Assembly: GCA_017464805.1 (NCBI GenBank)
Contig: JAFTYE010000008.1
Span: 57,261 to 121,260 of the forward strand
Reading direction: 5' to 3'
DNA from: Clostridia bacterium
GTDB taxonomy: Bacteria; Bacillota; Clostridia; Oscillospirales; CAG-272
DNA: 64,000 nt
Part shown: positions 1 to 64,000 of the stretch, piece by piece
Position numbering within the stretch: the first letter of the stretch is position 1
How the letters are laid out: each line of letters opens with the position of its first letter
Notes under the pieces: generated by a model
What the model saw: only the letters and a program-made list of their open reading frames with translations
What the model was told of the DNA's origin: nothing
Database searches by the model: none
Program-made: the position numbers and the translations under genes

Positions 1-951
1 GTTTTGAATTTTGCGCTTTCGGCGTCGGTTTGTTATCTGCCGCGCGAAGAGGGCGAGGAGATACGGGTGGCCGTTTTGCAGGGGAATTTTTCCTCTTCCG
101 AAAAGTGGGGGGGCACGACCGAGCTGCTTGACACCTACGCTTCGCTTGCGCGCGAGGCGGCAGCCGAGGGAGCGGAGCTTGTCGTGTGGCCGGAAACGGC
201 GATCCCTTACAGTTTGCGCGGCGACGGATACACGCTTTCCTTCATCAAGCGACTTGCCGAGGAAACGAACGCCACCCATATCGTGGGCGCGTTCTGCTAT
301 GAAACGGATGAGGAAAGCGGCGAGCGTCTGCGGCGTAATTCCCTGTATCTGTTCCGCCCCGACGGCAGTGTGGCGGAAGAAATCTACCACAAGCGGCATC
401 TGGTGCCGTTTGGGGAGTACGTACCAATGGAGAGCGTGATCCGCACACTCCTTCCCTTCCTTGCGGAGCTGGAGATGCTGGACGACGGTAGCTCCCTGTA
501 CGCGGGGGAATCCAGTACCCTGTTTTATGAGGATCTCGGAGTGATCGGCGGGCTTGTCTGCTTTGATTCGATCTATCCCGCGCTTGCGCGCGACAGCGTG
601 CGGGACGGCGCAAATCTGCTTGTGCTGGGTACCAACGACTCCTGGTTCTTTGATTCCGCCGCGGTCTATCAGCACAACGGACAGGCGATTTTGCGCGCGG
701 TGGAGACCGGCCGCGCGATAGCGCGATCGGCCAACACAGGCGTGTCCTCAATCATCTCCTCGCGGGGCGAGGTGCTTGCCGAAATCGAGCCGCTAATCGC
801 GGGGCAGGCGACCGCCACGGTGAATCTTTCCTCGCAAAAGACGCTGTACACTGTCATCGGGGACACGTTTGTTTTGCTTTGTCAGATATTCTTCCTTTTG
901 CCGTTTGTCATCTCACTTATCGAGTGGATAAGGCAAAAGAAACCGAAATAA
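1..951 (+). CDS. lnt: Apolipoprotein N-acyltransferase, 5'-truncated by the window edge
   Basis: Nitrilase-fold motifs LQGN, VVWPETA, YHKRHLVPFGEY, LVCFDS, TNDSWF, RAVETGR..RSANTGVS and a C-terminal TLY..GD TM helix. The ORF is open to the window start. Confidence 0.9.
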   Translation, partial: VLNFALSASVCYLPREEGEEIRVAVLQGNFSSSEKWGGTTELLDTYASLAREAAAEGAELVVWPETAIPYSLRGDGYTLSFIKRLAEETNATHIVGAFCYETDEESGERLRRNSLYLFRPDGSVAEEIYHKRHLVPFGEYVPMESVIRTLLPFLAELEMLDDGSSLYAGESSTLFYEDLGVIGGLVCFDSIYPALARDSVRDGANLLVLGTNDSWFFDSAAVYQHNGQAILRAVETGRAIARSANTGVSSIISSRGEVLAEIEPLIAGQATATVNLSSQKTLYTVIGDTFVLLCQIFFLLPFVISLIEWIRQKKPK

Positions 952-979
952 AAAAAGAGGTACGTGCGTACCTCTTTTT
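952..979. terminator. Bidirectional intrinsic terminator
   Basis: AAAAAGAGGTACG-TG-CGTACCTCTTTTT between convergent stop codons. Confidence 0.85.
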
Positions 980-986
980 ATTGTCC

Positions 987-1457
987 TCAAAGGAAGAAGT
1001 TAAAGATACCGACCACACCGTAGGACGCGAGCGACATAATGATTCCCGCGGCCAGCACACCGAGGAGAATGGACGGCAGGGCGTATTTCATTCGCATGTT
1101 CATCAAAGCGGCAACGAGGGCTCCTGTCCACGCGCCTGTTCCCGGCAGGGGAATCGCCACAAACACGAACAGGCCGAAGGAGGCGTATTTCATCACCTTC
1201 GCAGAGTTCTTTTCTGCCTTTTCCTCCAGCCACAGGGCGATCTTGGCAAAGTGCTTGGTCGTTTTCATCCAGGAAAGGATGTGGCGAATAAAGAGCAGAA
1301 TAAAAGGCACGGGCAAAAAGTTTCCGATGACCGAGACCAGATAGTTCGACCAGAGCGGCAGTCCAAGCACGGCTCCTGCAGGGATGGCACCGCGCAGCTC
1401 CACGACGGGAAGCATGGATATGAAAAACACCCACAGGTGGTCAAGAAATTCTGTCAC
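987..1457 (-). CDS. COG2426 / small multidrug export family membrane protein
   Basis: SMLPVVELRGAIP and FVAIPLPGTGAWTG motifs; GTG start at 1457 with AGGAG RBS. Confidence 0.85.
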   Translation of the reverse strand: MTEFLDHLWVFFISMLPVVELRGAIPAGAVLGLPLWSNYLVSVIGNFLPVPFILLFIRHILSWMKTTKHFAKIALWLEEKAEKNSAKVMKYASFGLFVFVAIPLPGTGAWTGALVAALMNMRMKYALPSILLGVLAAGIIMSLASYGVVGIFNFFL

Positions 1458-1509
1458 AGCAGTTCTCCTTCTGTTTGATACCGTTTTGTCACAAGGCTTT
1501 CTGCGCCAA

Positions 1510-2655
1510 TTATACCACAAATCCCTCTAAAAAAGCAATAGAGCGACGATAAGTTATTTTACGATAATCACGAATCCTTTGACTTTCGGCGATCCGATCA
1601 TGCACGTAGGCATCCACCGAATTCAAAAAAGCGGATTCCTCGCGCCGCATGCACAGATTCAGCTCCGAAAGCTGGGAGAAGGCTTTTTGGGTAATATTGG
1701 TCGATCCGAAGGACACTTCCCCTTCACTTGCCACCAGCTTGGTATGCAGCATTTTAGGGGACAGGTACAGCGCAAGGCGGCCGTTTGTTCTCTTCAACAG
1801 GCGGCGCACGGTCTTGCGGTTGAGGTCGTTTTGGAAGTTGGCGTCCTTTGGAATGACCACGGTCACGCGTACACCGCGCGCGCAGGCGCGCTCGATCTGG
1901 CGCATAAAACGAGGCAGCGGCGAAAAATAGGCCATGACGATACAAAGCTCCCGCTTTGCCGAACGGATCAGATTCAGGTAGTATTCTTCCATTTCGAAGA
2001 GGGTCTTTTTCCCCCTCTGCTCCTTTACGTTGACACCAAAGGAATAAGGGCCGTCTGTTTCCTCTCCCTCGCGGAGCTTTTTGTAAAAGGCGGAAACATG
2101 CTCCTCTCCCTCAATCCGTACCATCAGGTCGGAGTAAACGCGGCCCTGCATGTCCTTCCCGTTTTCCTTGTCCTCGATATTGATGCCACCCAGGATGAGG
2201 ATACGGTCGTCGATGACGTAGAATTTGGAATGGTCGGCCTTGAATACGTCGGCCGACACGGTGATATTCGGATGGTGCATGATCTGCTCGTAGAGGGGCG
2301 TGACCTCATCACGCGCGCGGCGGGGTGTACCCGACATGGGGTAGATGCGCGAAAGACCCCAGATTTTGAATCGTTCCGCGATGCTTTGGATTTTGTGAAA
2401 GAAGGATCTTTTGCACTCCTCTGCCTTTTCCAGCACCACGCCGTAGCGGTCGATCGAGAGGTAGACGCGCACGCCGCGCTCGGCGGCGGCCAGCACCGCC
2501 TGGGCTACGAGGCGGCCGATCTCATCATCCCGCCAGATGAACATATTGATATGCAGGGAGCTTTTTGCGTTCCCGATCTCCCGCATAATGACGGGAAAGG
2601 CATTTTTTCCGTCAGCAAGGAGCGTAAAGTCGGCGTAAGGCTCGCGCACGCTCAT
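1510..2655 (-). CDS. Phospholipase D family protein (cardiolipin synthase-like, no N-terminal TM)
   Basis: Two HKD-type motifs, HSKFYVID..GGINI and HTKLVASE..GSTN; ATGA overlap with the upstream gene. Confidence 0.85.
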   Translation of the reverse strand: MSVREPYADFTLLADGKNAFPVIMREIGNAKSSLHINMFIWRDDEIGRLVAQAVLAAAERGVRVYLSIDRYGVVLEKAEECKRSFFHKIQSIAERFKIWGLSRIYPMSGTPRRARDEVTPLYEQIMHHPNITVSADVFKADHSKFYVIDDRILILGGINIEDKENGKDMQGRVYSDLMVRIEGEEHVSAFYKKLREGEETDGPYSFGVNVKEQRGKKTLFEMEEYYLNLIRSAKRELCIVMAYFSPLPRFMRQIERACARGVRVTVVIPKDANFQNDLNRKTVRRLLKRTNGRLALYLSPKMLHTKLVASEGEVSFGSTNITQKAFSQLSELNLCMRREESAFLNSVDAYVHDRIAESQRIRDYRKITYRRSIAFLEGFVV

Positions 2656-3092
2656 TCCCCTCTCCATTCCATTTCGCGGTGGGGGATGCCCGCCTCGGTA
2701 AATTCCTCCGAGGTGACGGCGAAGCCGAGCTTTTCATAAAAGCCGACCACATAACTTTGGGAATGCAGGGCAAGGCACTTATGCGGCAGGCATTCGCGGA
2801 TGGCGAGCATGCTTTTTTCCATCAACAGGCGGCCGTGACCGAGGCCGTGGGTGGTGGTCAGCACGCGACCGATCTTGACGGTGGTGCGCTCCTTATCGTC
2901 GTAGAAGGCGCGCAGATAGGCAATGACCGCACCGTCCTTCCACAAAAAGCAGTGCAGGCATTTCTGATCGATATTATCGGCATCAAGGTAGTAGACCCGC
3001 TGCTCCATGGTAAACACCTGTGCGCGTGCGCGCCAGATCTGATAGAGTTCGTCTACGGTCAGCTCGTGGAACAATTTTGCCTCAAATTTCAA
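2652..3092 (-). CDS. ElaA-like GNAT N-acetyltransferase
   Basis: ELY.I...R..VF..EQ, KIGRV, G.GHGR.LM, FYEKLGF, EAGIPH motifs; TTG start with GGAG RBS. Confidence 0.85.
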   Translation of the reverse strand: MKFEAKLFHELTVDELYQIWRARAQVFTMEQRVYYLDADNIDQKCLHCFLWKDGAVIAYLRAFYDDKERTTVKIGRVLTTTHGLGHGRLLMEKSMLAIRECLPHKCLALHSQSYVVGFYEKLGFAVTSEEFTEAGIPHREMEWRGE

Positions 3093-3104
3093 ATTCTTTT
3101 CTCC

Positions 3105-3992
3105 TTATACGTTTCGCTTGAAGTTGCCGAACACCTCGTTGACCTTGGCGAAGCTGGCGAAGGTGTCGGGGTATTGCTTGATGATCCGCATCATTTCGCC
3201 GATCTGACGCTTGTTGATGATACAGACGAGCATGTATTTGTCGGTATCCGAGTACATACCGTGCACGCGGATCTCGGTCACGCCGTGGCGCAGGCGGTTC
3301 ATCAGTGCCTCCGAAACCTCGCTCGGATAGGCGGTGACGATCTCAAACTTGTAGCCGTTTTTGATGCCGCTTAAACCGTGATCGACGATCACATTCGCCA
3401 CGAACAGGTTGAGAAGCGTACAGATCACGGGGGTAACACGCATGCCGTAGACGAAGAAGGCGATCGCCACCACCGAGGCATCCATGATGAAGGAAACGTA
3501 GGCGATGTTCAGCTCGGGGCGTGCCTTTTTGAGCAGAGCGCTGATGCCATAGGTACCGCCGCTGGCACCGAAGCGCTTCAGCATCACGGAAAAGCCGAAG
3601 CCCGAGATCACGCCCGTGGCGATACAAGCGAAAACAATGTTAAAATCCTCTGCATTATTGGCCATGCAGTAGGCCTTTGCACCGAGGAGTGTCCACGCCT
3701 GCGGCATAAAGGACTGTACGAGCATATAGACGCTGAGCATTAAACCAAGCTTTTTGTCTACGATGGCACTGACCAGCACGAAAATGGGCAGATTGAAGGC
3801 GACCATGAGGATCGACCAGCCGACCTTATCCGCAAGCAGATGATGCGTGATAGTGGCAAGGCCGCCGACCCCGCCGGGGGCGAAGCCGTTGCTGTTCTGA
3901 AAGAAGAAATACGCCGTGCCGACTACCACGCCCGCCACGATGGCACATAGGATATCCATGAAAAGAGTTTTTGCCGAAAAGGGCGTTTTCAT
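3105..3992 (-). CDS. YitT family membrane protein (DUF2179 C-terminus)
   Basis: FAPGGVGGLA, G.SGGT, HGVT....GMYS, DTFASF..V.EVFGNF. Confidence 0.85.
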   Translation of the reverse strand: MKTPFSAKTLFMDILCAIVAGVVVGTAYFFFQNSNGFAPGGVGGLATITHHLLADKVGWSILMVAFNLPIFVLVSAIVDKKLGLMLSVYMLVQSFMPQAWTLLGAKAYCMANNAEDFNIVFACIATGVISGFGFSVMLKRFGASGGTYGISALLKKARPELNIAYVSFIMDASVVAIAFFVYGMRVTPVICTLLNLFVANVIVDHGLSGIKNGYKFEIVTAYPSEVSEALMNRLRHGVTEIRVHGMYSDTDKYMLVCIINKRQIGEMMRIIKQYPDTFASFAKVNEVFGNFKRNV

Positions 3993-4022
3993 GTTTGTTT
4001 TCCTCATTAAAATGGTTGTTTT

Positions 4023-4730
4023 TTAGGGAACAAGCAACGCCTCGCGGTTGGTCGCATAAAGGATATCGTCCTTGCCGCTCATCATTTTGAGAAATTCCTC
4101 GAAACGGCCCCAGGTATCGTGAATATCAAACTCATAGGAGTGACCCCAGACGTAAAAGACCTTTCGCTCCTCGGTGGAAAGCGACAAAAATTCCTCGCCC
4201 AGCGAAAAGAGCTTATCCCATTCTCCGTTATGGTAGACGGAGGGCTTGAATTCGTACAGGTTTTCCTGCGGGTCGAAGCTATGCGAGGAGATGATGGTGC
4301 GGCAGTAACGGATGCCCGTTTTTTCGCGGATGAGGCTCGACACGCGGCCGTCGTAATTTTCACCGCCGCAGGGATAGGCAAAGCCGACCACCTCGTAGCC
4401 GCAAAGTTCGGAAAGCTTCTTTCGATCCTGTTCCACCTGACGGATGACCTCTTCATCGGGCAGGGTGGGCAGGCGCGGATGCGTGAGGGTATGCGCCGCG
4501 ACCTCGTGACCCGCGTAGACGGAACGAACATCCCCGGGCTCGATCTTGTCGTGTGCGATTTGCTTGCCGTCGATTGTCAGCGAGTGCGGCTTGCCGAGCA
4601 GCTCCGAGTTGAGGTTAAAGGTAGCCTTCATGCCGTAACGGTCGAAAAGCTCAATCAGACGCTTGTCCTGTAACACGCCGTCATCGTAGCTGAAGGTGAG
4701 AATTTTATTCGGTTTTTTGGTGTCGTTCAT
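4023..4730 (-). CDS. Polysaccharide deacetylase (NodB/CE4)
   Basis: TFSYDDG, HEVAAHTLTHP, FAYPCG, VWGHSYE. Confidence 0.9.
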   Translation of the reverse strand: MNDTKKPNKILTFSYDDGVLQDKRLIELFDRYGMKATFNLNSELLGKPHSLTIDGKQIAHDKIEPGDVRSVYAGHEVAAHTLTHPRLPTLPDEEVIRQVEQDRKKLSELCGYEVVGFAYPCGGENYDGRVSSLIREKTGIRYCRTIISSHSFDPQENLYEFKPSVYHNGEWDKLFSLGEEFLSLSTEERKVFYVWGHSYEFDIHDTWGRFEEFLKMMSGKDDILYATNREALLVP

Positions 4731-4745
4731 CCTGCTTCTCCTTTA

Positions 4746-5513
4746 TCACAGCATTTCCATTGCGGAGCGCTTCGTGTCCTCTTCAACAAGTGCCTCGACG
4801 GTGTTCTTCTCCACCCTCTCCAGCTTTCGGAACTCGGCATAATAGCGCAGGCCGAATTCCATCAGCGAGGCGTGGTTGAAGTGCAGGTTGTCGGGGTTGG
4901 GGGTCAGCCCCTCGGCCGAGGCAAAGCCGACGCGGTCGTGGCTCTCGGCGTAGCGGATCAGCTCCGCATTGATGCGGGAATACCACTCTCCGAGGTCGGG
5001 GGCGGGGTATTTCACCAGATAATCGCCGAGGCCGCCGACAACGAGCGGCACATCCTCTGCGCCCAGCTCGCGGCGCAGAGCCTTCATGATCGCCGTAATC
5101 TTATCGAAATAGGCAGCACAACAAGCCTCGTTGCAGTCCCCTTCTCCCTGATGCCAAAGGATCGCCACAAGCCGTGAGATTCGCATGGCAAGACGCGTAC
5201 AGGTGACGGCGTTGTCGAAAAGCAACCCACCCTCTTCCCATTGTGAGAGCGATGTGCCGCCGTCCGCGCAGGGGATGACACCGACCGTCACGTCGGGGTG
5301 GTCGAGGTAGTAAGCCTTTGCAAAGCTCTCGGCAAGACAGGTACCCGAAAAGGCTCTGTCCGGATTGACAGGACGGAACATGACCTGCCAGCGGCCATTA
5401 CGCAGAGCGTACAGCTTTTCACCGCAGGTGTCCAACGGTTCCGCATCCGCGATAAAGCCGCGACCTGCCATGTTGGATTGTCCGATGATCAAAATAGAGT
5501 GTGTCATCATCAT
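4746..5513 (-). CDS. Sialate O-acetylesterase (SASA/DUF303) carbohydrate esterase
   Basis: GQSNMAGRG, CADGGT, LWHQGEGD, DNLHF. Confidence 0.9.
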   Translation of the reverse strand: MMMTHSILIIGQSNMAGRGFIADAEPLDTCGEKLYALRNGRWQVMFRPVNPDRAFSGTCLAESFAKAYYLDHPDVTVGVIPCADGGTSLSQWEEGGLLFDNAVTCTRLAMRISRLVAILWHQGEGDCNEACCAAYFDKITAIMKALRRELGAEDVPLVVGGLGDYLVKYPAPDLGEWYSRINAELIRYAESHDRVGFASAEGLTPNPDNLHFNHASLMEFGLRYYAEFRKLERVEKNTVEALVEEDTKRSAMEML

Positions 5514-5681
5514 TCTCCTTTTTCTTCACAAAGCCGCTTTGCGGCGTATACATAAAACAGCACGGTATCCTTTTTCTTTGATATGTTGGCCATTGCTGCT
5601 GTGAAACGAACTTTTGAGTTTTGCTCGAAAGTAATATTGTCCCTGCGCAAAATCGAAGCATTTTTTGATTTCGAACGCTCC

Positions 5682-5817
5682 GTAGGGGGCGACGTCCTCA
5701 ACGCCCCGTTGCAGAATGCACAAATCGGTTACACGGCTGTTTTCGCTCGTGCAAAATTTCTTTTTTTACAGGCAAAAATTCTCTTGTTCTCGGGGCGCCG
5801 AGGACGTCGCCCCCTAC
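5682..5817. repeat. GTAG-type REP doublet (REPIN-like inverted pair)
   Basis: GTAGGGGGCGACGTCCTCAACGCCCCG (5682-5708) and its inverted copy at 5791-5817, 25/27 identical, 82-bp spacer. Each copy is an imperfect hairpin preceded by GTAG. Confidence 0.85.
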
Positions 5818-5886
5818 AAGATTAGATTTCTTTTGTCAGACAAACCACACTCTCGACGTGGGTCATAAGGTCAAAAGGTCTCACTT

Positions 5887-6168
5887 TCAAAAAAACCCTT
5901 CGCTCCAATCATCCCAATTTGGATTTTTTGATTCCACAAGCCAATTCTTTTTGGAGCGTACCCAACGCTTTAACTGTTTTTCCCGCGCTATTGCATCGTT
6001 AACCTCGGAATATTCCTCAAAGTAGACGAGCTTGTGAACGTGATACTTTTTTGTAAAGCCTTCTATTTGCTCATTTTTGTGTTCGTATAATCGTCTGCGC
6101 AAATCGTTCGTTACGCCGATATACATTACCGTATCGGTTTTGTTGGTAAGTATGTAAACGTAATACAT
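5887..6168 (-). CDS. Standalone GIY-YIG nuclease (93 aa)
   Basis: YVYILT..MYIGVTNDL.RR..EHK, FTKKY.V.KLVYFE, AIAREKQLK.W.R.KK..L.E..NP.W.D; ATG at 6168 with AGGAG RBS. Confidence 0.92.
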   Translation of the reverse strand: MYYVYILTNKTDTVMYIGVTNDLRRRLYEHKNEQIEGFTKKYHVHKLVYFEEYSEVNDAIAREKQLKRWVRSKKNWLVESKNPNWDDWSEGFF

Positions 6169-6180
6169 TAATCTCCTTTT

Positions 6181-6483
6181 CGCCCGAGATCCTGCTTTCG
6201 CGTTGCTCGGCACTTTTTCGTCCGTGTCATCCTGAGCGTAGTCGAAATCCGAGCATCGCGAGGATCAAACGGTGCGTAGCATCGTTTGGGATCTCGGACG
6301 AAAAAGATAGATTCCTACCGCCCGAGATCCTGCTCGGTTACACCTCGCACTGCTTCGCAGTTCGACTCGCTTCGCTCGCTCAGGATGACACACGGGCGAG
6401 GCTGTGTTTAGTGTCATCCTGAGCGGAGGGCGTAGCCCGTAGCCGAACCCGTAGGGCGATGCGAAGCATCGGGATCTACCTCG
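6181..6483. repeat. Cluster of branched palindromic repeats (CGTC/TGTC-type REP-like): three full units and one partial unit
   Basis: GTGTCATCCTGAGCG at 6224-6238 (+), 6377-6391 (-) and 6411-6425 (+), each unit closing with GGATCT; direct repeat CGCCCGAGATCCTGCT at 6181-6196 and 6319-6334. Confidence 0.85.
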
Positions 6484-6723
6484 TTAATGGAATGAAACCT
6501 CGACTATATCCTCCAATTCTTGCAGGGATTTTCCGTCAAAGAATTTGTCATGGATAAGCTCGTCAACATTGGTATATTTTTTGCTTTTATTCCCACACCA
6601 ACTTTCAAAAGATGGTATGGAATTGTGGACTTCTACTTCCACGCCACACGGTAGGCCGTTAAAAGTAAAATGTATATCCCAAAATTCGACGAGCAAAGCT
6701 TCTCTTAAATCTATACTGCTCAT
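6484..6723 (-). CDS. Hypothetical low-GC protein (79 aa)
   Basis: AT-rich ORF immediately downstream of the 289-aa gene; C-terminal Y..VDEL....FFDGKSL.EL. Confidence 0.7.
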   Translation of the reverse strand: MSSIDLREALLVEFWDIHFTFNGLPCGVEVEVHNSIPSFESWCGNKSKKYTNVDELIHDKFFDGKSLQELEDIVEVSFH

Positions 6724-6736
6724 AACAGAGGTACCT

Positions 6737-7606
6737 TTAAAACTCTATTTCGAAAAGCAAACTGTCGTTAAGCTCTTTTGTAGCTTGTTTTTCCATTGAA
6801 ACTTTCCCGCCTATGCCCAAAACATCATCAACGGCACAGGCAATCGACCGCGACATAGATGCACAAGAAGAGCCGTTCAACTCTAAAACCGTGGATTTAA
6901 TTGCTTTATTGCAACGCATTTCTATCAAATTTTTTACATTTTCGTCATAAGCAAACCACTTTAACTGAGGAGCCTTAGGCTCATCATGTCCCTCAAAATA
7001 CGAAATCCTTTTTCCACTTTTCTTGTTGGCGACAGACTTTTGGGATCCCGTTTCCGTAGATTTCATCACTTGCATCTTATTGGAATCGGTTTGCTTTTCT
7101 GCCTGAAATATTTCTACAGAACAACTTTTTGCCCCCAAACAATATGCGATATTATTTAATTCAGCTAATTTTTCTTCGGTTGCTTTCCCAAAAACTTGAT
7201 TTGAATTGATGTATTTTTTAGAATTGAAATTATCCTGACAATATACGTTGTCCCTTTGCGGCACAGGTATAAAAACAAGTCCGCATTTTTCTACAAACGA
7301 GGAATAAATGTGAAAAGCAGGAACTTCCTTATGTAGCTCTATCCAACCCATAGCCTCAGCATCCTCAATGAATTCGCGGTTAGCTGAGTCATCTTCTATT
7401 TTTATGATGCTTGGAATTTTGAAATCCTCCTTTTCAAAATCCGACAAGGTAACAACCGTATATTTCTTCGCCTTCTTTTCGTGAATATTCTCTTTCGTTT
7501 GATCTACAATCTTTTTCGTTTCCTCGGCAGCTTTCTTTCCAAAATCCCCCATCTTTTTCCATACGTTTGAAAAAGATTGCTTCGTTTTTTCTTGATTTTT
7601 ATCCAT
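6737..7606 (-). CDS. Hypothetical low-GC protein (289 aa)
   Basis: Long AT-rich ORF; ATG at 7606 with AAGGAG RBS; Lys-rich amphipathic N-terminus. Confidence 0.8.
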   Translation of the reverse strand: MDKNQEKTKQSFSNVWKKMGDFGKKAAEETKKIVDQTKENIHEKKAKKYTVVTLSDFEKEDFKIPSIIKIEDDSANREFIEDAEAMGWIELHKEVPAFHIYSSFVEKCGLVFIPVPQRDNVYCQDNFNSKKYINSNQVFGKATEEKLAELNNIAYCLGAKSCSVEIFQAEKQTDSNKMQVMKSTETGSQKSVANKKSGKRISYFEGHDEPKAPQLKWFAYDENVKNLIEMRCNKAIKSTVLELNGSSCASMSRSIACAVDDVLGIGGKVSMEKQATKELNDSLLFEIEF

Positions 7607-7714
7607 ATGAGGTCTCCTTACATAAAAGTGTGTTTCATAAAGACATTTGTTTTTTCGCGAATTTATGGACACTTTTTTAAAACTCTAAAAAGCTCGGTTT
7701 TTGCCTATTTCGCC

Positions 7715-9085
7715 TCATTTTCTCGTCAGGCACACCACGCACTCACAATGCCCCGTACAGGGGAAGAGGTCAACAGGTGTGACCGCACCCATTTCGTAAC
7801 CGCTTGCTGCGAGCAATTTCGCGTCGCGGGCGAGGGTTTCGGGGTTGCAGGAGATATAGACGATGCGCGAGGGCGCGAGGGCGGCGACAAAGGAAAGGAG
7901 TGCCTCGCCGCAGCCGCGGCGTGGGGGGTCGAGCACCACGACATCGGGGCGGATCTCTTCGCCGCGCTCGGCTTCGGCGGCGGCGAGCAGGTTACGAGAG
8001 TTTTCGGCATCGCCGCAATAAAACGAGGCATTTTGGATGCCGTTGCGCTTGGCATTGCGCTTCGCGCAGGCGACCGCCTCGGGCACGATCTCCACGCCGA
8101 TGACCTCGCGCACGCTATGCGCCATAGAAAGCCCGATGCTGCCCACACCGCAATAGAGGTCGAGGAGCAGCTCTTTCCCTGTGAGGCAAGCCAGCTCTTT
8201 TGCACGCGCATAGAGGAGCTCCGCAGCATCGTGATTGACCTGATAAAATGCGGCAGGTGAAATTTCCAGTTCCACGCCCGTAAGCGTATCCGTCATGGTC
8301 TTTTCGCCGTATAGGGGGATATATTTATCGCCGCAGATGACGTTGGTTTTCTCGCGGTTGACGTTGATCAGAATGCCCGTGATCTGCGGAAATTTTCCAA
8401 CAAGGCTGCCCACGATTTCGAGCGAGTGGGGCAACTCCTTGCCGTTTAAGACGAAGGTGAGCAGGATCTCGCCGCTGACCTTTCCAGCGCGCAGGTAGAT
8501 ATGGCGCAAAAGCCCCTTCCCTGTTTCTTCATCGTAAACGGGAACGTTGTACTGCTCGATCAGGCGGTGTAGCTCGTGCAGGATCGGAGGGAAGGCGGGG
8601 TCGCCGAGCGGGCAATCCTCAGCAGGTACGACGCGGTGACTCTTCGGTGCGTAAAAGCCGATACGCAAAGAGCCGTCCTTTTCGCGCGAAACGGGGTACT
8701 GTGCCTTATTGCGGTAGCCGTAACGCTCGCCCGTGGTAAGCAGAGGCAGAATTTGCACGTCGGGCAACCCGTTTTTGATAAAGGCATGGCGAACGGCATT
8801 TTCCTTTAAGGCGATCTCGTGCTCGCGCGTAACGCCGCGATAGGCACAGCCGCCGCAGCCGGACGCCGTGCAGGGGGATTCGGCGCGATAGGGCGAGGGG
8901 CTAAGGACTTCAACAGCCTTGGCGATCGCATAGCCCGAGGCAACACGGATGACGCGTGCGCGGACGGTATCACCGTCCACCGCTCCCGACACAAAAACGA
9001 CCATACCCTTGACGCGGCCGACGCCGAAGCCGAGGTTATTGAGGTCGGTTATCTCGATCGTATATTCCTGATTTTTGACAAGCAC
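7715..9085 (-). CDS. rlmD: 23S rRNA (uracil-1939-C5)-methyltransferase
   Basis: TRAM domain, C..CGGC, YRNKAQY, AFYQVN, DLYCGVG, LDPPRRG, YISCNPETLARD, VDLFP.T.H.E. Confidence 0.95.
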   Translation of the reverse strand: MLVKNQEYTIEITDLNNLGFGVGRVKGMVVFVSGAVDGDTVRARVIRVASGYAIAKAVEVLSPSPYRAESPCTASGCGGCAYRGVTREHEIALKENAVRHAFIKNGLPDVQILPLLTTGERYGYRNKAQYPVSREKDGSLRIGFYAPKSHRVVPAEDCPLGDPAFPPILHELHRLIEQYNVPVYDEETGKGLLRHIYLRAGKVSGEILLTFVLNGKELPHSLEIVGSLVGKFPQITGILINVNREKTNVICGDKYIPLYGEKTMTDTLTGVELEISPAAFYQVNHDAAELLYARAKELACLTGKELLLDLYCGVGSIGLSMAHSVREVIGVEIVPEAVACAKRNAKRNGIQNASFYCGDAENSRNLLAAAEAERGEEIRPDVVVLDPPRRGCGEALLSFVAALAPSRIVYISCNPETLARDAKLLAASGYEMGAVTPVDLFPCTGHCECVVCLTRK

Positions 9086-9129
9086 CGTCTTTTTCCCCTT
9101 TTTTCGCGTTACTTTTACAGCTTACCCAT

Positions 9130-9158
9130 ATTATACTACTACGGGAACACCATTTCAA
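9130..9158 (-). promoter_or_regulatory. Sigma-A promoter for rlmD
   Basis: TTGAAA-17-TATAAT on the minus strand. Confidence 0.7.
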
Positions 9159-9200
9159 GAGAAACGTAAGCAGATAAGCATACTTTTTTGCAATCTTCTA

Positions 9201-9229
9201 TTGACATTATGTTGATGATCTGTTATAAT
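9201..9229 (+). promoter_or_regulatory. Consensus sigma-A promoter for the acyl-CoA synthetase
   Basis: TTGACA-17-TATAAT with extended TGn. Confidence 0.85.
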
Positions 9230-9267
9230 AGTTTTGAAAACTAGATGACATGTTTTGGAGGTTTTTC

Positions 9268-10953
9268 ATGAAAGAAGCAACGATAAAGCCGATTGTGTCC
9301 ATCAAGGGGATGCTTGCGGATGCTGTGGCGGAGGCGGGCGAGCAGGTTGCCTACAAGTACCGCGCAGGCGAAGAGATCCGCGAGGTCACTTTCCGCGCCT
9401 TCCGCGAGGATACCCTGTCGCTTGGCGAGGCACTTTGCCAGCTGGGTGTGGTGGGCGAGCATATTGCCATGTCGGGCGAGAACAGTTACCCGTGGATCAC
9501 GGTCTATCTGACCGTCTTGCAAGGGAACGGTGTTTTTGTGCCGATTGACCGTGATCTGCCCGAGGATGACTTTTTGAACGTGCTGCGTAACAGCGACGCG
9601 ACCGTTCTCTTTTATACGAAAAAGCACGAGGAGCTGATCCGCCGCCGTCTTGCGGAGCTTTCACACATCCGCTACTTTATCGGCATCGACTGCATCGAGG
9701 AGAGTGAGCGTTTTCTGTCCTTTGACAGACTGCTTTCAAGCGGTTACGATCTGCGCGAGGCGGGGCTACACCGCTTTGAGGAGCTTGCACGTGACCCGCA
9801 CAAGCTTGCCATGCTGGTATACACCTCGGGCACGACGGGGCACGCCAAGGGCGTGATGCTCTCCGAGCACAATCTGTGCAGCAGCGTGTACTACGGGCTG
9901 CATTGCTGTACGCCCGGGCGCGTAGGGCTTTCGGTGCTTCCCTATCACCACACCTACGAGGCAGTGCCGGGACTACTGGTAGCCATTCATCACCATTCCA
10001 CCCTGTGCCTGAACGAGAATCTGCGTACCGTCAGCGCCAACCTGAACCTCTACAAGCCCGATTATATGTACGTGGTGCCTGCCTACTTGGAGGCGTTCTA
10101 CAAAAAGATTTGGGCAACAGTGGAAAAGCAGGGCAAGAAAACTGCCTTTTCGGCTCTCATCAAGCTGTCAAACGGCCTGCGGAAGATCGGCATCGATCGC
10201 CGCCGCTCGCTATTCAAGACGGTGCATGCTTCCTTTGGCGGCAATCTTGTGCAATTCGTATGCGGCGGCGCACCCATACGGCGCGAGTTGGCGGTTTTCT
10301 TCGATGCCATCGGCATCGAGGTGTTCAACGGCTACGGCATCACCGAGTGCTCCCCCCTTGTCAGCGTGAATATGCGCGACAACAACGATCCCACCACCGT
10401 GGGCATACCTCTTCCCTGCTGTGAGATCCGCCTGGACGGCGAGACCGAGGACGGGGACGGCGAGATCTGCGTGCGCGGCGACGTGGTGATGATGGGCTAT
10501 TACAAAAACGAGGCGGCGACCGCTGAGGTTCTGACCGAGGACGGTTGGTTCTACACGGGTGACTACGGCCACATGACCGAGAAAGGACAGTTAGTCATCA
10601 CGGGGCGCAAAAAGAACCTGATCGTGCTCTCAAACGGAAAAAACGTCTTCCCCGAGGAGATCGAGGCGTACCTGCAAAGGATTCCCTATGTGGCGGAGGT
10701 CGTTATATTTGGCCTGCGTGACAAGAATGGACAGGAGGAAGCACTTGGCGCAGAAGTTTATCTGCAAGAAGAGGTCCTCTCCAAGATGGGGATCACCAAT
10801 CCCGAGGAGGCACTGAAAAAGGACGGCGCGCACGTATGCGCTCCCCTGCCCGCCTACAAGCATATTGCGAAGTACTATATCCGCAAAACCGAATTTGAAA
10901 AGACCACCTCGCGCAAGATCAAACGTTCCGGTCTGATATTCGCGAGCAAATAA
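9268..10953 (+). CDS. Long-chain acyl-CoA synthetase (AMP-binding)
   Basis: YTSGTTGHAKG, GYGITECSP, GWFYTGD, GRKKNLIVLSNGKNV.PEE; GGAGG RBS. Confidence 0.92.
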   Translation: MKEATIKPIVSIKGMLADAVAEAGEQVAYKYRAGEEIREVTFRAFREDTLSLGEALCQLGVVGEHIAMSGENSYPWITVYLTVLQGNGVFVPIDRDLPEDDFLNVLRNSDATVLFYTKKHEELIRRRLAELSHIRYFIGIDCIEESERFLSFDRLLSSGYDLREAGLHRFEELARDPHKLAMLVYTSGTTGHAKGVMLSEHNLCSSVYYGLHCCTPGRVGLSVLPYHHTYEAVPGLLVAIHHHSTLCLNENLRTVSANLNLYKPDYMYVVPAYLEAFYKKIWATVEKQGKKTAFSALIKLSNGLRKIGIDRRRSLFKTVHASFGGNLVQFVCGGAPIRRELAVFFDAIGIEVFNGYGITECSPLVSVNMRDNNDPTTVGIPLPCCEIRLDGETEDGDGEICVRGDVVMMGYYKNEAATAEVLTEDGWFYTGDYGHMTEKGQLVITGRKKNLIVLSNGKNVFPEEIEAYLQRIPYVAEVVIFGLRDKNGQEEALGAEVYLQEEVLSKMGITNPEEALKKDGAHVCAPLPAYKHIAKYYIRKTEFEKTTSRKIKRSGLIFASK

Positions 10954-10990
10954 CAAACAAGCCGAGGCGCATGCCTCGGCTTGTTTGTTA
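10951..10990. terminator. Bidirectional terminator hairpin
   Basis: Perfect 18-bp inverted repeat TAACAAACAAGCCGAGGC-GCAT-GCCTCGGCTTGTTTGTTA spanning both convergent stop codons. Confidence 0.8.
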
Positions 10991-12274
10991 TTGCACAAAA
11001 TCAAATTCGAAGTCGTAGATATTGACGGTGTCACCGTCCTTGCATCCATGCTCGCGGAGCAGGTCGATGACGCCGTTTTTCTGCAACACGCGGGAGAAGA
11101 AGGAAAGCGATTGATAGTCGTCAAAGTTGATCTGACCCATGAAATTGTAGAGCCATTTTCCCTCGACATAAAAGATGCCGTCCTCGCGGCGGACGGTGGT
11201 TTCCCGTTCGCCTGCGGCACTCTCGGCAGCTTCTTCTTCTGCGGTGATCTCACGCTCGTAGACCTTGATGGGCGGCAGCTCACGCAACTTGTTTTCTACG
11301 GCGACGAGCATTTCGGGAATACCCTCGCCCGTGACGGCCGAGATATAGAACAGCTCGCATCCGAGCGAGCGAACGTACTCCTCAAAGTCGCGGCAGTAGG
11401 GCTCGTCCTCATACAGAACCATGTCGCACTTGTTGGCGACTACGATCTGCGGACGCTCTGCCAGCTCGGGACTGTACTGAGCCAGCTCGCGGTTGATGAC
11501 CTTCATATCCTCGATGGGATCACGCCCCTCGGTGGCGGCGATGTCCACCACGTGCAGAAGCAGGCGACAACGGTCGACGTGACGGAGAAAATCGTGGCCG
11601 AGGCCTGCGCCGTCCGCTGCGCCCTCGATCAGGCCGGGGATATCGGCGGCAACGAAGCCACGCCCTTCCCCGAGCGCGACCACGCCGAGGTTGGGAGAGA
11701 GGGTGGTAAAGTGGTAGCCGGCGATCTTCGGCTTGGCGGCCGAGATGCGGGCCAAGATCGAGGATTTGCCGACGCTCGGAAAGCCGAGCAGTCCAACGTC
11801 CGCGATCATTTTGAGTTCAAGGAGAAGCTCGCGCTCCTCGCCTGCCGTGCCGCTTTTGGCAAAGCGCGGGATCTGACGGGTTGGAGTGGCAAAGTGGCGG
11901 TTGCCCCAGCCGCCGCGGCCGCCGCGGCAGGCAACGAACTCATTTGCCTCCGACATATCAAAAAGCACCTTTCCCGTTTCGGGATCCTTGAGCAAGGTGC
12001 CGGGTGGCACCAGGATAACGGTATCTGCCCCATTTTTTCCGTGCATTTTGTCGGCCTTGCCATCGCCACCGTTCTCGGCAACGAACTTGCGCTTATAACG
12101 GAAGGCGAGCAGAGTGTTGCTTCCCTCGTCCACGCGGAAGATGATGTTGCCGCCGCGTCCGCCGTCACCGCCGTCGGGGCCGCCTGCGGCCACGTACTTT
12201 TCACGGTGGAAGGAGATCGCGCCGTTTCCGCCGTTGCCGGCCTTGACGTAGATCTGAATATGGTCGATAAACAT
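10988..12274 (-). CDS. obgE: GTPase Obg/CgtA
   Basis: Gly-rich Obg fold (GGPDGGDGGRGG), GFPSVGKS, YHFTT, DIPGLIEGA, NKCD, Firmicute-type C-terminal domain. Confidence 0.97.
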   Translation of the reverse strand: MFIDHIQIYVKAGNGGNGAISFHREKYVAAGGPDGGDGGRGGNIIFRVDEGSNTLLAFRYKRKFVAENGGDGKADKMHGKNGADTVILVPPGTLLKDPETGKVLFDMSEANEFVACRGGRGGWGNRHFATPTRQIPRFAKSGTAGEERELLLELKMIADVGLLGFPSVGKSSILARISAAKPKIAGYHFTTLSPNLGVVALGEGRGFVAADIPGLIEGAADGAGLGHDFLRHVDRCRLLLHVVDIAATEGRDPIEDMKVINRELAQYSPELAERPQIVVANKCDMVLYEDEPYCRDFEEYVRSLGCELFYISAVTGEGIPEMLVAVENKLRELPPIKVYEREITAEEEAAESAAGERETTVRREDGIFYVEGKWLYNFMGQINFDDYQSLSFFSRVLQKNGVIDLLREHGCKDGDTVNIYDFEFDFVQ

Positions 12275-12285
12275 GGAAAACTCCT

Positions 12286-13620
12286 TTAATCGTTAGCCTT
12301 GTCACCCTTTTCCCGCAACACGATGCGGATGGGGGTGCCGCGGAAGCCGAAGGTTTCGCGGATGCAGTTTTCGATATAGCGGCGGTAAGAATAGTGGAAC
12401 AGCTCGACGCTGTTGCAGAAGATGACGAAGGTGGGAGGTGCGACGGATACCTGCGTCATGTAGTAGATCTTGAGGCGGCGACCCTTATCCGAGGGGGGCT
12501 CATGGCGAGTGGTGGCATCATTGAGCAGGTCGTTGAGCATGCCCGTAGAGATGCGTGTGCGCGACTGGTTGAACACATAGGCGATCTGCTCATAAATATT
12601 GGTCACGCGCTGACCCGTTTTGGCCGACACGAAGAGGATGGGGGCGTAGGGCATATAGGAAAGTGCCGTGGAGATCTCGCGGGTGAAGCTGTTTGTGGTG
12701 GAGTTGTCCTTTTCAATGAGATCCCACTTATTGACCACCACAATACAGGCCTTTCCTGCCTCATGCGCGATGCCCGCGATATGCTCGTCCTGCTCGGTGA
12801 TACCCTCGTTTGCGTCGATCATAATGAGGCAAACATCGGCACGTTCGACCGCCATGTGGGCGCGCAGGACCGAGTATTTCTCAATCTTATCCTCTACCTT
12901 ACTCTGGCGGCGGATGCCGGCGGTGTCGATAAAGTTGAAGGAGCCGTATTCGTTATCCACGCGGCTGTCGATGGCGTCACGCGTGGTGCCGGGAATGTTG
13001 GAAACGATGACGCGCTCCGTGCCTGCGATGCGGTTGATGAGCGAGGATTTGCCCGCGTTCGGTTTACCGATGACGGCGACGTTGATCACGTCGCTTTCGT
13101 CCTCCTCGGTCTTTTCCTCTGGTACGGAGGCGAGGGCGAGCTCCAGCAGGTCACCGCTACCCGTGCCGTGCAGAGAGGACAGGGGGATGGGGTCGTGGTC
13201 AAAGCCGAGCTCGTAGAATTCATAATAAGCAGGGGGCAAGGAGCCGATGCTGTCGGTCTTGTTGACGCAGAGCACAACGGGTTTTCCGCTTTTCTTCAGC
13301 ATGACGGCAATGTCGCGGTCATCGGCCAGCAGGCCGTCCCGCACGTTGCACATAAAGACGATGACATCGGCGGCGTCGATGGCGATCTGCGCCTGCATAC
13401 GCATTTTTTGCAGAATGATGTCGTCGGTCTTGGGCTCAATACCACCCGTGTCGATGAGGATAAAGCGGCGGCCCGCCCATTCCCCTTCTCCGTACACGCG
13501 ATCGCGGGTCACGCCTGGGGTGTCCTCGACGATCGAGCGGCGTTCGCCGATGAGCTTATTGAACAGGGTGCTTTTGCCAACATTCGGACGGCCGACGATG
13601 GCGATGATTGGTTTTCCCAT
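12286..13620 (-). CDS. der: Ribosome biogenesis GTPase Der/EngA
   Basis: Two G domains (GRPNVGKS, GKPNAGKS), DTGG/DTAG, KH-like C-terminus FGF.GTPI. Confidence 0.97.
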   Translation of the reverse strand: MGKPIIAIVGRPNVGKSTLFNKLIGERRSIVEDTPGVTRDRVYGEGEWAGRRFILIDTGGIEPKTDDIILQKMRMQAQIAIDAADVIVFMCNVRDGLLADDRDIAVMLKKSGKPVVLCVNKTDSIGSLPPAYYEFYELGFDHDPIPLSSLHGTGSGDLLELALASVPEEKTEEDESDVINVAVIGKPNAGKSSLINRIAGTERVIVSNIPGTTRDAIDSRVDNEYGSFNFIDTAGIRRQSKVEDKIEKYSVLRAHMAVERADVCLIMIDANEGITEQDEHIAGIAHEAGKACIVVVNKWDLIEKDNSTTNSFTREISTALSYMPYAPILFVSAKTGQRVTNIYEQIAYVFNQSRTRISTGMLNDLLNDATTRHEPPSDKGRRLKIYYMTQVSVAPPTFVIFCNSVELFHYSYRRYIENCIRETFGFRGTPIRIVLREKGDKAND

Positions 13621-13623
13621 AAT

Positions 13624-14949
13624 TTATTCCTTTCTCCCGCGCGGGGAACGGCGCAGAATGGCGGCGGCAAGCGAGGCACCATCGTTTTTCGCGAAGCGAA
13701 CGGACGTGCCGAGAGTGCGCTCTACATCTGCGGGGGTCTTGTCGTCAAGGAAGAGATCTCCTTCACTGCGAAGGACGTCGGCGGGCAGAATGAGTACGTG
13801 TCCGAGGTCTTTTCCCCGAAGCTGATCGATGATGTCGGTGGCGGTGAGCAGACCTGCGACGGTAATGCTTTCGCCGAAGAAGCGGTTTTTGATCTCGTAC
13901 ACCGTAACCGACAATCCCGGGAATCGACGCTCCATTTGGCGGGCGATCTTCGAGATCATCGGGTAGGCGGATACGCCCGTGGCGATCGACACGTGGCGTG
14001 GAAATAGCAATTTTTTGCCTTTGATTTCATTCTGCCATGAAATAAATTCGGTATACAGAGAGGTGAGCATGCCCACACCGTTTTCAATCTGGGGGTATCC
14101 CTCGTAAAATTCCTCGTTTGGCAGTTCCCTGTCGGCGGCGAGGTAAAACTCGTCCGAGCAGAAGAACAGGCGCGAGCCGTAGGCCTCGAAATGGGCGGAG
14201 GCAAACGCCTCTACTTGGTCGAGGACGGCGATGCTTTCTTCCTTGGTGAAGGGCTCAAGGGGATATAACCCCTCGCGGTGGCGGGTCAGCCCTGCGGGCA
14301 CGACCGACACCGAGGACACGGCGGGATAGAGGGCGGCGAGGTCGTGCATGGTACGATCAAGCTCGTTTCCGTCATTTAATCCACGGCAGAGCACGATCTG
14401 GCAATGAAGCTCAATGCCCCCTTCGGCCAGGCGGTGCAGGTGGTGCAATGCTTCACCCGCATGCGGGTTTTTCATCATTGTAACGCGCAGGTCGGGATTG
14501 GTGGTATGCACCGACACGTTGATGGGGGAGAAGTGCATGTTCAGGACGCGGTCTACGTCGCGGTCGGTGAGATTAGTTAGGGTGATGTAGTTGCCGTGCA
14601 GAAAGGACAAACGGGCATCATCGTCCTTGAAATACAGGCTATCCCGCATGCCGGACGGTAGCTGGTCGATAAAGCAAAAGACGCATTTGTTGCGGCAGGA
14701 CTGCTTTTTGTCCATCAAGGGCGTTTCAAAGCCAAGGCCGATATCGTCGTATTCCTCTTTTTCGATCGTCACGTCGTAAGGCTCACCGTTTCGCGCAAGC
14801 GACAGGGTCACACTTTCGTCTGCGAGGTAGAAGCGATAGTCGAGCACATCTTCGATCTCGTTTCCGTTGACCGACACCAACACATCCCCCGGCAAAATAC
14901 CCGCCCGTGCCGCACGACTGCGCCGCGCGACTTCTTTGACATGTACCAT
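13624..14949 (-). CDS. DUF512 / PDZ radical-SAM protein
   Basis: N-terminal PDZ-like segment, CRNKCVFCFIDQLP, KDDD.RLSF, YPQIENGVG, FLDD; typical position upstream of der. Confidence 0.9.
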   Translation of the reverse strand: MVHVKEVARRSRAARAGILPGDVLVSVNGNEIEDVLDYRFYLADESVTLSLARNGEPYDVTIEKEEYDDIGLGFETPLMDKKQSCRNKCVFCFIDQLPSGMRDSLYFKDDDARLSFLHGNYITLTNLTDRDVDRVLNMHFSPINVSVHTTNPDLRVTMMKNPHAGEALHHLHRLAEGGIELHCQIVLCRGLNDGNELDRTMHDLAALYPAVSSVSVVPAGLTRHREGLYPLEPFTKEESIAVLDQVEAFASAHFEAYGSRLFFCSDEFYLAADRELPNEEFYEGYPQIENGVGMLTSLYTEFISWQNEIKGKKLLFPRHVSIATGVSAYPMISKIARQMERRFPGLSVTVYEIKNRFFGESITVAGLLTATDIIDQLRGKDLGHVLILPADVLRSEGDLFLDDKTPADVERTLGTSVRFAKNDGASLAAAILRRSPRGRKE

Positions 14950-14982
14950 AGCTTCCCCTCCCTCTTTCAAGTCATTCATAAT

Positions 14983-15079
14983 ATTATAGCACACGAAGAA
15001 AGAAAAAGCAATCACCCCTTATATTTTTTTGCGTTTTTGCGGTCGAACGCTTGACTTTATCCTGCGTTTGTGGTAGCAT
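14983..15079. promoter_or_regulatory. Divergent sigma-A promoters
   Basis: Minus strand TTGCTT-17-TATAAT (15011-14983); plus strand TTGACT-17-TAGCAT (15051-15079). Confidence 0.6.
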
Positions 15080-15108
15080 GGTAACAACGACAAGGAAAGG
15101 GGCTTTTT

Positions 15109-15768
15109 ATGGAGCTTCAAGGAAAAAAGATCAATTTTCTCGGTGACAGCATCACCGAAGGGTGCAGCGTAAGCGTGCCCGAAAATTATTACTGGAACGT
15201 GATCGGACGGGAGCAGGGTGCGATCGTGCGTGGTTACGGCATTGGCGGCACGCGCATCGCGCGCCAGAAAAAACCAACGGTGGACAACCCGCGCCAGGAC
15301 CTTGATTTTTGTATGCGCGTGGACGAGATGGATCCCGATGCGGACATCGTGGTGGTGTTCGGTGGTACCAACGACTGGGGTCACGGCGACGCCCCCCTTG
15401 GCACGCCGGATGATCGCACACCCCACACCTTCTACGGTGCTTGTCATACCCTGTGCCGCAAGCTGATCGAAAAATATCCGAGCGCCGTCATTGCGTTTAT
15501 GACTCCCCTGCACCGCGAGACCGAGGACGATCTGCGCGGCGGACAGCGCAAGCCCGCTGATGTCGGCAACCTGCTGACCTACGTTCGCATTATCCGCGAG
15601 GTGACGGAGTTCTATTCCTTGCCCGTCCTGGATCTGTTTGCATGCAGTGGCATGTATCCGAAGGTCGAGGCGCACAAGAAGCTCTATATGCCCGACGGTC
15701 TGCACCCGAACGATGCGGGTCACGCGGTCATTGCACGTAAGCTGACGAACTTCCTGCTCTCCCTATAA
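15109..15768 (+). CDS. SGNH/GDSL hydrolase
   Basis: FLGDSITEG, GIGG, GGTND, DGLHPN. Confidence 0.92.
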   Translation: MELQGKKINFLGDSITEGCSVSVPENYYWNVIGREQGAIVRGYGIGGTRIARQKKPTVDNPRQDLDFCMRVDEMDPDADIVVVFGGTNDWGHGDAPLGTPDDRTPHTFYGACHTLCRKLIEKYPSAVIAFMTPLHRETEDDLRGGQRKPADVGNLLTYVRIIREVTEFYSLPVLDLFACSGMYPKVEAHKKLYMPDGLHPNDAGHAVIARKLTNFLLSL

Positions 15769-15785
15769 AACAAAAAAGCAAGAGA

Positions 15786-15822
15786 AAACCCACGGCAGAA
15801 CAGAAACGCCGTGGGCTTTCTT
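15786..15822. terminator. Putative bidirectional terminator
   Basis: CCCACGGC-11 nt-GCCGTGGG flanked by A/T tracts between convergent genes. Confidence 0.65.
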
Positions 15823-16265
15823 TATTTTCCAAGTAAGCGACGAAGCTTGCCGTAAATGATGCGAAGCGGGCGGTTTTTGGCACGGCGGAGGCCGGGGGAA
15901 ACGAAGTCGCGCGTACCGCGCGCGAGTGTTCCCTGCGGTCGGATGATTTCGGTCACGATACCGATGACCTGCTCCACCTGCACACCGTGCTCCAAAACGA
16001 CCTGATTGTCGCCACACATGGTAAAGCCATCCTTGTCAATCCCGAGGACACGGTGAAGGACGAAGTTCCCATCCGCGCGTTTATAGAACAGGATATCGTA
16101 AAGTGAAACTTGTCCGTCCCATTTGACGATGCTGACGCTATCGCGCCCGGGGACAATGGTCGGGCGCATGCTGTCCCCTCGTGGGCGCAGGGTGAAGACT
16201 CCGCCGCCATCCAGGATGGCGCGAAAGACGGGTTCCATAGCCGCAAGGCTTGCTTTCTCTTTCAT
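15822..16265 (-). CDS. S24/S26 family peptidase-like protein
   Basis: GDSMRPTI (Ser), FVLHRV, CGDN; ATG at 16265. Confidence 0.75.
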   Translation of the reverse strand: MKEKASLAAMEPVFRAILDGGGVFTLRPRGDSMRPTIVPGRDSVSIVKWDGQVSLYDILFYKRADGNFVLHRVLGIDKDGFTMCGDNQVVLEHGVQVEQVIGIVTEIIRPQGTLARGTRDFVSPGLRRAKNRPLRIIYGKLRRLLGK

Positions 16266-16332
16266 ACTCTGCCCTTTCTTCATAATTCGGTGGGCGCTTT
16301 TCATATCATAGATAGCAAAAGGGGGGTGTGCG

Positions 16333-16821
16333 ATGCGTGAAATACGAGGACTGCTCTTGCTGATATGCTGTGCCGTTTTACTTTCGAGCTGTGGCGGCAC
16401 AAGCCGACCGTGCGCCGAGCTAATGGGAAAATTTTGTGAGCAATACGGAGATCTACCCGACGGGCGAATCTATCGTGCAGGAGCCGAGGAGTGGGAAGAA
16501 GAGGCCATGCCCACCGATATGGCGGACATCCTGTTCACCGAGGATAACGGCGAAAATGCTTTTTCCCTATGCGTGGACTATGCAATCTTTCTCTCCTCCT
16601 CCTACGGGGGCGGAGAGATCGCGTTCCTTCGAGCGGACCGGGGGGCGGAGGCCGCGCGCCTTGCCGAGATGTGTGCTTCCAGGCTTGCGCGGATCCGCCG
16701 CGCACTTCCCGACGCGCCCGTTCTCACGGACGCGTGCGTGTTGCGCGAGGAGAATGTGGTCGTGTTGCTGCTTTTACCCGACAATGGGCGTGCAAAATCG
16801 ATCTGCCAAGGATTATTGTAG
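16333..16821 (+). CDS. Lipoprotein (DUF4358-like)
   Basis: Signal peptide with lipobox LSSC; family assignment tentative. Confidence 0.7.
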   Translation: MREIRGLLLLICCAVLLSSCGGTSRPCAELMGKFCEQYGDLPDGRIYRAGAEEWEEEAMPTDMADILFTEDNGENAFSLCVDYAIFLSSSYGGGEIAFLRADRGAEAARLAEMCASRLARIRRALPDAPVLTDACVLREENVVVLLLLPDNGRAKSICQGLL

Positions 16822-16824
16822 GAA

Positions 16825-19461
16825 TTATCCGATCTTTGCTAGGGCGGCGACGAGAGCATCGAGGGTAGCACGGTACTTTTCGAGCTTTGCCTTCTCGCCC
16901 TCTACTACGGCGGCGGGCGCCTTGGCAAGGAAGCCCTCATTGGAGAGCTTGCCGGACAGGCGGGCAATCTCACCCTCGGTCTTCTTAACCTCACCTGCAA
17001 GGCGCGCGCGCTCCTTATCGAGATCGAGCATGTCTGCCATCGGGATATAGACGGTAGCGGCATCGGTGACGATGCTGACGGCATCGTCTGCCGTATAGGC
17101 ATCCACAATCTCAAGCGAAGAAGCGGAGGCGAGCTTTTCAAAGAACGGGACCGCGCTCTTGTAGGTTTCGGGATAGCGGGTCACCACAAAAAGCTTGGCA
17201 CGGCGGGAGGGCGGCACGTTCATCTCCGCACGGCGGGCGCGAATAGCGCGGATGCTGTCCAGAACGCGCTCCATCTCCTCTGCCTCGGCGGTGAAGGCAA
17301 GCTTCTCATCTGCCGTAGGATAAGCGGCGATCATGATGCTTTCCTCGGTGTGCGGCAGGGCGGAATAGATCTCCTCGGTGATGAAGGGCATATAGGGATG
17401 CAGGAGTTTGAGGGTCGAGCCGAGCACGTAGACCAGCACGCGGCGTGCAACCTTGGCCCCCTCGCTGTCCTTATCGTACAGGCGGCTCTTGCACAGCTCG
17501 ATATACCAGTCGCAGAGGATGTCCCAGGTGAAATCGTAGATGGTGGAAAGAGCCACACCCAGCTCGTAGTTGGCGAGCGAGAGGTTGACGGTTTTTGCCG
17601 CCTCGTTGAAGCGGGCGAGCACCCATTTATCTTCTTTAGCGAGCTTGTCTGCTTCCGGAAGGGTCAAGAGGCTTTCGTCCTCCTCCTCGGGCAGGTTCAT
17701 GAGCACGAAGCGCGAGGCATTCCAGAGTTTGTTGGCGAAGTTGCGCGCGCTCTCGATTTTCTCGTCCGAGAAGCGCATATCGTTGCCGGGGGCGTTGCCG
17801 CTGGCAAGTGCGAAGCGGAGCGCGTCCGCGCCGTACTTGTCAATAATCTCCAGCGGGTCGATGCCGTTACCGAGGGATTTCGACATTTTGCGTCCCTGTG
17901 CGTCGCGGACAAGACCATGGATGAAGACGGTGGAGAAGGGTTCCTTGCCCATATGCTCCATGCCCGAGAATACCATACGGGCGACCCAGAAGAAGATGAT
18001 ATCGTAGCCGGTCACGAGGACGCTGGTGGGATAGTAGCGTTCGAGGTCGTCCGTCTTATCCGGCCAGCCGAGCGTGGAGAAGGGCCACAGAGCCGAGGAG
18101 AACCAGGTATCGAGGACATCCTCCTCCTGACGCATGGGTGCGCCGCACTTGGGGCAGACAGCAAGGTCATCCTTGGATACTTCCATATGGCCGCAGGCAT
18201 CGCAGTAAAAGGCGGGGATGCGATGACCCCACCAAAGCTGACGGGAGATGCACCAGTCGTGGACATTCTCCATCCAGTTGGTGTAGATCTTTGTGAACCG
18301 TTCCGGCTCAAAGCGCACGCGGCCGTCGCGCACGACCTCAAGAGCCGGGCCTGCAAGCGGCTCCATCTTCACAAACCACTGGTGTGAGGTCAGCGGCTCG
18401 ACGGTGGTGTTACAGCGGTAGCAGGTACCGACGTTATGGTTATGCGGCACAACCTTGATGAGGTAGCCCTGCTCCTCAAGATCCTTGACAAGAGCCTTGC
18501 GGCATTCGTAGCGGTCCATGCCCTCGTATTTGCCAGCGTGGGCGTTCATGGTCGCGTCGTCGTTCATGACGCGGATGCTTTCCAGGTTATGACGCTTCCC
18601 TACCTCAAAGTCGTTGGGGTCGTGGGCGGGGGTGATCTTCACACAGCCCGTACCGAAGCCGATCTCGACGTACTCGTCGGCAACGACGGGAATCTTGCGG
18701 CCGACGATGGGCAAAATCAGCTGCTTGCCAATGAGGTGCTTGTTTTCCTCATCGTTCGGGTTCACGGCCACGGCGGTATCGCCGAACATGGTCTCGGGAC
18801 GGGTTGTGGCGATCTCCACGTAGCCGTCCTCGCCGTCAATGGGGTAACGGACATGCCAGAAGGAGCCTGCCTGCTCGGTGTACTCAACCTCGGCATCCGA
18901 AAGCGCGGTGATGCAGTGCGGGCACCAGTTGATGATGCGGTTACCGCGGTAGATCAGCCCCTTGTTGTAGAGGTTGACGAACACCTCGCGCACCGCGCGG
19001 GAGCAGCCCTCGTCCATGGTGAAGCGCTCGTGCGCCCAGTCGCAGGACGTGCCGAGTTTTTTCAGCTGGCTGATGATGCGGCCGCCATACTGCTCCTTCC
19101 ACGCCCAAACGCGCTCCAGGAACTTTTCGCGACCGAGATCGTAGCGGGTAAGACCCTCATTCTTGCGGAGACTTTCCTCTACCTTGATCTGGGTGGCGAT
19201 GCCCGCGTGGTCAGTGCCGGGAACCCACAGGGTGCTGTACCCCTGCATGCGCTTGGCACGCACAAGGATGTCCTGCAAGGTCTCGTCCAATGCGTGACCC
19301 ATATGGAGTTGACCCGTGACGTTGGGGGGCGGAATCACCACCGAGAAGGCGGGCTTGCGCGGATCGGGATCGGGCGCGAAGTACTTCTTATCACACCAGT
19401 TTTGATAGATCCTGTCCTCAAAGGAGGCGGGATCGTAGGTTTTGGCAAGTTCTTTTCTCAT
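16825..19461 (-). CDS. valS: Valine--tRNA ligase
   Basis: [30 protein letters not shown]-terminal coiled coil; Val T-box upstream. Confidence 0.98.
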
Positions 19462-19489
19462 ATTCCTGATTCCTTTCGGATTTTTTGCA

Positions 19490-19712
19490 AATAAAAAACG
19501 CCCTGCAAAAAAACAGGACGCCATGAGCGCGGTACCACCTGTGTTGATGCGCCGAGGGCACATCCACTCAACTGCCTTAACGCGGCATACGGCGGGGTCT
19601 ACTGCATTCTTCCCGCGGCTCCGAAGCGACCTTCACGCATTCCCTCGCACGGGCTTACACCAACCGCCCGCTCTCTGTGCCGATGACACGCGCTACTCTT
19701 TTCATCATAGCC
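19490..19712 (-). ncRNA. T-box riboswitch, specifier GUC (Val)
   Basis: Minus strand: AGTA, AGAGAG, GGTTGGTGTAA, specifier GAAG-GTC-G (19628-19630), T-box AGGTGGTACCGCG (19528-19540), terminator CGTCCTG..CAGGGCG-T6. Confidence 0.92.
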
Positions 19713-19723
19713 CTTGCCCAATT

Positions 19724-19819
19724 ATTGTAGCATAATCGGATTTTTTTGTCAAGGGGCTTACCTCTTTTTTCGTTTTTTCTTTCCTTTTGATTGAAATACG
19801 GCAGATTTTATGGTACAAT
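19724..19819. promoter_or_regulatory. Divergent sigma-A promoters (valS leader, thiI)
   Basis: Minus strand TTGACA-17-TACAAT (19752-19724); plus strand TTGAAA-17-TACAAT (19791-19819); both with TGn. Confidence 0.75.
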
Positions 19820-19849
19820 GGGTTGAATACTTTGGGAAAGGACAATACC

Positions 19850-21040
19850 ATGAGCGAATTTCACGAGGTTATTTTATGCAAGTACGGAGAGCTGGTGCTG
19901 AAGGGTGCCAATCTTTCCTATTTCGAGGCTTTGCTTGAAAAAGAGATGCGTGAGCGTGCCAAGCGGCACGGTCATTTCCATATCTACCATTCACAGAGCA
20001 CCCTGTACATCGTGCCGAAGGACGAGGACTGTGATCTGGACGGTATGCTGGATTCCGCGCGCCGTGTGTTCGGCATCGTGGGTATCACCCGCGCGGCGGT
20101 AGCTGACAAAAATTTAGAGGATATTTTGCGTGTGGCAAAGGGATATCTGCCGCCATTTATGGATGGCAAGAAGACCTTTCGCGTGGATGCCAAGCGTGCA
20201 GACAAGACCTTCCCAATTGCCTCGCCCGAGCTGGCAGGCGAGGTGGGTGCCGCCCTGCTTTCGGCGAATCCGCGCCTACGCGTGGATCTGCACAACCCCG
20301 ATTGCCGTATCCGCGTAGAAGTGCGCGAGACGGCGGCCTACATTCACGCCGATCAGGAAAAGGGCGCGGGCGGCATGCCTATTCGCTCCAACGGACGCGG
20401 ACTTTTGCTTCTTTCAGGTGGAATTGACAGCCCAGTGGCCGGCTACATGATGGCCAAGCGCGGCGTGGAGATCGAGGCACTCCATTTTGAAAGCTTCCCC
20501 TACACCAGCGAGCGTGCGAGAGAAAAGGTGCTGGAGTTGGCGACCGAGCTGTGCGAATACTGCACGAAGATCCACGTGCATGTGATTTCCCTGACCCACA
20601 TCCAAGAAGAGCTGCGCGACAAGTGCGAGGAGGATTATTTCACACTCCTCTTGCGCCGCTTTATGATGACGCTTGCCGAGCGGTGCGCGAAGGCTTACAA
20701 GTGCGGCGCGCTGATCACGGGCGAGAGCCTTGGACAAGTGGCGAGCCAGACGATGGAAGCCATTGGAGTGACCGATGACGCGACGGGCATGCCCGTGCTT
20801 CGTCCCTGCATCGGTATGGACAAGGAGGAGATCGTGCAAATCGCACGGCGCATTGGCACCTTCGAGACCTCGATCCAGCCTTATGAGGATTGCTGTACGG
20901 TCTTCACGCCGCGGCATCCGCGCACCCGCCCCGTGCTGGAAAAGGTACTGGCCCAGCAGGCAAAGGTGGACTTTGACGCGCTTGTGGACGAGGCATGGGG
21001 GGGCATGTACACTGTTACCTGCCGCCTCAAAGAATATTGA
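19850..21040 (+). CDS. thiI: tRNA 4-thiouridine synthase
   Basis: KYGEL.LKG.N, THUMP domain, LLSGGIDSPVA, TGESLGQVASQT, EDCC. Confidence 0.95.
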   Translation: MSEFHEVILCKYGELVLKGANLSYFEALLEKEMRERAKRHGHFHIYHSQSTLYIVPKDEDCDLDGMLDSARRVFGIVGITRAAVADKNLEDILRVAKGYLPPFMDGKKTFRVDAKRADKTFPIASPELAGEVGAALLSANPRLRVDLHNPDCRIRVEVRETAAYIHADQEKGAGGMPIRSNGRGLLLLSGGIDSPVAGYMMAKRGVEIEALHFESFPYTSERAREKVLELATELCEYCTKIHVHVISLTHIQEELRDKCEEDYFTLLLRRFMMTLAERCAKAYKCGALITGESLGQVASQTMEAIGVTDDATGMPVLRPCIGMDKEEIVQIARRIGTFETSIQPYEDCCTVFTPRHPRTRPVLEKVLAQQAKVDFDALVDEAWGGMYTVTCRLKEY

Positions 21041-21059
21041 TTAAGGAAGGTAAGACAAC

Positions 21060-21794
21060 ATGGAATTTTCAGTCAACCATCCCATTCTGTTCATCATCGT
21101 TGCCGCGATCATCGCGGTGGTGCTGGCGCAATCGATCTACTTCCTTGTGCGCGCGGTACGGCGCGCCAAGGAGATCGGCATTTCGAGAGAAACGCTGAAA
21201 AAGACGGCCGTAGCATCGGTGCTGTTTACCATCGCGCCGGCGGTGGCCATTCTGATCGGTGTCATCACCCTGTCCAAGAGCCTGGGTATTGCTCTGCCGT
21301 GGCTGCGCTTGTCGGTCATCGGCTCGCTTTCCTACGAAACGGTGGCGGCCGGCACGACCCTGACCGAGCTTGGCAAGAGCATGGGCGAGATGATCACGGA
21401 CGCCTCCGACTACATCACCGTGGCGTGGGTCATGACAGTGGGCATTATCATCGGTCTGATCCTGACACCCCTGCTTACCAAAAAGGTACAAAGCGGCATG
21501 CTGAAGATCGGCAGCCGTGACAAGAAGTGGGGCGAGATCTTCAACAACGCCCTGTTCCTTGGTATGATCTCCGCGTTCCTTGGCTATGTTTTTTCGGACG
21601 TTTTATTGGTGGTCAAGGGAGATTTTTCGGGGCTCATTCCCGTATGCGTGATGCTGACGGCGGCTGTCGTGATGCTGCTGTGCGGTCTGCTCAATAAGAT
21701 CACGAGGTGGCGGTGGATCACTGACTACGCCGTGCCAATCAGCCTGTTGTGCGGAATGGCCATGGCCATTCCCTACACCGCATGGTTAGGGTAA
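21060..21794 (+). CDS. DUF5058 family membrane protein
   Basis: Multi-TM protein with RA..IG, LPWLRLSVIGS..YE motif. Confidence 0.8.
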   Translation: MEFSVNHPILFIIVAAIIAVVLAQSIYFLVRAVRRAKEIGISRETLKKTAVASVLFTIAPAVAILIGVITLSKSLGIALPWLRLSVIGSLSYETVAAGTTLTELGKSMGEMITDASDYITVAWVMTVGIIIGLILTPLLTKKVQSGMLKIGSRDKKWGEIFNNALFLGMISAFLGYVFSDVLLVVKGDFSGLIPVCVMLTAAVVMLLCGLLNKITRWRWITDYAVPISLLCGMAMAIPYTAWLG

Positions 21795-21807
21795 GGAGGA
21801 TGGACAA

Positions 21808-22479
21808 ATGAAACAGAAAAAAAACATGACCTATCTGGAATCCGTTCACCGTGATGGCCGCGTATGGGGCCTGATCCTGTTCGGGCTGATCCTTTCCTTC
21901 CCGATCCTGCTTTCCCTTATTTTCGGTGAGTTGCCCGAATGGGGCGCGCTGGCACGCGGTGCCATCGCTGTGTTGCCCATGTACTGGGCGGTCGGCATCG
22001 TGGAGATCTTCACCTATGTCCCCATGCTGGGCGCGGGCGGTGCGTATCTGTCCTTTGTGACGGGCAACATCGCCAACCTGAAGCTTCCCTGTGCGCTGGA
22101 CGCAATGGAGCGCGCGGGTGTTAAGGCGAACTCCGAGGAGGGGGAGATCATCTCCACCATCTCGATCGCGGTATCCAGCATTGCGACCACCATCATCATC
22201 ATTCTGGGTGTGATCCTGATCGTGCCGCTGACGCCTATCTTGAACTCCCCCGTGCTAAAGCCCGCCTTTGACCAAATCCTGCCCGCTCTGTTCGGGGGAC
22301 TTGCGGTGGTCTTTGTGTCCAAGAATCCGAAGCTTTCGATCGCGCCGATCATTCTGATGCTGGTGCTCTTCATCTTTGTTCCCTTCCTGAACGCGGGAAC
22401 GGTGGGCATCATGGTTCCCGTCGGTGTTCTCTTCACCCTGGGCGTTGCCCGCATTCTGTACAAGAAAGGAATCCTGTAA
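21808..22479 (+). CDS. Membrane protein (partner of DUF5058)
   Basis: Multi-TM; Y.PMLG.GG.YLSFVTGNI.NLKLPCA, EGEIIST, ILPALFGGL. Confidence 0.8.
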   Translation: MKQKKNMTYLESVHRDGRVWGLILFGLILSFPILLSLIFGELPEWGALARGAIAVLPMYWAVGIVEIFTYVPMLGAGGAYLSFVTGNIANLKLPCALDAMERAGVKANSEEGEIISTISIAVSSIATTIIIILGVILIVPLTPILNSPVLKPAFDQILPALFGGLAVVFVSKNPKLSIAPIILMLVLFIFVPFLNAGTVGIMVPVGVLFTLGVARILYKKGIL

Positions 22480-22480
22480 G

Positions 22481-23929
22481 ATGGGACCTCTTGATTTTGT
22501 TTTTGTGGCTCTTGTCGCCCTGCTTGTTCTGCTGATCGCCGTGGTGCTGATCCGCACCGCCGCCTTCCGCCCGAAGGAAAGCATCCACGCGGACGGCGAG
22601 CCGGTGGAATTTGACCGCGATGCGACGATCGAGCGGCTTCGTGCGCTTGTACGTTGCAGGACGGTTTCCTATCATGACAAGTCCCTTGAAAGCGAGGCGG
22701 AATTTGAGAAGCTGATCGACAGCCTGCCCACCCTGTATCCGCACGTTTTCGAGGTCTGCACGCTGACGCGCATGGACGACCGCGCCCTGCTCTTTCATTG
22801 GAAAGGCAAGGGGGACGGCCAGCCTGCCGTGTTCATGGCGCACTACGACGTGGTGCCCGTGGACGAGGCGAAGTGGAAAAAGCCGCCCTTTGAGGCGATC
22901 CTTGAGGATGGTGTGATCTGGGGACGCGGAACGCTGGACACCAAGGCGACCTTTAACGGTGTGCTCTCCGCCGCCGATCATCTGATCGAGCGCGGCTTTA
23001 CCCCCGAGGCGGATGTTTATTTCGCCTTCTCGGGCGGTGAGGAGATCAACGGCAAGGGAGCTGTGCATATCGTCGATTATTTTGAAAAGAGCGGCATCAC
23101 CCCCGCCATGGTCGTAGACGAGGGGGGTGCGGTGGTGGAGAACGTGTTCCCGGGGGTAAAAAAGCCCTGTGCGCTGATCGGCATTGCCGAGAAGGGCATG
23201 ATGGATGTGTCTTACACTGTAAAAACGAACGGTGGTCACGCCTCTGCCCCGAAGCCGCACACGCCTGTCGGACTGCTTTCGGCGGCCTGCTGCCGCATGG
23301 AAAACGACCCATTCCCCGCCCATTTGACACCGCCCGTCGCCAAAATGTTCGACACGCTCGGTCGTCATTCGACCTTCGTGTATCGCATGGTCTTCTCGAA
23401 TCTGTGGCTCTTTTCGGGGGTCCTTGACCTCATCTGCCGCAAAAGCGGCGGCGACCTGAACGCGATGATGCGTACCACCGTGGCCTTTACGCAGATGCAG
23501 GGTAGTCCCGCCCCGAACGTTCTGCCGACCGAGGCAAGCATGGTGTCCAACATGCGCCTCAACCCCGCCGATACCGTAGAGGGCGCGCTCTCTCGCATCC
23601 GATGCACGGTAAAGGATGAGCGCGTAGAGGTGGGGCTGTTGCAGGGCACCAATCCCAGCCGCATCTCAACGACCGACTGCCCTGCGTGGAACAAGATCAC
23701 GTCATCGGTGGCCGCGACCTGGGGCGACGTGATCGTGTCCCCCTACCTGATGGTGCAGTGCTCGGACAGCCGTCACTGGGGCCGCATATCGGATCGCGTG
23801 TACCGCTTCTCGGCCATGGATCTTACGGGCGAGGAGCGCGCGACCATCCACGGCAACAACGAGCGCATCCGTGTGGATTGCGCCTGCCGCACCGTAGAAT
23901 TTTACATCCGCTTGATGGGGAAATGTTAA
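22481..23929 (+). CDS. M20 family metallopeptidase with N-terminal membrane anchor (carboxypeptidase S/PM20D1-like)
   Basis: AHYDVVP, GRGTLDTK, GEE, DEGG, GGHAS.P, IHGNNE. Confidence 0.9.
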   Translation: MGPLDFVFVALVALLVLLIAVVLIRTAAFRPKESIHADGEPVEFDRDATIERLRALVRCRTVSYHDKSLESEAEFEKLIDSLPTLYPHVFEVCTLTRMDDRALLFHWKGKGDGQPAVFMAHYDVVPVDEAKWKKPPFEAILEDGVIWGRGTLDTKATFNGVLSAADHLIERGFTPEADVYFAFSGGEEINGKGAVHIVDYFEKSGITPAMVVDEGGAVVENVFPGVKKPCALIGIAEKGMMDVSYTVKTNGGHASAPKPHTPVGLLSAACCRMENDPFPAHLTPPVAKMFDTLGRHSTFVYRMVFSNLWLFSGVLDLICRKSGGDLNAMMRTTVAFTQMQGSPAPNVLPTEASMVSNMRLNPADTVEGALSRIRCTVKDERVEVGLLQGTNPSRISTTDCPAWNKITSSVAATWGDVIVSPYLMVQCSDSRHWGRISDRVYRFSAMDLTGEERATIHGNNERIRVDCACRTVEFYIRLMGKC

Positions 23930-23965
23930 AGCAAAAAGGAGGGCATAGGCTCTCCTTTTTGCTTT
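23928..23965. terminator. Bidirectional terminator
   Basis: AAAGCAAAAAGGAG..CTCCTTTTTGCTTT between convergent genes. Confidence 0.8.
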
Positions 23966-23968
23966 GCG

Positions 23969-24958
23969 TTATTCTGTTGCCGTTGCGGCAGCCTCATAGG
24001 CTTGCAGGGCATCGCCAAAGGCGATGAGTGCGGCAAGATAGGCCTTGGTATCCTCGTCGATCGCGTCACCTGCCTCGGTTTCAAGGACCAGGTGCGCGTA
24101 GCTTTCCACGCTGTACGAGATCGGGAGCGTGACACCGATCGGAGTGGACACCCGAATGTAGTAGGGCTTGGTCAGGCTATTGAGGTAGATACCGTCAGTA
24201 TCCGCGCTGTATACCGTTTTGCTTTTCGCAAGCTCGTAACGACTGGATTTTACAAATTCGGGATTATCCGCAATCTCCATATACACATCGGCAGCATCCT
24301 CCAGCCCGTCGATGATGAAGCCGAAGCTGAACACAAGCCGATCCAGATAATAAGCGGAGGCGGCGGAGGAATAGGAGATATCTTCTTCCCCGAATACGGG
24401 CACCTGAAGGACGTTTTCATAGGGACGGACGGGGACGATCTTTTCTTCCTCGGAAAGGCCCATGTTGGCCGGCATGTGGGTACGGTAGCCCTGCTTGATC
24501 TGGCAGGCGGCACCGTAGTTGAGCATGGCAATCAGCAGGTCGCGCGTTGCCTCGGGAAGCTCCTCTTGCGAAAGCAGATTCATCGCATAATCCTGCAGAC
24601 CGAAGAGGTATTCCGTGCCGCGCACATTACTGCTGGTGCCGATGACGGCGTAGGGATACACCGCGATAAGATCGGCCATTTTGGTAGGAGAGAGACCACG
24701 GATCACGGCAACGTAACGGCCATCGTCCTGCTTTTGGGCCTGGATACGCTCCTCACCGACAAAGATGCCGACCTCGGTGGTCTGGGAGCTGGGGGCCTCT
24801 ATGTAAAAGTAAGCACAGAAGCCAGATTCGACCCGCACATGCACACCGACGATTGACGGACGCGTGGAGCTGGACGCTGCGCCCGAGGTGATGGTGAGAG
24901 TCGGAACGACCAGCATCACAAGGACAAGGAACAGCGAGAGAAATCGTTTTGTTTTCAT
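23969..24958 (-). CDS. Secreted hypothetical protein (329 aa) made of a tandem two-repeat module
   Basis: Sec signal peptide MKTKRFLSLFLVLVMLVV; AMLNYGAACQ and ALIAFGDA helices close two similar halves. Confidence 0.85.
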   Translation of the reverse strand: MKTKRFLSLFLVLVMLVVPTLTITSGAASSSTRPSIVGVHVRVESGFCAYFYIEAPSSQTTEVGIFVGEERIQAQKQDDGRYVAVIRGLSPTKMADLIAVYPYAVIGTSSNVRGTEYLFGLQDYAMNLLSQEELPEATRDLLIAMLNYGAACQIKQGYRTHMPANMGLSEEEKIVPVRPYENVLQVPVFGEEDISYSSAASAYYLDRLVFSFGFIIDGLEDAADVYMEIADNPEFVKSSRYELAKSKTVYSADTDGIYLNSLTKPYYIRVSTPIGVTLPISYSVESYAHLVLETEAGDAIDEDTKAYLAALIAFGDALQAYEAAATATE

Positions 24959-24989
24959 GTTGATGATCCTTTCGGAATGGTACACGGAT

Positions 24990-25018
24990 AGTGTACCACA
25001 TTCTTCGTCGTTTGTCAA
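24990..25018 (-). promoter_or_regulatory. Sigma-A promoter
   Basis: TTGACA-17-TACACT with TGn. Confidence 0.75.
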
Positions 25019-25019
25019 G

Positions 25020-25047
25020 AAAAGCCCGCGCGATGCGCGGGCCTTTT
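25020..25047 (-). terminator. ftsH terminator
   Basis: GCCCGCGC-ATC-GCGCGGGC followed by a T tract on the minus strand. Confidence 0.8.
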
Positions 25048-25051
25048 GCTT

Positions 25052-27148
25052 TTATTCGGTCTCTGAGGAATTTTCGGGTTCCTCGGTTTCCTCGGTTTCA
25101 TCGGGCACCTGTGCCTGCTCCGCTTCGGGGGCGGGGACATCCAGCGTGATACCAAGGGCTTCGAACATCTCGCGCTCCGCGTCGGAGTGTGCCTGCTCGT
25201 CGGCCTTTTTCTCTTCCTCGGCGCGCTTTTTGGCGGCGGCGCGGTTCTCTTCCTCACTCTTGCGTGCGCGCTCTTCGTCGATGGCCTCGAGGGCTTCCAT
25301 CGTCACGTCCGCCCCCTCCATGGCGGCGCGGAAGGTTTCCGCTTCCATGGTTTCGTGCTTCAAAAGGTAAGAAGCAACAAGCTCCAGCTTGTCGAGGTGA
25401 GTAGCAATATACTCCTTGCATCGCTGATAGGATTCGTCGATGATGCGGCGGATCTCGTTGTCGATCTTACCGGCGGTCTCCTGCGAGTAGGTCTCCCCAC
25501 CCGAAAAATCACGACCAAGGAAGATCTCGTCTCGCGAATGTTCCGAGCCGTAGAGCACGGTGCCGAGCAACTCGCTCATGCCGTAGCGGGTGACCATATC
25601 GGTGGCCACACGGGTGGCCTGCTGGATGTCGTTGGAAGCACCCGTGGAAATATCTCCGAGCACCAGCTCCTCTGCTACGCGGCCGCCGAGGCTGACCACG
25701 ATGCTGTCCAGCATCTCGTTTTTGGTTTGGCCGAGGCGGTCCTCCTCGGGCATCATGAGCGTAACGCCGCCCGTGCGACCTGCGGGCAGAATGGTGATCT
25801 GCTTGACGGGGTCGGCATGGGGCGCATAGAAGGAAGCAAGGGCATGCCCTGCCTCGTGGTAAGCGACCAGGCGGTTATCCTTTTCGCTTCGAATGGCGGA
25901 TTTTTTACGCGGGCCGAGCAGTATCTTCATATAGGAATCCTCAATCTCCTGCGGGCCGATCAGGCTCTTGTGCCGACGGGCGGCAAGCAAAGCGGCCTCA
26001 TTGAGAAGATTGGCGAGGTCTGCACCGGTAAAACCGACGGTCAGCTGGGCGACCTGGCGGAAGCTGACGGTTTCCTCAAAGGGCTTACCCTTTGCGTGTA
26101 CCTGCAAAATCTCCTCGCGCCCCTTGATATCGGGATAGTTGACGGTGACCTGACGGTCAAAGCGACCGGGACGAAGCAGGGCGGGGTCAAGGACGTCAGG
26201 GCGGTTTGTAGCCGCCATGACGATAATGCCCTGATGTGTGCCGAAGCCGTCCATTTCGACAAGCAGCTGATTGAGCGTTTGCTCACGCTCGTCATGTCCG
26301 CCGCCAAGGCCTGCGCCGCGGTGACGTCCGACGGCATCGATTTCGTCGATGAAGATGATGCTGGCGGGGTTCTTGCGGGCGGTATCAAAGAGGTCGCGCA
26401 CGCGCGAGGCGCCTACGCCGACATACATTTCCACGAAATCCGAGCCGGAGATGGAGTAAAAGGGAACATTGGCCTCGCCTGCCACGGCCTTGGCCAAGAG
26501 AGTCTTACCCGTGCCGGGAGGGCCGACGAGCAGAACCCCGCGCGGAATACGCGCGCCAAGCTTGACGAACTTCTGCGGGTCGCGCAAAAATTCCACGACC
26601 TCCCACAGCTCCTCCTTTTCCTCGTCCGCGCCCGCGACATCGGTAAACTTCACCGAATTGGTCGGGTCGCTACCTGGTGTGCGAGTCTTGGCGCGGGAGA
26701 AGGAATTCATTTTACCGCCCATGCCACCCGAGGCGCGCATGGCCATCACCACGGCAAGGATGCCGAGGCCAAGGAGCAGAATGTAAGGAATGTATTGCAG
26801 GATGGCGGGGGTTTCCTTGGCAGCCTCAAAGTCGTATATCTTGAGGACGGGATCCTCCTTTTGGGAGTTTTCCAGAGCCTTGCGCTCCAGATATTCGTAC
26901 TGGGCGTTGTGGCTGATCTGGTATGCGATCTCCTCTGTCTTTCCTTCGGCATCCAGTGCCTTCAGGGTCACCTTATGCGAGGGGGACACCGTAAACTCGG
27001 TGACACGATCCTCTTCAAACAAGGTAACGATCTCGCTCCATGTAGGCTCCTCTGCACGGTTCGCGGAGGCGGACCAGAAGGAGGCCACCGAAACGAACAG
27101 AAGGATCATCACAATGAAGAAGATGATGTTTTTTACGTTTACTTTCAT
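25052..27148 (-). CDS. ftsH: ATP-dependent zinc metalloprotease FtsH
   Basis: Two TMs, [32 protein letters not shown]. Confidence 0.97.
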
Positions 27149-27199
27149 GCGGTATAAACCAAGCCTTTCCGTTGCACTGCAAAAACGCAGAGCAAGTTA

Positions 27200-28606
27200 C
27201 TAACGATAGCAATAATAGGCATAAAGCCCCGTGCCGCTCCCGTTACCGTCGCGGACACCGAAGCCGGGCACCCACAAAATTCCACTTTCATCACAAACGA
27301 CGGGAAGGATGCGACGCAAGACATGCGGTATTTTGGCGTCGGTCATGAGGCGGCGGACGCGACGCGTCATGCCTCCACAGACATACGAGTCGCCCTCGCG
27401 TCGGGTACGTGCTATTAACCTACCCAATATTGTAGCAGAATCCAATTTTGCTTGTATAAATAAATTGTAAACATTTGATTTTCGGTTTTCAAACTCTTCG
27501 TTACGCGTCTCAAAGAGCCACAGCTCACCCGCACCGCGGGGGAGAATATTCTGTCCCATGGACAGCTCTGTTTCGTAATCGGGGGCGGGGGTGTTGCGGG
27601 AAAAGAGCGTCAGATCGTGACGGTCAAAGGAGGCCGTCGCGCCCCCGGGCAGGGTGTATTGCCCGACCGCCGGGCCGGAACGAAGGAGTGCGTGAAGCTC
27701 TCGCACGTGCAGACGCTCGGGCTGTTCGGGGAATCCCGCTTTCCGACACATCTCCAAAAGCACGCGGTAAAAGACCGCCTCGGAAAGGGCGGCAAGGACG
27801 CCACGCGGAGCGGCTCCGCCGCGCAAATGGGTACGGCAGAAGTCGCGTGCCGCGTCCGAAAGAGCCTGTTCCTCCCCGCGCAGATTGGCCGAGAGGCGCG
27901 AGGCGGATGCCTCGGGATCGGGGGTGAGGCGAAAAAGGCGCGGAATCACCTCGGCGCGCAGATAGTTGCGGGCGTATTCGGTGCTTTCGTTGGTGGAGTC
28001 GGTCACGTAGGGCGCGGACAGCTCCCCAAGGGCGGCAAGAACGTCCCGCTTGGCGAGCAAAAGGAGTGGGCGCACAAAGTGCTCCCGTACGGGAGGGATA
28101 CCGCACATGCCGCGTAAGCCACTGCCGCGGACCATGTGCAACAGAATCGTTTCCAAGTTGTCGGTGGCGTTATGTGCGGTGGCACACACGCCATATAACG
28201 GGTTTTCCCCCATCACGCGTCGGATGGCGGCATAGCGAACCTCGCGCGCGGCACATTCCAGGCCTCTACCGTGTCCTTCGCCTTTCAGAAAGGCGGGAGC
28301 ATCCTCACGCGCGAGGAAAAAGGGGACGCCGTTTTCCTTTGCAAGCCGTTCGGCAAAGGCGGCATCGCGATCTGCTTCCTCCGCCCGAATGCAGTGATGG
28401 ACGTGGCAGGCGGCAAAGGGAATATTTTTTTCCCCGGTGTAGACGCGCAAAAGGTGAAAAAGCAAAACGGAATCCGCCCCGCCCGACAGGGCAAGCAGTA
28501 CCCCGCGGGACAAAAGCGGTTCCATTTCATTCTCACGCACGCATTGCAGAAAGGCTTCCTCTGCGCGGCGGCAGGCCTCGCCGCCCGCGAGCAATTGTTC
28601 TTTCAT
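27200..28606 (-). CDS. tilS: tRNA(Ile)-lysidine synthetase
   Basis: ALSGGADS, AREVRY, TAHNATDNLET, RPLL, DSTN....Y.RN..R; ATGA overlap with dnaB. Confidence 0.93.
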   Translation of the reverse strand: MKEQLLAGGEACRRAEEAFLQCVRENEMEPLLSRGVLLALSGGADSVLLFHLLRVYTGEKNIPFAACHVHHCIRAEEADRDAAFAERLAKENGVPFFLAREDAPAFLKGEGHGRGLECAAREVRYAAIRRVMGENPLYGVCATAHNATDNLETILLHMVRGSGLRGMCGIPPVREHFVRPLLLLAKRDVLAALGELSAPYVTDSTNESTEYARNYLRAEVIPRLFRLTPDPEASASRLSANLRGEEQALSDAARDFCRTHLRGGAAPRGVLAALSEAVFYRVLLEMCRKAGFPEQPERLHVRELHALLRSGPAVGQYTLPGGATASFDRHDLTLFSRNTPAPDYETELSMGQNILPRGAGELWLFETRNEEFENRKSNVYNLFIQAKLDSATILGRLIARTRREGDSYVCGGMTRRVRRLMTDAKIPHVLRRILPVVCDESGILWVPGFGVRDGNGSGTGLYAYYCYR

Positions 28607-29949
28607 CGGTTTCCTTCGCCCTCGTCCAGGGTGCGAAATTTGGTGTATTGGCCAATCCAACCCATGCGGACGGTATCGGTGGAGCCGTGACGGTTCTTGG
28701 CCACGATGACCTCGGCGACGTTGGCATTTTCCTCGCCGCCGCCCTCCTGATCTTTATAATATTCGTCACGGTAAAGGAACATGACGATATCGGCATCCTG
28801 CTCGATGGCACCCGAATCACGAAGGTCGGACAGCATCGGCTTTTTGCTGGTACGGGATTCGGGTCCGCGGGAAAGCTGGGCACAGCAGATGACGGGGACA
28901 CCGAGATCCTTGGCCATGATCTTGAGGTTACGGGAGATGTCCGATACCTCCTGCACGCGGTTGTCGATGTTCTTGCCACTCTGCATCAGCTGGAGATAGT
29001 CGATGACGACGAGGCCGAGGTTCTTGACGCGGCGAAGCTTGGCCTTCATATCGGTGACGGTGACACCCGTGGTATCATCCACGAGAATATCACAGCCCGA
29101 CAGATGGGCCGCCGCATCGGCAAGGCGCGGCCAGTCGTCGGCCTTGAGCTCACCGCTACGCAGGCTGTGACTGTCCACGAGTGCCTCGCTGGACAGCATG
29201 CGATTGACAAGCTGCTCGCCCGACATCTCAAGAGAAAAGATGCAGACCGTGCGCCCTGTATTTTTGGCGACATTGGTGGCGATATTCATGGCAAAGCTGG
29301 TTTTACCCATACCGGGGCGCGCGCCCACGAGAACAAGGTCGCCCTTGCCCATCTCGACCAGCACGCGGTCAAGACCGGAAAAGCCCGTGGTGGTGCGGTC
29401 CAGCTTGCCTTGATTGGCGGCAAGATTCTCCAGCTCACTGTATACGTTGGTCATGATGTCACGAATGTGACGGAACTCTCTCGATTCACGGTTCTGCGCG
29501 ATCTCAAAAATCTTCTGCTCCGCCGCGTCCACGATATGACGCACCTCGCCCTGCTCGGCATAGGCAGTCTCGCTGATCTCGTCACACGCGCCGATGAGGC
29601 GGCGCAGCACGCTTTTTTCGTGCACGATGACGGCATAGTCCTTGACATTGGCGGCGGTGGGCACGATCTTGGCGATCTGTGCGATATACTCCGCGCCGTT
29701 CTGGTCGGAGGAATAGGTGCCGTTATGCACAAGGGTGTTGATCAGGGTCACGGGGTCAATATTGCGGGAGGAGAGGAACATGTCGCTCATGGCGGCATAG
29801 ATCTGTCGATGCTCCTCGAGATAGAAGTCCTCTGCGCCAATGATGCCCGTCACCGTACCGAAGCAATCCGGCTTGATGAGGATGGAGCCGAGGACGGACT
29901 GCTCCGCCTCGATTGACACGGGCATCTTCTTAAAAAGATCACTGTTCAT
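28603..29949 (-). CDS. dnaB: Replicative DNA helicase
   Basis: EAEQSVLG, GARPGMGKT, IDYLQLM, QLSR, SDLRDSGAIEQDAD, KNRHG. Confidence 0.97.
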   Translation of the reverse strand: MNSDLFKKMPVSIEAEQSVLGSILIKPDCFGTVTGIIGAEDFYLEEHRQIYAAMSDMFLSSRNIDPVTLINTLVHNGTYSSDQNGAEYIAQIAKIVPTAANVKDYAVIVHEKSVLRRLIGACDEISETAYAEQGEVRHIVDAAEQKIFEIAQNRESREFRHIRDIMTNVYSELENLAANQGKLDRTTTGFSGLDRVLVEMGKGDLVLVGARPGMGKTSFAMNIATNVAKNTGRTVCIFSLEMSGEQLVNRMLSSEALVDSHSLRSGELKADDWPRLADAAAHLSGCDILVDDTTGVTVTDMKAKLRRVKNLGLVVIDYLQLMQSGKNIDNRVQEVSDISRNLKIMAKDLGVPVICCAQLSRGPESRTSKKPMLSDLRDSGAIEQDADIVMFLYRDEYYKDQEGGGEENANVAEVIVAKNRHGSTDTVRMGWIGQYTKFRTLDEGEGNR

Positions 29950-29985
29950 AGAAAAGACCTTTCCCTTTTTTTGGCTTTTTGAGGG

Positions 29986-30426
29986 TTATGCCTCTACCTT
30001 CACCGTGAAGGTGGCGGAAATCTCGGTATACAGCTTGACGGTGGCGTGATAAGTGCCGTGATTTTTGATGGTCTCAACCTCCATCTTACGGCGGTCGATG
30101 ACGATACCCGTCTGCTTTTCCAGCTCCTCCGCCACGTCCTTGGCGGTGACGGCACCGTACAGGCGGCCGTCCGCCGAGCTCTGGCTGTGGATGGTGAGGG
30201 TAAGATCCCTCAGGCGCGCGGCAATGGCGTTTGCGGCCTTTTTCTCCTCCTCGATCTTAAATCGACGGGATTCCTCCTTACCCTTGAGGTCATTCTGCGC
30301 CTTGGCATCGGCCGCGATGGCCAGCTTTTGCGGGAAGAGGAAGTTGCGGGCGTATCCGTCGGGTACATCGATGATCTGATCTTTCTTGCCCTTGCCCTTT
30401 ACGTCTTTTGTGAGTATGACTTTCAT
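29986..30426 (-). CDS. rplI: 50S ribosomal protein L9
   Basis: [28 protein letters not shown]. Confidence 0.97.
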
Positions 30427-30447
30427 GTATTTTCTCCTTTTTGGGAC

Positions 30448-32430
30448 TTAATTGTTATCCAGATAACGGTCGATCGATTCGCGCAGGCGCAGAATGACCG
30501 TTTGCATAGACTCGCCCTCCACCTGCGCGCCTGCCACGTCGTAGTGGCCGCCGCCGCCGATGCGCTCGAGAACGAGCTGAACGTTGATGCTACCGTCCGA
30601 GCGGGCGGAGATATGCACCTTGCCGCCGATGTTGACCAGCGTGACCGAGGCACAAACGCCCTTGACGGTCAGTAGCTTGTCCGCCGCCTTGGCGGCGATG
30701 ACACGGTAGCTTTCATCCGCATCGCCGTCCACATAAGCAATGGCGACGCGATCGCGATAGAGGATGACGTTGGAATGGAAGCGTGCCTCCTTGGTTAGGT
30801 CCTCCACGTCCGCACGGAAGAGGTCGTTACTCTCTCCGGGGATCGCACCCTGACCACGCAGATACAGAGCTGCGCTGAAGGTACGGGTACCCGTGTTGCG
30901 GGTAAACTGCTTGGTATCCAGCAGAATGCCGGCAAGCATCAGCTCCGCCTCCTCCTTCAGGACGCTTCGGGTGCTCATGTGCTGCTCCAGGATCTCCGCC
31001 ACCAACTCGGAGGCCGAGGAGGCCGAGGGTTCGATATACGCAACGATGGGCTCCTTGACGAACTCGGTGGTCTTGCGATGGTGGTCGATGATGGCGATAT
31101 CGCGGATATTGCGGACGATATCGGGGGATTCGACGTGTGCCATATTATTGACGTCCACGACGATGAGCAGGGTGTTAGGGCGGATGAGGTCCATGCCCTC
31201 GTTACCACTCACGAACATATCCTCATATCCGTCCAACTCCCGCAGCTTTTCAAAGCAGGGAGCGAGGTTTTTGTCTTGGGTGTTGACGATGACATGGGGA
31301 TGCACGCCGCACATCATGGCAAAGCGGGCCATACCGACCGCCGCACCGAAAGAGTCGAAGTCACCGAAGCGGTGACCCATGATGAGGACGCTGTCGGTAC
31401 GCGCCATCAAGGTAGCCAGCTCGCTGGCCACGACGCGGGAGCGCACATTCGCGCGCTTTTGCACGGCCTTGGTCTTACCGCCGAAGAAGTCGTCACCGTT
31501 CTCGGTGCGGACGACCGCCTGGTCGCCACCGCGCTGAAGGGCCATATCGAGGGCCGCCTGGGCGGATTCCTCTTTTTCCTCCAGCGTTTTGCCGAGGGCG
31601 GAAACGCCGATGGACACGGTGATCGGCATGCCGTCGCCCACACGGACGGAACGGACACTGTCCAGCACGTCAAAGCGACGCTCCACACATTTTTTTAGGC
31701 CGCTTTGGTTGAAGAAGGCGATGTATTTATCCTTTTCGTAGCCCTTGAGCACACCGCCCATCTCGGACACCCAATTTTTGATGGCATCCTCGGCGGCGGT
31801 AGCAGCAGAACGGTAAGCATCCTGCACGTACTGAAGGAGCTCCTCGATATTATCCATAACGATGTAGGCGACAACGGTGGTTTCTGCCTCATGCAGGGCG
31901 ACAAGCTGCTTGTAGTCCGTGCAATCGGTGAAGAGCACGAACCAGAGCGAGCGTTCTTTACCGTCCAGGCGGATGCCGTCGTAGCGGTACAAGCGATCGC
32001 CGATGGTGGCGATGGCCTCGCCCGTTTCGATATCCTCGGCCGAGATGGCGCAAACGTCGTCGATCTCCGCGCCCACGACCAGATCGTGACGGCCGACCAT
32101 ATCCACCAGCATGCGGTTACACCACACGATATGACCGTTAAGGTCACAGAGGAAGGCGGGCTGATGGAGGTTGGCGATCACCAGCTCCAGCCCTGTACCA
32201 AAGGCCTCATGCAGACGACGCGCGCTGGTCACGCTTTCACTGCCCAAGCGTATGGCTGCCCAGATGAACAGGAGCAAAAGATAGGAGAACAGGCCAAGCA
32301 GAATAGCAAGCGCAGGGACAATATCCGTCACGTCCGATAGCGTGCCGAACACGACGAGCATCACGCAGGCCAGTGCCACGCACACAACGATGTCCAGCCG
32401 CGTGGCAATTCGTTTGTTGTTGTTTTGCAT
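30448..32430 (-). CDS. gdpP: Cyclic-di-AMP phosphodiesterase
   Basis: Two TMs, PAS-like region, degenerate GGDEF (RGGDQ), MGH...D.D, IDHHR, DHHA1 GGGGH; upstream of rplI. Confidence 0.92.
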   Translation of the reverse strand: MQNNNKRIATRLDIVVCVALACVMLVVFGTLSDVTDIVPALAILLGLFSYLLLLFIWAAIRLGSESVTSARRLHEAFGTGLELVIANLHQPAFLCDLNGHIVWCNRMLVDMVGRHDLVVGAEIDDVCAISAEDIETGEAIATIGDRLYRYDGIRLDGKERSLWFVLFTDCTDYKQLVALHEAETTVVAYIVMDNIEELLQYVQDAYRSAATAAEDAIKNWVSEMGGVLKGYEKDKYIAFFNQSGLKKCVERRFDVLDSVRSVRVGDGMPITVSIGVSALGKTLEEKEESAQAALDMALQRGGDQAVVRTENGDDFFGGKTKAVQKRANVRSRVVASELATLMARTDSVLIMGHRFGDFDSFGAAVGMARFAMMCGVHPHVIVNTQDKNLAPCFEKLRELDGYEDMFVSGNEGMDLIRPNTLLIVVDVNNMAHVESPDIVRNIRDIAIIDHHRKTTEFVKEPIVAYIEPSASSASELVAEILEQHMSTRSVLKEEAELMLAGILLDTKQFTRNTGTRTFSAALYLRGQGAIPGESNDLFRADVEDLTKEARFHSNVILYRDRVAIAYVDGDADESYRVIAAKAADKLLTVKGVCASVTLVNIGGKVHISARSDGSINVQLVLERIGGGGHYDVAGAQVEGESMQTVILRLRESIDRYLDNN

Positions 32431-32542
32431 AACTTCCCTTTCTGAAGGTAACAGGAGTTACCCGAACTTGATTTTGGTTGGCAATTTTTTTGCCGCATCA
32501 GCGTCAAAGGGCTTGATCATATGTCCGGCGACAAAAGTTACC

Positions 32543-33586
32543 CTAACCGTTTTCCCGACGGGAGCGGAGTGCATTTTTGAAGATGGAGATTGCGTACACG
32601 ATGCCAAAGAAGAGCATGGCATACTGTACGTAAAGAAGGCAGAGAAGAAGGAACAAAATGAACCAGACAAGGTAAGCGACGCGGCCGTTTTCCGCGCGGC
32701 GCATGCCGTAAAGAATCTTGGGCAGAAACGAAAGGCCGCCGAAAGCGAAGAGGGGAACGAGTACCGTTTGCGCGTTCATGACCGTCAGCGAAAAAATCGA
32801 GGTGTAGTCACGCCAGAAGAAGTCCACCAGCACGACCGCGAGATAAAGCACGGCAAGTGGAACGCCCAGGCGAAAGGCACGGCTGTTTTCCGTATAAAGC
32901 GGCTCCCCTCCCGTCCGATCGGTCAGCATGGAAAGAAGCTGTGTGAGATAGGTCAAAAGCAAGGAGAACACAAAAACGATAAGGATGATCCAGCCAGGGG
33001 CAAGCGAAAAGAGCCGTGTCATGGTCGTATGGATCTCTGCCTCGGAGGGCATGATCACCTCCTGCCCCATGTTGGCGTACATCTCACCCACTCTCTCGAA
33101 GAGGGCATTGTATTCCGCCGTGGCACTCGAAACAAGAGAATCCATCCGATCGGACAGGTAAGGCAAGAATTCACTCTTCCCTTCCGCCGTCATGGACGCA
33201 TACACGGTATACCCGACTGCGGCGGCGCCAAAAAGAAGGAAAGAAAAGGAAAGGCTGATGCACAGGGATGCCCGATCCTCCCCCTGCCGTACACCGCGAG
33301 CAAGCAAGGCACCGCCGAGCAAAACGCCAAGGGCGAGCAAAAACGCGGGAAAGGAGGCAGTCACAAAGGAGAGGGCGGCATAAGCACCCGCCGCCACACA
33401 GGCAAGCGCAGGCATGGCACGCAACAAAAGGAGGACGAGCAAGGGGACGGCAAAGGCCATGCCGATCGAGGCGGGCATGGCACCGAGCGAAAAAAGCGCG
33501 CCCGATGCGGCCAGCAAAACGGCACACAGGATCTGTCCCACAGGGGACATGACCGTCCTTTCTACATCTTCAACCGATTTTTGCAT
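32543..33586 (-). CDS. YybS/DUF2232-like membrane protein
   Basis: Highly hydrophobic multi-TM ORF in the canonical position upstream of gdpP-rplI-dnaB; GAGG RBS. Confidence 0.7.
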   Translation of the reverse strand: MQKSVEDVERTVMSPVGQILCAVLLAASGALFSLGAMPASIGMAFAVPLLVLLLLRAMPALACVAAGAYAALSFVTASFPAFLLALGVLLGGALLARGVRQGEDRASLCISLSFSFLLFGAAAVGYTVYASMTAEGKSEFLPYLSDRMDSLVSSATAEYNALFERVGEMYANMGQEVIMPSEAEIHTTMTRLFSLAPGWIILIVFVFSLLLTYLTQLLSMLTDRTGGEPLYTENSRAFRLGVPLAVLYLAVVLVDFFWRDYTSIFSLTVMNAQTVLVPLFAFGGLSFLPKILYGMRRAENGRVAYLVWFILFLLLCLLYVQYAMLFFGIVYAISIFKNALRSRRENG

Positions 33587-33630
33587 GGCAACCTCCTCGA
33601 TTTTATACGGTTTCGATACTTATTCATCTT

Positions 33631-33729
33631 ATTATAGCAGAAAGATTGGAATTTGTAAACACCCAAGTGAAACTTTCTTGCCGCATTTTCCCTCTCTCCC
33701 TTGCAAAACATGCAAAAAAGGTGTAAAAT
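33631..33729. promoter_or_regulatory. Divergent sigma-A promoters
   Basis: Minus strand TTTACA-17-TATAAT (33659-33631); plus strand TTGCAA-17-TAAAAT (33701-33729). Confidence 0.7.
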
Positions 33730-33762
33730 AGAGAAAAGAAACCGAAGAAAGGAGCGCAGCCT

Positions 33763-35907
33763 GTGGAAAAGCTGACAAAAAACAGCCCTGTAAGCAAGCT
33801 GCCCGGAATCGGTGCGAGCCGCGCCGCGGCCTTTGCGCGTATGGGCATTTCAACCCTTTACGACCTGATCATGCACTTTCCACGCGCCTACGAAAACCGC
33901 GGCGCGCTTCGCCGTCTGTCGGACGGCGTACCGGGTGAACCCTCTGCCTTTCTTCTGACGGTGGGGACGGAGCCGAAGAACATCCTGATCCGCCGCGGCA
34001 TGACCCTGACCAAGTTCCGCGTCTTTGACGAGAGCGGCGTGGCGGAGGTGGTCTTTTTCAACCAAAGCTATGTGCGTGACGTGTTCCACGTCGGCTCGGT
34101 CTTTCGCTTTTACGGGCGTCTTACTCTGTCGCGCAGCGGCCCCCAGCTTTCCTCACCATCCTACGAGGCTTACATACCGGGTGAACCGCTTCCCTCCTAC
34201 GTGGCACGGTATCCGCTGACGGAGGGGCTTTCCGACAAGGTGGTGGAAAAGGCGGTCACAGCAGCTTTGCGTGCCGTTTTGCCGTCGCTGTCCGACCACC
34301 TGCCCGAGGCAGTGCGGCAAAAGCACGACCTGCCTACCCTTTCCTATGCCCTCATGGGCATCCACGCACCGCAAAGCGAGGACATGCTTTCTCGCGCGAT
34401 GCGGCGCATGATCTTTGACGAGCTTTACTGCTTCTCGGTGGGCATGGCCCTGTCGCGACAGAGCCGCACTGAGGAAACGGCCTATCCCTGCCCGCCCTGT
34501 GATCTCACCCCCCTGCTTTCCCGTCTGCCGTACGAGCTGACGGGGGCGCAACAGCGCGTGATATCCGAGATCCGCACAGACATGGCGGGCGGTGACCGAC
34601 CGCCCATGAACCGCATTTTGGTCGGGGACGTGGGCAGCGGCAAGACGGTCTGCGCTGCGGCGACGATCTACACTGCTGTGCAGGCGGGTCTGCAAGCCGC
34701 CCTGATGGTGCCGACCGAAATTTTGGCAAGACAGCATTATGCCGACCTTGCTCCCCTGCTCTCGCCGCTTGGCGTACGGGTAGAGCTGCTACTCGGCGCG
34801 ACGCCCGAGCGTGAGAAAAAGCGCATCCGCGAGGCCTGTGTTACCGAGGGCGAGGAACGCGTGGATCTTGTGATCGGCACGCATGCCCTGCTCAGTGACA
34901 AGCTGCAATTTTCCCGCCTTGGTTTGACCGTGGCGGACGAGCAACACCGCTTCGGCGTGCGCCAGCGTGCCGCTCTCAAACAAAAGGGGCGTGGCTCGCA
35001 CCTGCTTGTCATGAGCGCGACCCCCATCCCCCGCACGCTGGCGCTGACGGTGTACGGGGACTTGGACGTTTCCCGCATCGACGAGATGCCGGCGGGCAGA
35101 CAGCGCGTTTCCACCTTCCTGGTGGACGAGAGCTACCGAGAACGACTAAACGGCTTCATCCGCCGCCAGGTGGAAGAGGGCGGACAGGTGTACATCGTTT
35201 GCCCAGCCGTTGAGGAAGCCGCCGCGCCCGAAGAGGAGAACGAGATCTCGCTTGCCGATCTGCTTTCGGTGCGCGAGGAAGCGCCGCCCCTGAAGGCGGC
35301 GACCACCTATGCAAAAGAATTGCAGGAACGCGTATTCCCCGACCTGCGCGTCGATTTCTTGCACGGGAAAATGAAGAGTGCGGAGAAGGATGCCGCCATG
35401 ACCCGATTTGTGTCGGGGGAAACGGATATTCTCGTATCCACCACGGTGATCGAGGTGGGTGTGAACGTACCGAACGCCACGCTGATGATCGTGGAAAACG
35501 CCGAACGTTTCGGGCTATCCCAGCTCCATCAGCTGCGCGGCCGCGTAGGGCGCGGCACGCGCAAGTCCTACTGCATTCTGGTATCAGACGCAAGGGGCGA
35601 GAATGCTCGTACACGCCTTGACGTGATGCACACGACCTACGACGGCTACACGATCGCGGAGCGCGATCTCGAACAGCGCGGTCCCGGTGATTTCTTCGCC
35701 TCTGCCTACGGCAGTTCCTACCGCCAAAGCGGCGGCATGGATCTGCACCTGGCCACCCTGTGCCGCGACACGGCCCTGTTGCAGGCCGCCGCGACCGAGG
35801 CACGGACAACCGTCGGCTCCGACCCGTCTCTTACCCGTGCGGAGCACGTTGCCTTACGCGCCGAGGTGGAAAGGCTGTTTGCTATCCGCGATGCGGCCAT
35901 TTCCTGA
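33763..35907 (+). CDS. recG: ATP-dependent DNA helicase RecG
   Basis: GDVGSGKT, DEQHRFGV, MSATPIPR, QLHQLRGRVGRG, RGPG. Confidence 0.97.
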   Translation: MEKLTKNSPVSKLPGIGASRAAAFARMGISTLYDLIMHFPRAYENRGALRRLSDGVPGEPSAFLLTVGTEPKNILIRRGMTLTKFRVFDESGVAEVVFFNQSYVRDVFHVGSVFRFYGRLTLSRSGPQLSSPSYEAYIPGEPLPSYVARYPLTEGLSDKVVEKAVTAALRAVLPSLSDHLPEAVRQKHDLPTLSYALMGIHAPQSEDMLSRAMRRMIFDELYCFSVGMALSRQSRTEETAYPCPPCDLTPLLSRLPYELTGAQQRVISEIRTDMAGGDRPPMNRILVGDVGSGKTVCAAATIYTAVQAGLQAALMVPTEILARQHYADLAPLLSPLGVRVELLLGATPEREKKRIREACVTEGEERVDLVIGTHALLSDKLQFSRLGLTVADEQHRFGVRQRAALKQKGRGSHLLVMSATPIPRTLALTVYGDLDVSRIDEMPAGRQRVSTFLVDESYRERLNGFIRRQVEEGGQVYIVCPAVEEAAAPEEENEISLADLLSVREEAPPLKAATTYAKELQERVFPDLRVDFLHGKMKSAEKDAAMTRFVSGETDILVSTTVIEVGVNVPNATLMIVENAERFGLSQLHQLRGRVGRGTRKSYCILVSDARGENARTRLDVMHTTYDGYTIAERDLEQRGPGDFFASAYGSSYRQSGGMDLHLATLCRDTALLQAAATEARTTVGSDPSLTRAEHVALRAEVERLFAIRDAAIS

Positions 35908-35933
35908 TCTTCTTTCAAAGAAAGGACAAAGCA

Positions 35934-37175
35934 ATGCAAAATCAACCGCTTGCCGACCGCCTCCGTCCGACCTCCTTGGACGAGATGGTGGGACAGACGC
36001 ATCTTGTAGGAGAGAGGGGCATTTTGCGCCGCCTTCTCGATGCGGGGCGATTTACCAACATGATTTTTTCCGGCCCGCCCGGCACGGGCAAAACCACCGC
36101 CGCGAACATCATTGCCAAGCGATCGGGCATGGTACTGTACAAGCTCAACGCCACCTCCGCTTCCCTTTCGGATGTGAAGGAGATCGCCGCCTCGACCGGT
36201 AACGTGTTCGGCGCGGGCGGGGTGCTGCTGTATTTGGACGAAATCCAATACTTCAACCGCAAGCAGCAGCAATCTCTGCTCGAATACATGGAGGACGGAC
36301 GCATCACGCTGATCGCCTCCACCACCGAAAATCCCTACGCGACCATCTATTCCGCCGTGATCTCCCGTTCCTCGGTCTTTGAGTTCAAGCCCGTGTCGGC
36401 CGCCGACTGTCTGCCCGCGATGAAGCGTGGTCTTGCTTTTCTGAACAAGGAGAACGGAACGGACAAGACGGCGGCCGACGAGGTACTTGTTGCGATCGCC
36501 GCACGCGCGGGCGGGGACGTGCGCTGCGCGCTCGGCATCCTGGAAAATGCCTATTTTGTAGCAAGTGACAAGCTGACCGAGTCCGCGATCGATGAGCTGG
36601 CCCCCACGATTGCGGGGGCATACGACCTATCGGGCGACGTCCACTACGATCTGCTTTCAGGTCTGCAAAAGTCCATTCGCGGCTCGGATCCCGACGCGGC
36701 GATCTTCTATCTTGCAAGGATCCTGGCAGGGGGTGATCTGCTTTCGGCCTGCCGCCGCTTGCAGGTCATCGCCAGCGAGGACGTGGGGCAGGCTTACCCC
36801 CTTGCGGCGGTCATCACGCGCGCCTGCTGCGAGAGTGCAAAGGACCTTGGTCTTCCCGAGGCGGCCGTTCCGCTGGCAAACGCCACGATCACGCTGGCCA
36901 CCGCGCCCAAGTCCAACAGCTCCTATCTGGCCTACCACGCCGCCATAGCGGACGTAGAGGCGGGCCGCGGAGTCGTTCCGCCCACGCATCTGCGCGCACC
37001 GCTGTACAAGGGGTATCTGTACCCGCACGATTATGAAAATCATTACGTAAAACAGCAATATCTGCCAAACGATCTGAAGGATCGGCACTATTTCAGCTTC
37101 GGCAAGACCAAGACCGAGCAGGCCGCCGAGGCCTACTACGAGATGATCCGCGCACAGGCAAAGGGCAGGAAGTAA
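35934..37175 (+). CDS. rarA: Replication-associated recombination protein A (MgsA/RarA)
   Basis: [27 protein letters not shown]...KSIRGSDPDA, ASEDVG, YLYPHDY. Confidence 0.95.
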   Translation: MQNQPLADRLRPTSLDEMVGQTHLVGERGILRRLLDAGRFTNMIFSGPPGTGKTTAANIIAKRSGMVLYKLNATSASLSDVKEIAASTGNVFGAGGVLLYLDEIQYFNRKQQQSLLEYMEDGRITLIASTTENPYATIYSAVISRSSVFEFKPVSAADCLPAMKRGLAFLNKENGTDKTAADEVLVAIAARAGGDVRCALGILENAYFVASDKLTESAIDELAPTIAGAYDLSGDVHYDLLSGLQKSIRGSDPDAAIFYLARILAGGDLLSACRRLQVIASEDVGQAYPLAAVITRACCESAKDLGLPEAAVPLANATITLATAPKSNSSYLAYHAAIADVEAGRGVVPPTHLRAPLYKGYLYPHDYENHYVKQQYLPNDLKDRHYFSFGKTKTEQAAEAYYEMIRAQAKGRK

Positions 37176-37180
37176 ACCGA

Positions 37181-37210
37181 TTGACAAAAAACCCTTTTCT
37201 GTGGTATACT
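37181..37210 (+). promoter_or_regulatory. Sigma-A promoter
   Basis: TTGACA-18-TATACT with TGn. Confidence 0.7.
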
Positions 37211-37260
37211 AACGCAAAGACCCTGCTTCAAAAACCGTTTTCAAGACAAGGAAGAACCGT

Positions 37261-38235
37261 ATGATCCATCATTTTCTGATTAACCCTGCTGCCGGCAAGG
37301 GTACCTATACCGAAGCGCTGGTACGTAAGATCACGCGCGCGTGCGAGGGCCGCGGGGTAGGCTATCGTATCCACACCACCAAGCGTCCCTACGACGCGAC
37401 CGATTACGTGCGCGCACAGGTCGCCGACACAAGCGAGGTGCACCGCTTTTACGCCTGCGGCGGTGACGGCACGTTCAGCGAAACGGTGAACGGCGCACCG
37501 ATGGCGAAAAACGCCGAGTTTGGCCTCATTCCCATCGGAACGGGCAACGATTTTGAGCGCAACTTCACGGGCTTTGACAACTTTTTTGACATCGAGCGTC
37601 AGCTGGACGGCAAGGCCGTGCGGCTGGACGTGATGCGTTGCAACGACCGCTTTGCCTTCAACGTCATCAACGTCGGCTTTGACAGCAACGTAGCGAAAAA
37701 GACGGGAGAGATCAAGAGAAGCCCTCTCGTCCCATCCGGCTTTGCCTACACGGCGGCTCTTGCCATCACGCTTTGCAAGCCGTTCGGCACGAGAATGGAA
37801 GTGGAGCTTGGCGACGGCTCGACCATCCAAGAGACCCTGTTGCTGGCCGCGGTCGCAAACGGCGGCTTCTACGGCGGCGGCTACCACGTCGCACCCCGCT
37901 CCTCTCTGACCGACGGACTGCTTGACGTCTGCATCGTGAACAAGATCTCCCGTGCCAGATTTTTGGGGCTGGTAGGCTCCTACAAGGCGGGCACGCATCT
38001 GGAGAATGAAAAGGCAAAGGACATCATCCGCTATTACCAGACCGCGGCCGTGACCCTGCGCTTCGATACCCCCGTAGGGATCTCGGTAGACGGTGAGGTC
38101 GAGATGAACGATATGGTAAGGATCGAGGTCATTCCGCGTGCGTTTGCCTTCTCGATTCCCGACGGCTCTTCCCTTGCAAGTGAGGAAAGTGAAAAAAACG
38201 AGGTCAAAGCCGAGGCAACGGCCACCCTTGAATAA
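37261..38235 (+). CDS. Diacylglycerol/lipid kinase family (YegS/BmrU)
   Basis: INPAAG, GGDGT, IPIGTGNDF, NGGFYGGG, DGE. Confidence 0.92.
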   Translation: MIHHFLINPAAGKGTYTEALVRKITRACEGRGVGYRIHTTKRPYDATDYVRAQVADTSEVHRFYACGGDGTFSETVNGAPMAKNAEFGLIPIGTGNDFERNFTGFDNFFDIERQLDGKAVRLDVMRCNDRFAFNVINVGFDSNVAKKTGEIKRSPLVPSGFAYTAALAITLCKPFGTRMEVELGDGSTIQETLLLAAVANGGFYGGGYHVAPRSSLTDGLLDVCIVNKISRARFLGLVGSYKAGTHLENEKAKDIIRYYQTAAVTLRFDTPVGISVDGEVEMNDMVRIEVIPRAFAFSIPDGSSLASEESEKNEVKAEATATLE

Positions 38236-38300
38236 ATACAATTTCACGGTGCAGTGCGTCGATGCTTTCCGCTGTGCCGTGTTTCTTTTGAAAGAATTTT

Positions 38301-40562
38301 ATGAGTATACTTTACAATCGGCCGCTGGCCACCGTCTGCTTTATCTTTCTTCTGTCGCTTGCTGTCTGCGTCCTGTTCGGCGCCTCCTTTGCTCTCTTTC
38401 TCGGCACGGTAACGCTTTTTTCGCTTGTGCTCTCTCTGGTTTTCGTACTACGCCGCCATCGCTTGCGACGCACGCTTCTCCTCCTTTTCTGCCTGGCGGC
38501 GATCCTGCTTGGATCACTTCTTTACCTGTTCGAGATCTATCTATATGAGGCGCAGGCGGAGAAGTACGGCGACCTTCGAGTTAGGGTGACGGGAACGGTG
38601 ACGGAGCTGCTTCATTCCGAGTACACTGACGCCTTCTTCCTGGAGGTCGACGAAATCGACGGGGAAAGGGTACGTGGGTCTCTTTACGTACCGTACGAGA
38701 GCGACCTTGCGCCGAGTGAGGGAGACACCGTATGCTTTGAAGCCTCCCTCTCCCCGCCGTCCGAATGGGACGGAGAGAAACGGCTCTTTCGGCTCGCGGA
38801 CGGCGTGTTTGCGCAGGCGGCACTGGTAAGCGAGCTGGAGATCACGGGGGAAACGGACTCCCTGCGTCTGCGCCTGCTTTGCCGTTTCTCCTCCTGGCGG
38901 AACACTCTGTCCGCACGCCTGATCGAAGCGGTCGAGGGAGAGAGTGGTGCCTTGATGAGCGCGATGCTCCTCGGCAAGCGCGAGCTCCTTTCTGATTCGG
39001 TGTCGCGGGATTTCCGCCGCACGGGGCTTTCGCACATTCTGGCGATCAGCGGCTCTCACCTTGTCCTGCTCGGCGGACTTGCACTGAAGCTGTTTCGTGT
39101 GCTCGGCCTTCGCCACCGCGCATCCTACGCGGCGATGGCGGTCACGGTCATCACCTACACCATGCTGACGGGTCTGCCCGCTTCGGTTATACGGGCAACG
39201 CTGATGACGGTGCTTCTTGCACTCTCGCAGATCCTGTTCCGCCGTGCGGACGGCCTAACCTCACTTGGGGTGGCAGTCGCACTGATCCTTCTGTTTACAC
39301 CATACACCGTATATGATTACGGCTTTTGGCTCTCGGTGATCGCCACCTTTGGTATTCTGGTGTACACAGAATGGAGAGGGCGGCACAAACCGAAAGAAAA
39401 GCAGCCGTTTTGGCGGAACTTGCTTTCAGGCATCCCGCACAGCCTGTGTGTGACCCTGTGCGCCATCGGTGTGACGCTTCCCCTTTGTGCGATCTTTTTT
39501 GGGGAGCTTTCACTCATTTCACCGCTTGCCAACCTATTACTGGCACCTCTGCTGGAGGGCTACCTGATCCTGTCCCTGCCGGTTCTGCTGTTTGGACATG
39601 TGCCGCTTCTTTCCCCGCTCGCGGTGTGGTTTGGGGAACTGATTCTGCGTCTGACTACCCTTTTTGCGGAGCCGCGCCTTGCGGTGATCTCGATTAACTT
39701 TCTATCGGTGCAGATTCTTTTGTTCGTTTTGCTGTTTACGGCACTCGCACTCCTGCTTATGCGCCGTGTCCGACGCAGAAGCGTGCTTTGCGCGCTTCTG
39801 CCACAGGCGGCCACAATCACAATTTTGTTAATTTTTCTACAAGCGGTTTTGTTCTCGCAGAACGCGCTCCTATACACAATTTCAAGCAAAAACGAGGTGC
39901 TAATTCTGTACAGCGAGCGGCGCGCTCTGCTATGCGACTATACGGACGGCGGCTACGAAACCGTGGCTCTTACGACCTCGGAGGCGGCACAATTGCGTCT
40001 GACGGAATACGAGGGGTATCTTCTCACGCACTACCACGAAAATCATACAAGCAGCGTAGAGGAAATTTTAGAGTCGTACAAGGTACGCACCCTATATCTG
40101 CCCACACCGAGGAATGAGGAGGAGAAGGCGATCTACCATACCCTGCGAGAGGCGGCGGAAAAGGAGGGGGTTTCCTTCGTCCGTTATGATGAAAACACCC
40201 GAATCTTGCTGGGAAATCTGACCTTCATCCCGCATGCGGGCCTAACGGTGGGAGGACATGTGGACGGTGCTGCCACGGTACTTTCGGATGAAGCGCGCCT
40301 AACCTATCTCGGCGGTGCCTTCCGGAGAGAAGAAAACTGCGCAGCGGCAGAAGAGGCAGTGGCAAAAAGCACACATCTCCTCTTCGGGCGGCATGGCTCG
40401 CTGCCAAACGATCCTTTCCCGTTCGAGAAATTATCCTCGAAGCTGTCGCTTTTGCTGATTCCTGAAACAGCCCGGCTGCCGAGCGCCCTGCGCGAGGAGC
40501 TGGACGAACACGGCATCCCCTATCGCACGCAAGAGGTGCGAGAGTACATCCCTTTGGATTGA
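38301..40562 (+). CDS. comEC: ComEC/Rec2 competence channel
   Basis: OB domain, F..TGLSHILAISGSH, S..RA, GFWLS..AT, degenerate C-terminal MBL domain (THYHENH, RHGS). Confidence 0.88.
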   Translation: MSILYNRPLATVCFIFLLSLAVCVLFGASFALFLGTVTLFSLVLSLVFVLRRHRLRRTLLLLFCLAAILLGSLLYLFEIYLYEAQAEKYGDLRVRVTGTVTELLHSEYTDAFFLEVDEIDGERVRGSLYVPYESDLAPSEGDTVCFEASLSPPSEWDGEKRLFRLADGVFAQAALVSELEITGETDSLRLRLLCRFSSWRNTLSARLIEAVEGESGALMSAMLLGKRELLSDSVSRDFRRTGLSHILAISGSHLVLLGGLALKLFRVLGLRHRASYAAMAVTVITYTMLTGLPASVIRATLMTVLLALSQILFRRADGLTSLGVAVALILLFTPYTVYDYGFWLSVIATFGILVYTEWRGRHKPKEKQPFWRNLLSGIPHSLCVTLCAIGVTLPLCAIFFGELSLISPLANLLLAPLLEGYLILSLPVLLFGHVPLLSPLAVWFGELILRLTTLFAEPRLAVISINFLSVQILLFVLLFTALALLLMRRVRRRSVLCALLPQAATITILLIFLQAVLFSQNALLYTISSKNEVLILYSERRALLCDYTDGGYETVALTTSEAAQLRLTEYEGYLLTHYHENHTSSVEEILESYKVRTLYLPTPRNEEEKAIYHTLREAAEKEGVSFVRYDENTRILLGNLTFIPHAGLTVGGHVDGAATVLSDEARLTYLGGAFRREENCAAAEEAVAKSTHLLFGRHGSLPNDPFPFEKLSSKLSLLLIPETARLPSALREELDEHGIPYRTQEVREYIPLD

Positions 40563-40682
40563 ACGAAATTCCCACACTTAAAAAACACATTTTTTTACAA
40601 ATACATTTGCGAAGAAATCCTGTATAATAAAATTGTAAGATTAACCTGGCAACAAATTTATCTCAAAAGAGGAGGCCACTTC

Positions 40683-41543
40683 ATGCTTGACAAAAAATTC
40701 GTTTTGACCGGCTTTGCCGATGAAATTGACAGCGACACCACCGTTCAGTTCACCGAATTCCACAACCTCAACATTTCCTACTACGAGCCGCGCGGCATCG
40801 ACGGCAAGAATATCTCCGCCCTGCCCCTTGCCGAGGCGTGTACCCTGAAGGCCAAGATGGATTCCTTCGGCATTCGCGCTTCCTCCATCGGGTCGCCGAT
40901 CGGCAAAATCTCCGTGACCGACAATTTTGAGGAGCACATGGAAAAACTCCGTCACGTGATCGAGGTGGCGCATGCGCTGGAAACCAAATACATTCGCATT
41001 TTCAGCTTTTATTATCCCGAAGAGGACGGCCCAGAGAAGTGGAGAGGTGCGATCCTTGACCGCATGAACGCCATGGCAGAGCTGGCCGAGAAGAACGACG
41101 TGATGCTGTTGCATGAGAATGAGCACAAGATCTACGGCGAGACCGCCGAGCGTTGCCTTGACATCTTCGAGCAGGTAAATTCCCCTGCCCTGCGCGCGGT
41201 ATTTGACGCAGGCAACTTCGCCTTCTGCGGTCTGGAGGCTTATCCGCACGCCTTCAACCTGCTGCACAAGCACATCGAATATCTGCACATAAAGGATGCG
41301 GAGATGGCAGGCAAGATCGTGCCGCCCGGCTATGGTGCCGCCTGTATCAAGGAGGTGCTTGCGGCCCTGGCGAAGGATAATCGCTCCTACTTTGTGAGCC
41401 TTGAACCGCACCTCGGCTTCTTTGACGGTCTGGCCGATCTGACCTCCAACCCGAAGTTTGCCGACATTCCGAAGTCCGGCAAGGACACCTTTAAGCTGGC
41501 CTATGATTGCCTTATGGAAATCATGAACGGTATCAAAGCATGA
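40683..41543 (+). CDS. Sugar phosphate isomerase/epimerase (xylose-isomerase-like TIM barrel)
   Basis: GFADEI, IGSPIGK, IRIFSF, LLHENE, FD.GNF, YLHIKDA, SLEPH. Confidence 0.88.
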   Translation: MLDKKFVLTGFADEIDSDTTVQFTEFHNLNISYYEPRGIDGKNISALPLAEACTLKAKMDSFGIRASSIGSPIGKISVTDNFEEHMEKLRHVIEVAHALETKYIRIFSFYYPEEDGPEKWRGAILDRMNAMAELAEKNDVMLLHENEHKIYGETAERCLDIFEQVNSPALRAVFDAGNFAFCGLEAYPHAFNLLHKHIEYLHIKDAEMAGKIVPPGYGAACIKEVLAALAKDNRSYFVSLEPHLGFFDGLADLTSNPKFADIPKSGKDTFKLAYDCLMEIMNGIKA

Positions 41544-42745
41544 AAACCAAGATCATAAACGGCAGGATTCTGCAGGACGGCGCATGGACGGACGGTGTTG
41601 TTCTCTACTTCGAGGACGGTATCATTACCGAGATCTCTGCACAGAATAAGCCCTGTGACGAAGAGATCGACGCGCACGGCTGTTATGTTTCCCCCGGTTT
41701 TATCGACCTGCATACGCACGGCGCGGGGGGAGCGGACTTCATGGACGGCACAGTAGATGCCTACATGACGGCATCCCGCATGCACGCCTCGCACGGAACG
41801 ACCGCCCTTTACCCCACCGTGCTTTCGGGTAGCCGCGAGGACATTGACGCCTCCTGCGCCCTGTATGCCGAGGCATGCAAGGAAAAAACACAATATGCCA
41901 AGATGCTTGGCCTGCACCTGGAGGGGCCGTACTTTGCATACGCCTTCCGCGGGGCACAGGATCCGAAGCACCTTCGCAATCCCGACCCGACGGAGTACAA
42001 GGAGTTAGTACGCAAATATCCCGGCATGATCAAGCGTTGGTCCTGCGCCCCAGAGCTGGAGGGCTCCGAGGAATTTGCCACTTTTTTGAAGGAACACGGC
42101 ATTTTGGCAGCCTTCGGACATACCGAGGCAGACTGCCGGGATGCCTACCGTCTGTACGACGCAGGCTTTACCCACATCACGCACCTGTATTCCTGCACCA
42201 CCACAGTCTACCGTAAGGACGCAAAGCGTTATGCGGGGCTGGTGGAGGCAGCTTATCTGCATGACGGCATCACCTTTGAAATCATCGGGGACGGCATCCA
42301 TCTGCCGCCCGAGTTGCTCCAATTCGTTTACAAGTTCAAGCCCACCACCCACGTCGCGCTGATCACTGATTCCATGCGCGCGGCGGGAATGGAGGAGGGC
42401 GAGAGCATCCTTGGAGGTCTTAAGACCGGCCAACGCGTGATCGTGGAGGAGGGCGTTGCCAAACTTCCCGACCGCACGGCCTTTGCGGGTAGCGTAGCCA
42501 CCATGGATCGCGTGGTACGCAACATGGTCAAAATGGGTGGCGCGACACTGGCGGACGCCGTCAAGATGGCAAGCGAAACGCCGGCCGCCATCATGAAGCT
42601 GACGGATACCGGCAAGCTTCAGGTCGGATATGCCGCTGATATCATCATTTTTGACGAAGAGATCGACGTAAAAAGAACGATTGCCGACGGACAAACCGTC
42701 TATCAAAAACAGGGAGTGATTAAAAATGTTTGGCAGGGAAAATGA
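41540..42745 (+). CDS. nagA: N-acetylglucosamine-6-phosphate deacetylase family
   Basis: PGFIDLHTHG, HLEGPY, GHT, THLYS, DGIH, LITDS, FAGS. Confidence 0.85.
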   Translation: MKTKIINGRILQDGAWTDGVVLYFEDGIITEISAQNKPCDEEIDAHGCYVSPGFIDLHTHGAGGADFMDGTVDAYMTASRMHASHGTTALYPTVLSGSREDIDASCALYAEACKEKTQYAKMLGLHLEGPYFAYAFRGAQDPKHLRNPDPTEYKELVRKYPGMIKRWSCAPELEGSEEFATFLKEHGILAAFGHTEADCRDAYRLYDAGFTHITHLYSCTTTVYRKDAKRYAGLVEAAYLHDGITFEIIGDGIHLPPELLQFVYKFKPTTHVALITDSMRAAGMEEGESILGGLKTGQRVIVEEGVAKLPDRTAFAGSVATMDRVVRNMVKMGGATLADAVKMASETPAAIMKLTDTGKLQVGYAADIIIFDEEIDVKRTIADGQTVYQKQGVIKNVWQGK

Positions 42746-43547
42746 CATACACGTTCTGTGGTCAAGCTCTTGCAAATATTTACCCGGAAGCCGTGTAGAC
42801 GAGCACACTCACGATTTCTTTCATTATCTGTATATTCTGAAGGGACAGGGGGAGATCCATATCGGAAACGAGACCCATATCATTCACCCGAATGAGATCT
42901 ATCTGATCCCACCGAACACGGTGCACGGCTTTTACAACAGCAGTGAGACCTCCAAGCTTCTTTGTGCGGAAATCAAGTTTGACGTGCACGCTCCCGAATA
43001 TCGCAGAACGGTTCTGGAGCTACCGAATGTTCTGTCGGTCAAGAACACGCCCATTTCCCGCATCCTCATGGACATTTACAAGGAAACTCGTGTTAAGGAT
43101 CACATGTCCGAAACCATTTCCGTGCTCCTGATGCAGGAGTTATTTGCTTACCTTCTCCGCGCGGCCACAGGTGGCATGGAGGACGCAAAGCCCGCTCCGA
43201 AGCAGGAAACGACCAAAAGCGGTGACGATCTTTCCCGTGTTCTGGACTACATTTTCGAGAATGTACAGAACAACATCACCCTACAGGATCTGGCCAACAT
43301 CTGCTGTCTGGAAAAGACTTATTTCCTAAAGAAATTCAAGACGTTGACGGGCTATACCCCCATGGCGTACGTCCGCAAGGAAAAGATCAAGAAAGCCAAG
43401 GAGCTTCTCATCTACTCGGATATGAACATCACCCAAATCTCCGAGGCGGTAGGATTTGAAAGCATCCATCACTTCTCTAACGTCTTTTCCAAGGCAACGG
43501 GCATGTCCCCGAACAAGTTCAAAAAAGAGCACATGCTGGAAAACTGA
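42726..43547 (+). CDS. AraC family transcriptional regulator
   Basis: Cupin H.H.F domain plus C-terminal I..IS..VGF...HFS..F.K..G.SP. Confidence 0.93.
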   Translation: MFGRENDIHVLWSSSCKYLPGSRVDEHTHDFFHYLYILKGQGEIHIGNETHIIHPNEIYLIPPNTVHGFYNSSETSKLLCAEIKFDVHAPEYRRTVLELPNVLSVKNTPISRILMDIYKETRVKDHMSETISVLLMQELFAYLLRAATGGMEDAKPAPKQETTKSGDDLSRVLDYIFENVQNNITLQDLANICCLEKTYFLKKFKTLTGYTPMAYVRKEKIKKAKELLIYSDMNITQISEAVGFESIHHFSNVFSKATGMSPNKFKKEHMLEN

Positions 43548-43554
43548 ATCAAGC

Positions 43555-43588
43555 AAAAAAGCCCCTGCCGGGAACGGCAGGGGCTTTT
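43555..43588. terminator. Bidirectional terminator
   Basis: AAAAGCCCCTGCCG-GGAA-CGGCAGGGGCTTTT. Confidence 0.85.
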
Positions 43589-43599
43589 ACTTTTTCTTT

Positions 43600-44367
43600 T
43601 TATTTCAGGAGAGAGCCGCTGTCCCCATCAATGAAGGCGGTCGCATTGTTGTGACGGCGCAGGATCGTGCAGGGCACGGCGGGGGTGATGTCGGCGTTTA
43701 CCATGTTGTAAACGGCCTCTGCCTTGGTAGCGGCAGGAACCGTGCAGACGATATAGTCCACGTTTACCAGCGTGGGAATGGTGAGAGTGAGGGCGTGGGT
43801 CGGCACGTCAGAGAGCTTCACAAAGCAACCGTCGTTAACCTGCTGATTACGGCACTTCTCATCCAGCTCAACCTTTTTCACGGCGACCTTATCCTCAAAG
43901 TCGGCTACGTGGGGGTCGTTGAAGGCGATGTGGCCGTTTTCCCCGATGCCCATACAAACAAGATCGACTTTAGCATCTGCGAGGAGCTTGCTGTAACGGG
44001 CGCATTCCGCATCAATATCGGCGGCGTTGCCATTGATGTAGTTGACACTCTTGAAGGGGCATTTGGAGAAGATCGCGTTCGAGAGGAAGTTGCCAAAACG
44101 CTGGGGTGCGGAGGCATCCAGGCCGACATACTCATCCATATGGAAGGCATTGACGCGGTTCCATTCAATCTCTCGGTCGGCTACCAGGCCCGAAAGGATC
44201 TCATTCTGCGAGGGAGCGGCGGCGAAGATGATGCTGATGCTTTCCTTCTTTTTGAGCAGGTCCTTGATGATGGTGGCTGCATGAGCCGCAGCGGCCGCGC
44301 CCATTTCGGCACGGGTGTCGTATTTCTTTACGGTCAGCTTATCCTGAACGATGATTTTTTCAGCCAT
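43600..44367 (-). CDS. nagB: Glucosamine-6-phosphate deaminase/isomerase family
   Basis: FHMDEYVGL, MGIGENGHIAFNDP, RNQQVNDGCF, VPTHALTLTIP. Confidence 0.8.
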   Translation of the reverse strand: MAEKIIVQDKLTVKKYDTRAEMGAAAAAHAATIIKDLLKKKESISIIFAAAPSQNEILSGLVADREIEWNRVNAFHMDEYVGLDASAPQRFGNFLSNAIFSKCPFKSVNYINGNAADIDAECARYSKLLADAKVDLVCMGIGENGHIAFNDPHVADFEDKVAVKKVELDEKCRNQQVNDGCFVKLSDVPTHALTLTIPTLVNVDYIVCTVPAATKAEAVYNMVNADITPAVPCTILRRHNNATAFIDGDSGSLLK

Positions 44368-44399
44368 ATTGGTTTCCTTACTTTCTGTTGATTTTACTA

Positions 44400-44448
44400 T
44401 TGTATTCTACAACAAAGATATTCTACAACATTTCTTTTGATTTGTCAA
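44400..44448 (-). promoter_or_regulatory. nagB promoter with overlapping operator-like repeats
   Basis: TTGACA-17-TAGAAT (44448-44420); TATTCTACAACA direct repeat at 44403-44414 and 44419-44430; palindrome TTGTA-N3-TACAA at 44400-44412. Confidence 0.7.
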
Positions 44449-44450
44449 GG

Positions 44451-44479
44451 GAAAACGGCGCGCCGAGCGCGCCGTTTTC
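44451..44479 (-). terminator. Terminator of the oxidoreductase operon
   Basis: GAAAACGGCGCGC-CGA-GCGCGCCGTTTTC. Confidence 0.8.
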
Positions 44480-44488
44480 TTTCTATGA

Positions 44489-45502
44489 TCAGATCTTACC
44501 TGCCAGCAGCATCTCAACCATGTCCATGGACTTGGCCGCATCCTCGGCGGTGCAGAGCGGCTTGGTGCCGTTTGCAATCGCGTTGATGAAGTCGATATCC
44601 TCGGACTTGTAGCCGTAGTACTGGTGGTACTCGCTACCGCCGGCGATCTCAATGCCGTCGAGGTATTCGATGTTGGAATCGCCCACGCCTGCGGAAGCGG
44701 CGGAATAGATCAGCTTACCGGTGTTGTACATGATCATGGCCTCACACTTGGGATCGGCAAAACCGACGTTGATGTAGGCGCTGGCACCGGGGCCGTGGAT
44801 CTCGAAGTCGTGAATACGGGCAGAGGCCTGGTAGTTCGCACGCAGGGTGCCGATGATGCCGTTCTCGAACTCAATCACACTGGACCATGCGTTATCTACG
44901 GGAGAATTGAAGCGACCGATGACGGTAGCGGCCTTCTTCGGCTCAGCTCCTGCGGCATAGCGAACGAAATCGATGGCGTGCACGATATCACAGTTGTAAG
45001 CACTGGCATAGTTCCAGCAATCCGCGATGTCGCTATACTTCATGAAGCGGCCGTCGATCTCAGTGATGGTGGTGACGGCGGAAAGCTTTTTCAGAACCTC
45101 CTGCAGCAGGGGAATGTGGCGACGGTTCATTGCCACAGCGGCTGTCTTGCCGGTCTGCTCGGCAGTTCTGGCGAGAGAGTGTGCCTGATAGGCATTGATG
45201 CCGAGAGGCTTCTCAATCATCACGTGGAAGCCTGCCTTCATGCAGTCATCGGCTACACGGAAGGTACAGTCGGGGTTCACGAGGCAGAATACGGCGTCCA
45301 TTTCCTCGTTTTTCAGCATGTCGTGATACACGGCGTAAGTTTTCTTGACACCGTACTTTTCGGCAAGGGCCTTTGCCTTTTCCTCATGCAGATCGCAGAT
45401 GGCGACCACTTCACAGTTCTCAATCTCGGCAAGGCTGGGCATATGGACGCTGGTTGCGATGCCGCCTGCACCGATGATACCTACTTTTACCTTTTTAGCC
45501 AT
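44489..45502 (-). CDS. Gfo/Idh/MocA oxidoreductase
   Basis: GIIGAGGIA, IEKP, NRR, IVHAID; ATG at 45502 with GGAG RBS. Confidence 0.9.
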   Translation of the reverse strand: MAKKVKVGIIGAGGIATSVHMPSLAEIENCEVVAICDLHEEKAKALAEKYGVKKTYAVYHDMLKNEEMDAVFCLVNPDCTFRVADDCMKAGFHVMIEKPLGINAYQAHSLARTAEQTGKTAAVAMNRRHIPLLQEVLKKLSAVTTITEIDGRFMKYSDIADCWNYASAYNCDIVHAIDFVRYAAGAEPKKAATVIGRFNSPVDNAWSSVIEFENGIIGTLRANYQASARIHDFEIHGPGASAYINVGFADPKCEAMIMYNTGKLIYSAASAGVGDSNIEYLDGIEIAGGSEYHQYYGYKSEDIDFINAIANGTKPLCTAEDAAKSMDMVEMLLAGKI

Positions 45503-45521
45503 GGTTGTTATCCTCCAAATA

Positions 45522-46547
45522 TTAGTTGATATAGACTTTTTCACCGGTTTTTGCAGACCGATAAACTGCATCAATAATCGCGACGGCGCGTTTTCCTTCG
45601 CTTGCGTCAATGAAGGGCCGTCTGTTCTCGGCAATCGCCTCGGCAAAGTCCGCAATCTGCGTCTTGTGCAGAGAATGATCCATGCCGTCAGGGCGACTGC
45701 CTGTGGCTTTTTTAGAGACACCGCAATCGAGATTGTATGCGGGATTCTTGAAATCCGAAAAGGCAATCGTGTCCTCGGTCAGCACCACCGACCCCTCCGT
45801 TCCCGAGATCTCCAATCGGCGTTGAAATCCGGGATAGATACAGGTGGTTGCCTGGATCACACCGAACGCACCGCTTTTGAATTCCAGAAGTGCGCTGACA
45901 ATATCCTCGGTTTCAATCTTGTGGTACTTGGTATCGGCAATGGCCTGCACGGACACGACGGGGCCTGCGACATATTGCAACAGGTCCACGCCGTGAATAC
46001 CCTGATTCATCAAGGCTCCGCCACCGTCCATTTTCAGCGTTCCCTTCCAGTTACTGGAGGTGTAGTAGTCCTCGGAGCGATAGTATTTCATGTAGATATC
46101 CGCCGACACGACCCGACCGAAATGCCCTTCCTCGACTGCCTTTTTCAAGGCGGTCACGGCGGGGGTGTAGCGAAGCTGGGAAATGACGGTCACCTTGACG
46201 CCCATTTTGTCGGCCTCGGCGATGATCTCATCCGCCTCGGCGGCGGTGAAGGCCATCGGCTTTTCCAGAATGACATGCTTACCCGCGCGGATGCAGGCAA
46301 GAGCCATGGGATAATGCAGACCGCTTGGCAGGCAGATGGACACAATATCGATGCCCGCATCTCTCATCAACTCCTCATCCGAGGAATAGAGGCGGATGCC
46401 GTAGCTCTCGCAGAATTTTTCGCCACCGGGCTTGTAGGCATCAAATGCGCCGACAAGCGAGAGCGAGGGGATCTCCGAAATAGCCTTGGCGTGGTAGTTC
46501 GCGACCATGCCACAGCCGAGGATCCCGACGGAAAGCGTTTTTGCCAT
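45522..46547 (-). CDS. Gfo/Idh/MocA oxidoreductase
   Basis: GILGCG, PSGLH, LEKPM, DGGGALMNQGIH..D. Confidence 0.92.
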   Translation of the reverse strand: MAKTLSVGILGCGMVANYHAKAISEIPSLSLVGAFDAYKPGGEKFCESYGIRLYSSDEELMRDAGIDIVSICLPSGLHYPMALACIRAGKHVILEKPMAFTAAEADEIIAEADKMGVKVTVISQLRYTPAVTALKKAVEEGHFGRVVSADIYMKYYRSEDYYTSSNWKGTLKMDGGGALMNQGIHGVDLLQYVAGPVVSVQAIADTKYHKIETEDIVSALLEFKSGAFGVIQATTCIYPGFQRRLEISGTEGSVVLTEDTIAFSDFKNPAYNLDCGVSKKATGSRPDGMDHSLHKTQIADFAEAIAENRRPFIDASEGKRAVAIIDAVYRSAKTGEKVYIN

Positions 46548-47830
46548 TATGTCTTCCCCTCCCCGCGCGAAAGCGCATCGTAGTAGCCGCCCGTCTGCTT
46601 GATGGCGGCGGAGGTGGTGTAGAAATCCTCGCCCAGATCAAACACGCCGTCACGGTCGGTGATGTAGGTGGCGGGATAGGCAGGATGGTAACCCTTCATG
46701 GCTTCCCAGTTGACATAGTTCTGTCCGCCGTTGGACTCGACCACACCGACCTTCATGCCCGCAAGGCGGGTGAGACGGGAGGCGACGCACTGGTTCCAGC
46801 TGACCATCACAGGGTTGACCGTGAGGTCGGCGCAGAAGGTGACCATGCCGTGCGCGGCGGCAAAGGTGTGCATACGAGAGGACATGGTCAAACCCTTGGC
46901 GATGGGCTTCAAGGTAAGGGCCTTGTAGCCGAGCGCGAAGCGTTCCTCAAGAGCCTCCATGTCATGCACGCTCTCGTCTGCGGCAACGCAGACGGGAAGG
47001 TCGCCGACGAATACGTGATTCTCCTCCGCAAAGGGTTCCTCGAGCAGGATGATGCGATCCAGGAAGCCGTTTTCGCGGCAAAAGTCGAGAAGATCGAGCA
47101 GGCGCTCCTTGCTGTCGTAGCGACCGTTCGCATCAAGGTAGTACAGAATTTTGCCGTCCTCGGTGTGAGAGGTTTGGATATCCTTAAGAGCGGTGTGAAT
47201 TTCAAGCAAGCGGTTCTTATCCCACGCAAGCATCTTGGCGTAATCGCCATCCTTGTCGGGGTCAGAGCCGATCTTGATCTTAAACAGGGGGGTGTTGTTC
47301 TCCGCCATATTCACCACATCGGACACAAGCGCGCCGTAGGTGATGAGCGGGATGTTGGCCAGCTTGGTCTGACGCTCACCGTCAAAGGTGCAGATATCAT
47401 CAAAGCCTGTCTTTCCCTCTTCTTTGAGGTAAAGCTGCCAGGCGGCAAAGTCCACGGGGACAAGGGCGTTGAGGACAAAGGTCTTGCTGACCCCCTCCAG
47501 TTTCGTGACCCTTTTGGCATAGGCGTATGCTTCGGGGAAAATGGCGTCAAGAAGCTCACCGGGGTTGGCGAATTCACGGCCCACGATGAGATCGAGGGCG
47601 TATTTCGTCACCGAGAACATCATCTCGTTGCTGTCGGCTTCCCCGTAGGTCTTGAACACATTGGCATCCGACCACAGAACGCTCTGCACGCCAAGGCCGA
47701 CACCCACGTTATTTTTGGTTTCGATACGCGCGGCGATCTGCCACAGGCAGGTCAGAGCGTTCCCCTTGAAACCGAAGGCGGTCTTTAGAGGCTCCTTTTC
47801 CACGCCGCAGGATGTGCTGACAATGTACAT
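46547..47830 (-). CDS. Enolase-superfamily enzyme (mandelate racemase/epimerase-like)
   Basis: FKIKIG (KxK), YLDANG, LEEPF, AADES, LKPIAK metal-ligand pattern. Confidence 0.85.
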   Translation of the reverse strand: MYIVSTSCGVEKEPLKTAFGFKGNALTCLWQIAARIETKNNVGVGLGVQSVLWSDANVFKTYGEADSNEMMFSVTKYALDLIVGREFANPGELLDAIFPEAYAYAKRVTKLEGVSKTFVLNALVPVDFAAWQLYLKEEGKTGFDDICTFDGERQTKLANIPLITYGALVSDVVNMAENNTPLFKIKIGSDPDKDGDYAKMLAWDKNRLLEIHTALKDIQTSHTEDGKILYYLDANGRYDSKERLLDLLDFCRENGFLDRIILLEEPFAEENHVFVGDLPVCVAADESVHDMEALEERFALGYKALTLKPIAKGLTMSSRMHTFAAAHGMVTFCADLTVNPVMVSWNQCVASRLTRLAGMKVGVVESNGGQNYVNWEAMKGYHPAYPATYITDRDGVFDLGEDFYTTSAAIKQTGGYYDALSRGEGKT

Positions 47831-47856
47831 AGGTTATCCTTTCGTGGCAGGTATGA

Positions 47857-48807
47857 TCAATCCTGCAAATAGATGGGAGCGGACATCGGACCAACGCGAT
47901 AACCGGCCTCGAAGGCATCGCCGTCAAAGCGAACGTTCGCCAGGTTTTCATCGTTGATGAGCACCTCACCGCATCCCTCGTCCTTGGACTTCTTGCCGGC
48001 AAGCAGGATCTTGACAGCATCGGTGATCTCCTTCATGGAGGCGATGATGCTGTCCTTACCCTCCATGACATTGGCGATTTGGTCGAGCAGGGCGCCGTAT
48101 AGGTTATCGTTATTGATGGTGAAGGAGTAGTCCTTCGTGGTGGTCATGATGGCGGCGTGGAAGAGCATAAAACGGGGCTTTACGCAGTGATAGGAGGCGG
48201 TGGCGCCATTTGCAAAGCGGACAAAATAGTTTTCGTAGCTCTGGCCATCAATCTCGGTCGCACCGACGAAGGTGGTGCTGACAGGCTCGGACTGTGCAAT
48301 ACCGCAAATGCCCTCCACGGCGTGAATGGCGTAGTTGAACTCGTCAACACCGACGGTGATGGACACATGCAGGAGCTTGCCCTTCTCCTCCGCGGGCATG
48401 TTCACAAACTCGACAACCTCGGGGCAGTAGCGGACGGAAGAGGAACCGAGGATCTTCGCACCTTTTGCTTGCAGCTCCATCAGCTTCTTGCAGTCGGCAA
48501 GGCAACCGACGATGGGCTTGTCGATAAACACGGGCTTGCCCGCATTGATGAAGGCCATAGCATAGTCCAGGTGCTTATCCCAGTTGCAGCCCTGCACAAA
48601 GCCGATATCCGCGTACTCGACCAACTCGTCGAGGGTAGAGCAGATCTTGTCCAGCTTTGCATTCTTTGCAAACGCCTCTACTTCTTCTTTACCGCGGAAG
48701 CCCTCGTTATACACAGCGGCATAGCGCATACGGTTCCCTTTTGCGAGAACACGAGAAAACATTTTCGGATGCGAAACATCGATATTCACCAAACCAATTT
48801 TAACCAT
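47857..48807 (-). CDS. Gfo/Idh/MocA-like oxidoreductase
   Basis: IGLVNIDVSHP, GKPVFIDKP, SSSVRY, YAIHAVE. Confidence 0.85.
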   Translation of the reverse strand: MVKIGLVNIDVSHPKMFSRVLAKGNRMRYAAVYNEGFRGKEEVEAFAKNAKLDKICSTLDELVEYADIGFVQGCNWDKHLDYAMAFINAGKPVFIDKPIVGCLADCKKLMELQAKGAKILGSSSVRYCPEVVEFVNMPAEEKGKLLHVSITVGVDEFNYAIHAVEGICGIAQSEPVSTTFVGATEIDGQSYENYFVRFANGATASYHCVKPRFMLFHAAIMTTTKDYSFTINNDNLYGALLDQIANVMEGKDSIIASMKEITDAVKILLAGKKSKDEGCGEVLINDENLANVRFDGDAFEAGYRVGPMSAPIYLQD

Positions 48808-49126
48808 AACATTCACTCCCTGAATTTATATTGATGGAATTTGGCAACCGAGCCGAAAAAAGGCTGTTCCGATTGCAGTTCCATTGTAGCATAGTTTGGC
48901 AAAAAATGCTTTACACGAAATTGTTTTTTTCAGATTGCCAAAAACAGGCCGTGTTTTTCCTTGTTTGCATCTCCTTTCGAAAACGAAAGCGTAGCAAAAA
49001 AGCAGAATCCTTCAGTTTTTTCAAAAAACGGTTGGCTTTCGGACTTCCTCGTCTTTTTACACTTAATTGTGATTGGGCCCTTTTTCCTCACGTGTATTTT
49101 TTCGTGATTGTTCCTTTTTCGTCATC

Positions 49127-49165
49127 AAAAAAATCACCCCCGCAACGTGCGGGGGTGATTTTTTT
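49127..49165 (-). terminator. ABC operon terminator
   Basis: A7-TCACCCCCGCA..TGCGGGGGTGA-T7. Confidence 0.85.
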
Positions 49166-49166
49166 A

Positions 49167-49982
49167 TCAGGAAAGCAGGGCACGGTCGCTTGCGAATTCC
49201 TCGCCCGACACGCGGGAGAACATAGCAAGCAGAGTCTCGACGGTGAGGTTTTTCTTTTCCTCGCCTGCGATATCCAAAATGACCTTGCCATCCTTGAGCA
49301 TGATCAGGCGATTGCCGTGCTCGATGGCATCACGCATGTTGTGCGTGACCATCAGGGTGGTAAGCCCAGCCTCGGCGACGATCTCTTCGGTGATCTCCAG
49401 CACCTTGGCGGCGGTCTTGGGGTCAAGAGCCGCGGTATGCTCGTCGAGGAGTAGCATCTTGGGCTGCACAAGAGTCGCCATCAGCAGGGTCAGTGCCTGA
49501 CGCTGACCCCCCGAGAGCAGGCCGACCTTGGAGCTCATGCGCTCCTCAAGGCCCAGCCCCAGGCGGGCAAGTTCCTTGGCGTAGAGCTCTCGTTCCTTGG
49601 CGGAAATTTCCCAGCGCAGGCCGTGCCGCTTATCGCGGCGGTAGGCAAGCGAGAGATTTTCGGCGATCTCCATATTCGGGGCGGTACCCATCATCGGATC
49701 CTGAAACACGCGGCCGAAGTAACGCGCGCGGCGATGCTCGGGCAGGAACGTGATGTCCTTGCCGTCCAGAATGATCTCGCCCTCGTCTAGTGGGAAAACG
49801 CCGGTCAAGGCATTCATGAGCGTGCTTTTACCCGCGCCGTTACCACCGATGACGGTGATAAAATCACCGCGGTTGATGGTCAAGGATAGGTTGTCCAGCG
49901 CGCGCTTTTCATTGATCGTACCACCGTGAAAGATCTTGGTGATACCGCGGATCTCCAGCATGGGGGTGTTCTTTTCTTCCAT
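49167..49982 (-). CDS. ABC transporter ATP-binding protein (aromatic amino acid importer type)
   Basis: GGNGAGKST, VFQDPMMGT, LSGGQRQ, LLLDEHTAALDP. Confidence 0.93.
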   Translation of the reverse strand: MEEKNTPMLEIRGITKIFHGGTINEKRALDNLSLTINRGDFITVIGGNGAGKSTLMNALTGVFPLDEGEIILDGKDITFLPEHRRARYFGRVFQDPMMGTAPNMEIAENLSLAYRRDKRHGLRWEISAKERELYAKELARLGLGLEERMSSKVGLLSGGQRQALTLLMATLVQPKMLLLDEHTAALDPKTAAKVLEITEEIVAEAGLTTLMVTHNMRDAIEHGNRLIMLKDGKVILDIAGEEKKNLTVETLLAMFSRVSGEEFASDRALLS

Positions 49983-49983
49983 A

Positions 49984-50904
49984 TCACGCACCCCCCTTCT
50001 TGTGGCTACCACGGTGCTTGATGGCTTTTTTTGCGCTGTCCAAAATGGCGGAAAGGCCGAGTGCCACCGTGATCACAAGCGCGGTGAGCAGCTTGAGATT
50101 GTCGGGAGACATGATGTTGGCATCGATGATGACCGTCACGATCACGCGGTAGATCACCGCGCCGATCGCCACACCGAACAGACGCAGCACGAATCCGCGG
50201 GCACGCTTGAAGATGGTTTCGCCGATAATGATGGAGGCAAGCGCGATGACGATCGCGCCGACACCCATGGTAGAGTTTGCGGAGGATTGATACTGACAGA
50301 GCATGCTGCCGCCCACGGCCACCAGGCCATTGGAGAGCGCAAGCCCAAGGATCTTGGCATTGTCGGTATTGACCCCCTGTGCACGGCACATTTTTTCATT
50401 ATCACCCGTCGCACGGACGGTACAGCCGAGCTCGGTCCCGAGGAACCAGTACAGAGCGTATACCACCAAAATGACCAGCAGAACGCCGATTATCAGGGCG
50501 GAATAGCGGCGGCCGATCTCGAGCAGGCCGTTGACCTGATCGTACAGCGTGTTATGTTTGCCGATATTAATGTTCGGGCTCTGCATGATCATCAGATTCA
50601 CGGAAAAGAGGGCAGTCATGGTCAGAATGCCCGCAAGGATCGGCGGGATCTTCAGCTTGGTGTGCAAAAGACCCGTCACGATACCGACAATACAACCCGC
50701 GAAGAAAGCACAGATCACCGAGAGAGCAGGGGGAACACCTCCCGCGATGAGCACGCCGGAAACCGCCGCGCCGCAGGTGAAGCAGCCCTCACAGGACAGA
50801 TCGGCAAAATCCAGAAGGCGGAAGGAAATGAATACCCCCAACGCCACAAAGGCCCAGATCAATCCCTGGCAAGCACCCGTAAGAAGCGTATCGAAAGACA
50901 ACAT
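49984..50904 (-). CDS. ABC transporter permease
   Basis: FRLLDFADLS.EG.F, ILAGIL, RATGDN, GLALSNG, LASIIIGE. Confidence 0.92.
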   Translation of the reverse strand: MLSFDTLLTGACQGLIWAFVALGVFISFRLLDFADLSCEGCFTCGAAVSGVLIAGGVPPALSVICAFFAGCIVGIVTGLLHTKLKIPPILAGILTMTALFSVNLMIMQSPNINIGKHNTLYDQVNGLLEIGRRYSALIIGVLLVILVVYALYWFLGTELGCTVRATGDNEKMCRAQGVNTDNAKILGLALSNGLVAVGGSMLCQYQSSANSTMGVGAIVIALASIIIGETIFKRARGFVLRLFGVAIGAVIYRVIVTVIIDANIMSPDNLKLLTALVITVALGLSAILDSAKKAIKHRGSHKKGGA

Positions 50905-50925
50905 AGTGGATGGTAACCTTTCTGA

Positions 50926-51960
50926 TTAGCCCTTGTTGACCGTGTGGATGTTGGCGGCACCGTTTGCCAGAGCATTGTCGGTGGGAACATAAACGAGGTC
51001 AACGCCTGCATTCTTCAAGGCAACGAAGGCGGATTCGAGGTCGTTGATATCGCTGATGCCGCGAACCTCGTAGGTGTAGCCGAGATCCTCGCAGGCGGCC
51101 TTACCGAGGTCTACCTGGAAGATAGAGTTGGTCTCGCCGGAGGAATAGAGGAAGCCGATCTTCACATCGTCCTTGCCGAGCAGCTCACCTGCCAGCTCGA
51201 TCTGCTTGGCAACGGGGTTGATGTCCGACACGCCGGAGACATTGGCACCGGGGGCATCCATGCTGGCAACCAGGCCCTCACCGACAGGGTTGGTAACGGC
51301 GCAGAAGAGGACGGGGATCTTGTTCTCGCGGGTTGCGTTGGCGGCAGCCACGGAGGAGGAGGTAGCGATGGTGTAAATAAGGTCAACGTTCTGGTTGACG
51401 AAGGTCTCGGCGATGGTGATGTTGTTGGAATCCTCACCGCTTGCGTTGCGGTCAAGAACCTGAACAGTCTTGCCTGCCGCCTTCATACGGACGGAAAGCT
51501 GATCCTGGAAGCCTTTGTTGGACTGGTCGAGAGCCACGTGCTGTACCAGCTGCAGGATGCCGACAGTGAAGTCTGCACCGCTCTCCACGATGGCGTCGGT
51601 ACGGGTCACCTGGGGGGCGGCACCACCCTCTGCACGGTCAAGGATGGCTTGCGGGATAGTAAAGCCGATCTCCTCGGCCAGCTCGGGGTTTACGTACAGG
51701 GAGGGATTGGGGTCGGTCTGTACGGGCATGGTGGAAACGTTTGCGCCGTCCAGCAGGATATCGGCGGCCATATCGCCTGCCTTGACACCCAGGCTGTAGT
51801 AGTCAACGCCGTAGGTAGCGACGCCGCACTGCTCGGTCATGCCGGTCTCGCCGCACACAACGGGAACAGGGCCGGTGCTGCCGCCGCAGGCAGTCATGGT
51901 GACGGGGACAGCGAGGCACACCAGTGCCAATACGATGGAGAGAATTTTCTTTGCGTTCAT
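50926..51960 (-). CDS. ABC substrate-binding lipoprotein (ABC_sub_bind type), circularly permuted
   Basis: Lipobox MTAC; family motifs GILQ..QH.ALD, AVTNPV..GLV, PG.NVSG.SD, PTDN and YGVDYY.LG are all present but in rotated order. Confidence 0.88.
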   Translation of the reverse strand: MNAKKILSIVLALVCLAVPVTMTACGGSTGPVPVVCGETGMTEQCGVATYGVDYYSLGVKAGDMAADILLDGANVSTMPVQTDPNPSLYVNPELAEEIGFTIPQAILDRAEGGAAPQVTRTDAIVESGADFTVGILQLVQHVALDQSNKGFQDQLSVRMKAAGKTVQVLDRNASGEDSNNITIAETFVNQNVDLIYTIATSSSVAAANATRENKIPVLFCAVTNPVGEGLVASMDAPGANVSGVSDINPVAKQIELAGELLGKDDVKIGFLYSSGETNSIFQVDLGKAACEDLGYTYEVRGISDINDLESAFVALKNAGVDLVYVPTDNALANGAANIHTVNKG

Positions 51961-52002
51961 GATGTTGCTCCTTTATGTAAAAATTTATTGGGGAAACGAA
52001 AC

Positions 52003-52258
52003 AAAAAAATGCCCCCATACCCAACAGGTACAGAGACGAGCAAGCCGTGATACCACTCTGCTTCACCGTTTTTTTGCAAAAACGGCCTCACGAACGCCAA
52101 TCAGCGTCCCCGCGATATAACGGTCGCACCCGGCAAGACCTACTTTGGTTCAGCCCGCAGCTCCCAAAACGAATTTCACCCGACGCCACCTCTGCCTTGC
52201 ACCGACCGGCATTTCTCTGCACGCGCTTTTCGGGGTACTCCCTTTCTGATCATCGCCT
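52003..52258 (-). ncRNA. T-box riboswitch, specifier UUC (Phe)
   Basis: Minus strand: GCGATGA, AGTA, CAGAGA, GGTCGGTGCAA, specifier GAAA-TTC-G (52171-52173), T-box AGAGTGGTATCACG (52046-52059), terminator ending in T7. Confidence 0.85.
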
Positions 52259-52266
52259 ATGCTAAA

Positions 52267-52295
52267 ATAATAGCACCGTTTCGCCGTTTTGTCAA
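52267..52295 (-). promoter_or_regulatory. Sigma-A promoter of the T-box leader
   Basis: TTGACA-17-TATTAT with TGn. Confidence 0.7.
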
Positions 52296-52389
52296 GTGTT
52301 TTGTCAAGTATTCATCAAGTATTTTTTTTGGCAACGGAGAAAGAACAAGGGTATTTGCGATCCAAACACCACAAATATTATTAAATATA

Positions 52390-52418
52390 TTGACAAGATA
52401 CCATTTTTTTGGTAAAAT
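52390..52418 (+). promoter_or_regulatory. Sigma-A promoter
   Basis: TTGACA-17-TAAAAT. Confidence 0.75.
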
Positions 52419-52471
52419 AAAAGGGCATTATCATATTTTAGTGAACACCCCATTAAAAAGGAGGCGCGGCG

Positions 52472-53500
52472 ATGAACACAGAAAACGGCACGATCGCCCT
52501 TCCCCCCTCGGCAGATGGTAATTCTCTTCGCCGCGCGGCTTGGTGGTCCTACTTCCGCGTGGGTCTGGGACTATTTCTCTTCTCCCTGATCCCGCAGGTA
52601 CTGGCCATCGCGCTTTCCTTCGTTTTACCACTCGTGGCACCCGAGGTCATTGCTTTTCCGCTTTTTACGTGGATCTTACAGGTAGTGCTGATGTACGGTA
52701 TCGCCTTTCCGGTGGCGTATGTTGTGATTGGCCGTCCCTCTCTTCCCTTTCCGAATGAGGGGAGCCATCCGCCCTTTTTGCTTTTCTTTACCGTGTTCTG
52801 CCTGCTCTCCACGACGGCGCGCCTCGGATCGCTGATCGGCGAGACGCTGATGATGGCTGTGGAGGCGATTAGTGGCATCCCGCAGAGCAATCCCGTGACC
52901 GACATGCTGAGCGACACGCCGTTGTGGGTCATTTTCGTTGTCGTGGTGGTACTCGGGCCTGTGGTGGAGGAGCTTCTTTTCCGCCATGCGGTGATGCGGC
53001 GGTTACTTCCCTTCGGAGAGAAGAACGCCATTTTCTTCTCCGCTGTTGCCTTCGGTCTGATGCACGGCAATTTCTATCAGCTCTTTTACACGGTCGGCAT
53101 GGGTGTGCTGATCGGTTACTTATACGCGCGCACGCGCATGGTGATTTATCCCATCCTGTTGCACATGCTATACAATTTCATGGGATCGATTCTGCCGCTT
53201 ACCTTCACCTCCTCTCTCGAGGATCTGCTCACGCAGATAGAGAGCGGAACGCTGACCCCCATGCTCCTGTTGCAAAATGCCCTGCCCTTGTGCGGCATGC
53301 TGCTGTATGTGGTGCTGGTGCTTGGGCTTTCGGTGACGGGTGTGATTCTTTTGCCAGTTTATTACAAGCGCATTCATTTCGCGCCCTGCCCTCACCCCCT
53401 TCGCACGTCCGAGCACGTGCGCGCCTGCTTTGCGAACGTGGGCGTTATTCTGTTCATTTTGATGGCCTGCTTTGAGCTGGTATTATCTCTTATCCCTTAA
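52472..53500 (+). CDS. CPBP family intramembrane metalloprotease
   Basis: [19 protein letters not shown] motifs; multi-TM. Confidence 0.92.
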
Positions 53501-53522
53501 TCCAAACGAAAGGAATCCCGCT

Positions 53523-54344
53523 ATGGAATACCCATCCACCAAGGAGGCTCTTTTGCGTGCGGCAAACGTGCTGGCACAGAAAAATGCAACCTCCGCAAGC
53601 CCGATACGCCCCGCCTTCGGCGCTCGTATCCTACGCTTCTTGAATCTGACACGCGCAGCCATGTACCCAACGGTCTTTGCAGGGGATGCCGGCGTGTGCG
53701 AGGCACAGGCCCTGGCCGCGGCAGCGGAGGAGCTTGCCTCCCTGCTTTCGGAAACGGTCGAGGACCACTCCCGGCACGAGGGCATCATGACGTGCTTTTT
53801 CGAGCGTCTGCCCATTGTGCGCGAGATACTGGACACCGATGTGCAGGCCGCCTACGAGGGCGACCCCGCCGCACGCTGCGCGGAGGAGATCATGCTGGCC
53901 TATCCCGCCTTTGAGGCAATCAGCATATACCGCCTGGCCCACGAGCTGTACGTGTTGGGCGTTCCGCTTATTCCCCGCATGATGACCGAGCACGCACACA
54001 AAAGCACGGGTGTGGATATCCACCCCGGGGCAACGATCGGACGCTATTTCTTCATTGACCACGCCACGGGGGTTGTTGTGGGGGAAACCTGCACCATCGG
54101 CGATCACGTGAAGCTTTACCAAGGCGTGACTCTGGGTGCCAAGAGCTTTGAACTGGACGAAAACGGCAATCCCGTCAAGGGCATCAAACGGCATCCCGAC
54201 ATCGGCAATCACGTTGTCATATACGCAAACGCCACCATCCTTGGAGGAAGCACCGTCATTGGCGATCATTCCACCATTGGCGGCAACGTCTGGCTTACCC
54301 ATTCGGTCGAGCCGGGCAGCACCGTGTACTACCGCGGACAATAA
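53523..54344 (+). CDS. cysE: Serine O-acetyltransferase (EpsC/CysE type)
   Basis: [41 protein letters not shown]. Confidence 0.9.
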
Positions 54345-54438
54345 ACCCGATCCCGGCCGTACAAAAGCACAGGGCATTGCTTTTGACGGCTTTGCGTTTT
54401 CAAAACGAAGATCCCAAGAAACAAAAAAGGAGCGCCCC

Positions 54439-57400
54439 ATGAAAAAGAGAATCTTATCCTTCATTCTTGCACTCTCTACGATCCTTCTGGCGATCCCTGC
54501 CACGGTATTCCCCGTTATGGCGGCAGAATCGGCGGAATCTGACCCAATCGTTCTCTCCTCCACAATCTTTGCCCCCAATCAGGAGGGCACCTGGCCGATC
54601 TTTGACGAATACGACACGACGGCCATGAACACAAACGACTACGTAGGCGTGACCTACCGGGGCGGCTGGCAGATCGGCTACAAGCACGCGAGTGGAAACT
54701 CCTCGAACTTCACCCCATACGAAAAGCTGATCAAGGCGACAGGCAAGCTCGGTGAGGACGGAGAGATGATCCTGACCGCAGACACCGGCTACTGGACGCA
54801 GTGGGGCGGCCTGTACATAAAAAGTACCGCCAGTGCCAACCTGATGTTCTCCGGCGTGGATCTGGATGAGGCGACCGGCTACCTCGAGGCAAACGTGGCT
54901 GCCAACGCGACCGTCCGCTACACCGCAAAGGAAACGGGTACGATCCGCGTGAAGGTAAACGAGCTGTACTTCTACTCGGACAGCGCGACCTACTTTGCCG
55001 TGTACCACAACGGCGTGCGCGTACATGACCCGATCATGGCGGTCAATGCCAAAAGCCAGATCGTGAACGGCGCGTTCGTATCGAAGACCGCCTCCAACAA
55101 CGCGTCCCTGTTCACGACCGTGACGCTGGATGTGCAGAAGGGCGACTCGATTGACTTTGTGTCCCACGCGAATCCCGATTTCAACGCCTCCAATCTGGAG
55201 GAGCTCGGGCTGACCCAGTTTACAAAAACGGAGTACGTGAGATCCAAGCGCGGTCTTTCGGATTACGAGTTCCAGATCGATTACATTGCGGAAAAGACCT
55301 CCTACTCCACCCGTTTCTCTCCCGACGAAGAGAGCACCTTCCCCGTATTCGAGGGATACAGTGTCGCCGCGATGGAGAATGGTGATTCCGTAGGCGTCAC
55401 CTATCCCGGCGCATGGCAGATCGGCTACCGCGATCCGAACGGCGAGACGGCGAACTTCACCGCCTACGACAAGCTCTACAAGGTGAACTCCTCGGGACAG
55501 ATGATTCTGTCCGCGGGCTCGTCCTACTGGTCTGACTACGGCGGCGTATACATCACGGGCGTGCCTACCCTAATGTTCTCGGGCATGAGCTACACAGACG
55601 ACTATACCTCCGTCACCTCGCACAATGCCGACCCCGTGATCCGCTACACGGCGGAATATACGGGTATGGCTCTTATTCGTCTTAACGAGCTGTATTTTTA
55701 TGCAAACAACGCGGCCTACTTGGAAATTCTGCACAACGGCGTACCGCTGACCGATCCATATCTGTCAACGGATGCGCAGTACCGCGTACAAGACGGTGCC
55801 TACACCTCCGCGGGTGCGGCCAACAAGGGTGCGGATCTCGGCACGCTGGTACTTGAACTCACCGAGGGTGACACCATTGATTTCGTATCCCGTGCAAACG
55901 ACGATTTCAATGCCTCGAACATCGAATCCCTCGGCTTGACCAAATTCGACGGAACCGAATACGATTACGCCAAGCGCGGCATGCTCGACTTTGATTTCGA
56001 GATCGTTTATCGTTCCGAAAAGGATGGCGGCAAGGCGGAGAATTTTGCCGGCACGACAGACACCACGCTGCCCGAACCGCTGTTTGTATGGTACGATGCA
56101 AGCGGTACCATGCTGGAGGACAGCGACATCCGTGAGGCAGCGGGAAATTTTCCCGACACCTCGGGAAGCACGGACATTGTTTTCTCCTCCCTCGTCTCTC
56201 TGTTTGACTGGCTTTATCGGACGGGCGGCAGCTATGCCGAGATCAATCCCACACTGATCGCAAACGGTACAATCTCCGAGACCGATAACTACGCAAACAT
56301 TCTTGCAAAATACAAGACGTATCTCGCCTCCTTCACCTCACTCTCCTTCCCGAGTGGTTGGAAAGCAGGCGTAAGAGCCGGAAGCAGCTTCACGGCATTT
56401 GACCGTCTGTGCTTCTTCTCGGACAGTAACCTCTTTGCCGTCGGGCAAGCGGGCGGCATCGCCTCTGCCTTGGTCGATTACAGCTATAACGGCAATCTCT
56501 TTGTGACGAGTGCACAGTTTACCGCTGCCCTCGATGCTTTCATTGCCAACGCCGCATCCATCACCCCGAGCGGCACGGCCGCCTCGGATCTGCGTCTCGA
56601 ATATGACGGGATTCCCGAGGGGATGACGCTTCCGACGCAGGGCACCGACCCGCTGGCAGCGGTCGGCGCGGCCATGAAGCACCAAGGCGGCAACCTCTTC
56701 CTATGTCCGAGCGCAAACGGCGGCATCGCCTCCTACGCTTATACGGTTCCGAGCGGCTATGATCGTCCGATCCTGTCGCTTACGGCCAATGCCGTCCGCT
56801 TTGACGGGGATGCAAGTGCCTTCCACTACGCCATCGCCGTGAACGGCGAGGTCGTGTGGCCCGTCGGTGCGACGATGTCCTCCGCGATGGCCGATCACGA
56901 TTCCATGACCGGTTGGCAGCTTTGCACCTCTGCAGAAGATCTCACAAGCACCCTCGCCTCTCTGCATTTCGAGGTAGAGAGCGGTGACGTTGTGGAGCTC
57001 TGCGTGGCGCGCGCCTATGAGGGCGGCGCGGAGATCGGAGACGTATGCGTAGGTATGGATCTGACCGCCACCACCGACAACTATCACGATGTAAATGTGC
57101 TGGATATCATCCGTTCGGGTAAGTACCTACACCGTGGTGTGTACGAATTCGGCAGCACCGTGACGCTTGCCGACCTCAATCTTCCCGACACCTTCGGTGC
57201 GAACGGTGTGTACATCAACAACACCTCCTTATCCGAGGAGCTACCCACCTCGCTCACCATGTATCGCAACTACCGCATCACCGACATGGTGCTGCAAAGC
57301 TCCGCTTCGGTTTCAATCACCTCTGCCTTTGCCGTAAATATTTACGTGCAGGCGCAGAGCAGTGCAACTGCCGCCGGTGTGGTGATCGATGGGGAGAAGG

Positions 57401-60400
57401 TTCCCGGCGTTTTGCAGGGCAATAACGTATACAAGTGCACCCTGCCCGTTGTTCCCAAGGATCTGCCTGCCATGGAGGTCTCCTACAAGGCATACCAGAC
57501 TGTGGACGGCAAGGATACCGTCAACGCCGACCCGATCACCCTGTCCGCCTTTGACCTGCTTGCATTGTATGAGGCAAGCGAGGACGAAACGACCGCCCTG
57601 CTCGCCAAGACCGTTCGTTATTACAGCCTGGCGGCACGCGACTACTTCATCAACCAGAAGGTAACACTTTCGGACGACGTGAAGAACGCCCTGCGCGGCA
57701 GAGCAGATGCTTCTGCGGTCGGTACGAATGACACCGCCATCCTGACAATGGTCGATGCGTATAAGGCAGGCACGGCTTATCAACCGTATCCCGATGGCAC
57801 AGACGTAAGTGCCTTTGATTTCAAATTCAACGGTATCACGCTGAAGCTGGATAACACCCTTGGCTTCCTCTTCCGTACCAAGCGCACGGACGACACTCTG
57901 TTCGGCGAGCCCAGCCTGCGCCTGCGCGTCACGGATGCAAACGATAATGTTCGCTACTACGCGGATCCCGCTTCTCTCTTTGATGAGGAAGGCAAGGAAA
58001 TGCTCTACTTCGTGGGCAACCTTCCCGCTGCGGAATACGCAAGCGAGTTCTATTTCACGCTGGTGGACGGCAACGGCACGGCACAAAGTGCTACGCTGAC
58101 CTATAGTGCCTACGCTTACATCGCCCGTACTTTCAACACCGCAAGCGGTGACGACAGTGCCCTGCATTATCTACTTCGCGGCATTTATGCACTCGGCGAG
58201 GCAACCTCCGCGTATCTGGAGGTACACTCCCTCAGTTATGACGCGAACTACACGTTTGACATCGGCGACGGCGGTGACGCCCTGGTTTCGAACGACCCCG
58301 TTCTGAAGGAGGTCACCTACGATCCCTCCACCGCTACCGTTCTTTCCGCAAATGAATTCTTTAACACTGCACTGGAAAGTGGCAGCGTGTACAAGGTTAG
58401 CGACAACACCCTGACCCTGACCGACGCAGACGGCGGCAGCTACAACGCAAACGGTGCAATCCTCATCGCCTCGGGTGGTCTGATCATTGACGGCTGTCAG
58501 GACGTGACCGTATCCGACTTGGTCGTGGTCGGTCCCGTCATCATTCGCAATTCGAGCAACGTGATTCTGGAAAACTGCCAAATCCTGGCCCCCACCCAAA
58601 CGAGTGTATCGGTAGAGGCAACGGCAGAGAGCATCGTGCTCAACGCCTGCCGCATGATCGGTACGACCGCCGTGGCGAACGCCGCAGACGAGCTGACGGT
58701 CATGAACTCCTACCTCGGCTTCTCCGGGGACGGTGTGCGGGATACCGCATCGAACGGTACGACCGTACAGAACTGCCGCCTGGTCGGCACGGGCAGCGGC
58801 TCTGCCATCTACTCCACCGCTTCGGAATCCGCCTTCCGTTTTAATACCATCCTGCAGAAGCGCGTCACCTCCTCCGGCATCGTGCTGAAGGGAGACGGCA
58901 GTACGCTGAATGTGCTGGTTGCGCAGAACGTAATCTCCGGCACACGCAGCTCCATGAGCATCAGCGGCCTTCTCAACGCATCGGTCGTTCTGAATAGTGC
59001 CGTAACGATCGAAGCGAGCGACAATAAGAATCTTTACCTCTGTGACAACGCCATCGGCGGCAGACTGGTGCTGACAAGCAACAACTACCTGCTGGCAGAC
59101 GGCAACCGATTCCCCGACGACACGATGGATCACACCACCGTGTCCACGGATAACCAAAATACCAACGGCGACAGTCTTATGGACGTGAACGCCCGTGTGG
59201 ATGTTGGTGCGAACGAGGATCTGCTCCCGCACGTGGATAAGGATCTGTTCCTCGGCATGGAGCGCAAGGAAGCAGTCAAGGATGTCACCTCCGCTACCAA
59301 GCTGGATGTCTACAAGTACATCACTACCAACTCGCTGGCAAGCAACAGCCACTACATCGTGGTAGCACCCGGTGCTTATCTGCTGAAGGACAGCGACTAC
59401 AACAGCAAGAACGGTCTGGAGCTCACGACCTCCGGCAGCAACGGCGACCGCATTTACGCCTACGGTGTCTATGCGGAGCATGAATCCGGGCTCTATCGTC
59501 ACATCACCCTCTCCGATGTAGAGGATGTGACCATCAAGGGACTTTCCATCGGCTACGCCGCACAGTCGGTCGGCCAGGTACAGATCCTGGAAAAGATCGA
59601 CAACACGCACTTCCTGGCCGTAGCCCCTGCCGGCATGACGGCTGACCTTTTCGTGAATTCCACCAGCTCGACTTATCTGCACCGCACCGGCCGTGGCGAG
59701 GAATACATCTTCTGTGACCTCACAGGCTTCAGTGCTGTGGACAACGGTGACGGAACGGTCACCGTAACGGCATCGGCAACCTATGCAGAGCTACTCTCCG
59801 TAGGTGACACCCTCACCTGCCGCGCTACCGGCAAACAGACCGTAACCACTTCCCGCTGCGCGGATATCCTGTACCAGGATATGACCGTGTTCGGCAACTC
59901 CGGCGGTCTTTGCTTCGTGGAAAGCGATAATACGGGCTACGTTACCTATCATCGCATTCTGGACACCAACCGCAACGGCAGAGTCATCGATCAGGCAACC
60001 TACGATGCCTACGAGGCTCTGGAAGCCGAGTATGGCGTGGACCTTGACATCCACGTGGATGAGGCAGGCCGCCTGCGCGGTGCCAAGCAGCTGGTTGGCT
60101 CGGTAGACGCTACCCACGTCATCTCCTGCGCTTACGGCTCGCAGATCATCTCCTGTATCTTCGAGAACATGTGCGACGATGGCACCAACCAGAAGTCCAC
60201 CCACGGCCGTCTAGCTTCGGTGACCGACAACGGTGACGGCACGACCACCCTTGTATACAAGAGCTCCATTTCCATGCGCAACGTGGCCGCAAACTACACC
60301 TCCACCGGCATCTGCCCCGACTTTGAGATCGGCGACCGCGTATTCATCTACACAGCGGCAGGGCAGCGTGTATGCGACACGCCGGCACTTTCCGCAACGG

Positions 60401-63400
60401 TAGAGATCGACTCCTACAAGTCTACGTATCGAGATGTGGAGCGCACCATCGTCAGAAAGTCCGTTACGGTCAAGACCGATGACGTGAACTTCGACGCTCT
60501 TACGGGCTACGACCTCACCATCGACACGGCAGAGGATGAGCACAAGGTACTAATCGACAACCGCACAAGAACCTCGAACAGCTTCCGCATTGAGAACACC
60601 GTGATTGACGGAACCCGCTCGCGCGGACTTCTCATCAAGTCCTCGAACGGCGTGATCCGCAACTGTACGCTCCGCAACATTGCCAAGGTCGGTATCGCGG
60701 TGCTGTACGAGATCTACTGGGGCGAATCGGGCGTTTCCGAGAACATTCTCATTGAGAACAACCTCTTCGATAACGTCAGCTATAATCCTCATTCCAAGGA
60801 AACGGATAACTACCAGCACTACCCGATCTACATCGCGGGTCTGGGCGGCGGCACGCTGCAGGAAGACTACCTGTTGTACACGGACATCACCGTGCGCGGC
60901 AACGTGATCCGAAACCGTCATTCCGACCACGCGGTATACGTTCGTGCAGCCAAGAACCTTGCGTTCTACAACAACGATTTCGGCAATGCTCTGACCGAGA
61001 CTGCCGACGACCCAAAGGCCACCTTCAAGTTCAACGGTGCCCTGAATGTCGAGCTTTCGGGCAACACCTACTCATCCTATCTGACCGACATTCAGCAGGC
61101 ATATTACGGTCCTGCGTATGACAACATCTACGGTCTTGACGTTTCCAAATACCCCTATCACGATGAGAACAATAATCTGTTCATTCGTTATCAGGATACC
61201 TACACCTTCCCCGTGGCGATCGAGGCGATCGAGAACGCGGCAATCACCAGTAAGGTGACCGGAACCGATACGATGGATGCCAATCTTCTGGTTCTCCAAG
61301 AGGATGGCAAGTCCGTCTATGCGGATGGCTGCGGTACCGCAACCATCCGTCTGGTGGACGGCCGCACGGTGAACATCACGATCGATCCTTCCGACATTTC
61401 CCTGTTCTTCGTAACGGGCCAGTCGAACGCATCGGCCGACCACAGCTTCACCAAAGAGAACAATCCCGAGGAATACGAAAAATATCACGACACCTACGCG
61501 GACTACTTCATCCGTACCGCGCCTACCATGGCCTACTTCACCTGGACGGGTCAGTCCCTGTCCCTGACAGGCACCTACAATCCCGAAAACTCCGTCACCG
61601 ACACCCTTGACTGGGACAACATGGGTAGCCAGGCCTTCGTTGACCCGAAGGTGTTCAGCATTCCCGTGGGCTCGACCACGTTCGGTAATGCCGGTTGGAG
61701 TGCCGCGCTGGCCCATGAATGGGTCGAGCAAACGGGTGAGCGCGTCTGGATCGTCAATGCCTCGCACGGCGGTCACGGCATTGCGGAATTCGCACCCAGC
61801 GAGGATGGAACACCCGTGGATAACGACTACTATCAGGCGGTGGCGGTCTTCAACGAGGCTCTTGAAACGCTGTACGCTGAGGTCGATGCCGGCCACTTTA
61901 CGCTCAACCACATGGCCTACTATTGGTTCCACGGCTGTGCAGACTATCAGCAGACCGAGGAATACTACACCGAGGGCTTTGCCAAGATGCACACTGCCAT
62001 GCAGGCGGATGTGGTGTACAACCACGCCGGCGTTGAGAAGAAGCTGGAATACTGCGGCATCATGGACATCCGCTCCAAGCATGATAGCTCGGGCAACTCC
62101 TACGCTGAGAAATATCTGACGGGACCGCGTCTGTCCCACTATCAGGCGGCAGGTGCCACGGACGGCGTGTTCGAAAACGTCTTTATCGCCTCCAACGTCA
62201 CCCAGAGATGGCTTGGCGATGACCAGAATGTCGTGGACTACTTCCTGGAGACCTACGGCTCCGTGGAGAACTTCAAGGCGATCTTCGGCTACGACATGCC
62301 TACCACCCGTTGGGAGCTACACCCGAACGTACACTACCTGATGATGGGTCACAACGAAATGGGTATGGACTGCGCCCGCAACACCCTGCGCATCATCAAC
62401 GCACTTGGCACGGGCAAGACCTACGTTCACGACTACGTGGATAACTCGTCCATCAGCATCACGCTGGTCGGCCGCGACGGTCACACCCCCATCACCGATA
62501 CCATCAAGCTGCAGGAGAACAACGGCAACACCTTACTCCTGCCTCTGATAACGCCCACCTGGCGCACCATGGACGGCGTTTCGCTGGTATCCGAAACCGC
62601 AGGCTTTACCTTCGTGGGCTATGAGCTGTACGCCACCGACACGACCAAGTCCCAGATCACCTTCTCGGTCTACGTAGGCGAAACGAATGTTCAAACCTAC
62701 ACCATGGCAATCGAGTGGGTATCTTCCTTCACGCAAAACGCACCGCTTTACACCTATGAGAACGGAAGCTACACACTGACCGGCATGCAGAGTCCCTGGT
62801 CGGTTGGTTATGTGAATCTTTCGGATAAGAGCTTTACGCCGTACAGTGCCATTTCCACGAGCGGTTGGATCGGCATCAACACGAACTCGCACAGTCAATA
62901 CGGCTCCTTCACCGTTGGCTCCTGGAATGCCTCGATGCAGCCGAGCATGCTGGGCGCAGCCACGTTCTGTTACACGGCCACCAAGGATGGTAGCATTGCC
63001 ATCTCTGCCGAGAAGTTCGATGCAGCGACCTATTCGGGCGGTGTGGGCACCTTCCTGGCTGTGATGGTCAACGGCAACATTGTCTGGCCGACGAGTGCCT
63101 CCTCCTATTCCCTACCCACCTCCACCGCCGACACGACCTGGCAGTATATGCCTGACTCCACCGACGGAACGGCAGAACTGAATGCCCTGTGGGCCGATGT
63201 TCGCCTAACGGTTAACAAAGATGATCTGGTACAATTCTGTCTGATCAGTGATACCGACCGTTCGATCACGGGCGGTGAGACCAAGACCAACTCCCAACCG
63301 ATTCTGCACCCTGTCGTTACCTACGTGGAATCCTCTTCCTTCACGCACTTTACGCCCGTGGTCAACGAGGATAACACGGCCACGATGCGGGCACCCTGGT

Positions 63401-63945
63401 CAATGGGGTATCTATCCATCAGTAGCGGCAATTTCACCCCGTACACCAAGGTAGTGAACGGATGGCTGACCGCCAACGATTCCGCACACAGTACTTACGG
63501 CTCCTTCTGGACGAATGGGTGGAGGGCATCTATGCAGAGCAACATGGTCGCCGCCAACACCATCTGCTACACTGCCGAGAAAGCAGGCACGTTGAGCATC
63601 TCTGCTGAAAAATTTGACGCAGCGATCACTAGCGGTGCAGCGGGAACCTTCCTCGCTGTGATGGTCAACGGCGTGCGCGTTTGGCCGACAAGCGGAAGCG
63701 TACCCTACTCCCTGCCTACCACGACCACGAGCACGGATTGGCAGTTCATCACCGGTACCACCACCGATTCTACTGATGAGACAGCGACGCTGAATGCCCT
63801 GTGGGCAGATGTTCGTCTGACGGTCAATAAAAACGACCTGGTACAGTTCTGTCTGATCAGTGACACCGATCGTTCGATCACGGGTGGCTCGACCAAGACC
63901 AACAGCCAGCCGATCCTGCTTCCTGGCGTGACCTACGTGGATTAA
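54439..63945 (+). CDS. Giant secreted multimodular protein (3168 aa) with GH110-like beta-helix, SASA esterase and repeated unknown domains
   Basis: AAGGAG RBS, signal peptide MKKRILSFILALSTILLAIP..MAA, uninterrupted ORF; DATH..FENMCDD, RSRGLLIK, GQSNAS motifs. Confidence 0.9.
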   Translation: MKKRILSFILALSTILLAIPATVFPVMAAESAESDPIVLSSTIFAPNQEGTWPIFDEYDTTAMNTNDYVGVTYRGGWQIGYKHASGNSSNFTPYEKLIKATGKLGEDGEMILTADTGYWTQWGGLYIKSTASANLMFSGVDLDEATGYLEANVAANATVRYTAKETGTIRVKVNELYFYSDSATYFAVYHNGVRVHDPIMAVNAKSQIVNGAFVSKTASNNASLFTTVTLDVQKGDSIDFVSHANPDFNASNLEELGLTQFTKTEYVRSKRGLSDYEFQIDYIAEKTSYSTRFSPDEESTFPVFEGYSVAAMENGDSVGVTYPGAWQIGYRDPNGETANFTAYDKLYKVNSSGQMILSAGSSYWSDYGGVYITGVPTLMFSGMSYTDDYTSVTSHNADPVIRYTAEYTGMALIRLNELYFYANNAAYLEILHNGVPLTDPYLSTDAQYRVQDGAYTSAGAANKGADLGTLVLELTEGDTIDFVSRANDDFNASNIESLGLTKFDGTEYDYAKRGMLDFDFEIVYRSEKDGGKAENFAGTTDTTLPEPLFVWYDASGTMLEDSDIREAAGNFPDTSGSTDIVFSSLVSLFDWLYRTGGSYAEINPTLIANGTISETDNYANILAKYKTYLASFTSLSFPSGWKAGVRAGSSFTAFDRLCFFSDSNLFAVGQAGGIASALVDYSYNGNLFVTSAQFTAALDAFIANAASITPSGTAASDLRLEYDGIPEGMTLPTQGTDPLAAVGAAMKHQGGNLFLCPSANGGIASYAYTVPSGYDRPILSLTANAVRFDGDASAFHYAIAVNGEVVWPVGATMSSAMADHDSMTGWQLCTSAEDLTSTLASLHFEVESGDVVELCVARAYEGGAEIGDVCVGMDLTATTDNYHDVNVLDIIRSGKYLHRGVYEFGSTVTLADLNLPDTFGANGVYINNTSLSEELPTSLTMYRNYRITDMVLQSSASVSITSAFAVNIYVQAQSSATAAGVVIDGEKVPGVLQGNNVYKCTLPVVPKDLPAMEVSYKAYQTVDGKDTVNADPITLSAFDLLALYEASEDETTALLAKTVRYYSLAARDYFINQKVTLSDDVKNALRGRADASAVGTNDTAILTMVDAYKAGTAYQPYPDGTDVSAFDFKFNGITLKLDNTLGFLFRTKRTDDTLFGEPSLRLRVTDANDNVRYYADPASLFDEEGKEMLYFVGNLPAAEYASEFYFTLVDGNGTAQSATLTYSAYAYIARTFNTASGDDSALHYLLRGIYALGEATSAYLEVHSLSYDANYTFDIGDGGDALVSNDPVLKEVTYDPSTATVLSANEFFNTALESGSVYKVSDNTLTLTDADGGSYNANGAILIASGGLIIDGCQDVTVSDLVVVGPVIIRNSSNVILENCQILAPTQTSVSVEATAESIVLNACRMIGTTAVANAADELTVMNSYLGFSGDGVRDTASNGTTVQNCRLVGTGSGSAIYSTASESAFRFNTILQKRVTSSGIVLKGDGSTLNVLVAQNVISGTRSSMSISGLLNASVVLNSAVTIEASDNKNLYLCDNAIGGRLVLTSNNYLLADGNRFPDDTMDHTTVSTDNQNTNGDSLMDVNARVDVGANEDLLPHVDKDLFLGMERKEAVKDVTSATKLDVYKYITTNSLASNSHYIVVAPGAYLLKDSDYNSKNGLELTTSGSNGDRIYAYGVYAEHESGLYRHITLSDVEDVTIKGLSIGYAAQSVGQVQILEKIDNTHFLAVAPAGMTADLFVNSTSSTYLHRTGRGEEYIFCDLTGFSAVDNGDGTVTVTASATYAELLSVGDTLTCRATGKQTVTTSRCADILYQDMTVFGNSGGLCFVESDNTGYVTYHRILDTNRNGRVIDQATYDAYEALEAEYGVDLDIHVDEAGRLRGAKQLVGSVDATHVISCAYGSQIISCIFENMCDDGTNQKSTHGRLASVTDNGDGTTTLVYKSSISMRNVAANYTSTGICPDFEIGDRVFIYTAAGQRVCDTPALSATVEIDSYKSTYRDVERTIVRKSVTVKTDDVNFDALTGYDLTIDTAEDEHKVLIDNRTRTSNSFRIENTVIDGTRSRGLLIKSSNGVIRNCTLRNIAKVGIAVLYEIYWGESGVSENILIENNLFDNVSYNPHSKETDNYQHYPIYIAGLGGGTLQEDYLLYTDITVRGNVIRNRHSDHAVYVRAAKNLAFYNNDFGNALTETADDPKATFKFNGALNVELSGNTYSSYLTDIQQAYYGPAYDNIYGLDVSKYPYHDENNNLFIRYQDTYTFPVAIEAIENAAITSKVTGTDTMDANLLVLQEDGKSVYADGCGTATIRLVDGRTVNITIDPSDISLFFVTGQSNASADHSFTKENNPEEYEKYHDTYADYFIRTAPTMAYFTWTGQSLSLTGTYNPENSVTDTLDWDNMGSQAFVDPKVFSIPVGSTTFGNAGWSAALAHEWVEQTGERVWIVNASHGGHGIAEFAPSEDGTPVDNDYYQAVAVFNEALETLYAEVDAGHFTLNHMAYYWFHGCADYQQTEEYYTEGFAKMHTAMQADVVYNHAGVEKKLEYCGIMDIRSKHDSSGNSYAEKYLTGPRLSHYQAAGATDGVFENVFIASNVTQRWLGDDQNVVDYFLETYGSVENFKAIFGYDMPTTRWELHPNVHYLMMGHNEMGMDCARNTLRIINALGTGKTYVHDYVDNSSISITLVGRDGHTPITDTIKLQENNGNTLLLPLITPTWRTMDGVSLVSETAGFTFVGYELYATDTTKSQITFSVYVGETNVQTYTMAIEWVSSFTQNAPLYTYENGSYTLTGMQSPWSVGYVNLSDKSFTPYSAISTSGWIGINTNSHSQYGSFTVGSWNASMQPSMLGAATFCYTATKDGSIAISAEKFDAATYSGGVGTFLAVMVNGNIVWPTSASSYSLPTSTADTTWQYMPDSTDGTAELNALWADVRLTVNKDDLVQFCLISDTDRSITGGETKTNSQPILHPVVTYVESSSFTHFTPVVNEDNTATMRAPWSMGYLSISSGNFTPYTKVVNGWLTANDSAHSTYGSFWTNGWRASMQSNMVAANTICYTAEKAGTLSISAEKFDAAITSGAAGTFLAVMVNGVRVWPTSGSVPYSLPTTTTSTDWQFITGTTTDSTDETATLNALWADVRLTVNKNDLVQFCLISDTDRSITGGSTKTNSQPILLPGVTYVD

Positions 63946-63959
63946 AGCAACCAAAAAAA

Positions 63960-63988
63960 GATCCGCAGGGGAATATCCCCTGCGGATC
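63960..63988. terminator. Terminator hairpin after the giant gene
   Basis: GATCCGCAGGGG-AATAT-CCCCTGCGGATC preceded by an A tract (T tract on the minus strand). Confidence 0.75.
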
Positions 63989-64000
63989 ACAAACAAAAAA

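What the first reader, a model, noticed from the sequence alone, without database searches (positions are those of the whole stretch)
5862..6483. Standalone GIY-YIG nuclease embedded in its own palindromic repeat cluster: candidate RAYT-independent REP mobilisation system
Seen: a 93-aa GIY-YIG gene whose RBS directly abuts a partial repeat (6181), followed by three ~66-70-nt units GTCATCCTGAGCG...GGATCT in alternating orientation (6225-6294 +, 6325-6390 -, 6412-6477 +). A possibly eroded copy (GTCAT..GGTCTC, 5862-5882) lies just past the stop codon. Termini are conserved while interiors differ in sequence but all fold. Known: REP clusters surround their cognate nuclease in RAYT systems. From memory, CGTC-tagged repeats have been noted beside small GIY-YIG genes, but I know of no established mechanism. 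Inference: the nuclease recognises and nicks these folded units and spreads or rearranges them.
Basis: partly seen in the sequence, partly recalled or inferred. Interest (0 to 1): 0.78.

Follow-up and report, generated by a model that had tools for sequence, protein, structure and literature searches.

The report
Ssn-type nuclease with hairpin repeats
A tiny nuclease gene sits beside copies of the folded DNA repeat that enzymes of its family cut as single strands, a pairing described in 2025, and here the repeat is an unusually long, modular version.

Summary
A 93-aa single-domain GIY-YIG gene (5887-6168, minus strand) is preceded by three complete repeat units and one partial unit, GTCATCCTGAGCG...GGGATCT, in alternating orientation.

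The pairing is already published as the Ssn/SRM system (Chenal et al. 2025, PMC11893778). There, 94-aa GIY-YIG proteins bind GTCAT-tagged hairpin repeats as single-stranded DNA and nick just upstream.

Evidence for membership:
- The protein is 51% and 45% identical to small GIY-YIG genes that directly abut canonical NTS repeats.
- In 201 genomes of the same order, 10 of 12 genomes with a homolog hold at least 2 copies of the repeat tag, against 10 of 189 without one.
- All 15 homolog loci inspected carry such hairpins.

What differs:
- The units are 58-83 nt, with one to three extra covarying hairpins inside the conserved closing stem.
- The published search motif finds none of them.

Mobility of the units is supported in relatives: one genus has an empty orthologous site, a full repeat-gene-repeat insert, and a 28-nt remnant. 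That the nuclease drives this spread is not shown.

Verdict: a new variant of a known kind, of moderate interest.

The parts
5887..6168 (-). ssn-like gene: 93-aa single-domain GIY-YIG nuclease
   Evidence: PF01541 scores E 3.9e-18 over residues 1-74. It is 51% identical (E 1.9e-31) and 45% identical (E 3e-28) to NTS-flanked small GIY-YIG ORFs. Y16, G18, R26, H30, Y49 and E63 are invariant in 17 relatives.
6172..6176 (-). GGAGA ribosome-binding site, 3 nt upstream of the ATG
   Evidence: Read directly from the sequence.
6181..6212 (-). 3' part of a 5'-truncated unit, in the orientation of the gene; it ends ...AGCAGGATCTCGGGCG 12 nt before the start codon
   Evidence: The 16-nt direct repeat matches 6319-6334. 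A same-orientation unit sits just upstream of the start codon in L004, L185, L186, L187, L190 and L143 as well.
6213..6306 (+). Unit 1: core 6225-6294 enclosed by a perfect 12-bp stem (6213-6224 / 6295-6306), nested inside the truncated unit
   Evidence: Inverted repeat I7. DNA fold -27.4 kcal/mol, z -5.9.
6319..6398 (-). Unit 2: core 6325-6390 with the outer stem CGCCCG/CGGGCG
6412..6477 (+). Unit 3: a core without an outer stem
   Evidence: Contigs of other copies in metagenome runs lose homology at 6411-6413 and at 6477.
5862..5882 (+). Possible eroded inverted unit just past the stop codon; its GTCAT end abuts the remnant of the rlmD-like gene
   Evidence: GTCAT plus GTCAAAAGG-TCT, compared with GTCGAAGGATCT in simple units. 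No fold was found. The position matches the downstream units in L185, L188, L190 and L004.
5822..5860 (-). Context: a duplicated remnant of the 3' end of the rlmD-like gene (HVESVVCLTKEI*), marking the left edge of a low-GC island
   Evidence: My own reading of the sequence printed, compared with the C-termini printed. Matches in relatives come and GC content.

Best explanation
This is an Ssn-type system: a single-domain GIY-YIG nuclease gene together with its cognate hairpin repeats (Ssn-related motifs).

Each unit has four conserved features: a 5' tag TGTC, a closing stem ATCC/GGAT (or ATTC/GAAT), the loop boxes GAGCG and AGYCGAA, and a C right after the stem. Between the boxes sit one to three hairpins that vary in sequence but keep their pairing.

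Most likely the protein binds the tagged strand only when it is single-stranded and folded, during replication, repair or DNA uptake. It would then nick a few nucleotides 5' of the tag.

Status of each step:
- Shown here: the anatomy, the covariation, the gene-repeat association and the homology to NTS-flanked genes.
- Shown only for homologs in print: ssDNA-specific binding and cutting.
- Inferred: that this protein cuts these longer units.
- Open: what that cutting does in this organism.
For: Published model: a 94-aa GIY-YIG SsnA binds the NTS repeat CGTCATTCCCGCGMAVGCGGGAATCYRG as ssDNA only and cuts upstream. In that study 71% of homologs are flanked by related motifs (PMC11893778).

- The protein is a 93-aa, single-domain GIY-YIG.
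- It is 51% identical to an ORF whose start lies 2 nt from an exact NTS, and 45% identical to an ORF flanked by NTS-like tags on both sides.
- Among 41 relatives, the gene clade is present in 6 genomes and the tag (at least 2 copies) in 6, with 5 genomes having both.
- In the order sample of 201 genomes, 10 of 12 genomes with a homolog hold at least 2 tag copies, against 10 of 189 without one.
- In G145 and G154 the only two tag copies in the genome flank the gene in inverted orientation.
- Hairpins of this kind lie beside the gene at 15 of 15 loci inspected. Ten carry the GTCATYCT(T)GAGCG type, one a close variant with GAACG, and four a GTCATTGCGAGC type. This was judged by regex and by eye.
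- The closing stem and the first inner hairpin covary.
Against: - The published degenerate SRM motif matches none of the copies here (0 of 14 tags; its 8 hits lie elsewhere), and it had no match in any locus then held, L001-L010.
- I could not compare the protein directly with N. meningitidis SsnA or assign it to cd10448. The two Neisseria genomes I reached hold only UPF0213-type and UvrC-type GIY-YIG genes.
- Only 1 of the 8 repeat loci in this genome is next to the gene.
- Of 13 genomes in the order sample with at least 5 copies, 8 have no detectable homolog and one has a homolog with 3 in-frame stops. G034 has 54 copies but only a UvrC-type GIY-YIG.
- The folding energy of most cores is not better than that of shuffled sequence.
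Confidence: 0.8

Rival explanations
1. Selfish-element reading (the first reader's, and compatible with the best explanation). Repeat-gene-repeat is an autonomous, IS-like ssDNA element whose nuclease starts its own movement. Solo units would then be MITE-like derivatives that the nuclease spreads, often into the hairpin loops of other units.
For: - In the genus of G145, one intergenic site is empty in G244, G243 and G247, whose flanks are 78-94% identical. The same site holds repeat-gene-repeat in G145, a 28-nt GTCAT...ATGAC remnant in G255, and another long unit in G249.
- G145 and G154 hold only the two copies that flank the gene.
- The gene is patchy: 5 of 24 congeners have a match at E <= 0.001, 4 of them of this clade.
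- The G046 gene and units are 90-92% identical to the window's, while the neighbouring rlmD-like gene is 64-83% identical.
- G021 has a three-deep nest of minimal units in which two levels share the same outer stem.
- Seven nested pairs occur in G000 (by eye).
- No Y1 transposase was found in 4 of 5 repeat-bearing genomes.
Against: - No transposition chemistry is known for a lone 93-aa GIY-YIG nuclease, which has no strand-transfer or ligation activity.
- The paper offers IS-like mobility only as a hypothesis, and it shows a host-level role in transformation instead.
- The nested pairs in G000 look like copies of two or three composite founders, so they are not independent events.
- The 138-nt difference between G000 and G046 lies between 16-nt direct repeats, so it can equally be a deletion.
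- Repeats persist in many genomes that lack the gene.
Confidence: 0.35
2. The repeats are host REP-like or terminator-like elements that are maintained or moved by other factors. The GIY-YIG gene merely landed among them, or uses them as a landing pad.
For: Seven of the 8 repeat loci in G000 have no GIY-YIG gene nearby. Eight of 13 repeat-rich genomes lack a homolog. G034 carries 6 Y1-transposase matches.
Against: The tag is not found in 32 of 41 relatives, and its presence tracks the gene clade. Distant homologs carry a different hairpin type next to them, GTCATTGCGAGC or the canonical NTS. Repeat type clusters on the protein tree with 4 changes, against 6.6 expected from shuffles (as low in 1 of 200), although that tree is poorly resolved. 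No terminator-like T-runs follow the units.
Confidence: 0.1
3. A free-standing dsDNA homing endonuclease that targets the 3' end of the rlmD-like gene.
For: The gene lies at the edge of a low-GC island inserted in the 3' end of that gene, next to a duplicated 3' end. There are weak PHROG matches to GIY-YIG homing endonucleases, E 5e-4 and worse.
Against: The protein has no DNA-binding domain. TIGR01453 scores 24.7 bits against a cut-off of 56. Homologs sit at unrelated sites in other genomes. Other congeners carry different cargo without this gene at the same site.
Confidence: 0.04
4. The units are structured RNA genes or ribozymes.
For: They have conserved junction boxes together with covarying hairpins.
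Against: There is no Rfam match at E <= 1. Units occur in both orientations relative to neighbouring genes. Per the paper, SsnA does not bind RNA.
Confidence: 0.03

Closest known systems
Ssn nucleases with NTS/SRM repeats (Chenal et al., Nat Commun 2025, PMC11893778)
   Same: A single-domain GIY-YIG protein of about 94 aa. Repeats with a GTCAT tag, a palindromic stem and a C after the stem. Repeats that flank the gene, often inverted on both sides. Co-occurrence of gene and repeats across genomes. Intergenic clusters of units in alternating orientation.
   Different: The units are 58-83 nt, with one to three extra hairpins and conserved GAGCG / AGYCGAA boxes inside the stem, compared with single hairpins of 20-50 nt. 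The published search motif misses them. The host is a gut Clostridia-type genome, going by the names on the protein hits, whereas the paper says most homologs are in Gram-negative bacteria. Copy number is low: 14 tags.
RAYT / REP-BIME systems and the IS200/IS605 family
   Same: Hairpin repeats recognised as ssDNA, clustered in alternating orientation around a small nuclease gene.
   Different: Those enzymes are HUH Y1 transposases, which can both cut and rejoin DNA. No such gene was found in this genome. The enzyme here is a GIY-YIG hydrolase.
UPF0213 / YhbQ small GIY-YIG proteins (PDB 1zg2)
   Same: Similar size and the same fold family. This is the only PDB sequence match, at E 4e-4.
   Different: The genome's own UPF0213-type gene (contig C1:16620-16850, 38% identity) has no repeats beside it. 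The same holds for the Neisseria UPF0213-type genes.
GIY-YIG homing endonucleases (I-TevI type)
   Same: The catalytic domain.
   Different: Those enzymes carry a DNA-binding domain, cut dsDNA and live in introns or phage genomes. The TIGR01453 score here is below the cut-off.

Membership tests
Ssn (SsnA-like, cd10448) nuclease with SRM repeats | Single-domain GIY-YIG protein of about 94 aa | tested here: met
   93 aa; PF01541 covers residues 1-74 and there is no other domain.
Ssn (SsnA-like, cd10448) nuclease with SRM repeats | Homology to SsnA (the paper uses E < 1e-10 to the N. meningitidis protein, or cd10448 assignment) | tested here: inconclusive
   The direct test was not possible, because no SsnA sequence or CDD model was at hand. 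As a proxy, the protein is 51% identical (E 1.9e-31) and 45% identical (E 3e-28) to ORFs that abut exact or near-exact NTS repeats. The two Neisseria genomes reached gave no match; Pfam found only UPF0213-type and UvrC-type GIY-YIG genes in them.
Ssn (SsnA-like, cd10448) nuclease with SRM repeats | Catalytic tyrosines and glutamate (the paper mutated Y6, Y17 and E64) | tested here: met
   Y5, Y16 and E63 are present, read from the translation. Y16, R26, H30 and E63 are invariant in 17 relatives. Equating them with the paper's residues by a one-residue offset is my inference.
Ssn (SsnA-like, cd10448) nuclease with SRM repeats | Gene flanked by its hairpin repeats | tested here: met
   Three and a half units lie upstream, the nearest 12 nt from the ATG. 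Downstream there is only a doubtful eroded copy.
Ssn (SsnA-like, cd10448) nuclease with SRM repeats | Repeats fit the published SRM motif HGTCWYN(0-2)YYVSBRHN(0-5)WNVSBRGN(0-2)RNCYNB | tested here: not met
   The motif hits 0 of the copies; its 8 hits in the genome lie elsewhere. The tag, the stem and the following C are shared, but the loop is far longer than the motif allows.
Ssn (SsnA-like, cd10448) nuclease with SRM repeats | Gene and repeats co-occur across genomes | tested here: met
   10 of 12 genomes with a homolog have at least 2 tag copies, against 10 of 189 without one. Related genomes are not independent samples.
Ssn (SsnA-like, cd10448) nuclease with SRM repeats | Binds and cuts only ssDNA, a few nt 5' of the repeat | not testable with these tools
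   This needs biochemistry.
RAYT / REP | A Y1 (HUH) transposase gene flanked by the repeats | tested here: not met
   PF01797 gives no match in G000 (91.7% complete), while the same search found the family in 6 of the 14 control genomes.
GIY-YIG homing endonuclease | A nuclease domain joined to a DNA-binding domain; family model TIGR01453 | tested here: not met
   24.7 bits against a cut-off of 56.05, and the protein is only 93 aa.

The most novel reading that the evidence does not exclude
Repeat-gene-repeat is a previously unrecognised kind of autonomous ssDNA mobile element, driven by a lone GIY-YIG nickase with host repair or replication completing the move. Its hairpin units behave as modular MITEs that insert into the apical loops of other hairpins. 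That would explain the nested, multi-hairpin units seen here.
Probability: 0.25. Interest if true: 0.8.

Novelty: new variant of a known kind. Interest (0 to 1): 0.42.

Why it matters
The Ssn paper left two questions open: how the repeats spread, and how much target diversity the family holds.

This locus and its relatives bear on both:
- They extend the family to long, modular targets that the published motif cannot find. Surveys based on that motif will therefore undercount the system in gut Clostridia-type genomes.
- They supply concrete cases for testing mobility: a genus with an empty site, a full insert and a 28-nt remnant at one position; genomes whose only two copies flank the gene; and nested units.

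A sequence-specific ssDNA nuclease with a longer, structured target would also be a useful reagent if the biochemistry holds.

Tried and rejected
- Rfam on 5000-7500 at E <= 1: no match.
- Paper searches for GIY-YIG with 'repetitive extragenic palindromic' (0 papers), with COG2827 (1, irrelevant) and with 'miniature inverted-repeat' (10, all eukaryotic or viral). A search for SsnA with GIY-YIG found only the 2025 paper and an unrelated review, so I saw no follow-up on mobility in this library.
- The published SRM regex gave no hits on these copies.
- Reaching N. meningitidis SsnA through NTS loci failed. The N. lactamica and N. mucosa genomes held only UPF0213-type and UvrC-type genes. My first tblastn covered only 80 of the 120 NTS loci and found nothing. 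A motif regex over all 120 also found nothing. phmmer over ORFs near tags in all 120 found two homologs.
- Folding energy against shuffles is not significant for most cores.
- The protein tree of 17 sequences is mostly unresolved, with 4 of 14 inner branches supported.
- The promoter and terminator scan of 5500-7800 was at chance level, and no promoter was found for the gene.
- No RNA holder was listed among public sequencing runs.
- Joints in metagenome contigs within the repeat cluster have short sides (20-44 nt) and probably come from other copies, so I draw nothing from them.
- PADLOC gave only weak matches (E about 1e-3) for the nuclease and none for the two neighbouring ORFs.
- The genus of G154 holds a single genome, so no empty site could be sought there.

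Full report
**What is there**

The window's minus strand carries a 93-aa ORF at 5887-6168. Pfam assigns it to the GIY-YIG catalytic domain at E 3.9e-18 over residues 1-74, and nothing else matches.

Its GGAGA ribosome site lies 4 nt from CGCCCGAGATCCTGCT (6181-6196). That sequence is the 3' end of a truncated repeat unit and recurs exactly at 6319-6334.

- core 6225-6294 (+)
- core 6325-6390 (-)
- core 6412-6477 (+)

All three share an identical 15-nt terminus, GTGTCATCCTGAGCG. Unit 1 is enclosed by a perfect 12-bp stem (6213-6224 / 6295-6306) and sits inside the truncated unit.

**Is it more than chance?**

In the 1.76-Mb, 17-contig genome the tag GTCATYCTGAGCG occurs 14 times, against 0 for the reversed control pattern. 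The copies lie at 8 loci, each between long ORFs. Only one locus is next to this gene. A second, 38%-identical GIY-YIG gene on contig C1 has no tag copy beside it.

**Anatomy of the unit**

I compared 52 tag-bearing segments from this genome and five relatives and 31 un-nested units. They share a common frame, in this order:
- an optional outer stem of variable sequence
- TGTC
- a closing stem, ATCC or ATTC
- the box GAGCG
- a variable hairpin
- the box AGYCGAA
- GGAT or GAAT, then CT

In G027 and G034 the frame is complete as listed. In the window's genus, one or two further hairpins sit between AGYCGAAC and GGGATCT. In G021 the unit is minimal: TGTCATCCTTGAGCGAAGCGAAGGATCT.

Covariation supports the frame:
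- The closing stem changes C-G to U-A on both sides in 5 of 26 units and is paired in 100% of cells.
- All 5 pairs of the first inner hairpin show double changes.
- The overall covariation score is 0.215, against 0.109 in shuffles (0 of 500 reach it) and at most 0.107 when partners are slid.

Energy alone does not support it. Only unit 1 with its outer stem stands out (z -5.9), while units 2 and 3 do not (z -0.6 and -0.2). The median z over the 31 cores is -1.3.

**What it is**

A literature search led to Chenal et al. 2025 (PMC11893778). I read its Results, its Discussion and the Methods section on motif definition. The paper reports the following:
- SsnA is a 94-aa single-domain GIY-YIG protein of N. 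meningitidis.
- It binds the hairpin repeat NTS, CGTCATTCCCGCGMAVGCGGGAATCYRG, only as single-stranded DNA, and cuts a few nucleotides upstream.
- Three further homologs do the same on their own repeats.
- 71% of homolog loci carry at least one related motif (SRM).
- In Neisseria the enzyme lowers the integration of transforming DNA that carries NTS.
- The gene-between-repeats layout resembles an insertion sequence, and the RAYT/REP parallel is drawn. Mobility is offered only as a hypothesis.

The units here share the GTCAT tag, a palindromic stem and the C after it. However, the published degenerate motif finds none of them: 0 of 14 tags, and its 8 hits in the genome lie elsewhere.

**Membership**

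I could not obtain N. meningitidis SsnA. As a proxy I scanned public genomes for the exact NTS, which gave 120 loci, and searched the ORFs near the tags. Two are clear homologs of the window's protein:
- A 109-aa ORF in a Gammaproteobacteria MAG, 51% identical (E 1.9e-31), whose start lies 2 nt from an exact NTS in the same orientation.
- A 96-aa ORF in an Anaerolineales MAG, 45% identical (E 3e-28), with NTS-like tags on both sides.

The N. lactamica and N. mucosa genomes reached through NTS loci hold only UPF0213-type and UvrC-type GIY-YIG genes, so they say nothing either way.

Y16, G18, R26, H30, Y49 and E63 are invariant in 17 relatives. Y5, Y16 and E63 line up, one residue off, with the residues the paper mutated. 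That alignment is my inference.

**Association across genomes**

Sample of 41 genomes (this one, 24 congeners and 16 from the same order):
- The gene clade is present in G000, G015, G021, G023, G024 and G027.
- At least 2 tag copies occur in G000 (14), G015 (56), G023 (6), G024 (11), G027 (102) and G034 (54).
- 32 genomes have no copy.
- G021 carries the minimal variant of the unit beside its gene.
- G034 has repeats but only a UvrC-type GIY-YIG gene.

Sample of 201 genomes from the order:
- 12 have a homolog at E <= 1e-10.
- 10 of those 12 hold at least 2 tag copies, against 10 of the 189 without a homolog.
- Against the link: of the 13 genomes with at least 5 copies, only 5 have a homolog (one of them with three in-frame stops), and 8 have none. 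MAG fragmentation at repeats could hide some genes, but that is conjecture.

Related genomes are not independent, so I give no p-value.

**Loci of homologs**

All 15 gene loci inspected carry such hairpins within 330-600 nt. About ten carry them on both sides, typically one unit in the gene's orientation just upstream of the start and an inverted one just past the stop. I judged this from regex marks and by eye.

In G145 and G154 the two flanking copies are the only ones in the genome.

Four loci carry a different hairpin, GTCATTGCGAGC...GCAATC, and the two NTS-flanked genes carry the canonical type. On a poorly resolved tree, repeat type needs 4 changes against 6.6 expected from shuffles, as low in 1 of 200. 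This is a hint of co-variation and no more.

**Mobility**

In the genus of G145 one intergenic site appears in four states:
- empty in G244, G243 and G247, with flanks 78-94% identical
- repeat-gene-repeat in G145
- a 28-nt GTCAT...ATGAC remnant in G255
- another long unit, ending in GGATGAC, in G249

G021 has three minimal units nested at the loop apex, and two of the levels share the same outer stem.

In G000, seven loci hold a unit inside a hairpin of an oppositely oriented unit (by eye). Several of these are clearly copies of the same composite, so they are not seven independent events.

G046 carries the first two-thirds of the gene and units 2-3 at 90-92% identity, while the neighbouring rlmD-like gene is 64-83% identical. 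It also lacks the 138 nt between the two 16-nt direct repeats. That difference can be read as an insertion or as a deletion.

No Y1 transposase was found in G000, G015, G027 or G108.

Together these results show that repeat-bounded units come and go. None of them shows that the nuclease does the moving.

**Context**

The gene and the repeats lie at the left edge of a low-GC island, about 0.35-0.45 GC against 0.55 for the surroundings. The island is inserted in the 3' end of an rlmD-like methyltransferase gene. A 13-codon remnant of the old 3' end sits at 5822-5860 and abuts the GTCAT of the putative eroded unit. Congeners have no insert (G019) or other cargo (G016, G046) at this site.

Metagenome contigs show that the unit family is abundant in the source community. 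Summed contig depth reaches 2688 over 6367-6417, against about 8 on the flanks. Other copies lose homology at 6391, 6411-6413, 6447 and 6477, which are the borders of units and modules.

**Verdict**

The system is a member of the published Ssn/SRM kind, with a longer, modular repeat that the published motif misses. ssDNA-specific nicking next to the folded unit is the most likely activity, but it is inferred from homologs. The mobilisation idea remains open. Comparative cases are now in hand that would let it be tested.

Noticed in passing
window 5822-5860 (-) and 7715-7760 (-); loci L050, L056, L058: The last 13 codons of the rlmD-like methyltransferase gene are duplicated: HVESVVCLTKEI* at 5822-5860, against ...CVVCLTRK* at the live gene's end. 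They bracket a low-GC island of about 1.9 kb. Congeners have no insert (G019), a 257-aa ORF (G016), or a 288-aa ORF with repeats and a truncated nuclease gene (G046) at the same site. No integrase is visible.
   Followed up: partly
window 5682-5708 / 5791-5817: An inverted repeat with 27-nt arms (93% complementary) and 82 nt between them, GTAGGGGGCGACGTCCTC.... The arms recur in congeners. This is a different palindromic element from the one studied.
   Followed up: partly
window 6484-6723 (-) and 6737-7672 (-): Two island ORFs lie on the nuclease's strand. The 79-aa ORF matches phrog_15041, of unknown function, at E 2.3e-11. The 311-aa ORF matches nothing in Pfam, NCBIfam, PHROGs or PADLOC.
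   Followed up: partly
L004 (G021), upstream of its nuclease gene: Three minimal units are nested one inside another at the loop apex, in the same orientation. Two of the levels carry the same outer stem, CCCCATCG/CGATGGGG.
   Followed up: partly
L186 (G154), L187 (G082), L189 (G130): The nuclease ORFs run on into the downstream inverted unit, which gives them repeat-encoded tails such as ...DSSLRSE*. This probably explains the odd C-termini in annotated homologs and some of the longer database entries.
   Followed up: no
L196 (G255:C26, about 19460-19490): A 28-nt GTCATCCAGAGCAAAGTCGAAGAATGAC sits at the site where G145 has repeat-gene-repeat. It reads like the two outer tags joined after loss of the interior.
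   Followed up: partly
window 6316-6468, runs X1-X4: Summed contig depth over units 2-3 is up to about 300 times that of the flanks. Many contigs end their homology at 6447 and continue with GGATCT, meaning copies that lack the last inner hairpin.
   Followed up: partly
G034 (same order): It has 54 tag copies and no Ssn-type gene found, but 6 matches to the Y1 transposase family PF01797. It is the one repeat-bearing genome searched in which a RAYT-like enzyme could be involved.
   Followed up: no

Follow-up and report, generated by a model that had tools for sequence, protein, structure and literature searches.

Can a substrate-binding protein begin with the segment with which the canonical members of its family end, and still be a complete and working member of that family? 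This question is raised by a lipoprotein reading frame of 344 amino acids that occupies positions 50926-51960 on the minus strand of the window (the whole 64,000-nucleotide stretch of Clostridia bacterium DNA that was analyzed). A preliminary description, made from the sequence alone, had proposed that this gene encodes a naturally circularly permuted ABC substrate-binding protein of the ABC_sub_bind family (PF04392), that the permuted protein is complete and probably functional, and that its lipid anchor has moved to a different point of the fold. Our preferred reading, to which we give a probability of about 0.88, is that its product is a functional type I substrate-binding lipoprotein of PF04392 (TrpX / CD0873 type) in which a circular permutation has occurred naturally. 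The natural and complete permutation proposed earlier is sustained by swapped profile and structure matches, by a clade that shares the order, by the pattern of selection and by an AF2 model, while the function and the shift of the anchor are retained here as predictions.

The chain can be read in five parts, all encoded on the minus strand. Residues 1-25 (51886..51960) were read from the translation as a signal peptide with a lipobox (M-T-A-C25), and a GGAG motif lies 9 nt 5′ of the lipoprotein ATG. Cys25 is invariant in an alignment of 40 orthologous sequences, and AF2 models residues 3-23 as a helix; a strict lipobox pattern missed this protein and caught many of its orthologues. A signal peptide that ends in a lipobox with an invariant cysteine marks the protein as a predicted bacterial lipoprotein. 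After a tether of about eight residues comes the relocated piece, residues 29-110 (51631..51876), which corresponds to the C-terminal ~80 residues of PF04392 according to matches with 3lft, 6hni, the family profile and the canonical protein P0122, and which carries E38 and Y54. Residues 111-130 (51571..51630) form a linker that has no counterpart in canonical proteins and runs from what was the C-terminal end to what was the N-terminus of the mature protein. The main piece, residues 131-344 (50929..51570), corresponds to the N-terminal ~210 residues of the family and is followed by the stop codon (50926-50928). It ends one helix past the PTDN loop, much as the preliminary description had it when it let the chain stop soon after PTDN.

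The swapped order emerges from every comparison that we made with the family. Against Pfam, the protein matched PF04392 in two stretches with 178.9 bits (cut-off 25.9). In a six-frame search of the genome, profile positions 212-290 (of 293) fell on the upstream part and positions 2-213 on the downstream part of one open frame, as had been foreseen for a protein of this kind, and a single colinear match to the profile was not obtained for this protein. A search of solved structures led to the same picture, with 3lft 211-291 aligned to residues 29-110 and 3lft 4-208 to residues 132-341, in agreement with the earlier placement of the canonical N-terminus at about residue 131. The swapped pattern of two pieces was repeated with 6hni, where the relocated piece also corresponds to index 233-306, and with 3lkv, the E-values for the pieces ranging from 1e-7 to 1e-32. 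In each case the pieces are non-overlapping, and in profile coordinates they abut, as expected from the earlier claim that nothing is missing or duplicated. At the level of sequence comparison the swap is confirmed as a clean one, with no loss or duplication and with matches far beyond chance.

The nearest canonical relative that we found, P0122 (330 aa, normal order), allows the junctions to be examined more closely. Residues 26-245 of P0122 align with query residues 126-342 at 61% identity, and its residues 251-327 align with query residues 32-108 at 51% identity. Query residues 109-125 have no match in P0122, which bears out the linker of about 20 amino acids that had been described between the two pieces. 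The gap between the two P0122 blocks is only five residues, which match the tip at the new C-terminus together with the tether at the new N-terminus, and the motif that follows the lipidated cysteine of P0122 is still visible immediately before the VGILQ strand of the permuted protein. A comparison by eye of the linker with the P0122 signal peptide, as a possible donor, revealed no convincing likeness. The NCBIfam model for TrpX (NF041285) gives 230.8 bits against an equivalog cut-off of 390, and its best stretch covers residues 129-337 only; this miss is expected because the chain is permuted. It also means that the function of the protein is vouched for by no curated model.

The order of the pieces is not peculiar to one genome. 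All 120 of the best homologue clusters are colinear with the query, at 59-88% identity, and piece-specific HMMs place the C-piece before the N-piece in each of these 120 clusters. When the search was carried to contigs from one genome per species, the permuted order was present in 38 of the 80 best loci, the remaining 42 being canonical. Homologues with the identical order, whose existence the preliminary description had left to be checked, are thus plentiful. The 38 permuted loci derive from gut MAGs of sheep, deer, buffalo and human that are labelled Eubacteriales, Clostridia, Oscillospiraceae and similar, and the 42 canonical loci among the best 80 belong to Christensenellales, Erysipelotrichaceae, Sutterella and others. 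One permuted locus bears a label that NCBI places in Bacteroidales. Hence the permuted form is a whole clade and not a one-off; clustered at 90% identity, this clade contains 120 clusters or more, and it extends to at least 39 species.

Across 401 genomes of the order to which the bacterium belongs, a full-length colinear match was found only in G000 and G263, among the 150 matches listed. Of 40 relatives besides G000, 24 of them from the same genus, eight have a PF04392 match, and all eight are single, colinear and canonical. The distribution of the permuted form is patchy. In the genome studied here (1.76 Mb, 91.7% complete, a draft of 17 contigs), the gene is the sole PF04392 locus.

Logan contigs from three sequencing runs were compared with the locus. 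In all three, one contig covers positions 51484-52300 with no differences and holds the T-box, the signal peptide, the relocated piece, the linker and the start of the main piece. A second contig in each run covers positions 50800-51513, again with no differences, and takes in the last part of the main piece together with its stop codon and the beginning of the permease region. Both permutation junctions, whose bridging was to be examined, are therefore spanned in three of three runs. The three runs come from one study that is possibly the source of this assembly, so they are not independent, and for this reason we place the evidential weight on independent genomes. A metagenomic mis-join or a collapsed canonical tandem pair, which could be suspected in a 17-contig draft whose possible source contigs all break inside the gene at 51484-51513 with a 30-nt overlap, has a negligible chance of explaining the order, given that the break lies within the N-piece and away from both permutation junctions, that single contigs lead from the T-box to the start of the N-piece and from its end to the permease, and that the order recurs in all 120 near homologue clusters from several sources and in 38 independently assembled genomes from different hosts. 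We regard it as confirmed that the swapped order is not a misassembly.

A permuted gene that is real could still be on its way to being lost. It might be a decaying remnant of a fused tandem pair that no longer folds or binds, or the transporter might operate independently of the protein. The score below the TrpX equivalog cut-off would fit such a remnant, as would the rarity of the permuted form in the genus, where the PF04392 matches found in relatives are all canonical. However, the reading frame is intact in 39 loci, and the median dN/dS is 0.154 for the relocated piece and 0.152 for the main piece, compared with 0.368 for the linker. These values derive from 187 of 666 pairs with usable dS among 37 permuted loci, and they are rough because dS is near saturation (median about 1.2-1.3). 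Both pieces are nevertheless clearly under purifying selection, and the linker is less constrained. The pocket residues described below are invariant, the AF2 model is a confident one, and the gene is the only PF04392 gene of its genome and the first in a conserved operon under predicted T-box control. Together these observations make a decaying or dispensable protein highly improbable, and they favor a permuted protein that is maintained for its function.

An AF2 prediction for the permuted chain, one of the checks that the preliminary description had called for, was computed with the alignment of 40 sequences. It has a mean pLDDT of 91.6 and a pTM of 0.81, with residues 30-110 at 91-98 and the linker at about 75-92, where it forms one beta bridge. 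The model suggests a single, confident bilobed chain that shows no low-confidence break between the pieces. Residues 129-344 superimpose on CD0873 (6hnj 43-254) over 211 residues with an rmsd of 2.6 and a Z of 18.4, and the superpositions on 3lft and 3lkv are similar. The best structural matches are all type I binding proteins, with coverage within the protein's own family limited to 211-222 residues because Foldseek and VIA align sequentially. The model has the two alpha/beta lobes joined by hinges that characterize the type I / cluster B fold, and the confidence scores together with the conserved pocket residues indicate that residues 30-110 probably occupy the position of the canonical C-terminal segment.

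From the order of secondary structure elements in the AF2 model and the three hinges of CD0873, we infer a cut within the second lobe that separates helix four from strand five. The lipid anchor, like the two new termini, would then be located on the second lobe instead of the first. The three hinge loops of CD0873 imply that the canonical termini are in different lobes, so that joining them adds a crossing, and the linker would thus provide a fourth passage from lobe to lobe. In the rethreaded chain that we propose, the signal peptide, the lipidated Cys25 and the short tether would be followed by the last ~80 residues of the family, which would supply strand five of the second lobe together with hinge crossings 2 and 3, a strand-helix pair in the first lobe and the closing portion of the second. 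The new linker of roughly 17-20 residues would then return from the second lobe to the first as the fourth inter-lobe crossing, after which the first ~210 residues of the family would build the first lobe, pass through hinge crossing 1 and add four strands to the second lobe. The cleft would be assembled from both pieces, with E38 and Y54 supplied by the moved segment and V325-P326 by the main one.

The same sequence might function in another form, either as a domain-swapped dimer or with the N-terminal piece acting as a separate module. Confidence and constraint are both lowest in the linker (pLDDT about 75; dN/dS 0.37), which would accommodate such arrangements, and the placement of the two pieces within one molecule is predicted from confidence scores and pocket residues. 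Nevertheless, AF2 returns a single compact chain with a pTM of 0.81 and no low-confidence break, the linker length of 17-20 residues is retained throughout the permuted clade in the alignment of 40 sequences, and no observation speaks in favor of a dimer. We consider these alternatives very unlikely, and a monomeric, permuted binding protein remains the reading that we adopt.

The surroundings of the gene are those expected of an importer operon. A sigma-70-type promoter (52267..52295, minus strand; TTGACA-17-TATTAT with a TG before the -10 element) agrees with the consensus at 11 of 12 positions and lies 5 nt upstream of the start of a T-box match. The T-box leader (RF00230; 52029..52262, minus strand) was aligned over model positions 1-219 of 219 with 81 bits and an E-value of 6.5e-18; the score is below the Rfam gathering score of 93 and the leader was detected in E-value mode, the search of Rfam at gathering thresholds having returned no match in 49000-53000. 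A terminator hairpin of 12 pairs followed by ATTTTTTTGT (a T run) overlaps the 3′ end of the T-box (52011..52037, minus strand). Downstream of the lipoprotein gene, the same strand carries an ABC permease of 306 aa (BPD_transp_2; 49984..50904; PF02653, 116.3 bits) and an ABC ATPase of 281 aa (49167..50012; PF00005, 99.9 bits). Of 40 permuted loci, 38 have a permease homologue no more than 200 nt downstream and 39 have an ATPase homologue behind the permease, the exception being a locus that stops at a contig edge. The promoter, T-box, RBS, signal peptide and permease/ATPase pair listed in the preliminary description are thus all present, the T-box with the score just given. With its adjoining BPD_transp_2 permease and ABC ATPase, the gene appears to belong to a TrpXYZ-like importer operon.

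In T-box leaders the specifier codon is preceded by GAA and one further base. By this rule, applied to the cmscan alignment, the specifier of the leader studied here is UUC (Phe). Orthologous leaders reached the Rfam gathering score in 10 of 20 loci searched, and specifiers could be read in 12 of 39 loci, four of them UUC and eight UAC (Tyr). These readings were taken from cmscan alignments and a stricter pattern, together with one clear case (L048). A looser specifier pattern was discarded, as it mostly hit the AGAGA region of stem I, and a GGC specifier in locus L073 was dropped as apparently spurious. It is likely, then, that expression of the operon would be switched on when the T-box senses uncharged tRNA-Phe, the specifiers of the orthologues being those for tRNA-Tyr or tRNA-Phe.

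The predicted binding pocket points in a similar direction. In CD0873, according to the structural report, Glu263 bonds to the tyrosine hydroxyl and Tyr279 blocks tryptophan, which produces specificity for tyrosine, while Val235-Pro236 hold a water molecule (PMC6816091). An alignment whose offset was cross-checked equates Glu263, Tyr279 and Val235-Pro236 with E38, Y54 and V325-P326 of the permuted protein. E38, Y54 and P326 are invariant in the alignment of 40 sequences, and the two key residues E38 and Y54 are both located in the relocated piece. The protein therefore carries the residues of a tyrosine binder of the CD0873 type. The pocket and the T-box specifiers suggest tyrosine or phenylalanine rather than tryptophan, and the most likely ligand is tyrosine and/or phenylalanine, which would be passed to the adjoining permease-ATPase pair. 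This prediction is not a sharp one because the pocket is tyrosine-like and the specifier of this locus is that for phenylalanine. By analogy with trpXYZ of S. suis, the most likely role of the protein is that of the Tyr/Phe receptor of an ABC importer under T-box control.

How the permuted order came about is a separate question, and one that can be approached by examining the diversity of the family. When 1.84 billion representatives were searched with a profile, 32,990 family matches were obtained. The 149 best new representatives comprise 105 canonical proteins, 39 tandem proteins, three fragments, and the single proteins P0186, which shows the order described here, and P0259. The tandem proteins consist of 2-5 units and are 594-1532 aa long, and partial internal duplications are present in P0326, P0328 and P0362. 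P0259 exhibits a different order, in which the second half of the main piece is followed by the relocated piece and then by the first half of the main piece. This order is common to 58 of the 121 clusters examined, and a model of the form is confident, with a pLDDT of 88.8 and a pTM of 0.85.

For phylogenetic trees, the pieces were put back into canonical order before building. The permuted proteins studied here form one monophyletic clade (SH-aLRT 99), with canonical P0122 as its sister (92), and branch from within canonical proteins (98, 99). Proteins with the P0259 order are likewise monophyletic (99) and lie within another canonical group. The grouping of every permuted form in one clade was rejected by an AU test (delta lnL 304, p 7.5e-6), while the joining of P0186 to the P0259 clade was not rejected (p 0.058). 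Because the two forms are nested in separate clades and their union is rejected, we conclude that the PF04392 family has been permuted at least twice, with two cut points. P0186 has the same cut as the protein studied here and is in another clade, but it is represented by one cluster of two sequences and one 1335-bp contig, and its best 120 relatives include no protein that is colinear with it. For these reasons we leave it out of the count of secure origins.

One possible route to the permuted order would begin with a tandem duplication or fusion, after which the leading N-part and the trailing C-part would be lost. A C-N-C intermediate is absent from the best 120 relatives of the permuted clade. 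A close tandem intermediate of this clade was likewise not found, the tandem proteins being elsewhere in both trees. The tandem proteins that we found are thus not direct ancestors, and we infer no more than that duplication, fusion and trimming are plausible. Alternatively, the 3′ ~240 nt of the gene might have been moved in a single step to a site just behind the lipobox. The absence of C-N-C and close tandem forms among the best 120 relatives, and the position of the known tandem proteins in other clades, would be consistent with such an event. However, the family readily generates tandem fusions, which make up 39 of the 149 new representatives, partial internal duplications occur as well, and a second subfamily with another cut is naturally explained by duplication and trimming. 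We regard the single-step move as unlikely, and favor duplication or fusion with subsequent trimming. A donor of the linker was found for neither route, and the linker between the units of the tandem protein P0121 is only about seven residues long.

A broader proposal may be made, which we offer as a tentative and rather doubtful one. PF04392 might constitute a natural series of repeated permutations, with canonical, tandem and partly duplicated members and two permuted cuts, in which the permuted forms are non-neutral. If this is true, the model of duplication and trimming would be directly testable in PF04392 alone. The anchor on the second lobe and the fourth hinge strand would be expected to alter opening, closing and docking to the permease, and the proposal would account for the fixation of permuted forms in the tethered binding proteins of Gram-positive gut bacteria.

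Circular permutations that occur in nature and leave fold and function intact are, to our knowledge, rare, and reports of them are mostly anecdotal. The locus adds a second family of binding proteins to these examples, with a clean cut and an identified canonical sister (51-61% identity per piece), and PF04392 supplies in addition a second, independently derived cut point within the same family. Having arisen at least twice in the family, the permuted PF04392 proteins show that such chains can be rethreaded without losing the fold. Matched canonical and permuted pairs could reveal the effects of connectivity, anchor position and a fourth hinge strand on the cycle of opening and closing and on docking. 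For annotators, the permutation provides a reason why such proteins fail equivalog models, and for engineers of biosensors it offers naturally validated new termini in a predicted binder of aromatic amino acids.

The systems with which the protein is most readily compared are the canonical PF04392 proteins CD0873 of Clostridioides difficile (6HNI/6HNJ/6HNK, Tyr), SP1069 (3LFT, Trp), VC_1101 (3LKV, Phe) and TrpX of Streptococcus suis. Those that have been solved or studied, among the proteins we compared, are all canonical. The permuted protein resembles them in its homology across the whole mature chain and in its predicted type I bilobed fold, with 32-36% identity to the solved relatives across the aligned ~210 residues, and it retains the Glu/Tyr/Val-Pro pocket residues of CD0873. 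It differs from them in that the last ~80 residues come first, that a new linker closes the old termini and that the new termini would lie in the second lobe. With S. suis TrpX it shares an operon composed of a lipoprotein, one permease and one ATPase, and its predicted T-box control resembles that described for trpXYZ (PMC9382623). In contrast to S. suis trpXYZ, the specifier here and in orthologues is that for Phe or Tyr and not Trp, and in contrast to TrpX equivalogs, the protein is under the model's cut-off.

The closest natural precedent that we found for the permutation itself comes from another family. TpMglB-2 (Tp0684) of Treponema pallidum (5JX2), a glucose/galactose binder, is described in its report as a natural permutation of a type I ABC ligand-binding lipoprotein, with a cut in the N lobe that places the first three strands at the C-terminus (PMC4990184). 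The authors assign it there to a 'Type Ic / Cluster Bc' subclass that requires a fourth crossing from lobe to lobe, is found mostly in treponemes and Gram-positive gut bacteria, and for which tethering is raised as a possible reason (PMC4990184). In our searches of PMC open-access and bioRxiv full text, no published ABC binding protein other than TpMglB-2 emerged as naturally permuted, and no described permutation in the PF04392 family was found. The model of residues 30-344 can be aligned with 5jx2 from end to end (252 residues, rmsd 4.4, Z 15.5), an alignment that may depend on the two-fold similarity within the fold itself. Both are circularly permuted type I ligand-binding proteins. However, they belong to different families, with 14% identity and only 20.7 bits for Peripla_BP_4 here against a cut-off of 35.1, and the predicted cut in the PF04392 protein is in the second lobe, with the C-terminal segment brought to the front. 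The permutation at this locus is genuine, conserved and very probably functional, and it represents not a new kind of system but a further case of a known kind of event.

Tandem multi-unit proteins of the PF04392 family (P0121, P0123-P0129 and others) have two to five binding-protein units in 594-1532 aa. Among the 149 best new representatives, 39 are of this kind, and the permuted order, C-piece before N-piece, is readable across their unit junctions. Partial internal duplication is seen in three otherwise canonical PF04392 proteins of 375-428 aa (P0326, P0328 and P0362), the duplicated stretch being part of the first ~145 residues. In Erysipelothrix (loci L104, L115 and L117-L119), canonical PF04392 genes sit in tandem groups of two or three, an arrangement that could give rise to fused and permuted forms.

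Within the main piece of the permuted lipoprotein gene (50926-51960, minus strand), the contigs in each of the three public runs terminate or begin at 51484-51513 with a 30-nt overlap, and they show no differences on either side of this break. The break looks like an assembly-graph branch point, due either to a strain variant or to a shared word. The neighbours with divergent transcription are an Rce1-like CAAX-type membrane protease (PF02517; 52472-53500, plus strand) and a hexapeptide-repeat transferase (53472-54344, plus strand). A very large open frame (54439-63945, plus strand), of more than 3168 aa counted from a signal-peptide-like start, stops about 55 nt short of the window end; it contains internally repeated blocks of ~250 aa, and a Pfam search of it returned nothing at E ≤ 0.001.

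A second circularly permuted PF04392 subfamily (P0259, P0270-P0325 and P0327) is nested within another canonical clade than that of the main gene. Its order is common to 58 of the 121 clusters examined, and the AF2 model for this type has a pLDDT of 88.8 and a pTM of 0.85. The cut point of the P0259 type differs from that of the main gene and falls within the second lobe, at the boundary between the first helix and the second strand of that lobe.
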